A stretch of DNA of 64,000 bases from Oculina patagonica. Lineage: Eukaryota. The stretch spans positions 24,180,001 through 24,244,000 of the forward strand of contig NC_135761.1 of assembly GCF_052425735.1 (NCBI RefSeq), given 5' to 3'. Position numbers and translations under genes: made by a program. The stretch's first letter is position 1, and the number at the start of each line of letters is the position of its first letter. Positions 1 to 64,000 of this stretch are shown one piece after another. The notes under the pieces were generated by a model. It was not told where the DNA came from. It saw nothing but the letters and a program-made list of their open reading frames with translations, and did not search any database.

Positions 1-219
1 GTGAGAAATTTTGCTGAGTGTTCTAGCCTCGCGGACAGCATTATAAAGCTGCGAGTCATACAAACAAGGAACATCTTTTAATGCATAGATTGTGGAACTT
101 GCCTTGTCTTTTACTTTGTAGACGACACCAAAAGCACCATTGCCAAGTCGCTGTTGGATTCTAACTGTTTTGTTGTTAACTGAAACTCTCGGTGGAAGAT
201 TCAGAGCGGCCTGCTGCAT
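1..219 (-). CDS. 5' end of a type-A STK35/PDIK1L-like kinase (continues beyond the window start)
   Basis: Manual translation from ATG at 219: MQQAALNLPPRVSVNNKTVRIQQRLGNGAFGVVYKVKDKASSTIYALKDV...; Gly-rich loop and ALK lysine; paralogous to 36351-36569. Confidence 0.85.
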   Translation of the reverse strand, partial: MQQAALNLPPRVSVNNKTVRIQQRLGNGAFGVVYKVKDKASSTIYALKDVPCLYDSQLYNAVREARTLSKISH

Positions 220-628
220 TTTATTTGCTATTCTTCTCTCGTCGTAAAAAACAAAATGCAACAGAGCTTCAAAGTGGAGGACGGGTTCTCGGAAAAATCC
301 TGTTTACCTGCTATTAAATTCGCACCATGCCCGTATATGGTCAGAAAGTCATTGTCATTTCAGACATACTATAAAGTTTTACGGTCCCAATACTAAAAAC
401 AACTTTCCCAGAAGTGGAAAACCCGTTTCGTCCAATCAGAAAGCGGCTGTCAAAACAAATCAGTATTTTCAAACATGGTAGCTTTGTCGATGGCGCCAGC
501 TTCTCGCTCTCCGGGGTTTTGGCTTTTTCGCAGTACATTTTTAGACAAATACGAGGTTAAAACGTGCTAAAGTAGGTTCAAACCTTTACATAAACCTACT
601 TAAATAAACTACTTACCGCATTTCTGCT

Positions 629-740
629 GAAGAAAACGAAAACAGAAAAACTGAGGAAATTCAACCAGAAGAGCTCAGCAGGTACGTTGGTGAATTTTTT
701 CTTAGAGATGGCCAAGAATACGAACCATCAAGCCTTCAAG
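629..740 (+). mobile_element. Degenerate Crypton-like (tyrosine-recombinase transposon) N-terminal coding relic
   Basis: Reads EENENRKTEEIQPEELSRYVGEFFLRDGQEYEPSSL, resembling the 'I.P.ELD.YL..F....RK.DG.EYEPSSL' region of Crypton/DUF3504-type proteins; no intact ORF. Confidence 0.5.
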
Positions 741-1513
741 ATTTGTTTTCACGGTTTCAATGGGTACGATTAAGGACATTAGCTAAGCGCGCATAAAATC
801 GCAAGTCAAGCGTCACGGCTTTGAAACCGAAGGTCAATTTCTTAGAAAACCTGTTGTTTGCTCAGTCGCGTGACTTGTGCATAGCAATGTCCTCGTTTCC
901 GATTTCGTCTGTGGACGAAAAAGCCGCCGAGTCATATCATCGAAAGCGTCTCGCTGTTCTTATATTTGTTGAATTGTAGTTATTTATCGTTTCCAAGAGA
1001 AACATTTAACCTTGACAGAAGATGATATAAGTTCAGTTTCATTAGCATGCCCTACCGCCTCCCCCGCCGGAAGTATTGCAACCGAATTTAGAGAAGGGAA
1101 AGCACTATCAGACATTTCCCCCAAATATAAGAATGCATTTCACTCCTGTCATGACTATTTTAGAGAAGATAGCTGTCTTTCTTCATGTCCTTTAATCAGA
1201 TTACAAAGTGAACATGCCAGCCATTCCGCCCCCTTTCATAGAACTACTTCGCTTAGGTTAAACTGAAATCCCCCAATCTTTTAACAATAAACAAATTCTA
1301 TGACAAAAACTGTCAGACAAGCATTTGCTAAAACAATAATTTCATTCGCCCTCGATGGACATGTCAATGAGATGATCATAATCAACTCGCACTTCATGCT
1401 TTTTGATTATTTTGTCGCCTGATTTCCAACTCATGCTCATGGAATAATTGTAACATAATATGAAACAATTACGATATAATAATTGTCTGTATTATCATAC
1501 ATTCCACAGAGAT

Positions 1514-2419
1514 ATGGCGACTTGTGATGATGATTTCTTATGCATTTTGCAAGATGACAGCCAAGAAGGAGAGCAAGAAATTCCAGATATTGGTCATTCT
1601 CCAGCCGAAGCTACAACATCAAAGTCTATCAGTTTTGACATGTGGAATGGTTGTACCCTAGGAAACTTTAGGGCCAAACTGGGTCAAAACAGGACATTCA
1701 AACCTATTTGTATTTATCTGCTTAAAGAAGTTACAGAGTTTCTGAGTAGGTTCAACATTCAGTACCTGGTTTGTGGTGGCACAGCTCTGTCAGTGTACAG
1801 GGAAGGTGGGAAAATGATATGTCATGATGGGGATGTTGATATTGCCATATTTGAGTCTGACTTTTCAAGTGTTATGCAGAATCTTTCTGCCTTAACTTCC
1901 AAGCAAGATGGTTACATAAGCCTGTCAGACAAATGCCCTGTGAATGGAACAAGTTGGTTTAATGTAGATGGAAGCGAAATCTTGTACAACGGATGTGGTG
2001 GTAAACGGCTTAAATTCTGTGCTACTAGAAAACTCTGGGATGACTTTGGAATAAGAACTGATTTGAGGTTTGATCCAACTCTGGCTCATTTAGATTTGTT
2101 TACCTTTGGACAGCATCCTGATGACCCTTCTTGCTTTTGCTACAACTGGAATATTCCTGGAAGGTACGATTTCCGGCGGAAGCGATTCCCAAAGTCATGT
2201 GTATTACCACTCAAGTCTTATAAATTTGAAGGCGTTTCTGTTCAAGGGCCAAATTGTTTGAAGACTTTCCTTGAAGTAGAGTATGGATATCTGGGCCGCG
2301 ATGCAATGTTTGACTTTGCCTCTCAACTTTATGTAAAAATTCCCGAACCAGTTTTTGAAAACCTACCAAAAAAGATGAAAAAAGCACTAGCCAATGATAG
2401 CGAAATGAATGAAGCGTGA
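1514..2419 (+). CDS. LicD/fukutin-family nucleotidyltransferase-fold phosphotransferase, 301 aa, intact
   Basis: GGTALSVYREGGKMICHDGDVDIAI matches the LicD consensus GGTLLGAVR..G.IPWDDD.DI; also has HLDLF and PLK.Y.FEG..V.GP....FL...YG. ATG 1514 follows a ccacag acceptor-like site and is conserved in the paralog at 29024. Confidence 0.85.
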   Translation: MATCDDDFLCILQDDSQEGEQEIPDIGHSPAEATTSKSISFDMWNGCTLGNFRAKLGQNRTFKPICIYLLKEVTEFLSRFNIQYLVCGGTALSVYREGGKMICHDGDVDIAIFESDFSSVMQNLSALTSKQDGYISLSDKCPVNGTSWFNVDGSEILYNGCGGKRLKFCATRKLWDDFGIRTDLRFDPTLAHLDLFTFGQHPDDPSCFCYNWNIPGRYDFRRKRFPKSCVLPLKSYKFEGVSVQGPNCLKTFLEVEYGYLGRDAMFDFASQLYVKIPEPVFENLPKKMKKALANDSEMNEA

Positions 2420-2446
2420 ATAAGATACATTCTGCCCCATAACTTA

Positions 2447-3757
2447 CAGGACAACTCGGATTAATATTAATCCGCGGATTATAATAATAATAGATTATAA
2501 TAGGATTATTATAATCCAGTAATAGATTATTATAATCCAGTAATAGATTATTATAATCCAGTAATATATTATTATAATCCAGTAATAGATTAAGGCACGG
2601 CAAAAAATTGGAAGGATTAGATTATTATTAATATTATAATCCGGATTAATATTAATCTCTATTATAATCCCAATAAAATTCCTTGAATGTTCGGATAACA
2701 GATATGTCTATTTGACTATCTGACAGATATGTATATGACAAACACACTGCAGACTTACAACACAGGACTGACAGAACATAAGTCACTTATTACATCCGTC
2801 AATTGTAAGTAAAGGTGACGGGCCTACACGACTCCTACGTTCGTGACATTTGTACCTTTGCCGTTTTATGTTAAGTTAGGTCTTTCGACCTTATTTGCTT
2901 CTGACTTCTTTCTGAGGGTACTGTTTTTATTTGGAGGCATTATGTATTGAATAGAGCCGTAAGATTGTGGCCAAGGAAGTGTCTAGAGGTCATTAGTCCG
3001 CGCTGCGTGGTTTCCGTTTACAAGTAGAGTTGAATGACACCTCTAAATCTGTACTTTGCCACATGTTGTGCTAGTTCAGTTTGTTTTGGCTCAATTCTAT
3101 TTGCAAGATATGCTTTAGGCTCTCAAAATGTTCGCCCTTGAAGGACAAGATATGAAATGTTACGTGAAAATGTAAACTACTTGCATTTTATTGACGCCGG
3201 GCCCGGTATTTTAATCAATATTGTTGCAAGATTATCTTGGTCCGGCTTCGCCAGAGACTGTTTCAGCTTTACTATGAAAAAGCTGAAAGTTGGTTTCAGA
3301 GAGACACTCTGTGTTGTAAAGGCTATGCTTCTTGCATTATTTTGATCGAGCGCTCTGTCTTTTTAGCTCGTTGTTTAGGATTTTTTACCTCCCTTGTTGT
3401 TGCGTTGCGTTGGCACCACATGATTCAAATATAGATTTGAAATCTTTCACGCGCAAGTCTGTTGACTATTTTGCGTTTTGTATATGCCAGTATATGGTTC
3501 AGTTCGGAAGCTTTGGACTAGGATTGAGTTGTTGAGATTTATTATTAAGATTAATATTAATCCGATTAATATTAATCTTACATAAGATTAATATTAATCC
3601 TAATGGATTAAGGCACGGCTCAAACCTCAGTAATAGATTATAATAATCTATTACTGGATTATAATAATCTATAACTGGATTATAATAATCTATTACTGGA
3701 TTATAATAATCATTAGGATTAATATTAATCCGATTAATATTAATCCGAGTTGTCCTG
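2447..3757. mobile_element. Non-autonomous TIR element (1311 bp) in the LicD 3' region, with subterminal 21-bp tandem repeats
   Basis: TIR CAGGACAACTCGGATTAATATTAATC at both ends; 6-bp TSD AACTTA (2441-2446, 3758-3763); empty site cccataacttagcggtac in the paralog at ~29951. Confidence 0.9.
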
Positions 3758-5322
3758 AACTTAGCGGTACAATTGTTGGGTAGAGTTTTGCGACTTAGCG
3801 AGATAAAGTTGCATTATGATGTAGAAACAGCTGTTCACACCTGACTGGACCTGTCCGCTGTGAGTTATGTGAAGGATTCATGCGAAGCGGTCTGACCTGG
3901 CGCCAAAATTTTGAGCCGACCCGGCTAAAACGTACCAGTCAAGGTGCTCAAGTCGAAAAACCGGACCGGATTGGGACTGGACAGTAGGAGTCTCAGGCAT
4001 TTAAGCAAAGAACATTTTTTAATGAAACTTGCCCCGTCGTTTACTTTGTAGTACCAGTTGCGTGTCCTAGCTTCGACGCAAAGAGTGATTTCTCTAAAGT
4101 TCCAATTTTTAGATGCTCAGTCATAATTTATCGTCTTGGGGGTAGGGGTAAGGAGATTTTCGTATAAGGCATATTTGTGATATTCAGTGACGGGAATGAC
4201 TAATGTATGTAAGCTCATTTGAGGAAAAAAAACGAGATTATAAAACGGGTGAACTTTCGATTTCCTTACAAGGGTCCCCTCACCTTGCGAATGTTTATTG
4301 TTTGATGTCCATTTTAAGTATTTCGTCTTCTAGGAAACGGTTCAATAATTAACCTTTAAGGTAAAATCTGGCTCCATGATATAAAGCTAACACGACTCTA
4401 CATACAATAATGAAAATCGAATTCCAGCATTTTTTAAATTTGATCTCCAAATATCTGAAATTTTTTTCACTCATTTAAACTCGATCTTGTAAATATTATG
4501 CAGCAAAGGGTTTTGTTGAATGATCTTGAGGACTTTATGCTGAAAATACAGTTCAGTAAATATATCGAAACAAGTTACCAACTGGTACGCTTTGTCTGTC
4601 AAATGTGCATGCCAAAATACATGCATATTTGCAAATGCATGATGTCAAATACAATAAGAGGCGTTTGCTTGTAAACAAGTCAATGGAAGTGAGAAAGTTG
4701 AACTATTAGGCGCCTATTTACGCCATACCCTTTAGATGGTGTCGCTCTCGTTTCAGTTCCATAAAGAAAAGCAAGGGAGGATTTTGAATAAGTACTAATT
4801 AAAGGGACCGACTTTCAGGTTCGTCTATGTTTATGGAAAGGCGACTTTACTCAGCCCGACGGATTCAGCGTGTAAAGATCTAGTTTTGTCACGAAACGAG
4901 GTCACGAGTGAATGAAAGTGAATCATAAACTGAAATTAATATTTCCGGTAACAAAACTGGTAACGGAAACGAAGGAGACAAAACGAAATTCAGTAGCAAC
5001 CAGTTAAACCCAGATCTAGGCTGACTTCTTCAAACAGCCTGTTTATTCAGACTGGTTATTTATTGGAACTGAAACTGAATTACTCAGTTCTTTTAAACAA
5101 TTACAGTAAACTGGAGAAGTACATCTGAAATCATGCTATCTTTTTAAACTAAACAGGCAAACTTGTGGGTTAATTCTCTATAATAATTTCTTGATCACTC
5201 ACTTCGCAGAGGTTTTTTTTTTACTGAAATACAAAGGAGAATAACATCTTATGCATTAGCCGAGGTTAAAGTAAGTGTCCTGAATGTCTACAGCTGAGAC
5301 TAAAGTTAAGACTGCTGGCGAT

Positions 5323-7064
5323 TTAACAGCACCAACCAGACGCTTGTTGTGTTGTATTTGCTTCCAGCCTTACACTTTGTCGAGCAGATTGGACTCTTTC
5401 ATTAATTTACACAGCGCTTGGCCTCTCGTTTGCGTTGTACAATAAGGCATCAAGAGTGACTTTTCGTTGGGAAGTTGTTACATTCGTGTAAAGCGAAAAT
5501 GTAACTTTGGCATTTGGGTTTCTTGCCATGGCGTACCCAAGACCAACTTTCCCTTCCCAACCAAGGCTGACGAAGACACCGTAAAACCGCTTTCCGCCAA
5601 GCACAATGAAATCCCGCTCAAGGATTGCGAAAAACAGCGTACCAAGGGAAAATACGTCAGCTTTTTCAGGGTAATGGCCAGCGAAAAACTCTGGAGCCAC
5701 CCAGTGTATGGGGCCAATTCCTGAGCTCATGTAGTATTGTGTGTAACTGGTCAGCCATGAACCGTCTTCAGCGTTGGTTCGTTTGAGTGCGGTGTACTCG
5801 CGAGCAAGACCAAAATCAGCCAACTTCACATCCCCCATTGCGGTCAAAAGGACATTATCCGCCTTTAAATCGCGGTGAACCACACCGCGTGAGTGGAGAT
5901 GGGCAAGAGCTTCGGCAATTTGACTCATCCACTTCATATTCGTTTCTGTACTACTCGTCGGGGGTGGAAGAGGAATAATGAATAATGAATAACGGGCTAA
6001 AACAGATAAGGAATATTTAAGGTTCAATGCTTGGAATAATGAATAAGTCATTTCCAGTAAAGGAATAATGAATAGTGGTTATTCACCGTGCTCAAACATT
6101 ATCTTTTATCTTCAGACCAAAGAGAGGGTGGGACACTCAAAATAATTAATTGTATGATGGGCATCTAAAATAGTGCAACACTTTTACCAGAATGTCTAAA
6201 ATAGCGTTTCTGGGGTTCAAAAAATGAAAATTTTCCCGGGGGAGCATGCCCCCGGACCCCCCTACTTTGTTATGTATCAGGCAGCATCAAGTCCATCCCA
6301 ATAACTATCTGGTTGCAAACAATTAAAGCTGACCCACTGTTATCGACACAGTGACAATCACGTCCCATCAATACACTACAGTATTTTTGTTATCACTTTA
6401 AACCGCAATTTTGTGTGATATTCGAAATTTAGCTTGATATGTTGTCATTTTTTGCGTGGAGGGGGGTCATAAAAAAATTAGGATTTACGAAGGGGGGCAG
6501 GGTAAAAATCTCTGATAACGAAGGAGGGCAAACGCATTTTTCAGGCACTGTCGTTCAAATTCTACCCCCATGATCCCATACAAAATGAAGGTTTACTTTA
6601 TTTAGGCAATAGGGAATAATGAATAACAAGAAAAGTCTGAAAATGAATAATGAATAAGTCGTGAAAAATGTGAAGGAATAATGAATAAGTCAGTTCCAAT
6701 AATTCCTCTTCCACCCCCGATACTCGCTCGATCAAGACACTCGTTTAAACTTCCGCCCGAGCAGTACTCAGTCAAAAGCAGCATGTGTACGCGCGCCTTG
6801 TGTATCACGGAACTGATCTGCTCCTATGATGGCGATCACATTCTCGTGGAAGATTTTGTTCAGTGTTGTAGCCTCGCGGATAGCATTACGAAGCGCCGAG
6901 GCATTCCAACAAAGAACATCTTTTAATGCGTAGACTGTGGAACTTGCCTCGTCTTTTACTTTGTATACGACACCAAAAGCGCCATTGCCAAGTCGCTGCT
7001 GGATTCTAACTGTTTTGTTTCCAACGGAAACTCTTGATGGAAGATTTACAGTGGCCTGTTGTAT
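5323..7064 (-). pseudogene. Type-A STK35/PDIK1L-like kinase pseudogene
   Basis: Paralog of 31553-32536 with start ATG>ATA (7062-7064), +4 frameshift near 6790, MITE insertion 5958-6720 and premature TAA at 5407; original GWCC-stop at 5323. Confidence 0.9.
5958..6720. mobile_element. Non-autonomous TIR element (763 bp) inserted in the kinase CDS
   Basis: 19-bp TIR TCGGGGGTGGAAGAGGAAT; 6-bp TSD TACTCG (5952-5957, 6721-6726); empty site in the paralog at ~32197; AATAATGAATA subterminal repeats. Confidence 0.9.
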
Positions 7065-8102
7065 TTTATTAGCTTTTTTCTCTCTTTGTAAAAAGTTACC
7101 AAAGGCGCGACAGAGCTTCGAATGGCTTCTCGGAAAATGCCTGTTTTTGTTGACATCTAGCTTATCGGACGTCTATAAGGGAAAGGAAGGGACGGGATGG
7201 AGCATCAAAACTAATTGCTTTCGAGGAGTCTTTCAACCTACAACTGCGAGTTTCATTGCCTTTAGTTAAGATTAACATTCCGTATAGTTTACTTTAGACA
7301 AAACATTAAAACCATAACCTGGAGAATATATTAAATTTGCCTTTCTCGAAAGTCTTCCTAATTCGAAAACTCTGAGCCACCCTCTCTCACAACAAATTCT
7401 ATTTCTAGGAAACGGCGCTAAATATGATCACGATGCGAAACTAAATAATTAATACGAAATACAGCGTTTCCACGGAAACCCAAAGTCAACATTCCAGTTA
7501 AATTTGAAATGTTGTAATTTGAGATTTTAGTTTTGAGAAATATGCCAGCTTTTGACCTCGAGATATGTAAGTCAGTTTGAGAACTGCCTGCTGGAAAACG
7601 TAAACATTTGACTGCCAAGGCATGTTACTTGCAACTTAGAGATATATAAGGGTTTTGCTGCAGCGGCTTACAAACAGATATGTGCTTCTCAATCCAGTGA
7701 TTTGTTGTTGCTTTTAAAGCACAAGACAATTGAGCCGTCGAGGCGAGACATGCATGACGTGAGGCCGGAAAATATCCATACCCAAATGAAGTCAGAAAGT
7801 AACTCAGAACCAGGAGAGTATTTGCACATGAATAGGCAACAATTCAGGGTGGAAATGAGAAGATGTGAAAGACATCGCCTTAAACGTTGGAAGGGCTGAT
7901 ACTTGTTCGCTTTGGGAAAGAAGATATATCTAGACAAACGAACAAACCAAAAACAAAACAGCTTGATCAGTGTGGTCTAAATACAATTATTTACTTTGTA
8001 ATACTTTATGTTCCACCGTGAAATACAACGGAAATAACATCAATTATAGGGACATGTCAAGTCAAAGTCAGCTCCTGAATCATGTTAAAACTGCCTGCGA
8101 CC

Positions 8103-9065
8103 TCAGAAACAACACCAACCGGGCGCTTCTTTTGTCTTTTTACCTTTCAGCCTTATACTTTCTTGACTAGATTGGACTCTTTTGTGAACTTCCTCAGCGC
8201 TTGGCCTGTCTTTTGCTTTGTACGATAAGGTATCAAGAGTGACTCTTCGTTGGGAAGATGATCCTTGGGTCTCGGGCGAAAACCTTACTTTGATATTTTG
8301 ATTTTGGGACATGGCGTACCCCAGACCAACTTTGCCTTCCTGATCAAGGTGGACAAAGGCACCGTAAAACTGCTTTCCTCCAAAAAAGACGTAATCCCTT
8401 TCCAGAATTGCAAAGAAGATCACTCCAAGCGAAAACACGTCCGCCTTTTCAGTGTAGTGGCCGCTAAATACCTCGGGAGCAATCCAGAACGGTGTGCCAG
8501 CCAATGTGTTCATGTAATACAGCTTGTAAAACGTCAGCCACCCTTTCAACCACCCGTTCACAAGATCCGCGTGCTTGAGTGCAATATACTCTCGTGCCAG
8601 ACCAAAGTCTGCCAATTTTGCCTCTTCTGTGTTTGTAAGCAGCACATTTTCTGGTTTTAGATCACGGTGGACGATGCCATTCTTGTGGAGGTACCTCAGA
8701 GCATCTGCAATTTGACTCATCCACTTCAGGTTCATCTCCTCGCTGCTTCGTCTTGTTAAGCGCTCGTTTAGACTTCCACCGGCACACAACTCAGTTAAAA
8801 TCAGAAAGTGTATTGGGCCATGTTTTTTTGTAGACCAGTCTACGCCTTGGATGGTAATTATGTTCTTGTGGCTGACTACTTTGCAGAGAGACTCGGCCTC
8901 ACTGAGAGCATCCTGAAGACCGCTGTCGTTTTCACAACAAATGTCCTTTAGGGCGAACACTTCCGAGGTAGCTTGGTCTTTGACTTGGTACACGACTCCG
9001 AACGCGCCGTTTCCAAGTGTTTTCTGAATCGTTAAGCCTCTCTCCCCAACCTGAACTTGTTGCAT
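8103..9065 (-). CDS. Type-B STK35/PDIK1L-like Ser/Thr kinase, intronless, 320 aa, polybasic + WCCF tail
   Basis: LGNGAFGVV, FALK, HRDLKPEN, DFG, GTPFWIAPE, GHYTEKADVFSLGVIFFAILER (STK35/PDIK1L-like); ATG at 9065. Confidence 0.88.
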   Translation of the reverse strand: MQQVQVGERGLTIQKTLGNGAFGVVYQVKDQATSEVFALKDICCENDSGLQDALSEAESLCKVVSHKNIITIQGVDWSTKKHGPIHFLILTELCAGGSLNERLTRRSSEEMNLKWMSQIADALRYLHKNGIVHRDLKPENVLLTNTEEAKLADFGLAREYIALKHADLVNGWLKGWLTFYKLYYMNTLAGTPFWIAPEVFSGHYTEKADVFSLGVIFFAILERDYVFFGGKQFYGAFVHLDQEGKVGLGYAMSQNQNIKVRFSPETQGSSSQRRVTLDTLSYKAKDRPSAEEVHKRVQSSQESIRLKGKKTKEAPGWCCF

Positions 9066-9478
9066 TGTTGTCACCGGTCGAAGCTGAGCTTTCTAGGCTT
9101 CTAGTTGCGAGTTTTGATGGAAGCTGTTGTGCCTGCTCGATCAGAGCGGAAGGAGGTATTCTTAGAAAACGAGACACGTGATCGATAACTCGATTGTAAT
9201 CTTGATAAGTAATCAGAGATAGTTGAAATTGTGGATGGCAGGGGTCAATGGGATATTATCGAACTTGGGTTTTCGAGTACAGCAGTCAGCGATTTGGAGG
9301 AATATTTGATTTTCGAAATATTACTTTAAACTACTTTCCAATCTCTTTCCGTCTTCACAGCTGAGATCATACAAAAGCCCATAGTTATAACCTGTTCGCT
9401 AAGGTAGACTGCGAGCATACTCTTTGGAGGACGAACACAAAAGCAAGCGAGAACCAGTCTTGAAAAACGAAGGGTAAA

Positions 9479-9550
9479 CGTTGCGGTAAGAAGCACATTA
9501 TCCGCCTTCAAATCGCGGTGAACCACTCCGTGTGAGTAGAGATGGGCAAG
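9479..9550 (-). pseudogene. Kinase catalytic-loop fragment
   Basis: LAHLYSHGVVHRDLKADNVLLTAT; flanked by unrelated DNA and the minisatellite/P element. Confidence 0.8.
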
Positions 9551-9593
9551 CGATTGTTGGGGCAAAGGCTGCGATTTTAGGGGCAAAAGCAGC
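9545..9593. repeat. ~21-bp minisatellite (GGCAAAGGCTGCGATTGTTGG), left part
   Basis: 2-3 degenerate units; the array continues at 15613-15722 on the other side of the P element. Confidence 0.75.
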
Positions 9594-9669
9594 GATAGTT
9601 AGTAGAGGAGACTGGTTATGAAACGCGGTTAACATCAAAGGCCGATGTCTTTGTTATGGTTTTCCCTTA

Positions 9670-9710
9670 GTCACATGATCTTGACCGTGCACAAGAAAAT
9701 CAACATGGCG
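9670..9710 (+). promoter_or_regulatory. Left subterminal promoter-like module (E-box-like GTCACATGA + TGACCGTGCACAAG + YY1-like CAACATGGCG)
   Basis: Inverted copy of the module at 15467-15508; lies ~110 bp upstream of the THAP ATG; function inferred. Confidence 0.5.
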
Positions 9711-10414
9711 ATCGGAGTTACGTGAATGTGCGGAGAATTACGCTGTATTTTGCCGGATTTTTAGCTTAGATTAGTCTCGATTCGATAAATGTTATAGCTA
9801 TATTGTTCATCAGTCGTCATGCCCGGAGATAACTGCGCTGTATTTGGCTGTGGGAGTTGTAGAAGAACGAAAGGGATCGGTATTTGGAAGTTGCCCGCGG
9901 CGAAGGACGAGGCACACAAGAAATGGCGGGACGATTGGTTGAGTGAGATCACAAAGACGCGTGAGATCGACCATGAATTTCGAAAAAGGATCGAAAATGA
10001 CAAGGTGTTTACCTGTGAAAAACACTTCGACGTTGAAGATTTCGAAATATGTAAGTACGGCTACGATATACAGTAGAAATTGAAGATATGCTCTCGCTTG
10101 CCATATGGTTTTGTTTACGATCTCTGTGAAATTTTCTTGAATGTTAATTTTCATCTTTCTTATTTGTGTTCTACTTTATTTCCAAATGCAGTTCAAACGG
10201 CGAAAATGACGAAGAAGAAACCACGATTCGGCGCCATCCCAAGATTAAACATGCCAAGGAAAAGTCACGAAGCTGCAAAGCCTACACCAAGACCTGCTCG
10301 ATCGGTTGTCAAGGAGCACGATCAACAACCCAAGGCATGTTACAAGTCGTTTAGTGAATTGTGCCAGCGAATCACTGGCTTGAAAACCCTGAAAGGTTGG
10401 AAATTTAAAACAAT

Positions 10415-10578
10415 TCTCTATTTTCCAATTGCCCATAATGCACTTTGTTTGCCCCCCAAATTTTGCATAAACTATTGTTTTGGAAATATGCAGTCCTCCC
10501 AAGAGAATTTGAAAACAATAGTTTATGCAAAATTTGGGGGGCAAACAAAGTGTATTATGGGCAATTGGAAAATAGAGA
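10415..10578. mobile_element. Palindromic MITE (164 bp) inside transposase exon 2
   Basis: TCTCTATTTTCCAATTGCCCATAAT... long inverted arms; AT duplicated on both sides. Confidence 0.88.
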
Positions 10579-12597
10579 ATGGCAGACAGACTTATTATGA
10601 AAAAGACTGTAGAACCTTTCCTTCTCCCGGAAGTAGAAATTATGATCGATGACAGTCTTGCATACACTGTGAAAGCTTTTGGTTGTTATCTTCCTGAAGA
10701 TCATCCCCTCTATGTTACTCACCAGCGTTCAGTCAGAAACATTTCAGTATGTGAAATTGTTAAAGAGCTGGAGTGCTATAAACTTTGCTGTGGAGTGGAA
10801 GCCAGTGAATTAACAAGCCAGCTGTTTCATCACGTAATTCCCATAAATGAAGACTCACTTCAGGTATGTGAGCATGGTGAACAGTTTCCCAACAAAGGTT
10901 TCTGGCGGTCAAAGGGCTGCCATCTCATGTGCGAAAAAGAAGTTGGGGAAGATGCATGCCCACAATGTTTGGAGTACCTGGTTTCCTCAAGAAAGCCCAT
11001 AAAAGCAAAGGAAAGGCGGCTCTCCAAACCTGCAAGTGTCAAGGCACCAGTATCAAAAACTGATCCGGAAAGAATTAAACTGACATTACAACAACAAAGA
11101 CTGAAATGTGCCGAACTTGAGCGAGAGCTAAATGAAATGCGAGCGGCAATTGTCAAAACAAACATTGAAGTCGATCATGAACTTAGCAACGACTTCACTA
11201 AAATCCTCAATGAGGCTGATGACAACATCACTCCTTTCATGAGCCTTTTCTGGCAGCAACAGAAAAAACTTTTCTCCAGCAGTCGTACTGGGGTGCGATA
11301 CCATCCAATGATCATCAGGTTTTGTCTTTCACTTGCTGCTAAGTCACCTTCATGTTACGAAGAGCTTAGAAATAGTAAAGTGTTGGTACTCCCAAGTCAG
11401 CGACGACTGAAAGATTATCGAAATGCCATTCGGCCACAACGTGGATTCCAAGAGGAAATTGTTCAGGAGTTGAACTCCTTAACTGACACATACTTTGATG
11501 TTCAAAGATATGTGGTTCTTTTGTTTGACGAGATGAAAGTCATGTCAAACCTTGTTTTGGACAAGATAACAGGAGAACTGATCGGTTTTACTGATCTTGG
11601 AGACTTGGAACTGAACTATGCTGTTTTGGAAAAAGTCAATGAAATTGCAACACATGCTCTTGCCTTTCTGGTTCGTGGAGTGTGCACTGACCTCAAGTTC
11701 TGCCTTGCACATTTTGCCACAACTGGTGTTACTTCTGCACAACTAATGCTCTTGTTTTGGGAAGCTGTTTGTATATTAGAAACTAGTTGCAATCTGTGGG
11801 TCATTGCTGCCACATCTGATGGTGCTTCACCAAATAGGAGGTTTTACCACCTTCACAAACCCCTTGATGGAGATGCAGGCACTGATGTGTGTTATCGTGC
11901 AGTTAACATTTTTGCACCTCATCGCTTTGTCTACTTCCTCTCTGATGCCCTGCACCTAGTCAAAACAACACGGAACTGTCTCATGCACTCTGGATCTGGA
12001 AAATGTACCCGATATATGTGGAATGATGGGCAGTATTTATTGTGGCAGCACATCACAGAGATTTTCTATCAGGATGTGGACAATGGCTTAAAGCTGTTGC
12101 CTAGGCTGTCGTATGAGCATGTACACCTGACCGCGTATTCTGTCATGCGGGTGAATCTTGCTGCACAAGTCCTGAGTGCATCAGTTGCTGCAGTTCTGAA
12201 GACATTTGGACCTCCAGAGACATCAGCAACTGCAAAACTCTGCGAAATGGTCGATGGCTTCTTTGATTGTCTCAATGTGAGAAGCACGACAGAACATCAG
12301 AGAAAGCGCAAACCATTATTGGCTCCTTATACTTCTGTTGATGACGAAAGGTGTGTTGTTGATTTTTTTATTTTAAATTTTGTTTAATTTATAAAGTATT
12401 ATTTAGCAAAATGGGTATAAAATCATCGATTGTAAATGGTTTCTTTATATATAGTGCTTTATTCAGAATTTACAAATCCTGAAAAGGAGGGCCCAGAGGT
12501 TATCCCGATTAGAATATTTATTTTGCTTTAAAAAAGCTTCTGTTTAATTAGTATTAATCAATTAAAGCTACTTAGATGCATTTGTATAATGGAGTAC

Positions 12598-12843
12598 CAG
12601 GGCTCGAAAAAAACTTGAATTCCAACTTGCCCATAGGGCAAGTAACTCTCAAACTTTGCTTGCCCGGGCACTCCCCCCCCCCCCCTGCCCAGGCTCTCAA
12701 ACTAATTAATAATTCATGAAATTAAGTTAATTGATGGTTTGCCTGGGCCCTTGCCCTTCGGGCAAGTAAGCATGAAAAGTCACTTGCCTGGCAGGAAAAT
12801 CCACTTGTCCCGGACGACCGGACAGGGGTTTTGGTGAGCCCTG
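12598..12843. mobile_element. Small TIR element in transposase intron 2
   Basis: CAGGGCTC...GAGCCCTG termini, AGTAC on both flanks, internal ACTTGCCC repeats. Confidence 0.7.
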
Positions 12844-13969
12844 AGTACTAATGATGTGGAAGTATCTTTTTATGTTGCCTTATCCATGTCAAGAAACAGT
12901 AATTAATGACTTTTCTTTTATTTCTTAGATTTGCATGGTTGATGGAGTTCCTAGACTATCTGAGGACTTGGAAAGAGAATGTTGACAACAGACCCGGTAA
13001 CTTCACCCAGAATGCCAGAAACCGAATGTTTCTCTCATGGCAGACATATGAGGGCTTCCAAATATCTGTACATTCTGCTGTTGAAGTAACAAGATTTTTG
13101 CTTCAGGAAGGGTTTGAATTTGTCCTCACAGAACGGTTCTGCCAGGATCCAGTAGAGGAGTACTTCGGGGGCCAGCGGAAACTGGGTAGGCGCAGTGACA
13201 ACCCTGACATAAAAACATTTGGGTATAACAGTAACACACTAAGAATGCAGAGAACAGTGTCCTGTCAGAGTGGCAACACAAGGGGCCGAAAGGACAAGAC
13301 ACGAGCTTGGGAACAAGTTACTGGTGTTAAGTTACCATGTAGAACAAAACTGAAACTGTAGTCAATTAAGTCATTTCAGTATTTCATCATTGAGGAGATT
13401 AATCACATAGCATCCAGTGTACATTTTGTATTATACACTGTACATGTACTGTAGATACAATTATTTCATGTCATTTGACAAAGATTTTTTAGTGCTTTTT
13501 AAATAAGTAAGGTTTCTTGAAAGTTGAATTATGTGGTAATTCTGTAATGTAACCAATAAATACAGAGACCATTAAGGAGAATTTTTTTTTGATCATTCAA
13601 AGTGAAAATACTTGTCAAGAACAGCTTGCAGTTGTGTTTCATTATGACTGTGCTTGTGAGTGCAAATGGTAATTATTAAGTGTAACAAGGAAATACAAGG
13701 AGACCATTAAGGTGAATTTTTGTATTGAACAGCTTGCAGTTGTGTTTCATCGCGACAGAGCATATAAAACAAGAAATATAATTTATTAAAGATCCATAAG
13801 TTCTTATAATCTATCTCACTGATAACTTGAATGAATTTCATTGTTTTACCAAACCTGAATCAAAGTTTAAAAAATTTCAGAGTTAACATGGCATTTATTG
13901 TCCTCGCTGCAAATGGTGGTTCTGATCACAATGTACTAATAAAGAAATCAAAAATGTGAATTAACAGTC

Positions 13970-15472
13970 TTATTCCTGCCTTTGTTGGTCATCACCTTGA
14001 CAACTTCTACTAATTTCCTTGCGTAAAGCCTTTGCTTTGGTTTTAGTTGCCTTGATCTCGTAATGCTGAATGATATCCTTGGCAAAAGAGAATGAACGTA
14101 CATGTACATACAGACTTATAATGCCACGCAAGACATCCTTACAAACATGACTGTCCGGTTCAAGTTCTGCATCTGATACCATCAAATTGTAATAAGCAAG
14201 GATGTCACTATCACTGGTTGCTTTGTTAGTGATGCCAGAAAGATCTAATCTTTGCAAGTCAGGCTTTGATGTGAACTGCCTAAAATGAATTTCTGCTTTT
14301 AAAAAAATTTGCTGTGCAGGCTGAGTGATTGACCAAAGTCCCCCACGGTTCAAGGCTGACACACGTTTTTGGCTAGAGTCAGTTATGCTCTCCAGTTTCC
14401 CAGCTTTCAGTATTGCCATAGCTTGTTGGCTCTCCACTGAGTTAGTTCGTCCATGTTTTTTGTGTAAGTTGTGCAGAACATAACCTCCAAGATATTGCAT
14501 CCCAGCTTTTTCCTTATCTGACAACACAGTTTTTATATGATGACTGCTTTCGGTAGAGTGTTTTTGTTGCTTAGAGTATGCCAGCAAACAGTCAGCAACT
14601 TTGGTTGCCAGTAGTGTTGCTGCATTTCTAGAAATTCCACTGAAGAATTGGGTAAACTTTGCAGCAACTGTTGCATAATATTTGCCATAAAACTTTTCTG
14701 CATCTCCATTTCTTGCATATCCTTCATAGATTGCTTTGATAGCAGAGAATTCATTGCTGTCTTCTTGTAGCTGTTGGTATGAGTAATTGCTAAGCTCAGT
14801 CCTTAAATTTCCTGCAAAAACTTTCCTTTCCTTAACATTGCGGACAGCACGGTCAACTATTTCTGCCAGAACATTTGGGCTTAACTGTTGCACCTGCTCC
14901 AATTCTGCCTGTTGATTGTTGTGTTTTGCAGCCCTGTGTCTCTCATAACCTCCTCTTGTTTTGTACTTCTTTCCGCAGTCATTACAAACAATTTCTTGAC
15001 GCTGAGCCTACAAAGATATCACAAACATTACCATTGTAACATAAATAAACTACATGTATATACTTAAGAGTTTGAAAATAAAAATTCGGTGGCCACACAA
15101 AGTTTATCACTTGAAATAATTTCGACAAATCGCTACATTCCGAAGCTTTGAGCTCTTTAGAAGCTTTACATAAGTCTTCCTTGTTTCGCAGGAGCGCTAA
15201 AGAAAGTCGCATTAGAAGAAACAGCAATATATAAGCATAGTTTTTACGCGAGCGTTTGTTGAATTTCGTTTGTTTACACTCGTCGAGTAGCCTATCGTGG
15301 CAAATTTAAGCTCAGTAGTGCGAAATTACAACTCGAAATTGCAACTTTCTCAACTTACATTTCTAACTGCGACGGAAAATTGTTCCTCTACTTCTTCATC
15401 GTCTTCCAAAATACCCAAGATCGCTTCAAAATCTTCTCCCCATACAAACAAACCGTCTCCACCGTCCGCCAT
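13970..15472 (-). CDS. Second P-element gene: acidic N-terminus + C2H2 zinc finger + P-transposase C-terminal-like domain; exons 15472-15359 and 15007-13970, ~383 aa
   Basis: Exon 1 [38 protein letters not shown]|gtaagt; acceptor tttgtag|GCT in phase 0; [22 protein letters not shown] zinc finger; [13 protein letters not shown]...NRGGL motifs; open to stop at 13970. Confidence 0.8.
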
Positions 15473-15508
15473 CTTGAATGAACTTGTGCACGGTCAGAGT
15501 CACGTGAC
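15467..15508 (-). promoter_or_regulatory. Right subterminal promoter-like module (GTCACGTGAC + TGACCGTGCACAAG + CAAGATGGCG containing the gene-2 ATG)
   Basis: Mirror of 9670-9710; function inferred. Confidence 0.5.
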
Positions 15509-15612
15509 GGGTCTGTTCAACATCGCCGACCGCGCTATTGTTTAACCCTTTGATGTTTACCGGGTTTCACAACCAGTCTCCTCTACTAACTATGCCTCTA
15601 CTAACTATGTTG

Positions 15613-15722
15613 TGGCAAAGGCTCCGATTGTCGAGGCAAAAGCTGCGATTGATGTGCATGGCAAAGGCTGCGATTGTTGGGCAAAGGCTGCGATTTTTGG
15701 GGCAAAAGCTGCGATTGTTGGG
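15613..15722. repeat. ~21-bp minisatellite, right part
   Basis: ~5 units of GGCAAA(G/A)GCTGCGATT(G/T)TTGG. Confidence 0.8.
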
Positions 15723-15740
15723 ATAAGTGTCGTTGTTAAA

Positions 15741-16250
15741 GAATCAGACAAATGCTCATGACTCGTCAAAAATCTTTTAAGCACTTAGTCGATCACTTGA
15801 GGCGTACTGCAAAGCCTTTAGAACGACTCTTTACAGAGCGTTGGACCTGTCTCTTTTAACTTGAGAACGCAATTCGGATACGACGACCAACCGTTTCCAT
15901 TGGAAGCCCAAGGCCAAACTTTCCTACACAAAGGCACCGTAAAATGCTTTCCCATCAATCACGATGAAATCCCGCTCAAGGATTGCGAAATACAGCGTAC
16001 CAAGGGAAAATACGTCGGCCCTTTCTGTGTAATTGGTTAATGAAAAATTCTGGAGCAACCCAGTGTATGGGGCCAGTTCCTGAGCTCATGTAGTCCGTGT
16101 TAGTAACTTGCCAGCCATAAACCGTCGTCTTCTTGGGCTTGGGTTAGTTTGAGTGCGGTGTACTCGCGAGCGAGGCCAAAATCAGCCAATTTCACTCCTC
16201 CGTGGCGGCAAGAAGCACATTATCCGCCTTCAAATCGCGGTGAACCACTC
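15741..16250 (-). pseudogene. C-terminal half of a type-A' kinase, degenerate
   Basis: VVHRDLKADN...DFGLARE...GTGPIHWVAPEF...ADVFSLGTLYFAILERDF with small indels and an in-frame stop; closest to 35655-36569. Confidence 0.85.
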
Positions 16251-17254
16251 AGTTCAGTTATACCGACAGATTTAGTTTCCACCCTGATAAATAATGCTTT
16301 TTCCTAGCAGTCGAGAACGTGTGGACCGTTTCGCGAAATTGAGGCCAAAATAATGGAAATTTAGGCATGTTAGGTCATGAAATTAACGCTTTGCATAATT
16401 AACGGTGTAGACTTTCTCAAGGTCCTTCGACGCGCGATTTAGGCATGTCACGTTAATTTCCTATAGTAAGGTAAATAAGATGCGTCTCAAATATGACATG
16501 AATAAGAGCCTTGAATACATGCACTAGTGGAATTTTGTACGGCCAGTTTGCATTTAATAATTGTAAAGTTTTCAGTTGAGCACATTTAAAAAACTCAGCA
16601 CGCTTCCAAAACTCAATAATTAAATAAAACTAATGTAATATTTCTTGTAACATTAATGAACAATTAGACGCAAACAAGTCCATGACTCATTAATTTGTAG
16701 GAGCAATTCCAAGTCTTAAAGAACCCTGTTCTTGACGCATCCTGTTTTTGATCCACTTTGTTTTTGTCGTCAGGCGGGATTTCATACCATGTCCCCACAA
16801 TTATTTCAGATCTTATTGACCTAAACCATTTGCCATAATTATAACTTCCTTTAATCAGGTTACAAAGTGAATATGCCTGTAGCCACGAGCGTTCAATTTT
16901 TTCGTGTTTGCGTTGTAATTAGTTTTAATTCTCGTCAGTATTTTGTTCGGTTTTTTTGGTTTCTTTGTTAAGCGTAGCTCATTATTGCCCCCGCAGGGTT
17001 TTGGCCCAGAGGCCAAAACCCGAGGAGGCATCATTGAAGTCCCCGCGTGTATATATATAAGGGATTAAAAAATAGAAGATATATGAAGAAATATACAAGA
17101 AATGTATGGTAGTATGCGAGGCGATCCCGATTTGAAGAAACTAGGCGCGCACGGTGGTCTCGGTTAATTTTGCGGCAAGCACGCAAGGTGTTTTGGGTGT
17201 TTTCGCCGCCATACTGCGAGCAACAAGTTGAAGATTTGCGACTCAAACGTCTCA

Positions 17255-17319
17255 TAGCCTGCGTTGCAGACGAATTAAACCCCGAGGTTTTGTGAGACGT
17301 CCGGCTGCAACGCAGGCTA
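17255..17319. mobile_element. 65-bp TAG-terminated mini-element (second copy at ~17945-18009)
   Basis: TAGCCTGCGTTGCAG...CTGCAACGCAGGCTA; 8-bp TSD ACGTCTCA. Confidence 0.75.
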
Positions 17320-17766
17320 ACGTCTCAAAGTTAGATAAGTTCGCTGAATTGAAAGACTCTTTTGTAAACCGCGATCGGTCAAACACAAATCACAACAGAC
17401 CGGAAGACTTAGTCACAATCAAAACAGACTACCCAGCTACAACTCACAACTGAGATTTGCCATTTCTCGACGAAACACACTCCAGAGATTATTGCGCCCG
17501 CAGGGTTTTGGCCCAGAGGCCAAAACCCGAGGAGGCATCATTGAAGTCCTCGCGTGTATATATATAAGGGATTAAAAAAATAGAAAATATATGAAGAAAT
17601 ATACAAGAAATATATGGTAGTATGCGAGGCGATCCCGATTTGAATAAGCTAGGCGCGCACGGTGGTCTCGGTTAATTTTGCGGCAAGCACGCAAGGTGTT
17701 CTGGGTGTTTTCGCCGCCATACTGCGAGCAACAAGCTGAAGATTTGCGACTCAAACGTCTCATAGC

Positions 17767-17939
17767 TAGACTACGAGCAGTCCCTATTTTTTCGCAGAGT
17801 CCATCGAGCTTGAAGCGAATTTTTTTGAAGAGTTCGTCGAGCTTATTTTTTCGCTATAAGCTCGACGAACTCTTCGAAAAAAAAAATTCGCTTCAAGCTC
17901 GACGGACTCTGCGAAAAAATAGGGACTGCTCGTAGTCTA
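17767..17939. mobile_element. Hairpin MITE with TAG termini and 9-bp TSD (AcademH- or Mutator-like)
   Basis: TAGACTACGAGCAGTCCCT...AGGGACTGCTCGTAGTCTA; TSD TCTCATAGC; absent from the duplicate at ~17250. Confidence 0.85.
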
Positions 17940-18260
17940 TCTCATAGCCTGCGTTGCAGACGAATTAAACCCCGAGGTTTTGTGAGACGTCCGGCTGCAA
18001 CGCAGGCTAACGTCTCAAAGTTAGATAAGTTCGCTGAATTGAAAGACTCGTCTGTAAACCGCGATCGGTCAAACACAAATCACAACAGACCGAAAGACTT
18101 AGTCACAATCAAAACAAACTACCCAGCTACAACTCACAACTGAGATTTGCCATTTCTCGACGAAACACGCTCCAGAGATTATAGTCAATTGTAAAAAATA
18201 TTTTACAAAAGGGATTGAATACTGAGACTCGCGAGACGTTTTTGTCAAAAGAGATGAGAA

Positions 18261-18700
18261 TGAATGAATGAATGAAATACTTTATTAAAGTGTCTGAAGT
18301 ATTTACATTATTATATATCTAAGCTATTTAAAGTTAAAATATTTACACTTAAATTCTAAGAAGAAGAAAAACTGAAGAATCGTACTACATAGATTAATAA
18401 ATAAATAAATAAATAAATAAATAAATTACAATAGAATATAAAATTTTATTATAAAAGTAGGTGAAAGATAAAAATTGCAGTTAAGAGTTAAAAATTAAAA
18501 ATTTAAAAATGTATATCGGCTAGCTGCATATGTCACATTTACACTCAGTTTGTATAAGACGGGTGAGGTCTTTTCTCCCAATACTGTTTTTAAAACTCGT
18601 GACATTATGTTTTTCTCTATCACTGTGGTCTAGTTTGCTCCATAGATAAGGCCCGAAATATCGTAAAGAATGTTTTCCATAATGTACTGTGCGAAAACTG
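18261..18700 (-). mobile_element. 5'-truncated CR1/L2-type LINE (end of ORF2, 3' UTR and (TTCA)n tail)
   Basis: Translates SFRTVHYGKHSLRYFGPYLWSKL...FKNSI...CKCDICS* (stop 18520-18522); TGAGAA duplicated at 18255 and 18701; empty site at ~20450. Confidence 0.85.
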
Positions 18701-19005
18701 TGAGAAAATTTTGCCGCATCTTTGACAAGTCAGTTGTCGAGACGAAGACTGTGGTTTCCGCTTCCATGCCAAGAAAATTTAATGAAAACAGTTAGCTCCA
18801 GTTGTTCGATAGTTGTTACAATCATTTGTTTTCTTAGAAACGAATACGAGGACTTGACTATTTCCAACGAGAAAAAGTTACCACTCAAATCGATACCGCT
18901 AGTCACTAATCTCATTGTTTCCTTTTTTTAACTTTTCACTATAAATAAGCATTAATTGTAAGATGTCTCACGGCTATAAAAGCACTAGAGTAAACATCCA
19001 AGAAA

Positions 19006-20234
19006 TATATGTTATTAACCAGCCGGGAGGTCCGTATTGGGAAAAACTGTGCCCGAGGTCTTGGATACCGCCCGAGGCCGCAGGCCGAGGGCGGTTCCAA
19101 GACCGAGGGCACAGTTTTTTCCAATACGGACCGACCTAGGCTGGTGAATAACATTTTTATTTTTTTCCTACTTCGTTTGTTTTAAAAAGAGACCTAGAAA
19201 GATTGTGTCACAAAATCTTGGTTTGTATACGCGCGCCATTTCAATGTTGAGTCGATCGACGGGTTAGCAAGAGTGTAAAATGCGGTTTGTTTTTTAGTTC
19301 GATAAAATTTATAATAAATAGTCGCTTCGCTTAAATGAACCGTATTCACAGAAAGGTTTAGCATATTAAATGTACACTGAAGAGATGCAATTAAAAAAAT
19401 TGAAGTAGTAAATATATCATAAATGTAAAATCGTGCCAAAGCATTGACAAAACTAAATCCGAACAAACGTCGATTCCGGCTTCTCAATGAATGTTTTGAA
19501 AAAGAAATCTGTTCGCAGGACATTAAGTTCGAGAATTTCTCTGACTAAAGAATATTATCTGACTGAAAGACAGTTTCGGTATAGCTATACACACTTGTAT
19601 TTAACGAATTAATAAACTCTGCGTTGATTCCCAGCATAATTTCTCTGTGATAAACAGTGCGAAGTGAAAATGAATGAAAGGCGTAGTTTGGACGTACGGC
19701 ACAATATTGCGAGAATTATTTTGGCTGTTTTTAATTAACGGATCTCATTTTCTTGAATGATGGCAACCAGTGTTTTGTTTTGGCAAAAAAAGTGGCCGAT
19801 AAAAAGACAGTTTGTACTCAAAATTGAAGTTTAAAACCGGCACAACTTATCGTAATGGCGTGCAAATGATTCCGAAATGCACAAACAACCACAAACTCGA
19901 CAAACTATGAAACTAGAACTTGATTTTGTCGATAAAGAAATTAATACTCGCCTTTAGAAGAACTTCGAGGCCTTTAATTCCACTTCTATTCTGTCTTTTC
20001 ACATTAACAACAGTTGGTGAGCGACTATTTCGATTTTGCAGAGCAAATCTTTCATGTGTTCGTTTGTACAACGCTGCAAAATGATTTCGCGCGGAAAGTA
20101 CACTCGACGATTCATCTCACAACGGATACCGCCCGCTGTGAGCGGGCCGGATTGGAGAATACCGCCCGCTCCCGGAACCAATCAGATCGCAGGATTTGTA
20201 GAATACCGCCCGCTCACGAACAAAGAAAAAAATA
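19006..20234. mobile_element. Non-autonomous insertion with a ~145-bp imperfect terminal hairpin (family unassigned)
   Basis: Absent from the duplicate at ~25850 (ccaagaaaatttcac); inverted repeat 19009-19153; inserted in an A-run. Confidence 0.7.
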
Positions 20235-20713
20235 AAATTTCACATATTCACGCCAAAGACGGACGGTTAATAAAAAGTTTCCATGCAGCCGCAAAAAAAA
20301 AGACTACATTTGCAAAATCAAATTCAAAGCAGGACTAGCCAAAAGCGGGGGCAATGTTAGTGAGAACTACTCCTAGTATTTAATTGTAAAAAAGATTTTG
20401 CAAATGGGATTGAGTACTGAGACGCGCGAGACGTTTTCGTCACAAGAGGTGAGAAAATTTTGCCGCATCTTTGACAAGTCAGTCTCGATCAGTTGTCGAG
20501 ACGAAGCCTGTGGTTTCCGCTTCCATGCCAAGAAAATTTAATGAAAACAGTTAGCTCCAGTTGTTCGATAGTTGTTACAATCATTTTTTTCTTAGAAACG
20601 AATACGAGGACTTGACTATTTCCACGGCCGAGAAAAAGTTACTACTCAAATCGATACCGCTAGACACTAATCGCATTGTTTCCTTTTGTTAACTTTTCAC
20701 TAATAAGCATTAA

Positions 20714-23700
20714 GAGGCTCCGACTGAGAATATGAAGAATCGTTGGACAGGCTGGGAAAATCGAAAATCTTGAAACTTTGCCTGAATAACACCTTTGGGG
20801 AACTATGTTCGAAAATATTATTCTCATCTTCTAGGACTTTGTGGTTTTCGAGAAATTAAGAAAAAACGAAAATAACGGTTTTTAGCTCATTAAATATGCA
20901 AAAATATGCGTAAAAATGGCAAAGTTCTCGATATTCCTATAAGAGCAATTTTCAATGCCTTGAATCGAAATAAACTTAGAATAATAGCTTGACCTTTCTT
21001 CTTTCAGGCAACAGAAACTTTCAATTTTTTCCGGCCATTTTGAGGTTTCCTTCGCGTTTTAAAATATTGCTTTATCAAGCACTTCGGGAAAGGGCAAAAA
21101 TTGAGAAACTTTGGAGGCCAAAAAAGCACCTTGATATGTCCGATATCGAGTCAAAATAAACACTGTGCAAAAGCTCGATGTTTCTTCTATTCCAATATCA
21201 AATAAAAAATCTGGGCACTCAAGATTCACATAAATAAGAAACAAAAGTTTACGACCTACTCGTGTCTAATTTGCATAAAGCTAATTTTTGAATTCGTCCT
21301 CCGCTAAGTGATCTGGTCCGCTAAATTTACATTTGGGAGCTATGATTTGCACATAGAAAGCAATTTTAAACTTTATTTGATTTTTTTGACGTCTTATGAC
21401 GATACACTGGTTATATAGACGCGAAGAAAGAAGAAAAAACAGTAAAATCATCGACTGAGCTCCCCATTCCGTGACCTGCGTCACGTTATGAATTTTCTTG
21501 TCAATAATTGAATTAAAAAGATCGGAGGAAAGATTTGTTTGTTAGGGCTCTTACATTTCAAATTTAAGGTTAAAGATTAAGATAATAATATCATTCACTT
21601 ACCTGAAATTGGGAATGATTTGTATTTTTTATTTACTTGCGTAACTTACGACAAAAATATAAATCGTGTAGTTCTAATTAATTTGGAAGTTTACTTTTTT
21701 GTGAACATAAACATACATAATTATTAAAACTATGATGAACATTTATCGCTGTTAGCTTCCGTTCAGTTGTCATAAATGGAAATAAAATAGCAAATGTTTC
21801 TCATCTTGTTTTAAAACAACAATATAAAAGGTTTCGATCGTGCAAAATCCATTCATTCATTCAGATGTACATCACAAAATTAAATTAAAGAGACCGAACA
21901 TGTACACAGCGACAAGCACGAAATTATTCAACTGAAATTTAAAAATAGAATGACCCTTTACAGTTGTGCTCGTTTGTGGGGCTTGGAGTCCAAGCCCAGA
22001 AATCCAGAATTTGTCCAGTTTGTAAATTACCATGCAAACGCACACTTCAAATTTTGTTACATCTTGTATGACAGATACTGAAAGCATCGATAGCGAAGGA
22101 CAATTGTTAATTGCTCGTGCAGGTAAGGTAAAATATATTTTTTTCTTTGAACCACATTTGTGTGTAGGTAACTGAATTAATAGAAGCTTAACTATCCAAT
22201 ACCCTGGGATTTTTGTAGCGCAAGAATGCCAAGAACATACCGTAAAATCCTTCTTTTACACGGGAGGATCGCGGAACAGCAAGCAATCCTGCTCTGTTTT
22301 ACAAGAGACGGGTATGCTTGTTTCAGTTAGATCACATAAGCATTAACTTTCTGTTACTTAATTTTGTTTTAAGCCCACAGTAACAACTTCCAAGTAAAAC
22401 TTTGGTGAATAGTAGCCTACATGATTACTATAGTATTTCCTAGACTTTTAAGTTAAAACACTTTTCTTTAATATTGTAAAAATCGCTTTTGGTTTTAAGT
22501 TATAAAATGATAGTTGACCTTACCCTACTAGCCTTCAGAACAAGCGGTGTTGCTCAAGGGATAGAAAACGTATGTGAATGCGCGAGCAGGCGAGTGCAAA
22601 CACAAGAGCGCGCACGCGATTGTTAACTGCTACAGTTGTTTATCCGCTTGATCCTTCGCGCTGCGCTAAACCACTCGTTCTGTAGACTTACACTTTAGCG
22701 AAGGCACTAAGTGACAGACGTTGGTTTTCAGCCAGTGTTGCCAGATATTCGTTCTGGCAATTATATACCAAAAGTTGGAAGCTAAGCAGAGGCAGCGGAG
22801 CGTTTTGGAACTTGGAGGGAACTAGACTGTCCCAAAAATACTCGGCAGGTTTTCATATTTGGAGCGACTTTTATCTGTTCCAGTAATTGTTCTTGTTTTC
22901 TCAGCAATTTCTAGACCGAGGATTTCCGAAGATTCCCGTTTGTTGTTCGTAGGCCATACGAACGTTTCAAATTTTTTTTTTTGAACTTTTCCGTAGATAA
23001 ACGAAGTTTCCCGAAGACTTCCAATGACTTACTCACGAGACAGAATATCTTGGCAAACTTATTTTATGCTGCGCTCACGATATTTTCGGCACTAAAACGT
23101 GGGGGAGGGGGGGGGGGGGTCGAACAAGCCCCACCCCCAAATTCGTTTGGAGGGTCTACCACCCCCTGCCTCCCTGCCTCGCCGTAACAGGATTGCAGAG
23201 CAGGGGTGTTTGGTGTCTTTTTCACGATACCCCCAGGGTGAAATTCTAAAAGAAAACTTGTGGCCCGCAATTTCCCTTAGTATAGGCCTTCTTCTTAGTA
23301 GGTCTTCTTCTGAAGGCTAGTCGAAACACATGCGTCCTCTACCCCTTTAGCAACACTGTTTGTTCGGAGGCTAACACATTGAACATACGTTTTATTTTTG
23401 ACGTAAGTTACGCGATTAAATAAAATATATAAATCATTCCCAATTTCAGGTTGGTGAATGATATTATGATTAGTCAATAGTTTTTAGCATTTTACCCGTT
23501 TCTTAGTTTATATATGGTAGGTTTATATTAATTTAAGTGTCCCCAATTAGCAGAGGGTGTTTCCCCTTGCACTTTTTCGACATGTTAATAAAGTCTTTGA
23601 TTGATTGATTGATTGATTGATAGTAGGAATGGATATAGTCAAATGGCATTTTATAAAAGAAAACAAAAGCGATGTTTACAATATCGAGGAAAAGTGTTAA

Positions 23701-25800
23701 AAGTTAATACCGAGGTGTTTCTGTATTTCGGGTAAACTGTCATGTTTTCTTGGCATTCTAGCGGCTTCAAAAATCCGAAGGCATGGGATAGTTTAACTTG
23801 TATCAATTCAGTTATAAGGCCTGGTTCACATTAGCGACATAACGGCATAACGGCAAGGTCACGCAAATGTAAAAAACACCTCAAGTTGATGTTTTATGTC
23901 ACCAGTGTAAACAACCGCCTAACATAACGACATAGTTGGAACATAATGACATAAGCATAACGACATAAGGAAAGACCGTTATGTCCATGTCGTTATGTCG
24001 CTAGTGTGAACCTTATAAAATAATGTGGTTCAAAGAAAAAACAAATATTAAATTTACCTTACCTTCACCGGAAAGTTGATACTTCCGTGATCTAGCTGGA
24101 ACAAGCATATCCGTCTCTTGTAAAACAGAGCAGGGTTGCTTGCTATTCCGCGATCCTCCCGAGTGAAAGAAGGCTTATGACCCGCAATTTCCATTGGTTT
24201 AGAACATCTTGCTTCTCCAGTCCGCAAGCGAAGGAGCGTGTTCTTGTATTTATGACAAACTGTCATATGTTCTTGGCATTCTTGCGCTACAAAAATCCCA
24301 GAGTGTTGAATAGTTAAGCTTGCATTAATTCATGGTTCAAAGAAAAAAAAATATATTTTACCTTACCTGCATGGGCAACTAACAATTGTCCTTCGCTATC
24401 GATGCTTTCAGTATCTGTCAGACAAGATGTAACAAAATTTGAAGTGTGCGTTTGCATGGTAATTTACAAACTGGACAAATTCTGGATTTCTGGGCTTGGA
24501 CTCCAAGCCCCACCAACAAGAGAGGCACAACTGTAAAGGGTCATTCTATTTTTAAATTTCAGCCGAATAATTTCGTGCTTTGTGTTAAATGTCCTGGCGC
24601 CGAGTTCTGTCGCTGTGTACGTGTTCGGTCTCTTTAACGGGAATTATAAATTAATTTAATTTTGTGATGTGCCTCTGAATGAATGAATAGTTTTTGCACG
24701 ATCGAAACCTTTAGTTGTTTTAAAACAAGATGAGAAACTTTTGGTATTTTATTTCCATTATAAATGACAACTGAACGGAAACTAACAGCGATATATGTTC
24801 ATAATATTTATGTACGTTTATGTTCATATCTAAAGTCAACTTCCAAATTAATAATACTACGCAAGTTATAGCTTGGACGTAAGTTACCCGCCAGAGTAAA
24901 TAAAAGATACAAATCATTCCCAATTTCAGGTAAGTGAATGATATTATTATTTCACTCTTTAATCTTAAATTTGAAATGCAAGAGTCCTAACAAACAAATC
25001 AAATTCAATTGTTGACAAGAAAATTCATAACGTGACGCAAGTCACGCAATGAGCTCAGTCGATGATTTTACTGTTTTTTCTTCTTTCTTCGCGTCCATAT
25101 AACCTGTTGATAGGCATAAGTCGTCAATAAAATCAAATAAAGATTAAACTTGCTTTCTTTGTGCAAATCATAGCTCCCAAATGTAAATTTAGCGGACCAG
25201 ATCACTTAGCGGAGGACGAATTCAAAAATTAGCTTTATGCAAATTAGACACGAGTAGGTCGTAAACTTTCGTTTCTTATTTGTGTGAATCTTGAGTACCC
25301 AGATTTTTTATTTGATATTGTAATAGAAGAAACATCGAGCTTTTGCACAGTGTTTATTTTGACTCGATATCGGACATATCAAGGTGCCTTTTTTGGCCTC
25401 CAAAGTTTCTCAATTTTTGCCCTTTCCCGAAGTGCTTGATAAAGCAATATTTTAAAAGGCGAAGGAAACCTCAAAATGGCTGGAAAAAATTGAAAGTTTC
25501 TGTTGCCTGAAAGAAGAAAGGTCAAGCTATTATTCTAAGTTTATTTCGATTCAAGGCATTGAAAATTGCTCTTATAGGAATATCGAGAACTTTGCCATTT
25601 TTACGCATATTTTTGCATATTCAATGAGCTAAAAACCGTTATTTTCGTTTTTTCTTAATTTCTCGAAAACCACAAAGTCCTAGAAGATGAGAATAATATT
25701 TTCGAACATAGTTCCCCAAAGGTGTTATTCAGGCAAAGTTTCAAGATTTTCGATTTTCCCAGCCTGTCCAACGATTCTTCATATTCTCAGTCGGAGCCTC
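20714..25800. mobile_element. 5.1-kb non-autonomous Kolobok-like element with ~1.6-kb inverted arms
   Basis: TTAA on both sides; GAGGCTCCGAC...GTCGGAGCCTC termini; empty site gcattaattg at ~18950; no coding ORF. Confidence 0.85.
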
Positions 25801-26096
25801 TTAATTGTAAGATGTCTCACGGCTATAAAAGCACTAGAGTAAACATCCAAGAAAATTTCACATATTCACGCCAAAGACGGACGGTTAATAAAAAATTTCC
25901 ATGCAGCCGCAAAAAAAAGACGACATTTGCAAAATCAAATTCAAAGCAGGACTAGCCAAATGCGGGGGCAATGTTAGTGAGAACTACTCCTAGTTACAGA
26001 AGAAAAATACAGAGGAAATACACGGGGAAATACAGTGCATACAGTCAGAAGCTAGAAAAAAATCTCGACTTGGTTGAAGTGAGCGCGCAAGCTAGT

Positions 26097-26248
26097 CTCG
26101 GGTAATGATGACGTAACAATAGGGTTTGCCTGCAAATAGTATCGGGTAATGATGACGTAGCAATAGCGCTTGCCCGCATGGTGTTCTCGGGTAATAATGA
26201 CGTAACAATAGTACTTGCCCGCTATGGGTTTTGGGTAATGGTGACGTT
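26097..26248. repeat. ~44-bp tandem repeat x3.5 with conserved core CGGGTAATGATGACGTAACAATAG
   Basis: Direct inspection. Confidence 0.75.
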
Positions 26249-26481
26249 CAAGCAGCTTCCCGGATTACGCGTCTTCACAACTCCACAACTCTCACCTCGC
26301 ACATGTAGTGAATCATATTTTGGCGAGATGTATACCGGGCTAATTTTTCCAAAATTTTCAAGCCGGATGAAAGATTTTAAGTTTATATCCGATATGCCAA
26401 AAAGATTATTTTAAAAACTTGAAACGCACGTAAGTTACCGACAAAAACGTATTCTTTCAACTTAACTTTTTAGTCCGCTAA

Positions 26482-26697
26482 AGCCTAGTTTTCACTAGCG
26501 ACGCAAACACAAGCGTAAGGATAACGGCTATAATTTCACCGTGAATACGGCTTCGACGCAAACAAAAGCACAAACACAATTGAATTTTGATGCTTATGCT
26601 TGAACTTGTGTCAAGCACAAGGGTCATTTTTTTTTCCTGTTCGCGTGCTTGCGTTTGCGCTTGAGTTTGTGCTTGCGTCGCTGGTGAAAACCAGGCT
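26482..26697. mobile_element. PIF/Harbinger-like MITE
   Basis: AGCCTAGTTTTCACTAGCGACGCAA...TTGCGTCGCTGGTGAAAACCAGGCT. Confidence 0.65.
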
Positions 26698-27711
26698 TAG
26701 GTGTTCTAAAGCTAATTATATAATTAGAATGTTTCAACCGAAGAGCCTACATGACATCGGCAGACACAACGTTAATCGGTCGGGAATAAACACAACCTCG
26801 TCCCAGGGCGCTTAGGTTGGAATAAACACCTAAAGCGATACTTGATGAAAACGTTTGATCTTTTAGTCAGGGCTTTGTATTCGGTCGCTACACTTCTAGT
26901 AGAAATTCGAGGCTTTGTGCTAAGATTAAATTGCGTGAACATTTCCCCAAAGAGGTGACCGGAAAAAACAAACCAAGCACTGCTTGGCCCGGTCATCTGA
27001 GAACGTGTTTGTGGGCAGTTTGTGGGCGGTGTTTGTTTGCGGCGAAACGATAGATTTTTCTAAACGCTATTTTCTCGAATTATATTTTTCGCATGGTAGC
27101 TAAAACTCCAAGGGATTTTGTTCAATTGACTTCAAATCATCAGAGGAATTACTTCAATATGTCAGCAACAAAAACATGTCACAGATTGTTTTATTTATAA
27201 AAACGTTTGCGTTGAGAGGCTTTTTTGTACGATCAATCCATGTTTTTTTAGCCCTTCTTCGAAAATGCTCTGTAACTTTTTACTGTAATCGAATACGACA
27301 AAACGCCGACACGTTTTTTTAGCACTTTGGGAGCGGAAACTCTCGAACAAATCAAACTAGCGAATTTTAAAGCTTTCAATAGGCGATTCCGACTTTCGTC
27401 TTTAGACCTCTAAAAAAAATCAACAATTGATTATATCACAAAATGGATGAAATATTTAGATAGCCAGTTCTGTGAGCTTTAATTTAATATAGGGTTTTAT
27501 GTGTATCTACAATTCAACCCGGACGCGCTACAGTGTTTTAAAGTGAGACATCCCTGAAGGCAGCCGAGTTTCATTTTTTTGAGCTTGTGCAAGAGAAGTT
27601 TAACGTGGCAGTCTTTTTTGAGCTTTTTGGTGCTTTCTTCCAGTCTGTAAATATTTTACCCTTAGGCCACCTGACTAGTAAGGATATTTGTTTGGATTTT
27701 GTTGCTATCGA

Positions 27712-28021
27712 AATAGATTACAAAGCTTGCTATTGTAGACATGTGTAGAGCAAGTTGGTTACGATTGCTGAATTGAACAGACTCAGTTTACATAGAGAAA
27801 ACATTGAGAATAGTGAAACTAAGCAGAAAGTCAGAAACCGTGAGCTACTGCGCAGTACGAGTGTTTTGTTTTCTTTATGTAAACTTGGTTTTTCGACTGA
27901 GTCTTTCAGTCGCTCTTGTGTGTGATTTGTGTCTGACAAATCGCAGATTTGTACTGAGTCTTTCAACTGATCCAGCAATCGTAACCAACTTGCACTACAG
28001 CAGCAAGCTTTGTGATCTATT
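27712..28021. mobile_element. MITE with AATAG...CTATT termini
   Basis: Imperfect ~60-75-bp inverted ends (CAAGTTGGTTACGATTGCTG / CAGCAATCGTAACCAACTTG). Confidence 0.65.
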
Positions 28022-28632
28022 ATGTGACTGCCACATCAAAATTATACAGTTTAGTATTTTAAAATTGAAAGCGAAATAAATATTTTACAATAACATTGAG
28101 CTATCTTTAACTTCTCACTGCCCATCAATGCCTCACCCAGTACCCAGATGCGATAGCCACTAACACTAAACCGCACGCTACAGTTTCGTGCACATTTACA
28201 ACCCTCAAAAATAAACACAAACAAGTTTCCATTTTATACAAATCAGATAAGATTCAAAGACCGGGGGCACTTTTAGTGTCAACTACACCTAGTTATGTAT
28301 TTCTCTGCAAGTTAGTTTCTCGGCGTAGTATTATGTAATCGTTTATTGTTTGTTTTCGTAACTTCATTAGCGCTATTGTTTGTTTTCAAATCAGTATAAA
28401 ATCTCGTATGCTGATTGGTTGTAAATAAGTTTTCGTTTATCCGGAGTTGCCGTACAGATCTTGTAAGTAATCTTTTTCCCTTGTATTTTCTCGATTCTTG
28501 TTCAATTTTTGTATTCCGTTTTATAGTTAAGTTTCAAGTTCTAGTTTATTTATTCTACGTTTTCTTTGTTTTACATGATGTATCCAAGTTAATCGCAAAG
28601 TTTTACGCAAAGGGTAACTAACCGTACAAGGA

Positions 28633-28633
<1 letters not shown>

Positions 28634-28712
<79 letters not shown>
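28634..28712. repeat. (AAT)n microsatellite
   Basis: ~26 perfect units. Confidence 0.98.
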
Positions 28713-28713
<1 letters not shown>

Positions 28714-29023
28714 TTCTTTATCCAGAGAGCTCACATCAGCAATGCCAATGGTACAATGCCAATCATTCTGCCTACTTTTCATAGAACTGCTTCGCTTAGG
28801 TAAAACTGAAATCACCCTATCTTTTAACAATAAACGAATTCAATATCTTCTATTCCCTCGTTGGACACGTCAATAAGATGATCATAATAAACTCACACTT
28901 CATGCTCATTGATTATTTTGTCGCATCATTTCCAACTCATGCCCATGAATAATTGTTACACAATATATATGAAACAATTACGATATAATAATTGTCTGTT
29001 TTTATCATACATTCCACAGAGAT

Positions 29024-29934
29024 ATGGCGACTTGTGATGATGATTTCTTATGCATTTTGCAAGATGACAGCCAAGAAGGAGAGCAAGAAATGACAGATAT
29101 TGGTCATTCTTCAGCCGAAGCTACAACATCAAAGTCTATCAGTTTTGACATGTGGAATGGCTGTACCCTAGGAAACTTTAGGGCCAAACTGGGTCAAAAT
29201 AGGACATTCAAACCTGTTTGTATTTATTTGCTTAAAGAAGTTACAGAGTTTCTGAGTAGCTTCAATATTCAGTACCTGGTTTGTGGTGGCACAGCTCTGT
29301 CAGTGTACAGGGAAGGTGGAAAAATGATATGTCATGATGGGGATGTTGATATTGCCATATTTGAGTCTGACTTTTCAAGTGTTATGTGGAATCTTTCTGC
29401 CTTAACTTCCAAGCAAGATGGTTACATAAGCCTGTCAGACAAATGCCCTGTGAATGGAACAAGTTGGTTTAATGTAGATGGAAGCGAAATCTTGTACAAC
29501 GGATGTGGTGGTAAATTAAACGACTTAAATTCTGTGCTACTAGAAAACTCTGGGATGACTTTGGAATAAGAACTGATTTGAGGTTTGATCCAACCCTGGC
29601 TCATGTAGATGTGTTTACCTTTGGACAGCATCCTGATGATCATTCTTGCTTTTGCTACAACTGGAATATTCCTGGAAGGTACGATTTCCGGTGGAAGCGA
29701 TTCCCAAAGTCATGTGTATTACCGCTCAAGACTTACAAATTTGAAGGCATTTCTGTTAAAGGGCCAAATTGTTTGAAGACTTTCCTAGAAGTAGAGTATG
29801 GATATCTGGGGCGCGATGCAATGTTTGACTTCGCCTCTCAACTTTATGTAAAAATTCCCGAACCAGTTTTTGAAAACCTACCAAAAAAGATGAAAAAAGC
29901 ACTAGCCAATGATAGTGAAATGAATGAAGCGTGA
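29024..29934 (+). pseudogene. LicD-family paralog with a 5-bp frameshifting insertion
   Basis: Near-identical to 1514-2419; extra TTAAA at 29516-29520 (911 vs 906 bp) splits the ORF. Confidence 0.85.
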
Positions 29935-31552
29935 ATAAGATACATTCTGCCCCATAACTTAGCGGTACAATCAGTGTTGTGTAGAGTTTTACGACTTAGC
30001 GAGATTAAGTTGCATTATGATGTAGAAACAGCTGTTCACACCTGACTGGACCTGTCCGCTGTGAGTTATGTGAAGGATTCATGCGAAGCGGTCTGACCTG
30101 GCGCCAACATTTTTAGCCGACCCGGCTAAAACGTACCAGTCAAGGTGCTCAAGTCGAAAAACCGGACCGGATTGGGACTGGACAGTAGGAGTTTCAGGCA
30201 TTTAAGCAAAGAACATTTTTTTAATGAAACTTACCCCGTGGTTTACTTTGTAGACGACACCAAAAGCGCCATTTTCAAGTGGCCGTAGGACTCTAAATTC
30301 AGTAACAGTTGCGTGTCGTAGCTTCAACAGAAAGAGTGATTTCTCGAAAGTTCCAATTTTTAGATGCTCAGTCATAATTTATCGTCTTGGGGGGTAGGGG
30401 TAAGGAGGTTTTCGTATAAGGCATATTTGTGATATTCAGTGACGGGAATGACTAATGTATGTAAGCTCATTTGAGAAAAAAAAAACGAGATTATAAAACA
30501 GGCGAACTTGCGATTTCCTTGCAAGGGTCCCCTCACCTTACGAATGTTTATTGTTTGATGTCCATTTTAAGTATTTCGTCTTCTAGGAAACGGTTCAATA
30601 ATTGACCTTTACGGTAAAATCTGTCGTTGCCATGATATAAAGCTAACACGACTCGATATGCAATAATGAAAATCAAATTCCAGCATTTTTTAAATTTGAT
30701 CTCTAAATATCTGAAAATTTTTTCAGTCATTTAAACTCGATCTTGTAAATATTATGCAGCAAAGGGTTTTGTTGATTGATCTCGAGGACGTTATACTGAA
30801 AATACAGTTCAGTAAATGTATCGAAACAAGTTGCCAACTGGTACGCTTTGTCTGTCAAATGTGCATGCCAAAATACATGCATATTTGCAAATGCATGATG
30901 TCAAATACAGTCATAAGAGGCGTTTGCTTGTAAAAAAAGTCAATGGCCTATTTGCGTCGTACAGTACCCGCTCTCGTTTCAGTTCCATAAAGAAAAGCAA
31001 GGGAAGATTTGAAATAAGTGCTAATTAAAGGGACCGATTTTCAGGTTCATCTATGTTAATGAAAAGGCCACTTCAATCAGCCTCGACGGATTCAGCGCGC
31101 GACAATCTAGTTTTGTTGCGAAACGAGGTCACCAGTGAATGAAAGTGAATATTAAACTGAAATAAATATTTCCGGTAACAAAACCGGGAACGGAAACGAA
31201 GGAGACAAAACGAAAGTCAGTAGCAACCAGTTAAACCCAGATCTAGGCTGACTCTTCTTCAAACAGGCTGTTTATTCAGACTGGTTATTTATTGGAACTG
31301 GTTACTCAGTTCTTTTAAACAATAATACAGTAAACTGGAGAAGTGCATCTGAAATCATAATAACAGGTCACGACATGCAATCTCTTTTTTTTTAAACTAA
31401 ACAGGCAAACTTGTGGGTTAATTCTCTTTGATAATCTCTTGAGCACTCACTTTGCAGAGGTTTATTTTTCACTGAAATACAAAGGAGAATAACATTTTAT
31501 GCCTGTGTCCTGAATGTCTACAGCTGAGACTAAAGTTAAGACTGCTGGCGAT

Positions 31553-32536
31553 TTAACAGCACCAACCAGACGCTTGTTGTGTTGTATTTGCTTCCAGCCT
31601 TACACTTTGTCGAGCAGATTGGACTCTTTCATTAATTTCCACAGCGCTTGGCCTCTCGTTTGCGTTGTACAATAAGGCATCAAGAGTGACTCTTCGTTGG
31701 GAAGTTGTTGCATTCGTGTAAGGCGAAAATGTAACTTTGCAGACTTTGGCATTTGGGTTTCTTGCCATAGCGTACCCAAGACCAACTTTCCCTTCCCAAC
31801 CAAGGCTGACAAAGGCACCGTAAAACCGCTTTCCGCCAAACACGATGAAATCCCGCTCAAGGATTGCGAAAAACAGCGTACCAAGGGAAAATACGTCAGC
31901 TTTTTCAGTGTAATGGCCAGCGAAAAACTCTGGAGCCACCCAGTGTATGGGGCCAATTCCTGAGCTCATGTAGTATTGCGTGTAACTGGTCAGCCATGAA
32001 CCGTCGTCTTCTTGAGCGTAGGTTCGTTTGAGTTTGGTGTACTCGCGAGCGAGGCCAAAATCAGCCAATTTCACATCCCCCATTGCGGTCAAAAGCACAT
32101 TATCCGCCTTTAAATCGCGGTGAACCACTCCGCGTGAGTGGAGATGGGCAAGAGCTTCGGCAATTTGACTCATCCACTTCATATTTGTTTCTGTACTACT
32201 CGCTCGATCAAGACGCTCGTTTAAACTTCCGCCCGAGCAGTACTCAGTCAAAAGCAACATGTGTAGGCCTTGTGTATCACGGAACTGATCTGCTGCTATG
32301 ATAGCGATCACATTCTCGTGGAAGATTCTGTTCAGTGTTGTAGCCTCGCGGACAGCATTACGAAGCTCCGAGCCATTTAAACAAAGAACATCTTTTAATG
32401 CGTAGACTGCGGAACTTGCCTCGTCTTTTACTTTGTATACGACACCAAAAGCGCCATTGCCAAGTCGCTGTTGGATTCTTACTGTTTTGTTTCCAACTGA
32501 AACTCTTGATGGAAGAGTTACTGCGGCCTGCTGCAT
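31553..32536 (-). CDS. Type-A STK35/PDIK1L-like kinase, intronless, 327 aa, GWCC tail
   Basis: LGNGAFGVV, YALK, HRDLKADN, DFG, GIGPIHWVAPE, KADVFSLG. Confidence 0.88.
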   Translation of the reverse strand: MQQAAVTLPSRVSVGNKTVRIQQRLGNGAFGVVYKVKDEASSAVYALKDVLCLNGSELRNAVREATTLNRIFHENVIAIIAADQFRDTQGLHMLLLTEYCSGGSLNERLDRASSTETNMKWMSQIAEALAHLHSRGVVHRDLKADNVLLTAMGDVKLADFGLAREYTKLKRTYAQEDDGSWLTSYTQYYMSSGIGPIHWVAPEFFAGHYTEKADVFSLGTLFFAILERDFIVFGGKRFYGAFVSLGWEGKVGLGYAMARNPNAKVCKVTFSPYTNATTSQRRVTLDALLYNANERPSAVEINERVQSARQSVRLEANTTQQASGWCC

Positions 32537-33986
32537 TTTATAAGCTATTTTTCTCTTTGTAAAATGTCACCAAAAGCGCGATGGAGCTTCGAAGCGGAGG
32601 ATGACTTCTCGGAAAAACCGTGTTATTTGCTGATATCTTATTGGACCGCTACATAAAGGGAAAGGAAGGGACGGGATGGAGCATCAAAACTAATCACATT
32701 CGAGGGGACTTTCAGCTTACAACTGCGGGTTTCACTGCTTTTAGTTAAGACCATCATTCTGAATGTAGGGTTTACTTTAGACATTAAATAAAAACGTACC
32801 GGCCTTGAGAACATATAAATCAACTTTGTATTTCCTCAAAGTGTTCCCAATTCGAAATCCCCAAACCACCCTCTCCCCGACAAGTTTTATTTCTAGGAAA
32901 CGGCTCCAAATATGGTCCTGACACAGGTGACGTGGAGCGAAACTGAATAATTATGAAAAATAATAACAAAATAATGGCCGTCGCTAAAGACACATAAAGA
33001 TTCAACAGACTCGATACAATGTTCGATAAACCGATACTCCGATTATATGACAATAATTGATGGGCTACCAAACTCATATTTGATGAGACTTTGCTCAGAT
33101 TTTTACTGATTAAGTCAAGGCTCATTATGTAATTAACCAGAGATTTTACAAGGGGTCCCGTCATCTTACGAATGCTAATTGTTTGTTGTTCTTTCTTAGT
33201 ATTTCGTCTTCCAGGAAACGCTTTAATGACCTTTTCACGGTAAAATCCGGTGTTTTGACTATGGAGCTAACATGACTCGAAATACAGTTTTGGACATCGG
33301 TTCTTAATATTAAGTAATAATTTTAAAATATGATTTCTGAATGTTTACAGTCTTTTAAACACAAAATATCAGGCAGCAAATGATTTTGCTGAGTTGAGAC
33401 TATCTGGTGAAAAAACATGAGCACTCGACTGCAACTGTTTACAGTTTCATGTATAGAAACAAGTTGCCAACTTGTACGCTTAGTCTGTCAAATGTGCATG
33501 CCAAATACACGGCAAATACATTTTTCCAAATACAGTCAGCACTAAGACTGAGGCGTTTCATATATATCCATTCCCGGAAAACCGGGAATGGATATGATGG
33601 AGACGAAACACAAGTAGCAACCAGATCATAACCACGTTTAAGGCTTATGTTTTGACACAGGAACTTCTTGAAAGAGACTGATTATTTAGATTGGATATTT
33701 ATTCGAAATGAAACTGAATTAAAAAAAAACACATTCCCAGCCGACAAGTGTAAGTGATAGAGTATGAAAATGACACCGAAGAACATCATCCTGTAGTACT
33801 CAATATTTCAGTCAACAACGAGGAGATAAATTAAAAAAGTATAAAAAAAAATAAAAAATAAATAAAAAAAGGCTTTAAAAAAACAACAAAAGGCTTTAAA
33901 ACTTTTTAAATTTTTAAAATGCGAACGTAATATTTCGGTTTAATTCAAAACCATTCTCAAACGATGGACTAATTATACAGGCAAGC

Positions 33987-34268
33987 GTAACTTATATATA
34001 TGTCTGAATTTATCAAAACCAGGTCAAAGAAATTTTCACCGTTTAAGCGCAAATCGCTCTCCAAACTCGATGATATAAAAACTAAAAGGAATGTCAGTCT
34101 TTTTTTCTCTTCTCCTCTCTCTTCTCTACCCTTCAGCGCTGTATTTATTTTTTTTTCCCCTTTCTTGTGGTATTTTAAGCCAATTCGCGCAGTAACGTAC
34201 TTGTTCAAGAATACTGACGTCACTTTCCTTTGACCCGGTTTTGATAAATTCAGACATATATATGTTAC
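33987..34268. mobile_element. MITE with ~45-bp inverted ends
   Basis: ATATATGTCTGAATTTATCAAAACCAGGTCAAAG / CTTTGACCCGGTTTTGATAAATTCAGACATATAT. Confidence 0.7.
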
Positions 34269-34685
34269 AAGACAAATTTTACAAATGTCACACGCATAAT
34301 CCCGTAGTTATGAAACAGAACAAAGCAAGAAATCGTAACCAAGTTTTAGGCAAATAATGTCAGTTCCTTTGTGGATTTAATTCCAGTGTTCAGGCCAATT
34401 GCCCAGTTCTTTTAAACACTCTTGAGAAGTGAATGTGAATCATAATATAATAACAGCTCAGAGCAAGTCATCTTTAAACTAAACACTGAGGGGAAGTTTT
34501 AGCTAGACAAACAAACAAACAAAAAAAAAATAAAACAAATTTATGGGTTTCTTGATAATCTCTTGATCACTCACTTCGCAGAAGTTCATGTTTCGCTGAA
34601 ATGCAAAGGAGAATAACATCTAATGTAAAAGTCAACTTTGTAAAGTTAGTGCCTACAGGAACCTAAAGTTAAAACTGCTGGCGAT

Positions 34686-35631
34686 TTAACAGCACCAACC
34701 AGACGCTTGTGGTGTTGTATTTGCTTCCAGCCTTACACTTTCTCGAACAGTTTGGACTCTTTCGTAAACTTCCTCAGCGCTTGGCCTGTCTTTTGCGTTG
34801 TACGATAAGGCATCAAGAGTGACTCTTCGTTGGGAAGTCGATCCTTGAGTCTCAGGCGAAAACTTAACTTTGGCATTTGGATTGCTGGACATGGCGTACC
34901 CCAGACCAACTTTGTCCCAACCAAGGCTAAAAAAGGCACCGTAATACGGCTTTTCTTCGAAAATGACGTAATCCCTTTCCAGAATTGCAAAGAAGATCAC
35001 TCCAAGTGAAAATACGTCCGCCTTTCCAATGTGGTGTCCGCTGAATACCTCAGGAGCAATCCAGAATGGTGTGCCAGCCAATGTGTTCATGTAGTACTGT
35101 TTGTAGAACGTCAACCACTCGTTCACGGGATCTGCGCGCTTGAGTGCGATATATTTTCGTGCCAGACCGAAGTCCACCAACTTTACATCTTCATTGTTTG
35201 TAAGCAGCAAATTTTCTGGTTTTAGATCACGGTGAACCATGCCATTCTTGTGGAGGTACCTCAGAGCATCTGCAGTTTGACTCATCCACTTCAGGTTCAT
35301 CTCGTCGCTGCTTCGTCGTGTTAAGCGCTCGTTTAGACTTCCACCGGCACACAACTCAGTTAAAATCAGAAAGTGTCTTGTGCCAGATATTTCTCTAACC
35401 GTGTCAACGCCTAGGATGGTGATAATGTTGTTGTGGTTGACTACTTGGGCGAGATTCTTGGCCTCACTAACAGCATTACTAAGACTACTTTCGTTTTCAC
35501 GACGAATGTCCTTTAGAGCGAACACTTCCGAGCTAGCTTCGTCTTTGACTTTGTACACGACACCATGCAAACGCGCCTTTTCCGAGTGTCTTCTGAACCG
35601 TTAAGCGTCTCTCCCCAACCTGAACTTGTTG
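34686..35631 (-). pseudogene. Type-B kinase lacking its own ATG and promoter, joined to the tail of the upstream kinase; +4 frameshift in the Gly-rich loop
   Basis: QQVQVGERRLTVQKTLGKGAF, then a 4-bp insertion (35565-35568), then open to GWCC-stop at 34686. Confidence 0.8.
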
Positions 35632-35654
35632 GAGCCTTATTGCTTGGCGAATGT

Positions 35655-36569
35655 TCATGACTTGAGCGCTCCCTCTTGAGCGCTTGGTCGATCATTTGGG
35701 TTGTACTGCAAGGTCTCGAGAGCGACTCTTTGCAGAGCGTTGGACCCTTGTGCATAGCTTGAGAATGCAATTCGGATACGGCGATCAACCTCTTCCATTG
35801 CAAGCCCAAGGCCAATTTTGCCTACACCAGGAATATCTACAAAGGCACCGTAAATTGCTTTCCCAGCAATCACGATGACATCCCTCTCAAGGATTGCGAA
35901 AAACAGCGTACCAAGGGAAAAAATATCGGCTTTTTCTGTGTAATGGCCAGTGAAAAATTCAGGTGCCATCCAGTGTATGGGGCCAATTCCTGAGCTCATG
36001 TAGTATTGCTTGTAAGTGGTCAACCATGAACCGTCGTCTTGTTGAGCGTAGGATCGTTGTGTGAGTGCGGTGTATTCGCGAGCAAGACCAAAATCAGCCA
36101 ACTTTGCATCCTCCGTTGCGGTTAGAAGCACATTATCCGCCTTCAAATCGCGGTGAACCACACCGCGTGAGTGGAGATGGGCAAGAGCTGCGGCTATTTG
36201 ACTTATCCACTTCAAATTCATTTCTCCACTACTCGGTCGAGCAAGGCGCTCGTTTAAACTTCCGCCCGAGCAGTACTTAGTCAAAAGCAGCATGTGTACG
36301 CCTTGTGTATCACGGAACTGATCTGCTCCCATGATGGCGATCACATTCTCGTGGAAGATTTTGTTTAGTGTTGTAGCCTCGCGGATAGCATTACGAAGCG
36401 CCGAGGCATTCAAACAAAGAACATCTTTTAATGCGTAGTCTGTGGAACTTTCCTCGTCTTTTACTTTGTAGACGACACCAAAAGCGCCATTGCCAAGTCG
36501 CCGTAGGATTCTAACTGTTTTGTTTCCAACTGAAACTCTTGATGGCAGATTTACAGCGGCCTGCTGCAT
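35655..36569 (-). CDS. Type-A' STK35/PDIK1L-like kinase, complete catalytic domain, tail lost by a late frameshift
   Basis: ATG at 36569; all kinase motifs present; GIGPIHWMAPE; ends RPSAQEGALKS* with no CC tail. Confidence 0.75.
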   Translation of the reverse strand: MQQAAVNLPSRVSVGNKTVRILRRLGNGAFGVVYKVKDEESSTDYALKDVLCLNASALRNAIREATTLNKIFHENVIAIMGADQFRDTQGVHMLLLTKYCSGGSLNERLARPSSGEMNLKWISQIAAALAHLHSRGVVHRDLKADNVLLTATEDAKLADFGLAREYTALTQRSYAQQDDGSWLTTYKQYYMSSGIGPIHWMAPEFFTGHYTEKADIFSLGTLFFAILERDVIVIAGKAIYGAFVDIPGVGKIGLGLAMEEVDRRIRIAFSSYAQGSNALQRVALETLQYNPNDRPSAQEGALKS

Positions 36570-37800
36570 TTTATGAGTTACTTTTCTCCCGTCTCGTCGT
36601 AAAAAAAGCAAAACGCGAGCTTTGAAGCGGAGGACAGTTTCTCGGAAAAAGCCTGTTTACCTGCTATTATTATTCAACAAGTTCACACGATGCCCGTATA
36701 TGGTCAGGAAGTCATTGTTATCCATCAGTCGTACATAAAAGATATCCTGTATTCGTCTTGCCAATTTGTTGAATAATAAAATACTTATCCTTGACTCGCT
36801 CTTGTCGCTCAACCGCTATTTAGGGCGAGGAAGGGAGAGTTCAGGAACTGGTCTATGCGTATCCTGCGATATACGTAGCTATAGTTTCCCAAGATTTGTC
36901 CGACGTCGTGCAAAGCGCTGCATATAAACGAATAATAAAACAAGTATCTTGCTCAAACTTTTAGAGTATCGTTTGATTTTAGCCAACTCGGCCTTCGCCC
37001 TCTCGTCGGCTAAGTATCAGGCGCTATTCCGCGCGATTTTCCTGGATAAGTGTTAAATATCATATCGGACGGCTATAAGGGAAAGGGAGAGACGAGATGG
37101 AGCATTAGAACTGATTACTTTCGAGGCGACTTTCAGCTTACAACTTAGGTTTTTACACATAGAGTAAAACTGACCATACAACCTTGAGGATAATTTTCTC
37201 AATTAGACGCACCCGGCGTTTATTTCAAAGTTGGCCTGGAAGACCCGGCGTTTCAAATACCGCCTCCTGTCCCACTACCTCGACAGATTCAGCGCGAGAA
37301 GTTCTAGTTTTGTGTGAAACGAGGTCACAAGTGAATGAAAGTGACAGTGAATCATAAACTGAAATATTTCCGGTAACAAAACCGGGAATGGATATGAAGG
37401 AGACGAGACACAAGAAGCAACCAAATAAACCACGTTTAAAGCTCATGTCTTCAAAGAGTGATTATTTAAGATTGGATATTTATTTGAAATGAAACTGAAT
37501 TGCTCAGTTCTTTTAAACACTTCTAAGAAGGGCATGTAAATCATAATAACAGCTCAGGACACAGCCATCTTTAAACTGAACGCAGTTAACAGCAAAGGAA
37601 AGTTTTAGCTATACAATTGAACAAAAAAGCATCAAAATAAAATCATGGGTTTCTTTGATAATCTCTTGATCACCTACTTCGCAGAGGTTTATGTTTCGCT
37701 AAAATACAAAGGAGAATGATATCTACTGTATAATTATATAAGTCAACTTTAGAGTTGGTGCCTACAGCTGAGACCAGAGTTAAAACGTACTGCCTGCGAT

Positions 37801-38760
37801 CTAACAGCACCCGCCAGACGCTTGTTGTGTCGTATCTGTCGTATTTGCTTCGAGCCTTATACTTTTTCGAACAGATTGGACTCTTTTGTAAATTTCCTCA
37901 GCGCTTGGCCTCTCGTTTGCGTTGTACAATAAGGCATCAAGAGTGACTCTTCGTTGGGAAGTTGTTCCTTGCGTTTGAAGCGAAAACAAAACTTTGACAT
38001 TTGGATTCAGTGACATGGCTGCCCCCAGACCAAGTCTCTCTTCATAACCAAGGAGGCTGACAAAGGCACCGTATTTCGGCTTTTCTTCGAAAATGATGTA
38101 ATCCCTTTCCAAAATTGCAAAGAAGATCACTCCAAGCGAAAACACGTCCGCCTTATCTGTGTAGTGGCTGCTGAAAACCTCGGGGGCTATCCAGAACGGT
38201 GTGCCAGCGAATGTGTTCATGTAATACTGTTTGTAGAACGTCAACCCCTCTTTTACTGGATCGGCACCCTTGAGTGCGATAAATTTTCGCGCCAGACCAA
38301 AGTCCGCCAACTTTACATCTTCATTTTTTGTAAGCAACACGTTGTCTGGTTTTAGATCACGGTGAACCATACCTTTCTTGTGGAGGTAGCTCAGAGCATC
38401 TGCAGTTTGACTCATCCACTTCAGGTTTATCTCGTCGCTGCTTTGTCGTGTTAAGCGATCGTTTAGACTTCCACCGGCACACAACTCAGTTAAAATCAGA
38501 AAGTGTGTTTGGCTAGTTTTTTCTTCAAACATGTCAACGCCCAGAATTGTGATTATGTTGTTGTGGTTGACTACTTGGCCGAGATTTCTGGCCTCACATA
38601 CAGCATTACAAAGACTGCGTTTGTCTTCACAACGAATGTACTTTAGAGCGAAAACTTTAGAGCTGACATTGTCTTTGACTTGGTAAACGATACCGAACGC
38701 GCCTTTTCCAAGTGTTTTCTGAACCGTTAAGCGTCTCTCCCCAACCTGAACTTGTTGCAT
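37801..38760 (-). CDS. Type-B STK35/PDIK1L-like kinase, intronless, 319 aa, GGCC tail
   Basis: ATG at 38760; LGKGAFGIV, FALK, HRDLKPDN, DFG, GTPFWIAPE; upstream DNA paralogous to 9066-9366. Confidence 0.88.
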   Translation of the reverse strand: MQQVQVGERRLTVQKTLGKGAFGIVYQVKDNVSSKVFALKYIRCEDKRSLCNAVCEARNLGQVVNHNNIITILGVDMFEEKTSQTHFLILTELCAGGSLNDRLTRQSSDEINLKWMSQTADALSYLHKKGMVHRDLKPDNVLLTKNEDVKLADFGLARKFIALKGADPVKEGLTFYKQYYMNTFAGTPFWIAPEVFSSHYTDKADVFSLGVIFFAILERDYIIFEEKPKYGAFVSLLGYEERLGLGAAMSLNPNVKVLFSLQTQGTTSQRRVTLDALLYNANERPSAEEIYKRVQSVRKSIRLEANTTDTTQQASGGCC

Positions 38761-40034
38761 TGTTGTCACTGGTCGAAGCTGAATTTTTTTGGGTTGCGAG
38801 TTTTGATAGTAAATGATGGAAGCCGTTGTGCCTGCTCGATCTAAGCGGAAGGAGGTTTTTCTTAGAAAACAAGTCACGTGATCAATATCTTGATTGTCAA
38901 GAAAAATCTAGAAGTGATACAGCTTCGTCCCCAGGCCTATTCGCGCTACACGAGTGAGCGGAAGAGGCTTGGATGAATATTTCGATTTGGAGGAATATTT
39001 GATTTTACAACTGACATGTATTACTTTAAACTACTTTCAACTTTCTTTCTTCACAGCTGAGTTCGGAGTCCATAGTAGCATCCTGTTCACACTAACTTAG
39101 CTAAACGTGAACATATTTATTTCCCTTGGGGTTAGTCATTAAGGCTGGTTTTCACTTGGAATAAACATAATTATAAGCAGAAGTGGATAAAAAGAACAAA
39201 CACACCCATTCTTCTTATGCTGTCCTCGAGTGTAATTAGCATAAACATATGCAGAAGAAAAGAAACAAGAATCCCCTTCCTTTCATATGGGAATCACCCT
39301 TTTATATGGGAGTCCCATATGAAGGAATGGAGATTCTCGTCGGAAAATTGGAAAATTTGAATGAAACCCTAAAGGAGACCAATCTAGGCGAGGCGCAATC
39401 TTTTTTTGACCCCTTAAAGATACAATTTTTGATGCCTAGTCGGTCTAGATGGCCAACACAGTTTGGCAACGTTTTTAATTTCGTCACGTTCAACCTTGAC
39501 GGCTAAAAATATTGGCGTTCTGTCCTGAACACCCTAAGTGAGATCAAACTCCGTAATTTACACCTCTTAGCGAGACGACGAGCATTCCCGTACCTTTCAT
39601 ATAGGAGACCCCGGACAAAACTGTTCGCTCTTCTTGTGCTTAATGTGCTTACACCACGTAAGGACAACTTAAGGAGGATGAGTGTGTTCGTTTTCTTATG
39701 CGCTCGTGCTTATGCTTAAGACTGTGCTTATGCCCATTGAAAGTCATCTGAGGAGAGACCAGTACTCATACCAGTTTTCGCTAAACAGGAAAGAAGCAAT
39801 AGCATTGTTAGTTCCAGAATTATTTTTCGCGGAAGGAGTGTTTAAATTTTTAAGGTTGGTACTTCAGATTTTATTTTTTTACCCTTGAAATAAACGCCAA
39901 ACCAACAAAATCGATTCTTCAATGAAGCCCTGCATTTCGGAAACTGCGAATAAATTGTGAATAAAATGTGAAGAAACTCCACTCAAGTAACTGGGATCTG
40001 GCTTGTACCCAGATAAGTTAGCAGAGACAGTTAA

Positions 40035-40836
40035 GGTCGCGCGGGACCCTTGCTCATTAATAAATTCATTGGCCAAATTTCTTGACGGAGTGCTATCTTG
40101 TAAAGCTTTAATTCACTATATTTTGAACATCGATTCCTCTAAAATTTAACAAGGATATTCAGGGATGATGGAATTACATCATGATTGTCCTTTTACTGAG
40201 AGATGACCGTTGTCTGTGATGTTACAAGCCCTTAAAAGTTTAACTGCAGATAATGCGTTTTTGTGTCCAAGTTTTCAGCTTGAACAGCGCACTAAACTAA
40301 ATGATTATATAGCGCAGTGATAAATCATAACCTCTTTTGTGCTATGGCTAGAACGAAATTTTCGATTTCAAAAACTGCTACAAGTTAATGGCTTCTAAGA
40401 GAGCAAAAATGTGAAATCTAAACTTCGAAACGTGCTATCTTCATTTTGAGAAGGAAATTTAAAAATTCGCTCTAGCCATAGCACAATAGAATACACCAAG
40501 TTTATGTTCCTCGCGAATCAACTCTTGAAATTCTATGTCGGCGGAGAAAACTTGGACACAAAATTGCAGGTTTTGAGGCTTCCGAAGACCTTCCGAGTCA
40601 ATGTTTACAAAAATGTGTGATATATTCAAAGCTGTGAATCTAATTATGATAATTCCCTATGTTTCAGCGCACGTGGCACAAAGCTGAGAACAATTACTAG
40701 TAATTACTTGTACAAAAGAGTGTGAAAACAAACATTCTCATGAATATTTCGTTTGTTGTCGGCTTCAGTCGTCCGGCAGTTCGTGCATACTCTTTAAATA
40801 AATACATACTAATGATTGCAAGGGTCCTGCGCGACC
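40035..40836. mobile_element. Kolobok-like MITE (802 bp)
   Basis: TTAA|GGTCGCGCGGGACCCTTGC...GCAAGGGTCCTGCGCGACC|TTAA. Confidence 0.8.
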
Positions 40837-41540
40837 TTAAAGCTGAAAAAGGCTAGTCACGCTTTCATCGTCGAATACAGTCAGGGTAAATACGTTAAAA
40901 TGACCTGTAAAATGGAGTTGTTTGGAGACAACAAATTTCTTCTCACCATTGAAGCGTGGCACACAAGAGAAAATTAAACAAATTTAAAACAGCTTCAGTA
41001 TGCAAAACCTTACTACTGCACGTCAAGTGCAATTGAAGAGTCGTTTAAATAAAGACAGCGGTTTGTTAATTTTCGAGAGCCGTATTATTAAATGCTGATT
41101 AATTAACATTTACAATGAAAACATCAACTCAACTTAGCGAGGAAGCCGAACAGGCCTGCCACTGGCATCAAAGTTCTCGATATAAAATCAAAGTCAGATA
41201 TTAAGCTATTTTCAAAAACCAGAGTTGCACAGAGTTGCGAAAACTGTTTAAGAAATCAAATTAAATCAAAGTAAAGTAACGATTAACTTACCTTGAAAAT
41301 AGAGTTGTGTTCAACGCATCGAAGAAGAACTTTGCAGTGTTGTCGTCCTTCGACTGAAGACATCTTGTTCAATGTTGCATACCATTCAACGTGCAGATGA
41401 ATAACAAAGACTGAACGTAGTTTAAAATTTCAAGCAGAATAAAGCTTCTTTTCCTTCTTTCATAGTGAATGCTAAGTGTGAAGTTATAGCGATTAAGAAA
41501 GGCGAAAACTGACCGCTAAATTTCACGGCGACACCTCTTC

Positions 41541-42941
41541 AATAGACCATTTGCATTATGACGTAAATACGCAAAGACTTCTGGTAGTTGTAGTTAAGTT
41601 CGCGGTAAAAATTTTGAATCGTCATCAAGCACGCTAGCCCAAGAAAATCGCGATGGAGGTAAAGAAAATTACTCTCACCGAAGAAGATCGTCCCTGTGGC
41701 TTCATTTAAAGGGCAAAAAGCAACCTCTCAATTTAAAACCAAGTCCGTTGAAATGAAAAAAACAGTTATGCGAGAAATTGTATATTTGCTGGTTGCGTTT
41801 TGTAGTGAAGTTTCAACGAGTGTTTCCTCCAGTCGAGTCTCAGTCGCGTGGTTATTTAATTCAATTCCTAAAACTTTTGCTTGCCAGGTATTTTCAAATA
41901 ATATACGAAGACGCAATATTTTACCCTTTCTAAACATGGGGGAGTACAGTACATGATGTCTACACTCGTAAAAATCTTTGAGGCTCACCTTTCGAGTCTC
42001 ACAAGTAATCGTTCATCAACAAGATTATGGAAATAAAATTATATTTGCTCGCACGACATTTCCAGCACAAAAACAAGAAAACTTCTTTGTTAAAGAATAT
42101 TGCAATTACAGTTCTAATTTGGCGAAAAAAGAAATAAAATTTTAAGATAAAAAAACAAATAATCTGTATTCACCTGCACGGGGAAGTTTTGATTGATCAG
42201 TTTGAAAATCCTTTATGATTGATTCATCGATGAAGCTCGATTGAACGAGGAAAATTATTTGACTCGTTTCTCTGTCTCACTGTAAAAATAAATTAAACTG
42301 ACCGTCCCGCCGAGCAATCATGATATATGGTAAATTTTCTAAGCTTTTCAGTGAAGAATTAATTCACCTGCGATGGATGGAAGCGATCGTTCGTTGAACG
42401 TCTGAAAATAGATGATGAACAAAGTCAATGGCTTGCCTTGCTTTCACTTGATTCCACACAAATTTAGTTATATCCTAGACTCGTCCTTTCAAGAAATCTG
42501 TTTCCAGTGCGCGATGTTTTGAAGCTGTTATTTTAGGCTAAAATTATTTACGAAGAGAAGTTGTCGGCCGCGATGAATGAATTTCTACCAAGTCAACTCC
42601 GCCACACAACGTGCATATTAAACTTGAACACGAACAACATTTGTCTGTCTTGGTTAAAACACAGAACTCAGTCAATTTTCATTCCAAAGCTATCATCCTG
42701 TTTTCTATATTTTTGACAGTTAACTGAAAAAATAAATGTATAAACAAATTTCGAAGCGACAAGAGCGTAAACTTTATATATATAGCAGCTCAACTTCAGA
42801 TCAAAATAAAAGTCCTGGATGTCCTTCTTCGCGCATGGCTGCCCTCAGCCAATCATAAGGCAGAAATGGTGTTTTCCCGCGAACCTAACTACAACTACCA
42901 GAAGTCTTTGCGCATTTACGTCATAATGCAAATGGTCTATT
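41541..42941. mobile_element. Non-autonomous DNA transposon with ~65-bp TIRs (AATAGACC...GGTCTATT)
   Basis: AATAGACCATTTGCATTATGACGTAAAT...ACTTCTGGTAGTTGTAGTTA mirrored at the right end. Confidence 0.8.
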
Positions 42942-44645
42942 CAAAGTGCATGATCTTTGTGGGAAGCGCAGCAGCAGTCGCAAATGCGATAAAAAGGCGG
43001 GAATTCTAATAAACGAAATCGAGGCTTTTACGCTTAACCTCTTCCCCAGGGCGTTTTTCCCGTAACTCGGTGTGTTCGGTGTGTTTATTGAAGTTATAAA
43101 TTTGATACAAAAAAGGGAAAACCGGATTTAAAGACGGCTTTGTTCCTAACATAATTATTAAAACATGGTATATACCGAATCTTCTCTTGACCGAATACAA
43201 TATGTGGCATATAGTGAGTTTTTAAAAAGCGGCATTCCGGGCCCCTATCCAGTTAAGCGATGCAAAAAATTTAGAGCGTCCCCATTTTCCCACTCCCGCA
43301 AATTATGAACAATTCCTACTGTAAAAAAAAAGAAACATTTAATGTAAATGTAGATTTCAGTCTTGGAAAGCGGGCGGTCCCTGATGAACCTACTGGAGTG
43401 GGAGCCTTGTATAACAGTCACGGGCACTCGTAAATTACCAGAATTTAGCGTTTTGGACGTCGTTCAACGAAGCCTGAGAAAAAACAGCATTAGCATACAG
43501 TGAAAACTGAAGTTTAATTCTTTTTATTAAATTAGAAAGGGACAGAAGAAACTAGCTAGAGGAGCGGTCATAATATTCTCTGCCCCAGCGTTGACGGGCC
43601 AAAGCCTTTGATAAAGGCGAAGCCGAAGCGTCATGATGTTGATAAAAACACTAACTTTTCAGTTGCTCAAGAAACTCCCGTGTTTATTGAACTATCCTTT
43701 AGCTAATATAAAAAGTCGTGCGTCTTTGTTCAAGTTTACTAGAATGCACAGAAATTGGTAAATTGACGTTGTTGACAGAGGATGACGTAGAAATGTACCA
43801 AGCAACCCTAGGCATAACTCTTGGCCTGGGACACTTGTTGTTTTTACACTTTAAACAGACAAAATATTTAGCAACTCCCCCTCTCTCCCCCTTTACAATG
43901 TCGTGGCTCGTAAAAAAAGAAAACAAATGCCTCTTATTGCCGCACGTCTTTTTTGCAACATTTGTTTTACTGTAGAGGTATTTGCTGGGGAAATAAGAGT
44001 GACAAAAGAGACATTAAGCATGACGTTATGCGGCAAACGGCAAACGCGAGCTTAATTGTCTTTAACTTTTTTACCTTTTTATCGAATTCTAAAATCAATC
44101 CCTCATAAATTAGTGAAAAAATCGCACATTCACGACAAAACTTCTCATTTCCGCGTACCAACGCCAAACGGAAGACAGCAGAAGTTGAATTTTTGCCGTT
44201 CGCTTGAAAAATAAACGTGATGCTTAATCTCTCTAAAGACGAGAATGAAGTAACGCAACTTTATAACTCAAACAGTAAACGACAAAATGCTGACAAGGCT
44301 CGATAATTCTAGAAGGTGATCTCGGTCGGCTCGCTCGACTAAGTGCTGTGTGCCCACGTGACAATGTTTATGAGCCCCATAATTCCACTACCTGAAAGGG
44401 GGGGGGGGGTGGTCATAATTTCGTAGCAATCGAGACGTATATTGTCACGTAATCGTTGTTGAAATAGCGTTGCCTTCGAGTTTTGCTTTAAAAACTCTCT
44501 ACCAGTTAGTAGAGATAAAACGCAAAAATTTTGAAACATATCTTGTCTGAATGAAGTCATTTTATTTTCGCTAGGTTCTTTAATAAATATAGTTTACTGA
44601 AACTGGAAAAATATGAAGAATGCAAGATTGTTACAAAACAAAAAC

Positions 44646-47600
44646 TCAAACATCAGTTTCTCTCGCCCCTGCCAAGACTTGTGTCCAGTCTCTTTGGGGC
44701 GTGTCCCCTTGCGAAGATTGTAACTTAGAAGAGACGATCTTTTGATGACAAACGTCTCGATTACAGAGCTTAGGATATTTATTGCAAAATGTCTTCTCTA
44801 AGGTCGTTTCCTTTTCGTCTAAAGGTTCTTTGCTAAAGGTAGTTTCTTGAAACACGGGAACAAGATGGAGAATGCAAGACGCCAAGGCGCACAATCCTCC
44901 CGAGACAAAGAAAGCCAGTGGATAAGAATGAGAGATGTCGTAAATCCAACCTGTGGGAGAAATTACACTGACATTACACTGGAAATTCCTTCACTCGTCA
45001 TTCACAACTTTTAAGTAATAACTTAATTAGACGTGACACGAATTTAGGAATGAGTGTTTGGACGTGAGTTTTCTGCAACTATTGCGGTCAAAAGAGAGAG
45101 TTAATTAACTTTTGAATGCAATTTTTGAAACTTTTGAGTGAATCTGTTGATACTTTTGGTTTTCCCAAAAGAGAGAGCACGTGAGAGATGACGTCATCTG
45201 CTTGTCAAACGACCGGAAACGTCCACGTTTGTTGACTAGTAAAACATTTGAGCAGGTTTAAATTAAATAAGAACACCGCACAGAAGTCGATGAAAACTCA
45301 TAAGAAACGCGGCCAAATGAAATTAAAGACTCTTCACTTTTCAGTAACACGTACTGACCTTATTGTTATTTTTTTCGTGGGAGCTTAATTCGCACCTTGA
45401 GCACTTGAATAATCTTTAACTCACCCACTAGAGGAGGACCAGAAACATAAGAAAATCCTAGAATTCCAAACAAAAGTCCAACTCCCTCTGACGCTCTGTC
45501 CTTTCCCAAGAGCTGCTCTGCTAAAACAGGCCTTAAAGGCATGGAAATACCTGTAGCTATTCCATGAGCCACCATCAGAGAAACAAACGAGGCGAAAGTT
45601 CTTGCTGTTGCCATGAATGTTTGTGTCACAGCGAAAAGGAGCAAACCCATTTGGTAAAACTTGAGACGGTGAGAAGAAAAGTAGTCCACGATTTTGCCGA
45701 AAAGAAGGACAGCTATGATGAGGCTGGGTGCTTCAATACTGATAAGTAAAGCGGTTTTCTCCTCAGGAATTCCCACTTCTTTGGCAAATGAGGGCTGAAA
45801 AGTCAAGAACATTGCAACAGAGAAAATAGTTTGTATTGATATTTAGTATATACTCAAACGGTGGATATCGTTTTTCGCGCGCGCTGATAGGCTACTCAAA
45901 CTCCAGATATCCTTTGCTATTCACTTCCGAGCTACTCGCGCGCGAAAACTGTACTCGTTAACAGAATAAACTAGTCAAAAGTCCTCTTTTTGGGCTATAT
46001 TATCACCACTAGCCGCCTCCACTTCGGTGAATTGTTGTTAAATAGATAAAAAATATTATTTAAACTGATTTTATTATCTTGTGTTATCTTATTCCGGCAG
46101 TTCAAATATATATTTCATATACAGCTGCATTTATTTAAAACTAGCCATGGTATATATATTGCAATTCCTGAGTTTTGATTAGTAGACAGGCAATGGTATA
46201 TGAGCTCATATACCATGGACCATAAAATATGGTAGGTGTACGCGTCAACGAGAACAGCCGGGGACCTTAAATATTGTTATTCTTTGGATGCTTTTAATAA
46301 AACAATTACTGCCAATTGCGCTTGTTGGGTATGAGATAGTAGCGCCGAGATGACTATCTTCATATCCAACGCGCGCTCTTGGAATAATTGATAGATAGCC
46401 ACTTTTATGTCTTTATCTTCTACGGGTATATTACGAACTCACAAAATGATCAGCTCCCAGATGGCTTGATAGCTCAGTTGGTAAGAGCAGATCCTAGAAC
46501 AGGCTATAACTGGAAAAGCAGAAAAGGCTAGGCTATTTGGCTAGTATTAAAGCAGGGGCGGATCTAGGGGGAGGGTGCATGGGGTGCTCACCCCCCCCCC
46601 CCTCCCAAGATGACCTGCCCCCCTCTAATAAAACTGGTATTCTGCCAAAAAGGTCAGTTACACCATTCCTAAGTGGTGCACTCCCTCCTAAGAAAAATCC
46701 TGGATCCACCCCTGTGAAGGATACGGTGGAGAAATTATCTGACTTACCACATGTGTGTAGGTAACAGAAAATGCTACAGCGAAGATGCTGGTCGCAACGA
46801 CAAACGTCATGTAACGTTTATGTTTCAAGACAGAGAAATCAAACCAAAGAGTTTTCTTATTCTTAATGGTGACAACCAGCTCTTGTTTCTCCTGTCCATA
46901 TGCAGTGGTTTTGTACAAAACGGCCACAAGGGAGTTGAGACTCAAAACTCCAGCTAAAAGAAGGAATGTCCGCGAGAGTCCAACAGCAGCTAAAACACGT
47001 TGCAAACATGGACCGGCTACTGCGCGGCCAGCAGCGTCCCAGAACGTTGCCAGATAATAGACAGTGACAAGCCTCCTACGATAAGAAATGAAACAAGCGA
47101 TTAAGGAAATGTAACCCTTTTCCAGTCGTAGTAAAACATGAAACCCATTCTGGTCTTTTCTGAAGTCACCTGATCGGCGAGCCCCCGATGCAAAGAAGCG
47201 AAGTTTGGCCATTATTGCTTGAATCCTTAAGATACTTTTGAAATCGGCCTGGGGCATTTTGCCAAGGCTAAACAGGGTTAAGGCGGGTGTAAATGTGAAT
47301 TTTATTGAGGTTTTAAGAGGTTTTAAGAAAGGGGTAGAAGTAGAAAAAGATAATAAAATTAGTTTTGGAATACCACCAGACAGTTGACCCCACGCAATAG
47401 CACCCGAGGTTGTCAGGGGACCGTTTTGGTGTCCATGAACTAATTTGTGACTTCAAAATTTTATATTTCTCTAAATTTTACAACCTCTTTGTGAAAATCT
47501 ATTTCCTCCAAAAAATCCCCCCAAATCACCCCAAAATTTATAAAACACCGCAAGACATAGATTTGTGAGACGAACAGACAGTTTTTGGATTGCTTGAAAT

Positions 47601-50600
47601 GTGAACGAGATATTGCCAGTAAACCCACGTTAAACGGCGCAAAAATGACATTCATGTGTATCCCCCCCTTAAGAAAGGCATTTGTTTCGCGCGGATGACG
47701 AAGATTACCACACTTACCTATCAAACCAGAGTGACAGGACTCTGAATGTAGTAATATAGCACAACCCACAGCCAATCCCTGCAATAACGCCATACGTGAC
47801 ATACAGCCAGTCTATGCTTTTGGTTAATGACGATAATACAAGTCCTACCACGCAAAAGAGGCCACCAATGATTCCAGTTAGTCTGCAGCCAAGACGACGG
47901 CAGAGTGTAGTGACCAGCGGACTTACCAAGAAACAAGCACCAACATTGATGGAGCCAACCCATGCTAAAGTAACAAGGAACAGGGTGTTACTGAGAAGGA
48001 ACTGGAATACTGGTTTTTACATGAAATCGAAAATATAACCAAAGTTAATTTTTTGTGCTCCCTAATAGATCAGTTAACTTGATTTATCTTTGTCCTTTTT
48101 CAAAGGTGTTCCAGAGTGTAGCGTTAATCCTGGTTGGGAGAGGGGGAAGTGGGTAGGGGGGCTCTCTAAGTGAGAAATAGTAAAGTCAAGTAAATAAGCA
48201 AAATCGCTGTCAATTAACATTTAATTTCTGGTCGTGTTATTGTATAAAACAAAGCGACCTCAATTTTCCATGCTGTACACGGCTTTTAGGATAAGTGGGG
48301 CGCGGTGGCCTAATGGCTACTGCGCTTAACTCTGGATCGAGCGGTCCGGGTTCGAGGCCTGGCAGGGGCGCTGCGTTGTGTTCTTAGGCAACAAACTTTA
48401 ATCTCACAGTGCCTCTCTCCACCCAGGTGAATAACGGGTATTGGCGAATTTACTGCTGTGGGGTAACCCCTGCCATGGACTAGAAACCCAACCGGGATAA
48501 GCTCCGACCTGATTGGTTATTAGGCTCGAACGCAGTCATCAAAACTAGCAGAGAGAGATGACATAGGGAGTTTTAGTCGCCTTTTTTGCCAGATACTCTC
48601 GCGCTGCATCAAACGCGCGTGTTTTTCAAAATAGCTTAACTCTAAACGAAGTTATGTTGTCTTTCGGATCCGTCTCGTATTAAGGCCCGCCCAAACACCC
48701 AGGGAGGGTACTCGGGTTTTTAAGTGACGGAGATGATCGAAGGATTTTTTTGGGTTTGAAATTTTCGATTCCTGGATTTTTTTGGGTGGAAGAATTTCAT
48801 CATGTTTGTGGGTATTACAAACAAACTGAAGATTTGTGGTAGTGCCTTGGCTGCGTAGTTCTGCGAAGAAAGTACAAACAAACGTGTTTTGCTGTTGATT
48901 TTTGTGGGGGCAATTTTTGATCTAGGGAATTTTTTAGGATTCTGTTGGAAGCCCTAGGGATTTTTTTGGGCCTTGATTTTTGTCCCCATTCGATCTTCCC
49001 CGTCACTTGAAATCCCTTACCCCCCTGGGCCCAAACCGAGTCACATAACAAACAATACAGCAAGGACCAGCAAGGCTGATAGCATTCCCTGTGATAATAC
49101 GCAAAGTAGACTTTGCGAGATACCAACAGGACTACAGAACCGATGAACTAGGGTTGCCCACGTAGACAGCTGTTTCGTTCATGTTGGAACTTGTCAGCAT
49201 GGTGCAGCAAATCTAAATGACGTCATGCCTACGCCATTTGTCGGCCTTGCTGTATTGTTTGTTATCTCCGCCGAAAAGTAGAGAGAAACGACAGGCGGAA
49301 ATACGTCTGTGTTCTCAGGCTATGCAACTCCCTGCGTATCTCATCGAACGAAATTGGACGGGATTTTCAACGAACTTAATCGAACTCAATCTAACTAAAT
49401 CGAACGATCAAATGACGATTTTGTTCGGTCATCCAAATTCAAAATCGAATTTCATTTTTCGATTGAGTTCAATTTAGTTCGAAAATAAACGTTCGATGTG
49501 ATACGCGGACAGTTACTTCATTTTTTCGGCTGATCAGATTCGAATCAGATCTCTTGATCTCTGTTTTTAATTACAGTCGACTCCCGATAACTCGAACCTT
49601 CAAGGGAAATTGAAAAATTAAAGGTTCGAGTTATCGGGAGTTCGAGTTATAGAGAGTTGAGAACAAATGACCGGAAATAAGGAAAAAACTGTGTCAACTG
49701 TTTTTCAATTCATACAGCGTACGTTTTAATCCAATTTAATTATCGGTATAGTATATATATAGTATTGAAAAGTCGAGTGAAAATGGAACAATACATTTCC
49801 AAATGACTGTATAAATCGTATTTAAACGTAATGTGAAAGAAAGCAAAGCAGCAGGAGATGCCTGGGTACTTCGAACTTTGTAGCTTTCAAAGAGAACAAC
49901 GTCCGGCTACTACTATAGAGTTCAAGCGATTTACTTTCAATACGCCCTGACGCTTCTCAACTAATCACTATCGATTATCCTTGAAAGTTTTTCATGGTGG
50001 ACTTGCTAGCTAGAATCGGTATCAATCTCTTACAACAAACTACACATCTGCAGCACGTCAATGTTTGCCAATGGCATGGCACAGTTCGTGTTTTGGGGGG
50101 CATTTCGGGGCGGCTCTGATTCGTGTACGTATTTATTTCAAAACAAAGTCGGTGTTTTCAGTTGACTACAGTACACTGGTACACTGTTTGTTGGTGACTT
50201 GCCACGTACTGACAGACATGGTTCGATTTACCGAGGGTAAAATTATATAGAAAATGACCTGAAAGGAAACGAAAATTGGTTCGAGTTAGCGGAAGATTCG
50301 AGTTATCGAGGGTTCGAGTTACCGAGGGTAAAATTACAGTAAATGTATGACGGACTGATCCAGGGGAAAGCGATTTTGGTTCGAGTTAGCGCGAGGTTCG
50401 AGTTAGCGAGGGTTCGAGTAGCCTGCGAGCAGGCTCTCTATTCGGGGGCAACGTGAATCTCTTTCTTAGGGTTCGAGTTATCGGGAGTCGACTGTAGATC
50501 CTACTTTAAAAGCATTATCATGATATCGTTGGCAATCCCTTGTCGTTCTACGTTTTACCAAATGGAGCCGCGGGTATATGTATCTTATCTAACTTCATGT

Positions 50601-51397
50601 ATTATTTAGTAGAGTTTCTTGTGCATTTTGTAAACTTTTCAGTGAATTTTCTTTCAGTCAATAGCTCGGTTGAGTATCTTTTAACATCCGGTATAAATTG
50701 ATTTATGAACTGAAGACTAATCCGTCAGCACGTTCATAATTTGCAGTCTGTATGTTAGTTTCTTATGTTCTTGCGTGATTTAAGCTTAGCCGGTTTGTTT
50801 TTTCGATATACGAGAAAGTTCCAAAATCAACGACCCTCGGTGACTAATGATCGGATTTTAAAGTAGCCTTTTCCTGTGACTTCTTTCGAAAGATCGCTAT
50901 TTTTGTGAGTTCCTTACTTTTGGTTAGCTAAAAACGTGCACATTTCACTGGCTGATTTATCTTATATCATAATCGCAACTAATCATGTCTAATCACAGAA
51001 CATACACGCAACCGGCACATTCACGATTGCGTGCTTTTTCTTGTCGTTTTTCTGTTTTGAGTTTCAAATGCACATCAAAAGCATCGCGTGCCTCAAGGTC
51101 ACAGACATAACAGCAGTGATAGCAAAAGAACTTACTGTACTTGAGCCCCTATGAGCTACAGAGTTTCTCTAAAGCAAAACGTAGTTACATGTACAAATCA
51201 AGAAAGCAACAACACGCATTTATTTCAGTACCTGATTTCGCTTTTCCGCCATCGCTAAGTTCGTTCAAAATGTAGATATACAGTATGCCAAAGTTGTTCT
51301 GCAGTCCTGAAACAAGAAACTGAACCGTGCAGGCGGCAAAACATACAACCCAGCCGTACCCACCATCTGGAACAACTGGGTGCTTTGGATGGTCCAT
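44646..51397 (-). CDS. SLC16 / monocarboxylate-transporter-like MFS protein, 5 exons (51397-51232, 47964-47718, 47075-46748, 45794-45425, 44950-44646), ~471 aa
   Basis: PDGGYGWVV SLC16 signature, AWVGS, RRLGCR, WFDRRR, FDFSVLK, GPPLVGWIYDISHSY; all GT-AG junctions phase-compatible; total 1416 nt. Confidence 0.9.
46553..46714. mobile_element. MITE CAGGGGCGGATC...GATCCACCCCTG in MCT intron 3
   Basis: Terminal inverted repeats. Confidence 0.7.
48297..48535 (+). mobile_element. tRNA-derived SINE
   Basis: A-box TGGCCTAATGG, B-box GGTTCGAGGCC, followed by a CACAGTGCCTCTCTCCACCCAGGTG core typical of marine-invertebrate SINEs; 3' end approximate. Confidence 0.75.
49574..50494. mobile_element. Tc1/mariner (pogo-like) MITE
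   Basis: TA|CAGTCGACTCCCGATAACTCGAACC...GGTTCGAGTTATCGGGAGTCGACTG|TA; many GTTCGAGTTA subterminal repeats. Confidence 0.88.
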
Positions 51398-52106
51398 ATG
51401 CACACGGCACTGAAACGTCTCCGTACAGTCACGGAACCCGCAACCCGAAGGTCACCACAGAAAGCATCACGCTCAACGTCAAAAAGATGTTAATTCTATC
51501 ATCGAATGAAAGGGGGCTTGTCTTTTTTTTAGGTGGGGGTAGATTGGCAAAATTACGGGGGCGTGTGAGAAGTTTTAAGTCATTAGAACCCTTTCAGGGG
51601 GAGGGGGGTACAAACTTTAACGAACAGCGAAAGGGGGTGGTTATTATCATTTTAGAGTAGCAGATCAAGACTTAAATATAATTCCTTTTCCTCAAAGTGC
51701 TATTTTCGTGAAAGTGATGAGAGAAGATTGTTCAATAGCCCAAAACTTCAGTCTTCTACCAGCTCCGAAACTTCATATTTGATTCATATTCTCGTACATT
51801 CATCCCGAGGATTGATTAATTGCTTCTAGTTTTAGTACGCCGATGATCCCTTCAGACATGCTTCTTATTGAAGCAATGTTCTCTTACTGAAGCGTATTTA
51901 AAGGCGCAATTTCACGCAATGCTAGGCAATTTCGGCACTAACCAACTGTTATTTCTATTTAGTTATCAAACCTTTCACCTATAAGGGCTGCGTAATAGTA
52001 TTCCTATTTTTGTGCCAACAAATAATATCTTCTCAATCAGGCTTCTCACAGAAATATTTTTTTATTTTTCTTTGCGCGAATCTCGAAATCCAGTCAATCT
52101 GTTTAA

Positions 52107-52592
52107 AGGGACACTGTCACCAGTTTTACTTCAAAACCTCAAAAGCCTAAAGACATATAGAAACTACAAATAGTGGTCCAATTTTGTTAAAAATCGCCAT
52201 GCAAGCGTACTGAAGCGATAAGCAAGTGATATTATTGTGATGCCATCGGGAACTTTAAATCTCAACTTGAAAAAATTTAGGCTGATTTTTCAAGATTTGT
52301 CCTTGTGTACTGGAGAAACACCTAAAAACTATTATGGCTTCCTCCTTCTTTCAACAACAATTTACTTTATATCTTCATCTTGATGTACTAGGTGCATTTC
52401 ATGTACGAGAAAACCTATTTGCCAATTTTAGTACTAGCCTGCGAATACAGCCGCCTCTCATTCGCGTCCCGCAACGAAGAGCGAAACGCGTTTCGCTCTT
52501 CGTTGCGGGACGCGAATGAAAGGCGGCTGTATTCGCAGGCTATTTTAGTACTTTTTATTAAAACGCATTAAAATCCCCTTGACAGAGTCCCT
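52107..52592. mobile_element. Kolobok-like MITE containing a nested hairpin element
   Basis: TTAA|AGGGACACTGTCA...TGACAGAGTCCCT|TTAA; empty paralogous site at ~53240. Confidence 0.8.
52435..52542. mobile_element. 108-bp near-perfect palindrome with TAG termini and 9-bp TSD
   Basis: TAGCCTGCGAATACAGCCGCC...GGCGGCTGTATTCGCAGGCTA; TSD TTTTAGTAC. Confidence 0.88.
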
Positions 52593-52639
52593 TTAACGGC
52601 GTTAGAGCTATCTTCAGCTGTATATTATAAGTCAGTGTC

Positions 52640-52859
52640 TTTAATAAATATACTGAGTTTCCTGAAACTGGCCGAAGATGGAGAATGCAAGATTGTGACA
52701 CTGAAACAAGAATTTAAACATCAGTTTCTCTCGCCCCTGCCAAGGCTTGTTTCCAGTCTCTTTGGGGCGTGTTTACTTGAGACGATTGTTACTTAGAAGA
52801 GATGATCTTTTGATGACAAATGTCTTGACTACAGAGTTTCAGATATTTATTGCAAAATG
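52640..52859 (-). pseudogene. Orphan copy of the MCT terminal-exon 3' half and 3' UTR
   Basis: Encodes FCNKY...LAGARETDV* (stop 52714-52716), like 44646 and 53630; no recognisable splice acceptor. Confidence 0.75.
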
Positions 52860-53629
52860 GCTCCTTCTCTTCCGTTAAATTGATTTTTGCGCTACGGTGC
52901 TAAATTTCTCTAACTTTGCTAGAGCCTGGAAAGGAGACCATGTTCAAGTACGGGTATATTGGCCTGTTTTAGCTAGCACCAATTTTACACCAAAAACTGA
53001 TCAGGTTTTTTTTCGATTAGCTCTGTCAGAATGCAGTCAATATTCAAAATGAACAGTCCTGTAGAAAGATCTATTGAACCTCTATTAGTTGCACATCACA
53101 ACAACCTGCTGACGTGTAAATTGGTGACGTCGCAAGTGGTTTAATGGTCATTCCTCCAAATCCTGGAATAATCCGGGCTTTGCATAATAAGGGTTAATTT
53201 GCTTATTTAGAATCGCACGAATCTCGAAATCCAGTCAGTTTGTTTATCGGTGTTGGAGCTATCTTCAGCTGAATATGTAAACACTGTTCAACTGCGAACA
53301 GAAATATAAAAAACTCGGCGTCTCAGCGTCTACAGTTTATTTTTTTTTTTAAAATGCGCAGAATATAATCACGTTGTTGATCTGCAGTTGTTTTTTTACC
53401 AAGCTTTAAATACCCCCCCCCCCCCAAACAATCTGTTTTCTTGTTGTCATATTGTGATTCGCTTTAAAAACTCCTAACCAATAAACAGAGAAACATCGAT
53501 ATGTTTGGACATCTCTTATCAACGATCGTTTTATTTTTCAAAAAGAAACCAGTACCAGATTTTTCAATAAATATAGTTTCCTGAAACCGGAAAAAGATGG
53601 AGAATGCAAGATTTTTACAATACAAGAAC

Positions 53630-56600
53630 TCAAACATCAGTTTCTCTAGCCCCTGCCAAGACTTGTGTCCAGTCTCTTTGGGACGTGTCCACTTGCGATG
53701 ATTGTAACTGGGTTTGGAAACAAGCGTCTTGATTACAGAGTTTCGGGTATTTATTGCAAAATGTCTCCTCTAATATTGCTTTCTTTTCGTGTAAAGGTTC
53801 TTCACTAAATGCAGTTTCTTGGAACACGGGAACAAGATGGAGAATGCAAGAGGCCAAGGCGCACAATCCTCCAGAGACAAGGAAAGCCAGTGGATACGAA
53901 TGAGAGATATCGTAAATCCAACCTGTGGGAGATTAAAAGCTGGTATTACACCGTAAATTTTTTCATTGGTCATAATTTTAAGAAATATCTTAATGGTTAA
54001 ACGTGAATGAGAGTCGGCATGGATTGAGGGATGAGTGTTTGGACGAGAGTTTTCTGCAACTCGTGCGGTGAAAAGAGAGGGTTAAATTTTGAATGATTTT
54101 TTGAAATTTTTGGTGAATTTTTTGAATTTTTTTTTTCTTAAGAGTGGGAAGTAAGTAAGGCCTTTTTTTCATATGACAGATGACATCATCTGCTTGTTGA
54201 ACGACCGCGATAAGTGAACGTTGGCGTCAAATCTTAAACATTTGAGCAGGTTCACGTTTAATAAGAACGCCGCACGGAAGTCGATAAGAACTCATAAGAA
54301 TGGCGGCCTAATGAAAGACTAAACCGAGAGTATGAACGCAGGCTTACCATACTATGTTTGTGTGGTCACAGCTTGCCAATATAATAATTCAAATTATTTT
54401 TCACTTATTGCTATTGCAAATAAGTTTAAAAGCTTCCTAAATCGACTTTATACGGCTTCGTATTTGTAATAAAGTACAGAAGAAATATTTTCACGTCGAT
54501 TAAGGTTTTTTTAATGCCGGTTTAGGAAGCTTCAAATTGTTTACAAAAGCTATAAGCCGGAAGAAATTCTGACAATGACATTGGCAAGCAGTGACTACAC
54601 AAACATTATGGTAAGCCTGTGGCTTGAATTGACCCCAACTTTTGTTTTCGTTTTAACTCAGCCTATTGAGAATATAGTGGCAGGGATAATACATAGATAC
54701 CGGCAAGGGATAAATTCTCAAGGAGTTGTATACATGTCTCGTAGTCAATGTTCTAATATTTCAGTCAAATGGAAAAAAACCTTGATGACTTTTAGGGAAG
54801 TTCTTGAATACTCACCAGCTAAGGGAGGGCCAATGATGTATGCAAATCCCAGAATTCCAAACAAAAGTCCAACTCCCTCAGACGCTCTGTTCTTACCCAG
54901 GAGCTCCTCTGCTAAAACAGGCCTTAATGGCATGACGAGACCTGTAGCTATCCCATGAGCCACCATCAGCGCAGCGAACGAGGCGAACGTTCTTGCTGTT
55001 GCGATAAATGTTTGTGACACAGCATAAAGGAGGAAGCCCACTTGGTAGAACTCCAGACGGCTAGAAGAAAAATATTCCACGATTTTTCCCAGAAGAAGGA
55101 CTGCTATTACGGAGCTGGGTGCTTCAATACTGAGAAGTAAAGCGGATTTCTCCTCAGGAATTCCCATTTCTTTAGCAAAAGAAGGCTGAAAAGTCAAGTA
55201 CATTGCGACAGAGGAAATAAAAGACATTTCTGGTTGCATTTGTACATAAAAGCAACAACCAATATAATCCGCTTCTTATTAGGAGCGTTGCTCCGATAAA
55301 AGGGTTGTCTCCCCCCCCCTGGGTTAGGGGGGGGTGGAGGTTGGGTATTAAGTCGGAAAAAAATTTAAAATGTATGCGGAAGGCTCCAACCAGAGGTCTA
55401 ATCTTGACCCTTTGATATGCAGAAAAGGTACCCTTTCGTATACCGTCGAAACGAAAATGGTACTCCTTTTACATACCTACAGAATTTTCCCTTGAATAAC
55501 CCTTAAAAAAATAAATGAATCGACAGTTCGGTGGGTCAATTCGAGATATTTTAAAAGTCCCTTTTAAATGCCTAAATAAAATGCCAGTTTTCCCTACCCT
55601 TTTGTATACTACTTCAACTCGTGAGATCTATACCCTTTGTTATTAAAAAACTAGCAATGATGTATTGCAATTCCTGAGTTTTGATCGGTTAACAGGCAAT
55701 GGTATATGAGCTCATATACCATTGACCACAAAAATGGTAGCCGATACGCTTCAAAGAAAATAGCTTGGGAGCTCAAATATTGCAATTCTTTGGGCGTTTT
55801 TTATAAAACAATTATCCCACTCACTCTTGTTGAATATGAGATCGTTATAGCCAACTCGGCGCTACGCACCTCGTTGGCTATCTACAATCTCATATCCAAC
55901 GCGCGCTTGTGGAATAATTGTTAAATACACATCCCGGGATACATGTATATGTAGTCTATAAAGGCACCCCTTTTGGGCGGAGCTTCCCGGTATAGTCACT
56001 ATAGGAAGTACACCTCGGAACATTATCCGGTTAATCGATCCAAGAAACCCAATGGTGTTTATACTTAGCTCTGGTTTCCGAATGGGTAAAATGTAATATG
56101 TTTTAGCTTACCACATGCGCGTACGTAGCAGAAAATGCTACAGATAAAACGCTAGTTGCGATGACGAAAGTCGTGTAAGGTTTGTGTTTCAAGACAGAAA
56201 AATCAAACAAAGGACTCCTCTTCTTTGTAGTGTCAGACATCTCTTGTTTCTCCTCTGTGTATGCTGAGGGCTTATACAAAAACGCCACAAGGAAGCTGAC
56301 ACTAAATATTGCTGCCAAAAGAAGAAAGGTCCGCGAGAGTCCTACAGAAGCTAGTACACGTTGTAAACAAGGACCTGTTACCAGGCAACCTGCGGCGCCA
56401 GAGATTAACGCCAAATAATTGACCAAGACAAGTCTCCTAGAACCAGAAATAAAAACCAACATTTAGTGATGAAGAATTGTAACCTTTTTATTCAGCCGTA
56501 GCCATTCCTTTTATCCTGAAATTTAACCGTCTCCTCCGGTCGCTAACTTGCAAAGCACCAGAAGTAAGGCTATCCTTCTTTGAGCCTGCCACGAAAACTA

Positions 56601-57774
56601 AAGAGCACAAGGTTGGGGCACGGCGAACAAGGCAGTTAAATGTGCCCAGCGCGCGAGTGCGTGGAGAACTAGCATATTTGCGTGCGTCCAGTAAAAGCGG
56701 AAACTGTTTTTGTATTCCTTCCTGTAGCCATAACAGATTATGGCTCCTGATTTCTTCTCATTACTTTTGTTTCTTCAAGTTCCTTCGCTCCTGTTGCGGT
56801 TAGCGAAAAATTCATTTTAGTGGTCGACCCTCGTGATCAGTAAGTTTGCATTATTATATCGTTTTCAGGGCGTGCGTAGTAGCTTAGTTATTTTACAGCT
56901 CATTTTCGAGAAAGGTTGTCGAAAAAAACAAAAACAAAAGTGCACGCGACAAGACCGAAAGGTTGTCTGGGTATTCACTGGAATTTTGCATATTGGCCTA
57001 AACGGGTTGAAAAGTAAACTTTCATATGAAAAATTGGGAAATTGGTATAAGCTAGAGGAATTGTACAAGTTTGTATTTTTGCGCGTGAAGAATTTGTTTT
57101 TCCTCTTCTCTGGAGGCCTTTTTCTGTAGCTTTGCTTTAACTGTCGCACGTTTTGAAAATTCTTCAAAATTCAGCGTGGCTAAGAGTACCTTGTTTCCAC
57201 ATGTCTGAAGTGAAGGAAAACGTGCAAATTCGCGTTTGTCATGTCGTTATATCTCATTTGTATTTAGCACGTAGCTCTTTACTTCTACTCATACTATCTT
57301 TCAGTCTTGTCGCGTGCACTTGGCCGCGCTTCTCTCCGACCTTTCTCAAAAAGCTGTATAAAGAAAGATAAACTCAGTAGTGAACGACTATTTACTTAAT
57401 GACCGACTAAATATTAGGCAAACTCGCAATCTGATTGGCTACGCATGAGAGCGCGCGCTCACACCTTGTTAGCCTTTACGAAGAGTGATTTGTTTCGCGC
57501 GTGGATGACGAAGATTACTATACTTACCTATCGAACCAGAGTGAATAGACTCTGAATGTTGTTACATAGCACAAACCACAGCCAATCCCTGCAGTAACGC
57601 CATACGTGACACAAAGCCAGTCTATGCTTCTGGTTAATGACGATAATACAAGTCCTGCCACGCAAAAGAGGCCGCCAATGATTCCAGTTAGTCTGCAGCC
57701 CAGGCGACGGCAGAGTGTAGTGACCAGCGGACTCGCCAAGAAACAAGTACCAACATTGATGGAGCCAACCCATG
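53630..57774 (-). CDS. Second SLC16/MCT paralog, exons 2-5 (57774-57528, 56436-56112, 55185-54816, 53922-53630); exon 1 beyond the window end
   Basis: Same intron positions and phases as 44646-51397; 63694-63900 matches the intron-1 sequence at ~50700-50900. Confidence 0.88.
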
Positions 57775-57798
57775 CTAAAGTAACGAGGAACAGGGAGT

Positions 57799-58083
57799 TA
57801 GAGCGGTTTTCACTTGAGTGACGAAAGTTATTTTCGTTTGCTTTGGTTTTGCATTACTACGCTTAGTGATTGGCTCAAAAAACTCGCGCCACTTTCGAAG
57901 CCAATCAAAAGTAAAACCAAAACCAATCGTGGCTCGCTCACGCACGTTTTACCGCGCTTCGTGCCGGTTACATGTATTTGCTTCGAGTTTTGATTGGTTT
58001 ACTGGATTGTCCGTGTCCTTTGTGATTGGCCAGAGTGATTACCTTAGTTTTGGTTTTACGACACTCAATTTAAAACTGCTCTA
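57799..58083. mobile_element. MITE TAGAGCGGTTTT...AAAACTGCTCTA
   Basis: Inverted ends; absent at the paralogous site ~47990. Confidence 0.75.
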
Positions 58084-58252
58084 CTAAAATACTGGTTACA
58101 GTTAAATAAAATAACCAAAACTGATTTCGTGCTTGCTGCGTTTTCAATTCGCTTGATTTCTCTTTGACCTTTAAAAGGTACTGGCGCCTTGTGTTGATTC
58201 TGGTTTAGTAGAGGGGGGGGGGGGGGGGTGGAAGATGGGGGCGCTCCAAGTA

Positions 58253-58365
58253 CAGTGGAACCTCGATATTACGAAGGGGCAAGGGACTGGCAAGCTATGT
58301 TCACGATAAAGAGGTTTCGTTATATCATATATTATGTAGAAGTTCGTTAAATCGAGTTTCCACTG
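58253..58365. mobile_element. Short pogo-like MITE
   Basis: TA|CAGTGGAACCTCGAT...ATCGAGTTTCCACTG|TA. Confidence 0.75.
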
Positions 58366-58820
58366 TATTGGAAAAAATCCTTCCTGTGACGTGTCGCTGT
58401 GATATTGCAGTTTTTTTATTATATTTGTGCAAAATTAACGGAGGAAAATGACTGAGGGAGTCCTCTTTCCCAACAAAAACAATTTTAGCCGCCATTTTAC
58501 GCCAAATGGTTTATAAAAAATTCCTATTGCCATGAATTGAACTCGAGTGTTCTAAAAATGGCACAAAACTACATTGAGTGATGAAGTTTAATACGGTCTC
58601 CATCCCGACCCCAATGCAGCATGTTTACCGCAAACGAAATTATATGTCGCCTTTCGTCTCCGCGTATCAAGGCCTACCCAAGCGAAGTCACAGGTATTTT
58701 CCATAAAATTTTTTATAACTAACTTTATGTGTTGTATGTAGAGTTTCTTGCATGTGCGTTTTGACTTGTTTTTCGGTAAGTAGCTTTGATCGGTAGATTT
58801 CCTTTAAATATCCGTATTAA

Positions 58821-61800
58821 GAGGCAGTCGCCATAATTCCGGTCTGCCGATTTTCGGATCAGTAACACAATTGCCTTCAAACTTTGCCCACGAGTCTATC
58901 TTAATTCAAACGCAAATGAAATCACCCTATTTTGCAAATATCGCAAAATAATTTTTTATGAATTTTTCGATTGGACCGCGACTGGCCTTTAGCAATGGCG
59001 ACAAGTGAAAAATAGGAAATGTCGATCACGCTCAAAATTATAAATTATTAGGAATTGTTATACCTTTCCTGGATAAATTGGACCTTTATTTGTACAAAGC
59101 ACACAATTCGGTTCGTCTAAAAAAACTTACAATACGAAATTTTTTTGTTTGCAGCCTACTTCGCCATAAACGCCAACAGCTCAAAAATGCACTTTTCACG
59201 GCCAGCGCAGTCCATACTTCCGCGTATTTATCCATACAACAAAAAGAAGTCAAAGAGCATAGAAATGTAAAAATATTTGTGTTTAGGAATTTTAGCGCAG
59301 CCATGCAGCAACTTTGCTGTTGTTGCGAGCATTATTACAGACACAAGAAAGTCGCTCACGGAAACGAATTAGCATGAATAACACAATATTTCGCAACGTC
59401 CTAGCTTTAACAAAACTTTGAAATAACAGCGACAGAACAAACATCATTTAAGACCCGAAAACCTCACCAGCTAGTCAAAAATATATATATACTGTCGCCT
59501 ACCTGCAAGACAACCGCACAAGGTCAAGTCCGCCATTAATTAGATTTCGCATTCCTTCTAGTTTTCGTCGAGCATAGTATCGCAGAAAGTTGAACCAGCC
59601 CATAAAACACGCACAAACATTCCGAATATGAACAAATGAAGGAGTACACGTACCGAACACAAGACGGCATTTCCAATTAAAACCACGTGCCCCAGAGTTT
59701 CACGCTCGATAGTACATGATAAGCATAGTTTTAGCTCCGTCCGTTTTTTTCTTCACTCAAATACAAAAAACTACTAGTAAAATATATTTCTTATTGTAAA
59801 AATAGTAAGATAAGATAAGGGAGACAGGAAGAAAAAAGCAGAAACAAGAAGGTCTCTTAGTTCCTGCCCCCTGGTGGGGGAAGGGCCGGAAGAAAAAAGA
59901 AGAAACAAAAAGAGGCCTATAAAAACCCGCCGCCATCCAGCACAGTCCTACTTTATCTTTTTTTGAGTTTTCACATTTTCTAACAAAATGGAGGAGTTGT
60001 GCTTTCTGTCATACACTTCGAAGTACAAAGGTAGTTTGTATTCAAGGGGATACCGAGCCCGTTCGCTGGAGATGTAATGATTCCGTAGTCAGGCCCGTAG
60101 CTGTTTTTGCCCGGGTAGGTTCGTTTTCTCTTAAAGCGGACCAAAAGTTAGATGATTCTATTTTTTCTCTTTTCACTTTAGCAGTGCACAAAAATGCTAT
60201 CAGGGGCGTTCAAAGCCAGCTTGAAGAGCTGAGACTAAAGGGCGCGCGGAAGGGAGAGTAGGGATGGAAAGACCTGGTTACTGGCCCGTAAGGGCCGCCG
60301 TTTCAGGATCAAAGGGGGTACAGGGATTTTTTTCTTTAGGGTTTTCTTTTTTGGAAGCACAAAATCTAAGATTTCACAACAGAGGATTCACTTAGTATTT
60401 TCACTCATTCCTATATAAACGAGCTTTTCATTAACGCCACATAACATTGTACGTGTTTGCATTGGTCCGGAGCCAGTTTTCACTTGCGCGATGAGCCTTG
60501 ATCTCACGCGAAAGGGTAGAGATATGTGATCCGTTGCCACTAGATATTGCCTTTCATTTTAACTTGAATAAAGCTCCAGCCTGAACTGAAAAAATACGAT
60601 GCTGAACAATTTGTATGCCCTAGAGTACTAGCCTATATGCTGGCCAAGCCATTACCACCGATACGTATCAGAGTTAATTGTCTACGGGGTGTAAGTGAGC
60701 TAAACAGCCTACTTTCATTCGCGTCAAGGTGCACAGGGGTATATAGTGGATGCATAGAAGAGCAAGGTTAGACAAGCGACTTTCCCCATCGATGCTCGCA
60801 TCAGTTGCTACAGCAGCAGAGTCGAGTTTAAAAATGAGATGCAACTAGAATAATTTTTTAACGTTGCTTAAGCCTACCCTTCCGACTCAGATTTTGAAAT
60901 TTGTTAAACGGGCTGTAATATAATATATTCAAATCAGTGGAAAATAGAGATGCAGTTTGTCACGATCTGCTTGTTCTAGTTGAAAACTGAAAAAGAGGGG
61001 AATACAGGTGAAAGGTTTACTAGTTTATTATGTTATTTGAAAATAAATTCACTCCTGAATACAAATAACGTCATATTCTACGGGCTGATAGTTACCATAC
61101 TGAGATTTTATTTTTTTATCTAAGTGGAACATGTAATAGCATCTAAGCTAAGCATTTTCCCTTTTAAATAAATATGTTTGTATTTTGGAGAAAGTGGACT
61201 CCGGGATCCGTCACCGACCCCGGGGCAGTAGCTGGGGCCAGCCTAACAGCCCTAGGGAGCCCTGGGTCAGCTGTTGAATTGCAATCCGGCTGGGGGGGGG
61301 GGGGTGGCTAAAGTCAGGTTTTTGGTTTTTTCTGCAAAGATTTGCTTGGAAATGTGGTCAGGACTGCTCCTGGCTTTTGTTTTTGGAGGGCTGGCTCAGA
61401 AGCCTTGAGACCTCTGAGAGCTCAGCTGTGACCGGGCATGGGAAGGCTTCCTAGCAGTGCCCCTGGGCTCTCTGAAATCCACAGGGGGAAGGGAGGGGAG
61501 GGCTAAGAGAGTTGTGGCCCCAGGCAGTTCCTGGGGCCTTGTTTTCTTAAATCAGGACAGATATTGTATTGTATTTGACGCGGGAAATTTGACGGAACAC
61601 GAACTTTTTTGGCCAGAGCCGGGTTTTTGAATTGCCTCCTTCAAAGGCAAGTAAAATGTTTATATGTCCTAAGCATCGTCATCACTTGGGGAATATGGAA
61701 AAGGAGGCCATGCCAGTATCCAACCCACCGCGGTTGTAAGAAAGCCATCAAAAGAGAGATGTTATAAATGTTCGGATGCCAAAGGAGATTATAAACTCCA

Positions 61801-63689
61801 TGGAGTGGTTGTCCCGATTTGATCAGGTTGGTAAACCTTGTTCACATTACATTCATATAAACGTGACAGAGATTTTGTTTTTTGCCTCTGTACTCGCTCG
61901 CCTCGCGTAAAAAAGAGACATTATACAGAACACTCAGTTTCAGTATTTTCTTGTTAAGGAACAATGTGTGCCACACAGTAAACACACCACATATCAAATA
62001 AACATTTTTAACCATTTCTGATGTAAATAGAGCTTAAACAACTGCAATTTACAGTGAAGTTTCCCTTCATGCGCGAGCGACCTAAACCCCCCCCCCCCCC
62101 CAACACACACACGTGCACACACAACCGGAAGTGGTCGAAATCAGAAAATCAAAACAACCTACGTAGAAACTCTACGTTATCACCTGCTCAATATAAACTC
62201 ACCAAAATGTGCACACGAGAAGCACAACATAGGCTCCGGAAGCGTGAAACAATATTTAAAATTTTTAAATATTATTTTTCAGTTGGCACACGTGTTAATT
62301 AGATTGCGTGACACAACTTTCAAATCAACGTTCGCGTTCAACCGATGTATTGTGTTCGGTTATTTCTTCGGTTGTGCTGCCCGCTACTTTCCTTCATTTG
62401 TTCATATTATCGGAATATATGTTTGTGCAAAGTTTTTATGGGCAATGTTTCAATTCGAAACTTTCAGCGAATACTATGCTCGACGAAAACTAGAAAGGAA
62501 TGCGAAATCTAATTACATGGCGGACTTGACCTTGTGCGGTTGTCTTGCAGGTAGGCGACAGTATATATATTTTTGACTAGCTGGTGAGGTTTTCCCGGGG
62601 GGGGGGGTACTCAAAAAAGTTTTGTCGGGGAGGCTCCGCCCCGAGCTCTTACCCCTTACCCTTTTATATACCATTTTGCCAGAAATTGTACCCCTTTCGT
62701 ATACCTTTTATGAAAAAAGGTACCCCTTTCATATACCTGAAAGTATGGTATAGGCTTAAAACATGACGTTTTCTTGTCATTTTCATTAGCGCTTAATAAA
62801 TTGAAATAATACAGCCATAAATTGCATCTGTTCAAAATATTTTAATTAAAGGCCCTTTCGAAAACCTAAATGACCGATTTCCATACCCTTTCGTATACCT
62901 AAACTTTTGAAATTCCTACCCTTTTATATACCTGAAGACTGAAAAAGGTACCCCTTTCGGGCGGAGCCTCCCCGTATAGGCCATTATAGGGAGTACCCCC
63001 CCGGGGAGGTTTTCGGGTCTTAAATGATTTTTGTTGTGTCAGCTTTATTTCAAAGTTTTGTTAAGCTGGGACGTTTGCGAAATATGTTTATTATAATGTT
63101 TCACGTGACGACTTTCTTGTGTCAATGTAAATAAACATGCTCGCAACAACAGCAAAGTTGCTGCCTGGCTGCGCTAAAAATTCGCTTAAACCACAACATA
63201 TTTTTACATTTCTATGCTCTTTGACTTCTTTTTAGTTGGTATGGATATAAATATTACGCGGAAGTAGTTGGACTTTTGCGCAATGGCCCGTTGAAAATGT
63301 GCATTTTTGAGCTGTTGGCGTTTATGGCGAAGTAGGCTGCAAACAAAAAATTATTTCGTATTGTAAGTTTCTTTTAAACGAACCGAAATTTGTGCTTTGT
63401 ACAAATAAAGGTCCAATTTAATCCAGGAAAAGTAAAACAATGCCTAATATTTTATAATTTTGACGCGGTGAACTCGACAATTTTCCTATTTTTCACTTGT
63501 CGCCATTGCTAAAAATAGGCCAGTCGCGGTCCAATCGAAAAAAATTCATAAAAAAATTATTTTGCGATATTTGCAAAAACTAGGGTGATTTCATTTGCGT
63601 TTGAATTAAGATAGACTCGTGGGCAAAGTTTGAAGGCAATTGTGTTACTGATCCGAAAATCGGCAGACCGGAATTATGGCGACTGCCTC
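58821..63689. mobile_element. 4.9-kb non-autonomous Kolobok-like element with ~0.85-kb inverted arms in MCT intron 1
   Basis: TTAA|GAGGCAGTCGCCATAATTCCGG...CCGGAATTATGGCGACTGCCTC|TTAA; absent from the paralogous intron at ~50690. Confidence 0.88.
62594..63005. mobile_element. MITE nested in the right arm of the 4.9-kb element
   Basis: CCCGGGGGG..GTACTC / GAGTACCCCCCCGGG; 8-bp TSD GAGGTTTT; the left arm shows the empty site at ~59460. Confidence 0.85.
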
Positions 63690-64000
63690 TTAATTGTTAA
63701 AACTGAAGGCTAATCCGTCAACACGTTCATACATTAATTTGCAGTCTGTGTCCCGGCTATTGCTTGATTTTGGATTAATAGCCGTTTTTTCCCAACATAC
63801 CCGAAAGTTCCGTAAGTGACGACCATCAGTCCCTTGCGGATTTTATACTGAATAGGCCTTTTTTCTGGCTTCGGCTATGTTCGAAGGATCTCGAGTTCTC
63901 CTTTCGTGAGGTTTTATTTTGGGATAGGTATTAAAATGGGGCGTGTGCCTTTTATTAGCCGTTCGGTCTTGCTATAATCAAACTGACCTAATAATGTCAA

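Follow-up and report, generated by a model that had tools for sequence, protein, structure and literature searches.

The transposase of the Drosophila P element and the THAP9 proteins of human and zebrafish are single-chain proteins. An element in the coral Oculina patagonica, a P-type DNA transposon of approximately 6 kb with two convergent genes inside 47-nt terminal inverted repeats (TIRs), raises the question of whether the C-terminal domain (CTD) of such an enzyme can be encoded by a separate zinc-finger gene, as proposed in a preliminary description of the window (the whole 64,000-nt stretch of DNA that was analysed, to which all coordinates refer).

The element and its transposase gene

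The features of the element outside its second gene are as follows.

9595..9641, no strand: left TIR, 47 nt, 94% complementary to 15547-15593
9670..9695, no strand: left subterminal inverted repeat of 26 nt, GTCACATGATC...GTGCACAAG, ahead of the transposase gene; pairs with 15483-15508 at 85% complementarity
9819..10050, plus strand: transposase exon 1, THAP zinc finger (PF05485, E 4.8e-5), with a GTAAGT donor at 10051
10192..12350, plus strand: transposase exon 2, linker, HTH, N-terminal part of RNase H and GTP-binding insertion domain; frame broken by a MITE
10413..10580, no strand: MITE-like palindromic insertion, 168 bp, with two 69-nt arms that are 99% complementary and separated by 30 nt
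12929..13361, plus strand: transposase exon 3, C-terminal part of RNase H with the catalytic E, conserved basic tail and stop, from the 6p5a_A alignment
13362..13969, no strand: spacer between the stop codons of the two convergent genes; each strand has polyadenylation-type signals
15483..15508, no strand: right subterminal inverted repeat, 11 nt upstream of the gene 2 ATG at 15472
15547..15593, no strand: right TIR, pairing with the left TIR, 5905 nt apart

The TIR pair of the preliminary description is present, but its length is 47 nt instead of 48 bp, the extra position being a C/G mismatch. The terminus resembles the TIR of a relative element in Oculina, CAGAGTTAATAGAGGGAGACTGG; the TIRs of this relative are 61 nt long and 90% complementary, and the subterminal motif also occurs at both of its ends (24 nt, 100% complementary). 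The relative is flanked by a 7-bp target-site duplication, ATTCAAA, and duplications of 7-8 bp are typical of the P superfamily. The window copy lies within a 21-nt minisatellite, and no target-site duplication flanks it; its right tip is duplicated, the outermost 14 nt being partly repeated just beyond the right TIR (15595-15608).

The THAP match of exon 1 reaches 24.5 bits against a Pfam cut-off of 23.9, the CX4C...CX2H signature is legible, and the exon is 71% identical to residues 1-77 of an intact relative, P0138. Exon 2 matches TNP-like RNaseH_N (PF21787, E 9.5e-21), TNP-like GBD (PF21788, E 2.6e-16) and, weakly, PF12017; it aligns to 6p5a_A, including the FDEMKV stretch, and its two pieces are colinear with residues 78-152 and 155-738 of P0138. 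Exon 3 is 75% identical to residues 739-880 of P0138, and its QDPVEEYFG motif aligns to residues 510-556 of 6p5a_A around the catalytic E531. The stop codon at 13359-13361 lies 67 residues past the catalytic E, in agreement with the earlier reading of a plus-strand THAP-DDE transposase that ends approximately 65 aa beyond this residue, and both the Pfam matches and the 6p5a_A alignments concur. The THAP domain, the RNase H and GTP-binding domains (GBD) and the TIRs that define the P superfamily are all found in the window element; for the GTP cofactor of the superfamily, what the element offers is a GBD predicted from the Pfam match.

The MITE sits exactly at the break between residues 152 and 155 of P0138, and this gap position, together with the palindromic arms, bears out the proposal that the insertion disrupts the transposase frame. 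Because the MITE breaks exon 2, the window copy is unable to make transposase; gene 2 of this copy is intact.

The early stop is a property of the family. In a Pfam search, PF12596 and PF21789 are absent from the window transposase and from 120 relatives. In eleven complete relatives the chain runs on for 64-68 residues past the catalytic E and ends in a conserved basic tail, the full-length relatives (881-899 aa) all share one end point, and the single-ORF transposases of Holothuria and of loci L016-L018 end at the same place. A further spliced exon that gives the transposase a CTD, which had been named as an observation against the proposal, does not exist, and this conserved tail is also where relatives without introns stop. 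A CTD on the polypeptide of the catalytic core, which belongs to the definition of the P superfamily, is found neither in the window protein nor in its relatives, and at the level of sequence the CTD is missing from gene 1 throughout the family.

The convergent gene and its C-terminal domain

Gene 2 lies on the minus strand and comprises the following features; the domain residue numbers given from here on follow the numbering of exon 2.

15359..15472, minus strand: exon 1, acidic peptide of 38 residues, from translation, with a GTAAGT donor
15358-15008, minus strand: intron, GT..AG, phase 0
13970..15007, minus strand: exon 2, open frame of 345 residues and stop
14921..14989, minus strand: single C2H2 zinc finger, residues 7-29 (zf-C2H2, E 0.0018, under the Pfam cut-off)
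14543..14890, minus strand: N-terminal helical domain, residues 40-155, helices at pLDDT 81-90
14051..14530, minus strand: predicted equivalent of the CTD, residues 160-319, from the structural match to 6p5a_B
13994..14050, minus strand: conserved basic helix after the CTD-like domain, helical in the model, with K324, K326, R329, K330 and R334 near-invariant

The reading frames, the GT..AG sites and the translation confirm the proposed spliced gene at 15472-13970, in which one intron separates the acidic peptide from the zinc finger and CTD-like motifs. In the 383-aa product, the acidic peptide is followed by a C2H2 finger and two helical domains, the second of them C-terminal; exon 2 encodes the finger, CNDC...HRAAKH, as well as the motifs QYLGGYV and NRGGLW. 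In the spacer that separates the two genes, AATAAA is present at 13555 on the plus strand, and TTTATT at 13894 and 13782 corresponds to AATAAA on the minus strand. The predicted splice is supported because the acidic peptide of exon 1 is conserved in annotated homologues, gene models of Actinia and Oculina place an intron at the same position, and an intronless relative joins the peptide, finger and helical domains in a single ORF. Relatives of exon 2 number 353 in 90%-identity clusters and 2890 in 50%-identity representatives. The Logan contigs are colinear with the genome and give the splice no support.

Across 20 homologues the finger residues C8, C11, H24 and H29 do not vary, and zf-C2H2 matches 55 of 99 relatives. 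The N-terminal helical domain has no recognised relative: its best structural matches reach a Z of only 5-6, and the THAP9 matches in the ESM Atlas leave it uncovered. The basic segment that characterizes the P CTD is present as a conserved K/R-rich helix at residues 320-338, comparable to the final 17 residues of the fly CTD, which are likewise basic (PMC7776569).

For structural comparison, an AlphaFold2 model of the protein was built without templates (mean pLDDT 79.6). VIA-align superimposes residues 160-319 on residues 617-734 of 6p5a_B with 116 of 118 residues aligned, an rmsd of 2.6 Å, 21% identity and a Z of 10.9, a value in the range where, according to the tool's own note, helical folds may match by arrangement alone. 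The runner-up in that comparison reaches 7.4, and in a search of 48,161 PDB representatives 6p5a_B is the sole chain at Z >= 8, a clear lead in both cases. Foldseek against the PDB also ranks 6p5a_B first (probability 1.00, TM 0.66 by target, E-value 0.22), and in the Swiss-Prot part of the AlphaFold DB (E-value 0.013), human THAP9 (residues 584-853) is first and the fly P transposase (residues 467-750) second. In a shape search of the ESM Atlas, the top four matches are clusters of THAP9_C or P transposase, and their alignments span residues 149-341.

Sequence profiles of the family give the same answer. PF12596 (Tnp_P_element_C) matches 33 of 99 gene 2 representatives with a best E of 3.7e-5 and is the only non-finger family that recurs among the relatives; additionally, precomputed matches of family members to PF22824 (THAP9_C) have E <= 1e-5 in some and are weak in others. 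The gene 2 protein of the window itself has no Pfam CTD match up to E 1, and gene 2 profile searches against PDB sequences return zinc fingers only. The Foldseek check suggested in the preliminary description, in which the lack of any structural or profile match was to count against the proposal, thus places 6p5a_B at the top, with PF12596 in a third of the relatives. As modelled, the C-terminal domain of gene 2 has the same fold as the P CTD. The fold and the family profiles together support the view that the P transposase CTD is encoded by a separate, convergent zinc-finger gene, and none of the contrary findings named beforehand was made.

Linkage of the two genes across loci

The convergent pair is present at 7 of 7 loci examined closely (8 element copies), among them Holothuria, Actinia, Oculina and three further loci, and corals, anemones and a sea cucumber share the layout. 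Of 32 metagenome loci that offer 1.3 kb or more of downstream sequence, 24 also have the pair; at the other 8 no transposase adjoins gene 2, and another arrangement of the transposase was seen at no metagenome locus. The identities of gene 1 and gene 2 to the window copy co-vary (Spearman rho 0.88, 12 distinct pairs), with gene 2 diverging faster (27-61% identity, against 45-77% for the transposase). The possibility raised earlier, that homologues of gene 2 occur mostly outside P elements, does not hold, as a transposase adjoins in most loci with enough flank. These comparisons of sequence show a long-term linkage of the two genes. The gene 2 module is not exclusive to P elements, because AlphaFold DB clusters also place it inside longer proteins automatically named DNA helicases, and in fungi and protists.

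A probable division of the transposase between two proteins

We favor, at a probability of roughly 65%, a P-superfamily cut-and-paste transposon in which the transposase function is divided between two genes within one TIR pair. Each gene is read inward from its own end of the element, and the point at which the gene 1 protein stops corresponds to the start of the flexible CTD linker of the Drosophila enzyme. The gene 2 protein would associate with the dimer of gene 1 proteins at the ends of the transposon. There its CTD may fill the place of the covalently attached fly CTD, which sits in the transpososome between one subunit's RNase H domain and the other's GTP-binding domain, and touch both transposon and target DNA. 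This joining would complete an active heteromeric transposase, to which the finger may add a second DNA-binding specificity. We infer the physical assembly of the two proteins, the need for gene 2 in activity and the role of the finger, and likewise that gene 2 encodes an obligatory subunit rather than a regulator. By analogy with the fly enzyme, supply of the CTD in trans is plausible because the fly CTD is tied to the core by a disordered linker, packs on the GBD of another subunit (PMC7776569) and is deposited as its own chain in 6p5a. No published description of the two-gene layout was found in the literature, Repbase and Dfam lying outside that search.

It appears rather unlikely that gene 2 encodes a regulator or targeting factor and that the CTD-less transposase is self-sufficient, in which case the CTD-like domain would bind or compete at the transpososome and the finger would bind DNA, thereby restraining transposition or steering insertion. 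Truncated P proteins do act as repressors in Drosophila (PMC7776569), the finger and the additional helical domain of gene 2 are gains over the canonical CTD, and gene 2 diverges faster than the transposase. However, transposition in the fly is catalysed only by the protein with the C-terminal part (PMC7776569), and no relative of the gene 1 transposase has kept a CTD, so that a purely regulatory gene 2 would leave the CTD wholly out of the reaction. The tight, conserved linkage inside the TIRs suits an essential function for the element at least as well as it suits restraint.

The occurrence of the module in proteins automatically named ATP-dependent DNA helicase (Mytilus, Paramuricea) and in Rhizophagus and protists (AlphaFold DB), the very large size of the family (2890 clusters at 50% identity) and an N-terminal helical domain without counterpart in P transposases would fit an older, independent family of finger and helical-domain proteins that belongs to several kinds of mobile elements and was captured by one P lineage. 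Ancestry would then be shared with the canonical CTD, yet no single-chain transposase would ever have split here, and the two-gene state could be the older one. We regard this history as improbable: the helicase names are automatic, and those gene models may fuse neighbouring elements; the close and middling relatives examined that have enough flank and any transposase all show the same convergent position; and the two genes co-diverge. A chance match between helical bundles, with gene 2 as an unrelated passenger, is close to refuted. Sequence-only searches with the window's gene 2 protein do yield no CTD, and the Foldseek E-values are weak (0.22 and 0.013), but four separate libraries agree on the top match, the superposition covers nearly the whole fly domain at 21% identity, PF12596 recurs among the relatives, and the neighbouring gene 1 lacks exactly the CTD.

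Where the P and THAP9 enzymes have a linker and CTD, the coral catalytic protein has a short conserved basic tail. The coral CTD belongs to a second polypeptide, whose convergent gene has a start of its own close to the TIR at the other end; on that polypeptide an acidic peptide, a C2H2 finger and an additional helical domain come before the CTD. PIF/Harbinger elements (PMC5543537 for their two ORFs) provide a working analogy in that a catalytic protein and a DNA-binding partner share one TIR pair; however, the proteins are unrelated, and the Harbinger partner is no detached piece of a transposase fold, whereas the coral partner carries an enzyme domain of its superfamily. Membership in the PIF/Harbinger type is ruled out, as the second protein is a C2H2 finger with a P CTD rather than Myb/SANT-like and the transposase is of the P type rather than a PIF-type DDE transposase. 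RAG-like (ProtoRAG) transposons likewise hold a convergent pair, RAG1-like and RAG2-like, inside their TIRs (PMC7204232), but there is no homology, and the RAG2-like partner is of the Kelch type rather than a domain split off from a transposase. KolobokP, too, is a lineage described not long ago within a known superfamily and has a second gene (PMC9587614), although its second protein is an added His-Me finger endonuclease and not a domain removed from the transposase.

The 66-kDa P repressor of Drosophila is truncated near residue 576. This position is close to the end of the coral transposase as aligned to 6p5a_A. The repressor, which arises by retention of the third intron, retains the THAP domain but not the C-terminal portion (PMC7776569), and the same is true of the coral gene 1 protein. 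The fly adds the missing part by germline splicing of the same transcript, whereas the coral element would add it as a separate protein.

The element and its catalytic gene

The catalytic protein and the ends of the coral element place it in the P superfamily, a textbook transposon family. To our knowledge, every described member of this superfamily encodes one multi-domain transposase with the C-terminal domain (CTD) on the same chain, whereas the catalytic chain of the coral element carries no CTD.

Features of the element and its two genes (window coordinates)
9595-15593: 6-kb element, with 47-nt inverted repeats at its borders that are 94% complementary
9670-9695 and 15483-15508: subterminal inverted repeat, about 75-85 nt inward of each end
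9819-10050, plus strand: gene 1 exon 1, THAP finger, above the Pfam cut-off
10192-12350, plus strand: gene 1 exon 2, RNase H N-terminal part (E = 9.5e-21) and GTP-binding insertion domain (E = 2.6e-16)
12929-13361, plus strand: gene 1 exon 3, with QDPVEEYFG aligned to the region around the catalytic residue E531 in the solved fly structure
ATG at 15472, minus strand: gene 2 exon 1, 38 residues, acidic
Between the acidic exon and the 345-codon exon, minus strand: gene 2 intron, 351 nt, GT..AG, phase 0
To 13970, minus strand: gene 2 exon 2, 345 codons

The subterminal repeat has the motif GTCACGTGA...GTGCACA. These mirror-image modules of the window copy are repeats that are also conserved in a related Oculina patagonica element (L003), which has 61-nt terminal inverted repeats, a 7-bp target duplication and this subterminal repeat at each end, one copy of which lies immediately ahead of the gene 2 start. 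At the window copy, a target-site duplication was sought and none was found. The subterminal repeat runs on to ATGGCG on both sides (9670-9725 and 15508-15455). On the gene 2 side this ATG is the true start codon, and its counterpart on the transposase side begins an upstream ORF of 6 codons, some 110 nt ahead of the THAP start; the pattern is repeated in the related element (L003 7964-8010 and 15241-15190). The window copy is hosted by a 21-nt minisatellite (unit GGCAAAGGCTGCGATTGTTGG) with the same orientation on both sides (9539-9594 and 15610-15727), and the outermost 14 nt of its right end are doubled (15580-15593 and 15595-15608). Protein kinase ORFs and fragments with HRDLK catalytic-loop and DVFSLG motifs are present on the minus strand at both flanks (8103-9586 and 15924-16058). 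A search of the window for a further copy of gene 1 or gene 2 returned none.

Gene 1 consists of three plus-strand exons with canonical splice sites. Its coding sequence falls into four pieces that follow, in order, an intact 882-residue relative from the same kind of coral (P0138), corresponding to residues 1-77, 78-152, 155-738 and 739-880 of that protein with 61-75% identity. This colinearity is interrupted only by an insertion of 168 bp (10413-10580, 99% palindromic), which disrupts the frame, so that the window copy is unable to make transposase. This MITE-like insertion lies in exon 2 and has 69-nt arms that are 99% complementary; no second copy of it is present in the window. The second intron contains an insert of about 280 bp (12560-12840), probably a further small non-autonomous element, in which CTTGCCC...GGGCAAG hairpin units recur alongside a C-run.

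Aligned to the fly enzyme, gene 1 ends just beyond the last RNase H helix. Pfam CTD families are absent from all of the 120 best gene 1 relatives, and 11 complete relatives of 803-899 residues, whose sources include corals, a sea anemone and a sea cucumber, all stop 64-68 residues past the catalytic glutamate, in a common tail that is conserved and rich in basic residues. The preliminary description had considered that a further spliced exon might add a CTD; several of the complete relatives are single uninterrupted ORFs without a CTD, which leaves no room for a hidden downstream exon. Judged from these sequences, the missing CTD is a family trait and not a defect of the window copy.

The gene 2 protein and its relation to the P transposase CTD

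The two exons of gene 2 give 38 and 345 residues, in agreement with the predicted length of 383 residues. Splicing is supported by the retention of the acidic peptide in annotated homologues belonging to six genera of corals and anemones, by an intron at the same position in the Actinia and Oculina gene models, and by a distant relative in which the peptide, finger and helical domains occupy one continuous ORF. RNA runs contain 0.32-0.53 of the sampled words from 12900-15500, a fraction that does not separate RNA from DNA origin. Logan contigs for the nearest relative (P0001) are colinear with the genome, retain the intron and are uninformative on transcripts; their shared ends fall at branch points between copies. 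In the Oculina element L003, the gene 2 intron contains an insertion of its own (8177-9087) with 59-nt inverted repeats that are 95% complementary.

The gene 2 family comprises 353 clusters at 90% identity in a word-based search and 2890 representatives at 50% identity in an exhaustive search, the best 150 of which are all stand-alone proteins of 136-442 residues. Little or no variation is seen in the finger cysteines and histidines, in the motifs QYLGGYV and NRGGLW, or in a basic stretch at the C-terminus. An AlphaFold2 model of the gene 2 protein, built without templates from a 20-sequence alignment (mean pLDDT 79.6), is all-helical past the finger, with helical domains at residues 40-155 and 160-338 and a disordered stretch between them. 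For the first of these domains, structural searches of the PDB and the ESM Atlas yielded no convincing relative.

The second helical domain resembles the P transposase CTD, as the preliminary description had anticipated. Among 350,542 PDB chains, the top Foldseek match is chain B of 6P5A (probability 1.00, TM 0.66 by target), which is the 118-residue CTD of the fly P transposase, deposited as a separate chain. VIA-align superimposes 116 of these 118 residues (Z 10.9, rmsd 2.6 Å, 21% identity); residues 160-319 of the model correspond to 617-734 of the transposase, and the next entry scores 7.4. A Foldseek-independent search of 48,161 PDB representatives recovers the same chain as the only one with Z >= 8, followed by an entry at 6.0. 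Among the 550,129 Swiss-Prot entries of the AlphaFold DB, human THAP9 (residues 584-853, probability 0.99) and fly P transposase (residues 467-750, probability 0.92) rank first and second. In an ESM Atlas shape search, the top four rows are clusters with THAP9_C, TNP-like RNaseH_C, GTP-binding insertion or THAP domains, all aligned to model residues 149-341.

The gene 2 protein of the window itself has no Pfam CTD match. PF12596 (Tnp_P_element_C) is detected in 33 of 99 gene 2 family representatives (best E = 3.7e-5), where it is the sole recurrent family other than zinc fingers, and precomputed Pfam labels assign THAP9_C to several gene 2 relatives. Sequence-only PDB searches with the gene 2 protein and with a 20-sequence profile returned zinc fingers only; in ESM Atlas feature searches, the whole protein matched only finger proteins and residues 40-345 matched unrelated bacterial families. 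By the tool's own caveat, helical folds may reach a Z score like 10.9 by arrangement alone. Such an explanation is countered by the unique top position in four libraries, the near-full coverage of the target, the agreement of the profiles and the lack of a CTD in gene 1, and the gene 2 domain is very probably homologous to the P transposase CTD. The structural matches and the PF12596 hits thus support, for architecture and homology, the proposal that a separate, convergent zinc-finger gene encodes this domain.

Linkage of the two genes and a two-subunit reading

Convergent pairs, for which a survey had been suggested, were found from both sides. Starting from the transposase, a gene 2 homologue lies 0.6-2 kb downstream on the opposite strand in Holothuria leucospilota and at each of three distant loci (L016, L017 and L018), with two gene 2 copies at L017. 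At that locus (5844-16441), two neighbouring two-gene elements point in opposite directions, and about 1 kb separates their gene 2 ends. Starting from gene 2, the transposase is found convergently placed in the same way at loci of both Actinia tenebrosa and Oculina patagonica. Metagenome contigs were scanned with the gene 2 alignment, giving 32 loci with 1.3 kb or more of sequence downstream of gene 2; in 24 of these the transposase is on the opposite strand at a spacing of 68-1690 nt, and no metagenome locus has it in another arrangement. The 24 pairs represent at least 18 distinct lineages, as tallied by identity and spacing. Most gene 2 homologues in this sample lie beside the transposase. 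Over 12 distinct pairs, which are phylogenetically non-independent, the closer gene 2 is in identity to the window copy, the closer is the last transposase exon (Spearman 0.88).

The fly P CTD is entirely helical, is joined to the RNase H domain through a flexible, disordered linker, packs against the GTP-binding domain of another subunit, and touches both transposon DNA and target DNA, with a terminal basic segment directed at the target (PMC7776569). Transposition is catalysed by the full-length fly protein only, and the 66-kDa form without the C-terminal part binds P DNA and represses (PMC7776569). Because the CTD already works across subunits on a floppy tether, its supply as a separate protein is plausible. 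We therefore propose that gene 1 encodes the subunit for DNA binding and catalysis, and that a second subunit, encoded by gene 2, would bring the CTD, together with the finger and a further helical domain. Promoters in both ends would drive inward transcription of the two genes, and both transcripts would end in the 608-nt spacer, which contains polyadenylation-type signals on both strands. As a guess, the covalent linker might be replaced by two conserved segments, the acidic N-terminus of the gene 2 protein and the basic tail of the gene 1 protein. We infer such a two-subunit mechanism, including assembly, the requirement for gene 2 and the role of the finger, with a probability of roughly 0.65; the function predicted for gene 2 is plausible.

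A purely regulatory or targeting role of gene 2, to which its finger would be suited, is unlikely; the CTD-like domain of the same protein accompanies a transposase that ends without one. That gene 2 is a captured independent module is still less likely, and the convergent arrangement recurs at every metagenome locus with a neighbouring transposase. In AlphaFold DB clusters, a gene 2-like finger-plus-helical module also occurs inside 820-1081-residue proteins automatically named ATP-dependent DNA helicase, which, going by accession prefix, we take to be from Mytilus (mussels) and Paramuricea (an octocoral), and in Rhizophagus (fungal) and protist proteins. These occurrences may be merged gene models, or they may point to a module that predates P elements and is in wider use.

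Relation to other transposons and significance

The two-subunit reading finds analogies, in working only, in two unrelated groups: PIF/Harbinger elements are likewise two-protein cut-and-paste systems, and RAG-like elements combine convergent genes with two-protein cut-and-paste, as proposed for the coral element. In contrast to both, the domain carried by the coral partner is part of the enzyme elsewhere within its own superfamily. No description of a two-gene P element was found in full-text literature searches; Repbase or Dfam may already catalogue the layout.

In the sponge P transposase A0A1X7VWF2, a gene 2-like region is apparently fused at residues 420-682. It is quite doubtful that the two-gene layout came first in the superfamily and that the single chains of Drosophila P and THAP9 arose from it when the partner CTD was joined to the catalytic gene. 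If so, the splicing-controlled last exon of the fly would be a remnant of a once separate and separately regulated subunit and, more generally, the CTD would serve P proteins as an exchangeable module, setting whether a P core cuts or merely binds DNA.

The lineage is large and widespread, with thousands of protein clusters; its sources include corals, sea anemones and a sea cucumber. A CTD supplied by a second gene would constitute a natural separation-of-function experiment and a direct test of the CTD role. The lineage would also allow a CTD-less P protein to be tested as a repressor, as for the fly 66-kDa form, and the added zinc finger to be tested for its effect on end recognition or target choice. 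With a two-subunit mechanism, P would become one of the few cut-and-paste superfamilies of eukaryotes that have two-protein systems. The layout also accounts for a large family of unannotated "C2H2-type domain-containing" proteins in cnidarian genomes.

Follow-up and report, generated by a model that had tools for sequence, protein, structure and literature searches.

Could two neighbouring kinase genes in a coral be joined end to head into a single gene for a protein with two complete kinase domains, and what has become of such a gene? This question is raised by a locus of Oculina patagonica in the window analysed here, that is, the whole stretch of 64,000 nt at positions 24,180,001 to 24,244,000 of contig NC_135761.1 (assembly GCF_052425735.1). 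An initial annotation made from the letters alone had proposed a hidden tandem-kinase fusion at this locus, broken by two small frameshifts. Our overall explanation, to which we assign a probability of about 0.8, is that two genes were fused here recently and in one lineage, and that the resulting allele is now a null.

Within the window, intronless and putatively PDIK1L/STK35-like kinase genes of about 320 codons each form a tandem array, and the genes of the fused locus as well as the other kinase genes in question are all on the minus strand (Table 1). L002, an intact A'-type paralogue, is located about 0.5 kb beyond the window's start. The two halves of the fused gene were used as separate database queries; the nearest named relatives of both carry automatic PDIK1L/STK35 names (Acropora, Montipora; 48–67% identity), and the best sequence match of the A' domain among solved structures is GCN2. 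A' and gene A of the array share 93% identity in the first 105 codons of A', and the head of B2 shares 95% with that of B1. Gene conversion is active here, and it can distort trees and orthology.

Table 1. Features of the fused kinase locus and of the surrounding array (positions of the window)
Feature	Position	Strand	Remarks
B1	38760-37801	-	intact kinase gene of the array
STAT/GAS-type palindrome (TTCTCGGAA)	36639..36647	-	some 70 nt before the A' ATG; pattern scan
A'	from ATG 36569	-	kinase gene, first half of the fusion
Readable A'-type kinase	35655..36569	-	304 codons; kinase domain complete (Lys, HRD, DFG, APE)
Lesion 1, templated patch	35662..35672	-	11 nt, 12 nt in relatives/paralogues; -1 frameshift
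True A' tail remnant VMNIRQAIRL	35632..35661	-	readable in shifted frame only
Deletion joint	35627..35631	-	CAACA common to A'-type tail (CTC CAA CAT) and B head (ATG CAA CAA)
B2 head from codon 2 (QQVQVGERRLTVQKTLGKGAF)	35569..35631	-	frame of the A' tail; 60/63 nt as in the B1 head
Lesion 2, 4-nt insertion	35565..35568	-	+1 frameshift, Gly-rich loop of kinase domain 2
B2 kinase body	34686..35564	-	292 open codons, ...ASGWCC and stop; catalytic motifs intact
B2	ends 34686	-	kinase gene, second half of the fusion
A	32536-31553	-	kinase gene of the array
B3	9065-8103	-	kinase gene, further along the minus strand, as are fragments

The fused locus and its two lesions

In the three-frame translation of the minus strand, the A' frame runs from its ATG to ...NDRPSAQEGALKS and stops at TGA 35657-35655, the adjacent frame reads ...AQVMNIRQAIRLQQVQVGERRLTVQKTLGKGAF and then stops, and the first frame reopens at 35564 (GVVYKVKD...) and stays open until the stop at 34688-34686. 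The readable A' kinase consequently ends in PSAQEGALKS-stop, which replaces a tail of about 30 residues with C-terminal Cys-Cys. The tail remnant VMNIRQAIRL of the adjacent frame is exactly the tail of REL_337 and one residue off that of L002 (...PSAQKVYDKVMNIRRAIRLQHGQRDSSSTGECC), and the A' gene of a relative, described below, ends in PSAQEVYDKVMNIRQAIRLHGQQ...SCC, also read as ...PSAQEVYDKVMNIRQAIRLHGQQGSPGSGSCC. Since L002 and the relative's gene end alike, the remnant is the real A' tail in its real frame. It abuts codon 2 of a B-type gene (QQVQVGERRL...) between 35632 and 35631, with no spacer, promoter or start codon between them: after the tail codon CTC, the letters CAA CAA GTT CAG... 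are the B gene from codon 2 on. The proposal that the A' tail runs in frame into the B kinase without intergenic DNA or a B start is therefore borne out by the translation and by the two related tails.

Both halves are matched by the Pfam model Pkinase (PF00069, cut-off 31.7), A' with E = 1e-43 and 150 bits, B2 with E = 2e-44 and 152 bits. The beta3 Lys, the HRD Asp, the catalytic Asn, DFG and APE are all present in A' and in B2. The Gly-rich loop is present in A', but that of B2 is encoded in the shifted frame and interrupted by the inserted 4 nt. The B2 body lacks its own start codon and promoter as well as the loop. In the window, the two kinase domains are not in one uninterrupted ORF, for there are two breaks, and three stops on read-through. 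With both lesions absent, the fused frame comes to 1881 - 4 + 1 = 1878 nt, that is, 626 codons, close to the double kinase of about 630 residues ending in GWCC that had been predicted. No other two-domain locus was found in the organism's own genome, where this one is the sole case.

Alignments to the paralogues place the first lesion where the initial annotation had seen an 11-nt patch in place of 12 nt. It copies AGCGCTC, which is found 14 nt upstream, and its letters give rise to a direct repeat of 10 nt, AGCGCTCAAG (35684-35675 and 35670-35661), while GAGCGCTC at the lesion is an 8-nt palindrome. It therefore looks like a locally templated replacement, and by the structure model of a related protein (P0001, see below) it would be situated within the last helix of kinase domain 1. 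The second lesion was likewise recovered, by alignment to four B heads, as an insertion that splits GKGAF^GVVY, and no local template of at least 7 nt was found for its four letters. No other indel breaks the frame over about 1.9 kb of coding DNA; besides these two, the coding indels relative to the relative's genes are three, each of 3 nt and in frame. Neither of the two lies within a homopolymer.

Origin of the joint and order of events

The unfused state is found in a relative, assembly ERZ25067872 (hereafter rel), which has an A' gene, a spacer of about 2.2 kb and a B gene. The A' gene of rel (337 aa) has 87.9% DNA identity to 36589-35630 of the window, and its B gene, P0007, located 2.15 kb downstream of A', has 85.4% DNA identity to 35631-34470. 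The first alignment ends at 35630 and the second starts at 35631, i.e., at the joint, and about 2196 nt of rel are without counterpart in the window. Because the alignments to the two genes of rel break exactly at the junction, the fusion is a young deletion at microhomology. The shared bases at the joint amount to 5 nt if the ancestral tail was like that of L002 and to 2 nt if it was like that of rel, and the flanks are colinear with the undeleted rel, as in microhomology-mediated deletion. It should be noted that the joint preserves the codon phase, the CAACA of the tail and that of the head being in the same phase. Both the deletion and the microhomology had been anticipated, the latter as caacaag, which is near to the CAACA identified here.

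By this comparison, a deletion of about 2.2 kb joined the A'-type tail to codon 2 of the next B-type gene, with the loss of the last ~10 A' codons (with the Cys-Cys end), the stop, the spacer, and the promoter, 5'UTR and ATG of the B gene. The in-frame joint specified one 626-residue protein, composed of two catalytically complete kinase domains and a linker of about 8 residues. That frame is now broken by two small indels at most 62 nt from the joint, namely the patch of 11 templated nt in place of 12 within the final helix of domain 1 and the 4-nt insertion in the Gly-rich loop of domain 2. On the reading preferred here, they would have come later.

Then, was the joined frame ever open? A single error-prone repair of a double-strand break, of the microhomology- or polymerase-theta-type end joining with templated synthesis, could have made the deletion, the patch and the 4-nt insertion together, and the fusion would then have been born dead. 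Templated copies and microhomology are hallmarks of end-joining repair; here the patch was copied from a nearby template and is flanked by microhomology, which is also present at the joint. Moreover, all three changes lie within 108 nt, and the coding DNA has no frameshift besides these two. Under uniform and independent placement of indels, the probability that both frameshifts fall within 62 nt of the joint is about 0.004, and this clustering hints at a link between them and the deletion, with which they may have arisen. However, the patch is 31–45 nt and the insertion about 60 nt from the joint, rather than at it, the insertion is without a template found, and the contigs of two other organisms seem to separate the changes, the joint occurring without the 4-nt insertion in organism C and the patch being absent in organism B. 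We consider such a common origin of all three changes unlikely, though it is the most serious competitor of the preferred reading.

The contig of organism C (record 28, 141 nt) fits 35491-35635 with one mismatch and with the four letters missing as a single event, and extends 4 nt past the joint. The contig of organism B (98.4% identical) fits from 35915 to 35672, where its last two letters misfit, at the first letter of the patch. This suggests that sister species may lack each of the lesions; the signal amounts to 2 and 4 terminal letters of short contigs, one of which has a depth of 2.5. Database searches found no proteins more than 83% identical to the B2 or A' pieces besides those of the organism's own genome, so that for organisms B and C the locus is read from the contigs alone.

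Apart from these breaks, the B2 body is free of stops and frameshifts. On its own lineage, B2 has 12 nonsynonymous and 6 synonymous changes, compared with 29:16 for B1 and 19:12 for P0007, and relaxed selection on B2 was dropped as a criterion since these counts are too small to tell a recent pseudogene from a constrained gene. As for the order of events, there is a weak indication that the fusion came first and that both lesions followed in this species. That this fusion was ever intact is likewise weakly indicated by the sequences compared, and we lean slightly towards the view that its frame was once open.

Intact two-kinase genes in other corals

The initial annotation had suggested a search of coral proteomes for two consecutive PDIK1L-like domains, and that intact versions of the fused gene may exist. 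In a protein search with a 368-residue query, which is long enough for 626-residue candidates, the top places are taken by double-kinase ORFs of 620–627 aa from other coral assemblies. The A'-B arrangement is represented by the P0001 type, with P0001 (626 aa), P0002 (627 aa) and P0004 (621 aa), to which P0339, P0340, P0343 and P0344 were added as members of the cluster. Thus, at least seven full-length ORFs of 621–627 aa from several ENA assemblies belong to this type, all with the junction NI[RT]PTKRMELF. Two A'-A' fusions, P0005 (620 aa) and P0006 (591 aa), have the joint IRQ/AAV, and P0027 (569 aa) is a distant double kinase. A single uninterrupted ORF with two kinase domains is present in P0001, P0339, P0340, P0002, P0343, P0344, P0004, P0005 and P0006, and those of P0001 and P0002 are located in genomic contigs. 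Most of the intact copies have every catalytic motif in both domains, while degenerate motifs occur in P0004, P0009 and P0356.

A comparison of P0001 with P0002 gives dN/dS values of 0.26 in domain 1 and 0.39 in domain 2, with 82 nonsynonymous and 70 synonymous differences, whereas a ratio of about 3:1 would be expected without constraint. The P0001-type fusion is thus under purifying selection. In the AlphaFold2 model of P0001, both domains fold (mean pLDDT 83), but their mutual orientation is not confident (pTM 0.53). The last helix of domain 1 is modelled at 296-305 and the first strand of domain 2 begins at 314; the linker between them has about 8 poorly ordered residues, with low confidence at 308-311.

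In a representative library, there were no P0001-type proteins; it held many multi-kinase proteins at 30–40% identity, some of which are possibly merged gene models.

Could the gene of the window be a decayed orthologue of the intact 626–627-aa A'-B genes, all descending from one ancient fusion? The domain order and the predicted length (626) are the same, the number of residues between VMNIR and VGER is equal, and the DNA of P0001 is colinear with the window across the joint at 80.3% identity. However, the anatomy of the two junctions differs. In the P0001 type, ...AACATT is followed by the B 5'UTR from -18 and the B ATG is retained (RPTKR-M-ELF), since the next 18 nt match the B 5'UTR plus ATG at 13 of 18 positions and the A' tail at only 7–8 of 18, whereas in the window the tail is retained as far as CTC and codon 2 follows. 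The trees place B2 with B1 and P0007 (98/95) and the second domains of the P0001 type in a clade of their own; a tree with a single clade was rejected (AU p = 2.4e-9, delta lnL 134.8). Furthermore, every stretch of 30 codons in A' and B2 is at least as close to the local paralogues as to the P0001 type, and rel, the closer relative, has the unfused pair. Owing to the gene conversion in the array, the trees alone would be weak evidence, but the junction anatomy is independent of them. Descent from one shared fusion is consequently very improbable.

From the different junctions and the separate clade, it follows that the intact double kinases were formed independently of the fusion in the window. 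Intact double-kinase genes do exist, therefore, as at least seven A'-B and two A'-A' ORFs elsewhere, but they are neither alleles nor orthologues of the gene described here, having arisen in independent events with other junctions. The A'-A' fusions have a further joint, and P0027 is a fourth event. On these sequence comparisons, the in-frame fusion of neighbouring paralogues, end to head, took place at least four times in the coral kinase family, the window's case included.

Present state of the locus and comparison with known systems

A scan for STAT/GAS-type palindromes gave 23 matches compared with 7.4 expected, and one of them precedes each intact kinase gene (38859, 32606, 9159). None was found between 36569 and 34686, and the whole fused unit has only the one at 36639-36647, so B2 could be transcribed only from the A' promoter. 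A' by itself is an open gene of 304 codons, with the promoter element and the motifs intact, the last helix altered and the Cys-Cys tail lost, and its dN/dS relative to the relative's gene is 0.25. The locus would then make only the 304-residue A' kinase, without the putative lipid-anchor tail and driven by the kept A' promoter, and B2 would be an untranslated passenger. B2 appears to be a relic without start, Gly-rich loop or promoter. For B2 and the fused frame, the frameshifts that define a non-processed pseudogene are confirmed in independent data (see below), and the window's own copy is thus classified, on its sequence, as a pseudogene.

A two-kinase protein might still be produced if a small intron or ribosomal frameshifting bridged 35565-35672. 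The shifts of -1 and +4 sum to +3, which puts both kinase bodies in one frame, and there are no further stops in the 292 codons of B2. However, three stops lie between the lesions in the shared frame, no credible pair of donor and acceptor was seen by eye, skipping 35565-35672 would also drop the Gly-rich loop of domain 2, and no joint across this interval was observed in any run. Such a product is as improbable as the shared ancient fusion.

In the 529-Mb assembly, the junction is found at a single place. The joint and both lesions recur in GCA_044670265.1 (L013), a second GenBank assembly, which equals 39569-35029 of the window with 1 mismatch in 4541 nt and no gap and encodes the identical 304-aa A' product. 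In addition, 35347-35747 is matched with zero differences by contigs of run X1 (organism A) and of run X2, which is a coral metagenome of a separate study. The second assembly and run X1 possibly come from the same individual as the window, and the evidence is therefore counted as at least two samples, not four. The exact 20-nt junction pattern gave 0 matches in the JGI metagenomes, which is uninformative for this species. Although tandem paralogue arrays are prone to collapse and small indels are common in long-read assemblies, an assembly error behind the junction or the frameshifts, the least credible of the explanations, is refuted as far as the data allow by this identity in a second assembly and in short-read contigs from two runs and two studies, with no indel in a homopolymer.

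How does this locus compare with known systems? Two kinase-fold domains on one chain are found in animals in JAKs, RSK/MSK, GCN2 and obscurin/SPEG, which are ancient fixed architectures with unlike domains, long linkers and extra modules. The coral fusions, in contrast, are formed by recently diverged neighbouring paralogues in young lineage-specific events, with a linker predicted at about 8 residues. PDIK1L and STK35 themselves are single-domain Ser/Thr kinases, whereas the coral genes constitute a large intronless tandem expansion with Cys-Cys tails.

With respect to the mechanism, haemoglobin Lepore and the CYP11B1/B2 chimeras are cases in which a deletion in a tandem array fuses two paralogues under the upstream promoter. 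Events of the Lepore type proceed by recombination at homologous positions and result in one hybrid domain, whereas in the coral fusion the end of one gene was joined to the head of the next via a microhomology of a few bases, and both whole domains were kept. A literature search across 8.4 million papers found no account of such kinase-kinase fusions in cnidarians. What appears to be new here is the young and repeated end-to-head fusion of paralogues within a coral-specific expansion, with canonical domains and a very short linker. At the present locus, the birth of a two-domain gene can be followed unusually clearly: a relative still has the undeleted state, the joint is known to the base, and the subsequent breakage can be seen.

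The closest likeness in architecture is to the plant tandem kinase proteins, which are polyphyletic, having originated repeatedly when kinase genes were duplicated or fused (PMC6170490). As in WTK1/Yr15 and RPG1, there are two kinase domains per polypeptide and no other domain, and the origin is repeated, the coral family likewise having at least four independent events with the same layout. However, the plant proteins have RLK/Pelle-type domains, usually a kinase plus a pseudokinase, and a demonstrated role in disease resistance, whereas the coral double kinases are animal, putatively PDIK1L/STK35-like proteins with a C-terminal Cys motif and with both domains canonical in most intact copies, so that the features of the plant immune-receptor family are not found in them; the copy in the window is, moreover, broken. 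The analogy to plant tandem-kinase immune proteins drawn by the initial annotation holds accordingly for the architecture, while nothing here bears on immunity.

One joint reading would go much further. In stony corals, end-to-head fusion would recur and be retained by selection as a way of making dual-active tandem kinases, the proteins would act in a STAT-regulated, fast-evolving and possibly immune signalling array, convergent with the plant resistance tandem kinases, and the fusion would be intact in sister Oculina, with the O. patagonica allele as a natural knockout. Taken as a whole, we regard this as a long shot. If the coral proteins are functional, the broken allele and the possibly intact alleles of sister species would provide a ready-made comparison, and the double kinases of corals would be an animal counterpart to the tandem-kinase immune proteins of plants.

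Palindromes and turnover in the kinase array

A pattern scan of the whole window found 23 TTCYNRGAA palindromes against 7.4 expected, a number attained by none of 100 shuffles. Each intact kinase start has one such palindrome 70-100 nt upstream, at 36639, 38859, 32606 and 9159, respectively. The A-type fragment listed in the table, which lacks the N-lobe, is a further decayed member of the array. Fragments are also found in the assembly of the relative, ERZ25067872, where the gene order is B, fragments, A', A', B, ..., A'. Because this order is unlike that of the window, the turnover of the array is fast.

Array fragments and the stretches compared at the A' tail and B starts
Feature	Location	Remark
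A-type kinase fragment without N-lobe	window 5407-6051	tail has a stop (PSAV-stop) where paralogues stay open
Two short kinase fragments between intact genes	L010 (DNA stretch) 4526-6011	relative ERZ25067872
B-gene 5'UTR, 18 nt before the start codon	window 38778-38761, 9083-9066; L011 (DNA stretch) 9983-10000	CGACCRGTGACAACAATG
Last 18 nt of retained A' tail	window 35649-35632	compared with B-gene 5'UTRs

Junctions of the double-kinase genes and the mosaic gene A

When the 18 nt preceding the B start codon are set against the final 18 nt that the A' tail retains, 9 of 18 positions match, a likeness that may reflect either chance or old homology. Since the two stretches are equally long, two different junctions lead to proteins of the same length. 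In other coral assemblies, A'-A' double-kinase ORFs of 591-620 aa were also identified (P0005, P0006 and P0352), whose junction reads ...VMNIRQ|AAVNL..., that is, the A-type head is entered at codon 3-4 from the A' tail, with a Gln-Ala microhomology at the junction. The A'-A' fusion is an event distinct from the A'-B fusions.

In gene A (window 31553-32536), the first ~235 codons are A-type and up to 93% identical to A' in the paralogue comparison, while the last third and the tail (EANTTQQASGWCC) are B-type, with the identity to A' down to 44-62%. Gene A is a mosaic of the A and B types, an arrangement suggesting that the two recombined, or that one converted the other, at some earlier time. 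The apparent joint 34838/35867 in sequencing run X5 is probably a contig from a mosaic gene like gene A.

Other multi-kinase proteins and the P0001 model

The search of the representative library returned many proteins at 30-40% identity with 2 to 15 matched kinase stretches (P0125, P0136, P0145, P0161, P0183, P0199, P0211, P0250, P0254 and others), which could be additional multi-kinase proteins that occur naturally, or else tandem arrays whose gene models were merged. For P0001, an intact A'-B double-kinase protein of another coral, the model predicts that the C-lobe of each kinase domain contains an insert of four beta strands (residues 230-252 and 532-554; ...ERDFIVIDGEAIYGAFV...GKLGLG...), an element that the standard kinase fold lacks.
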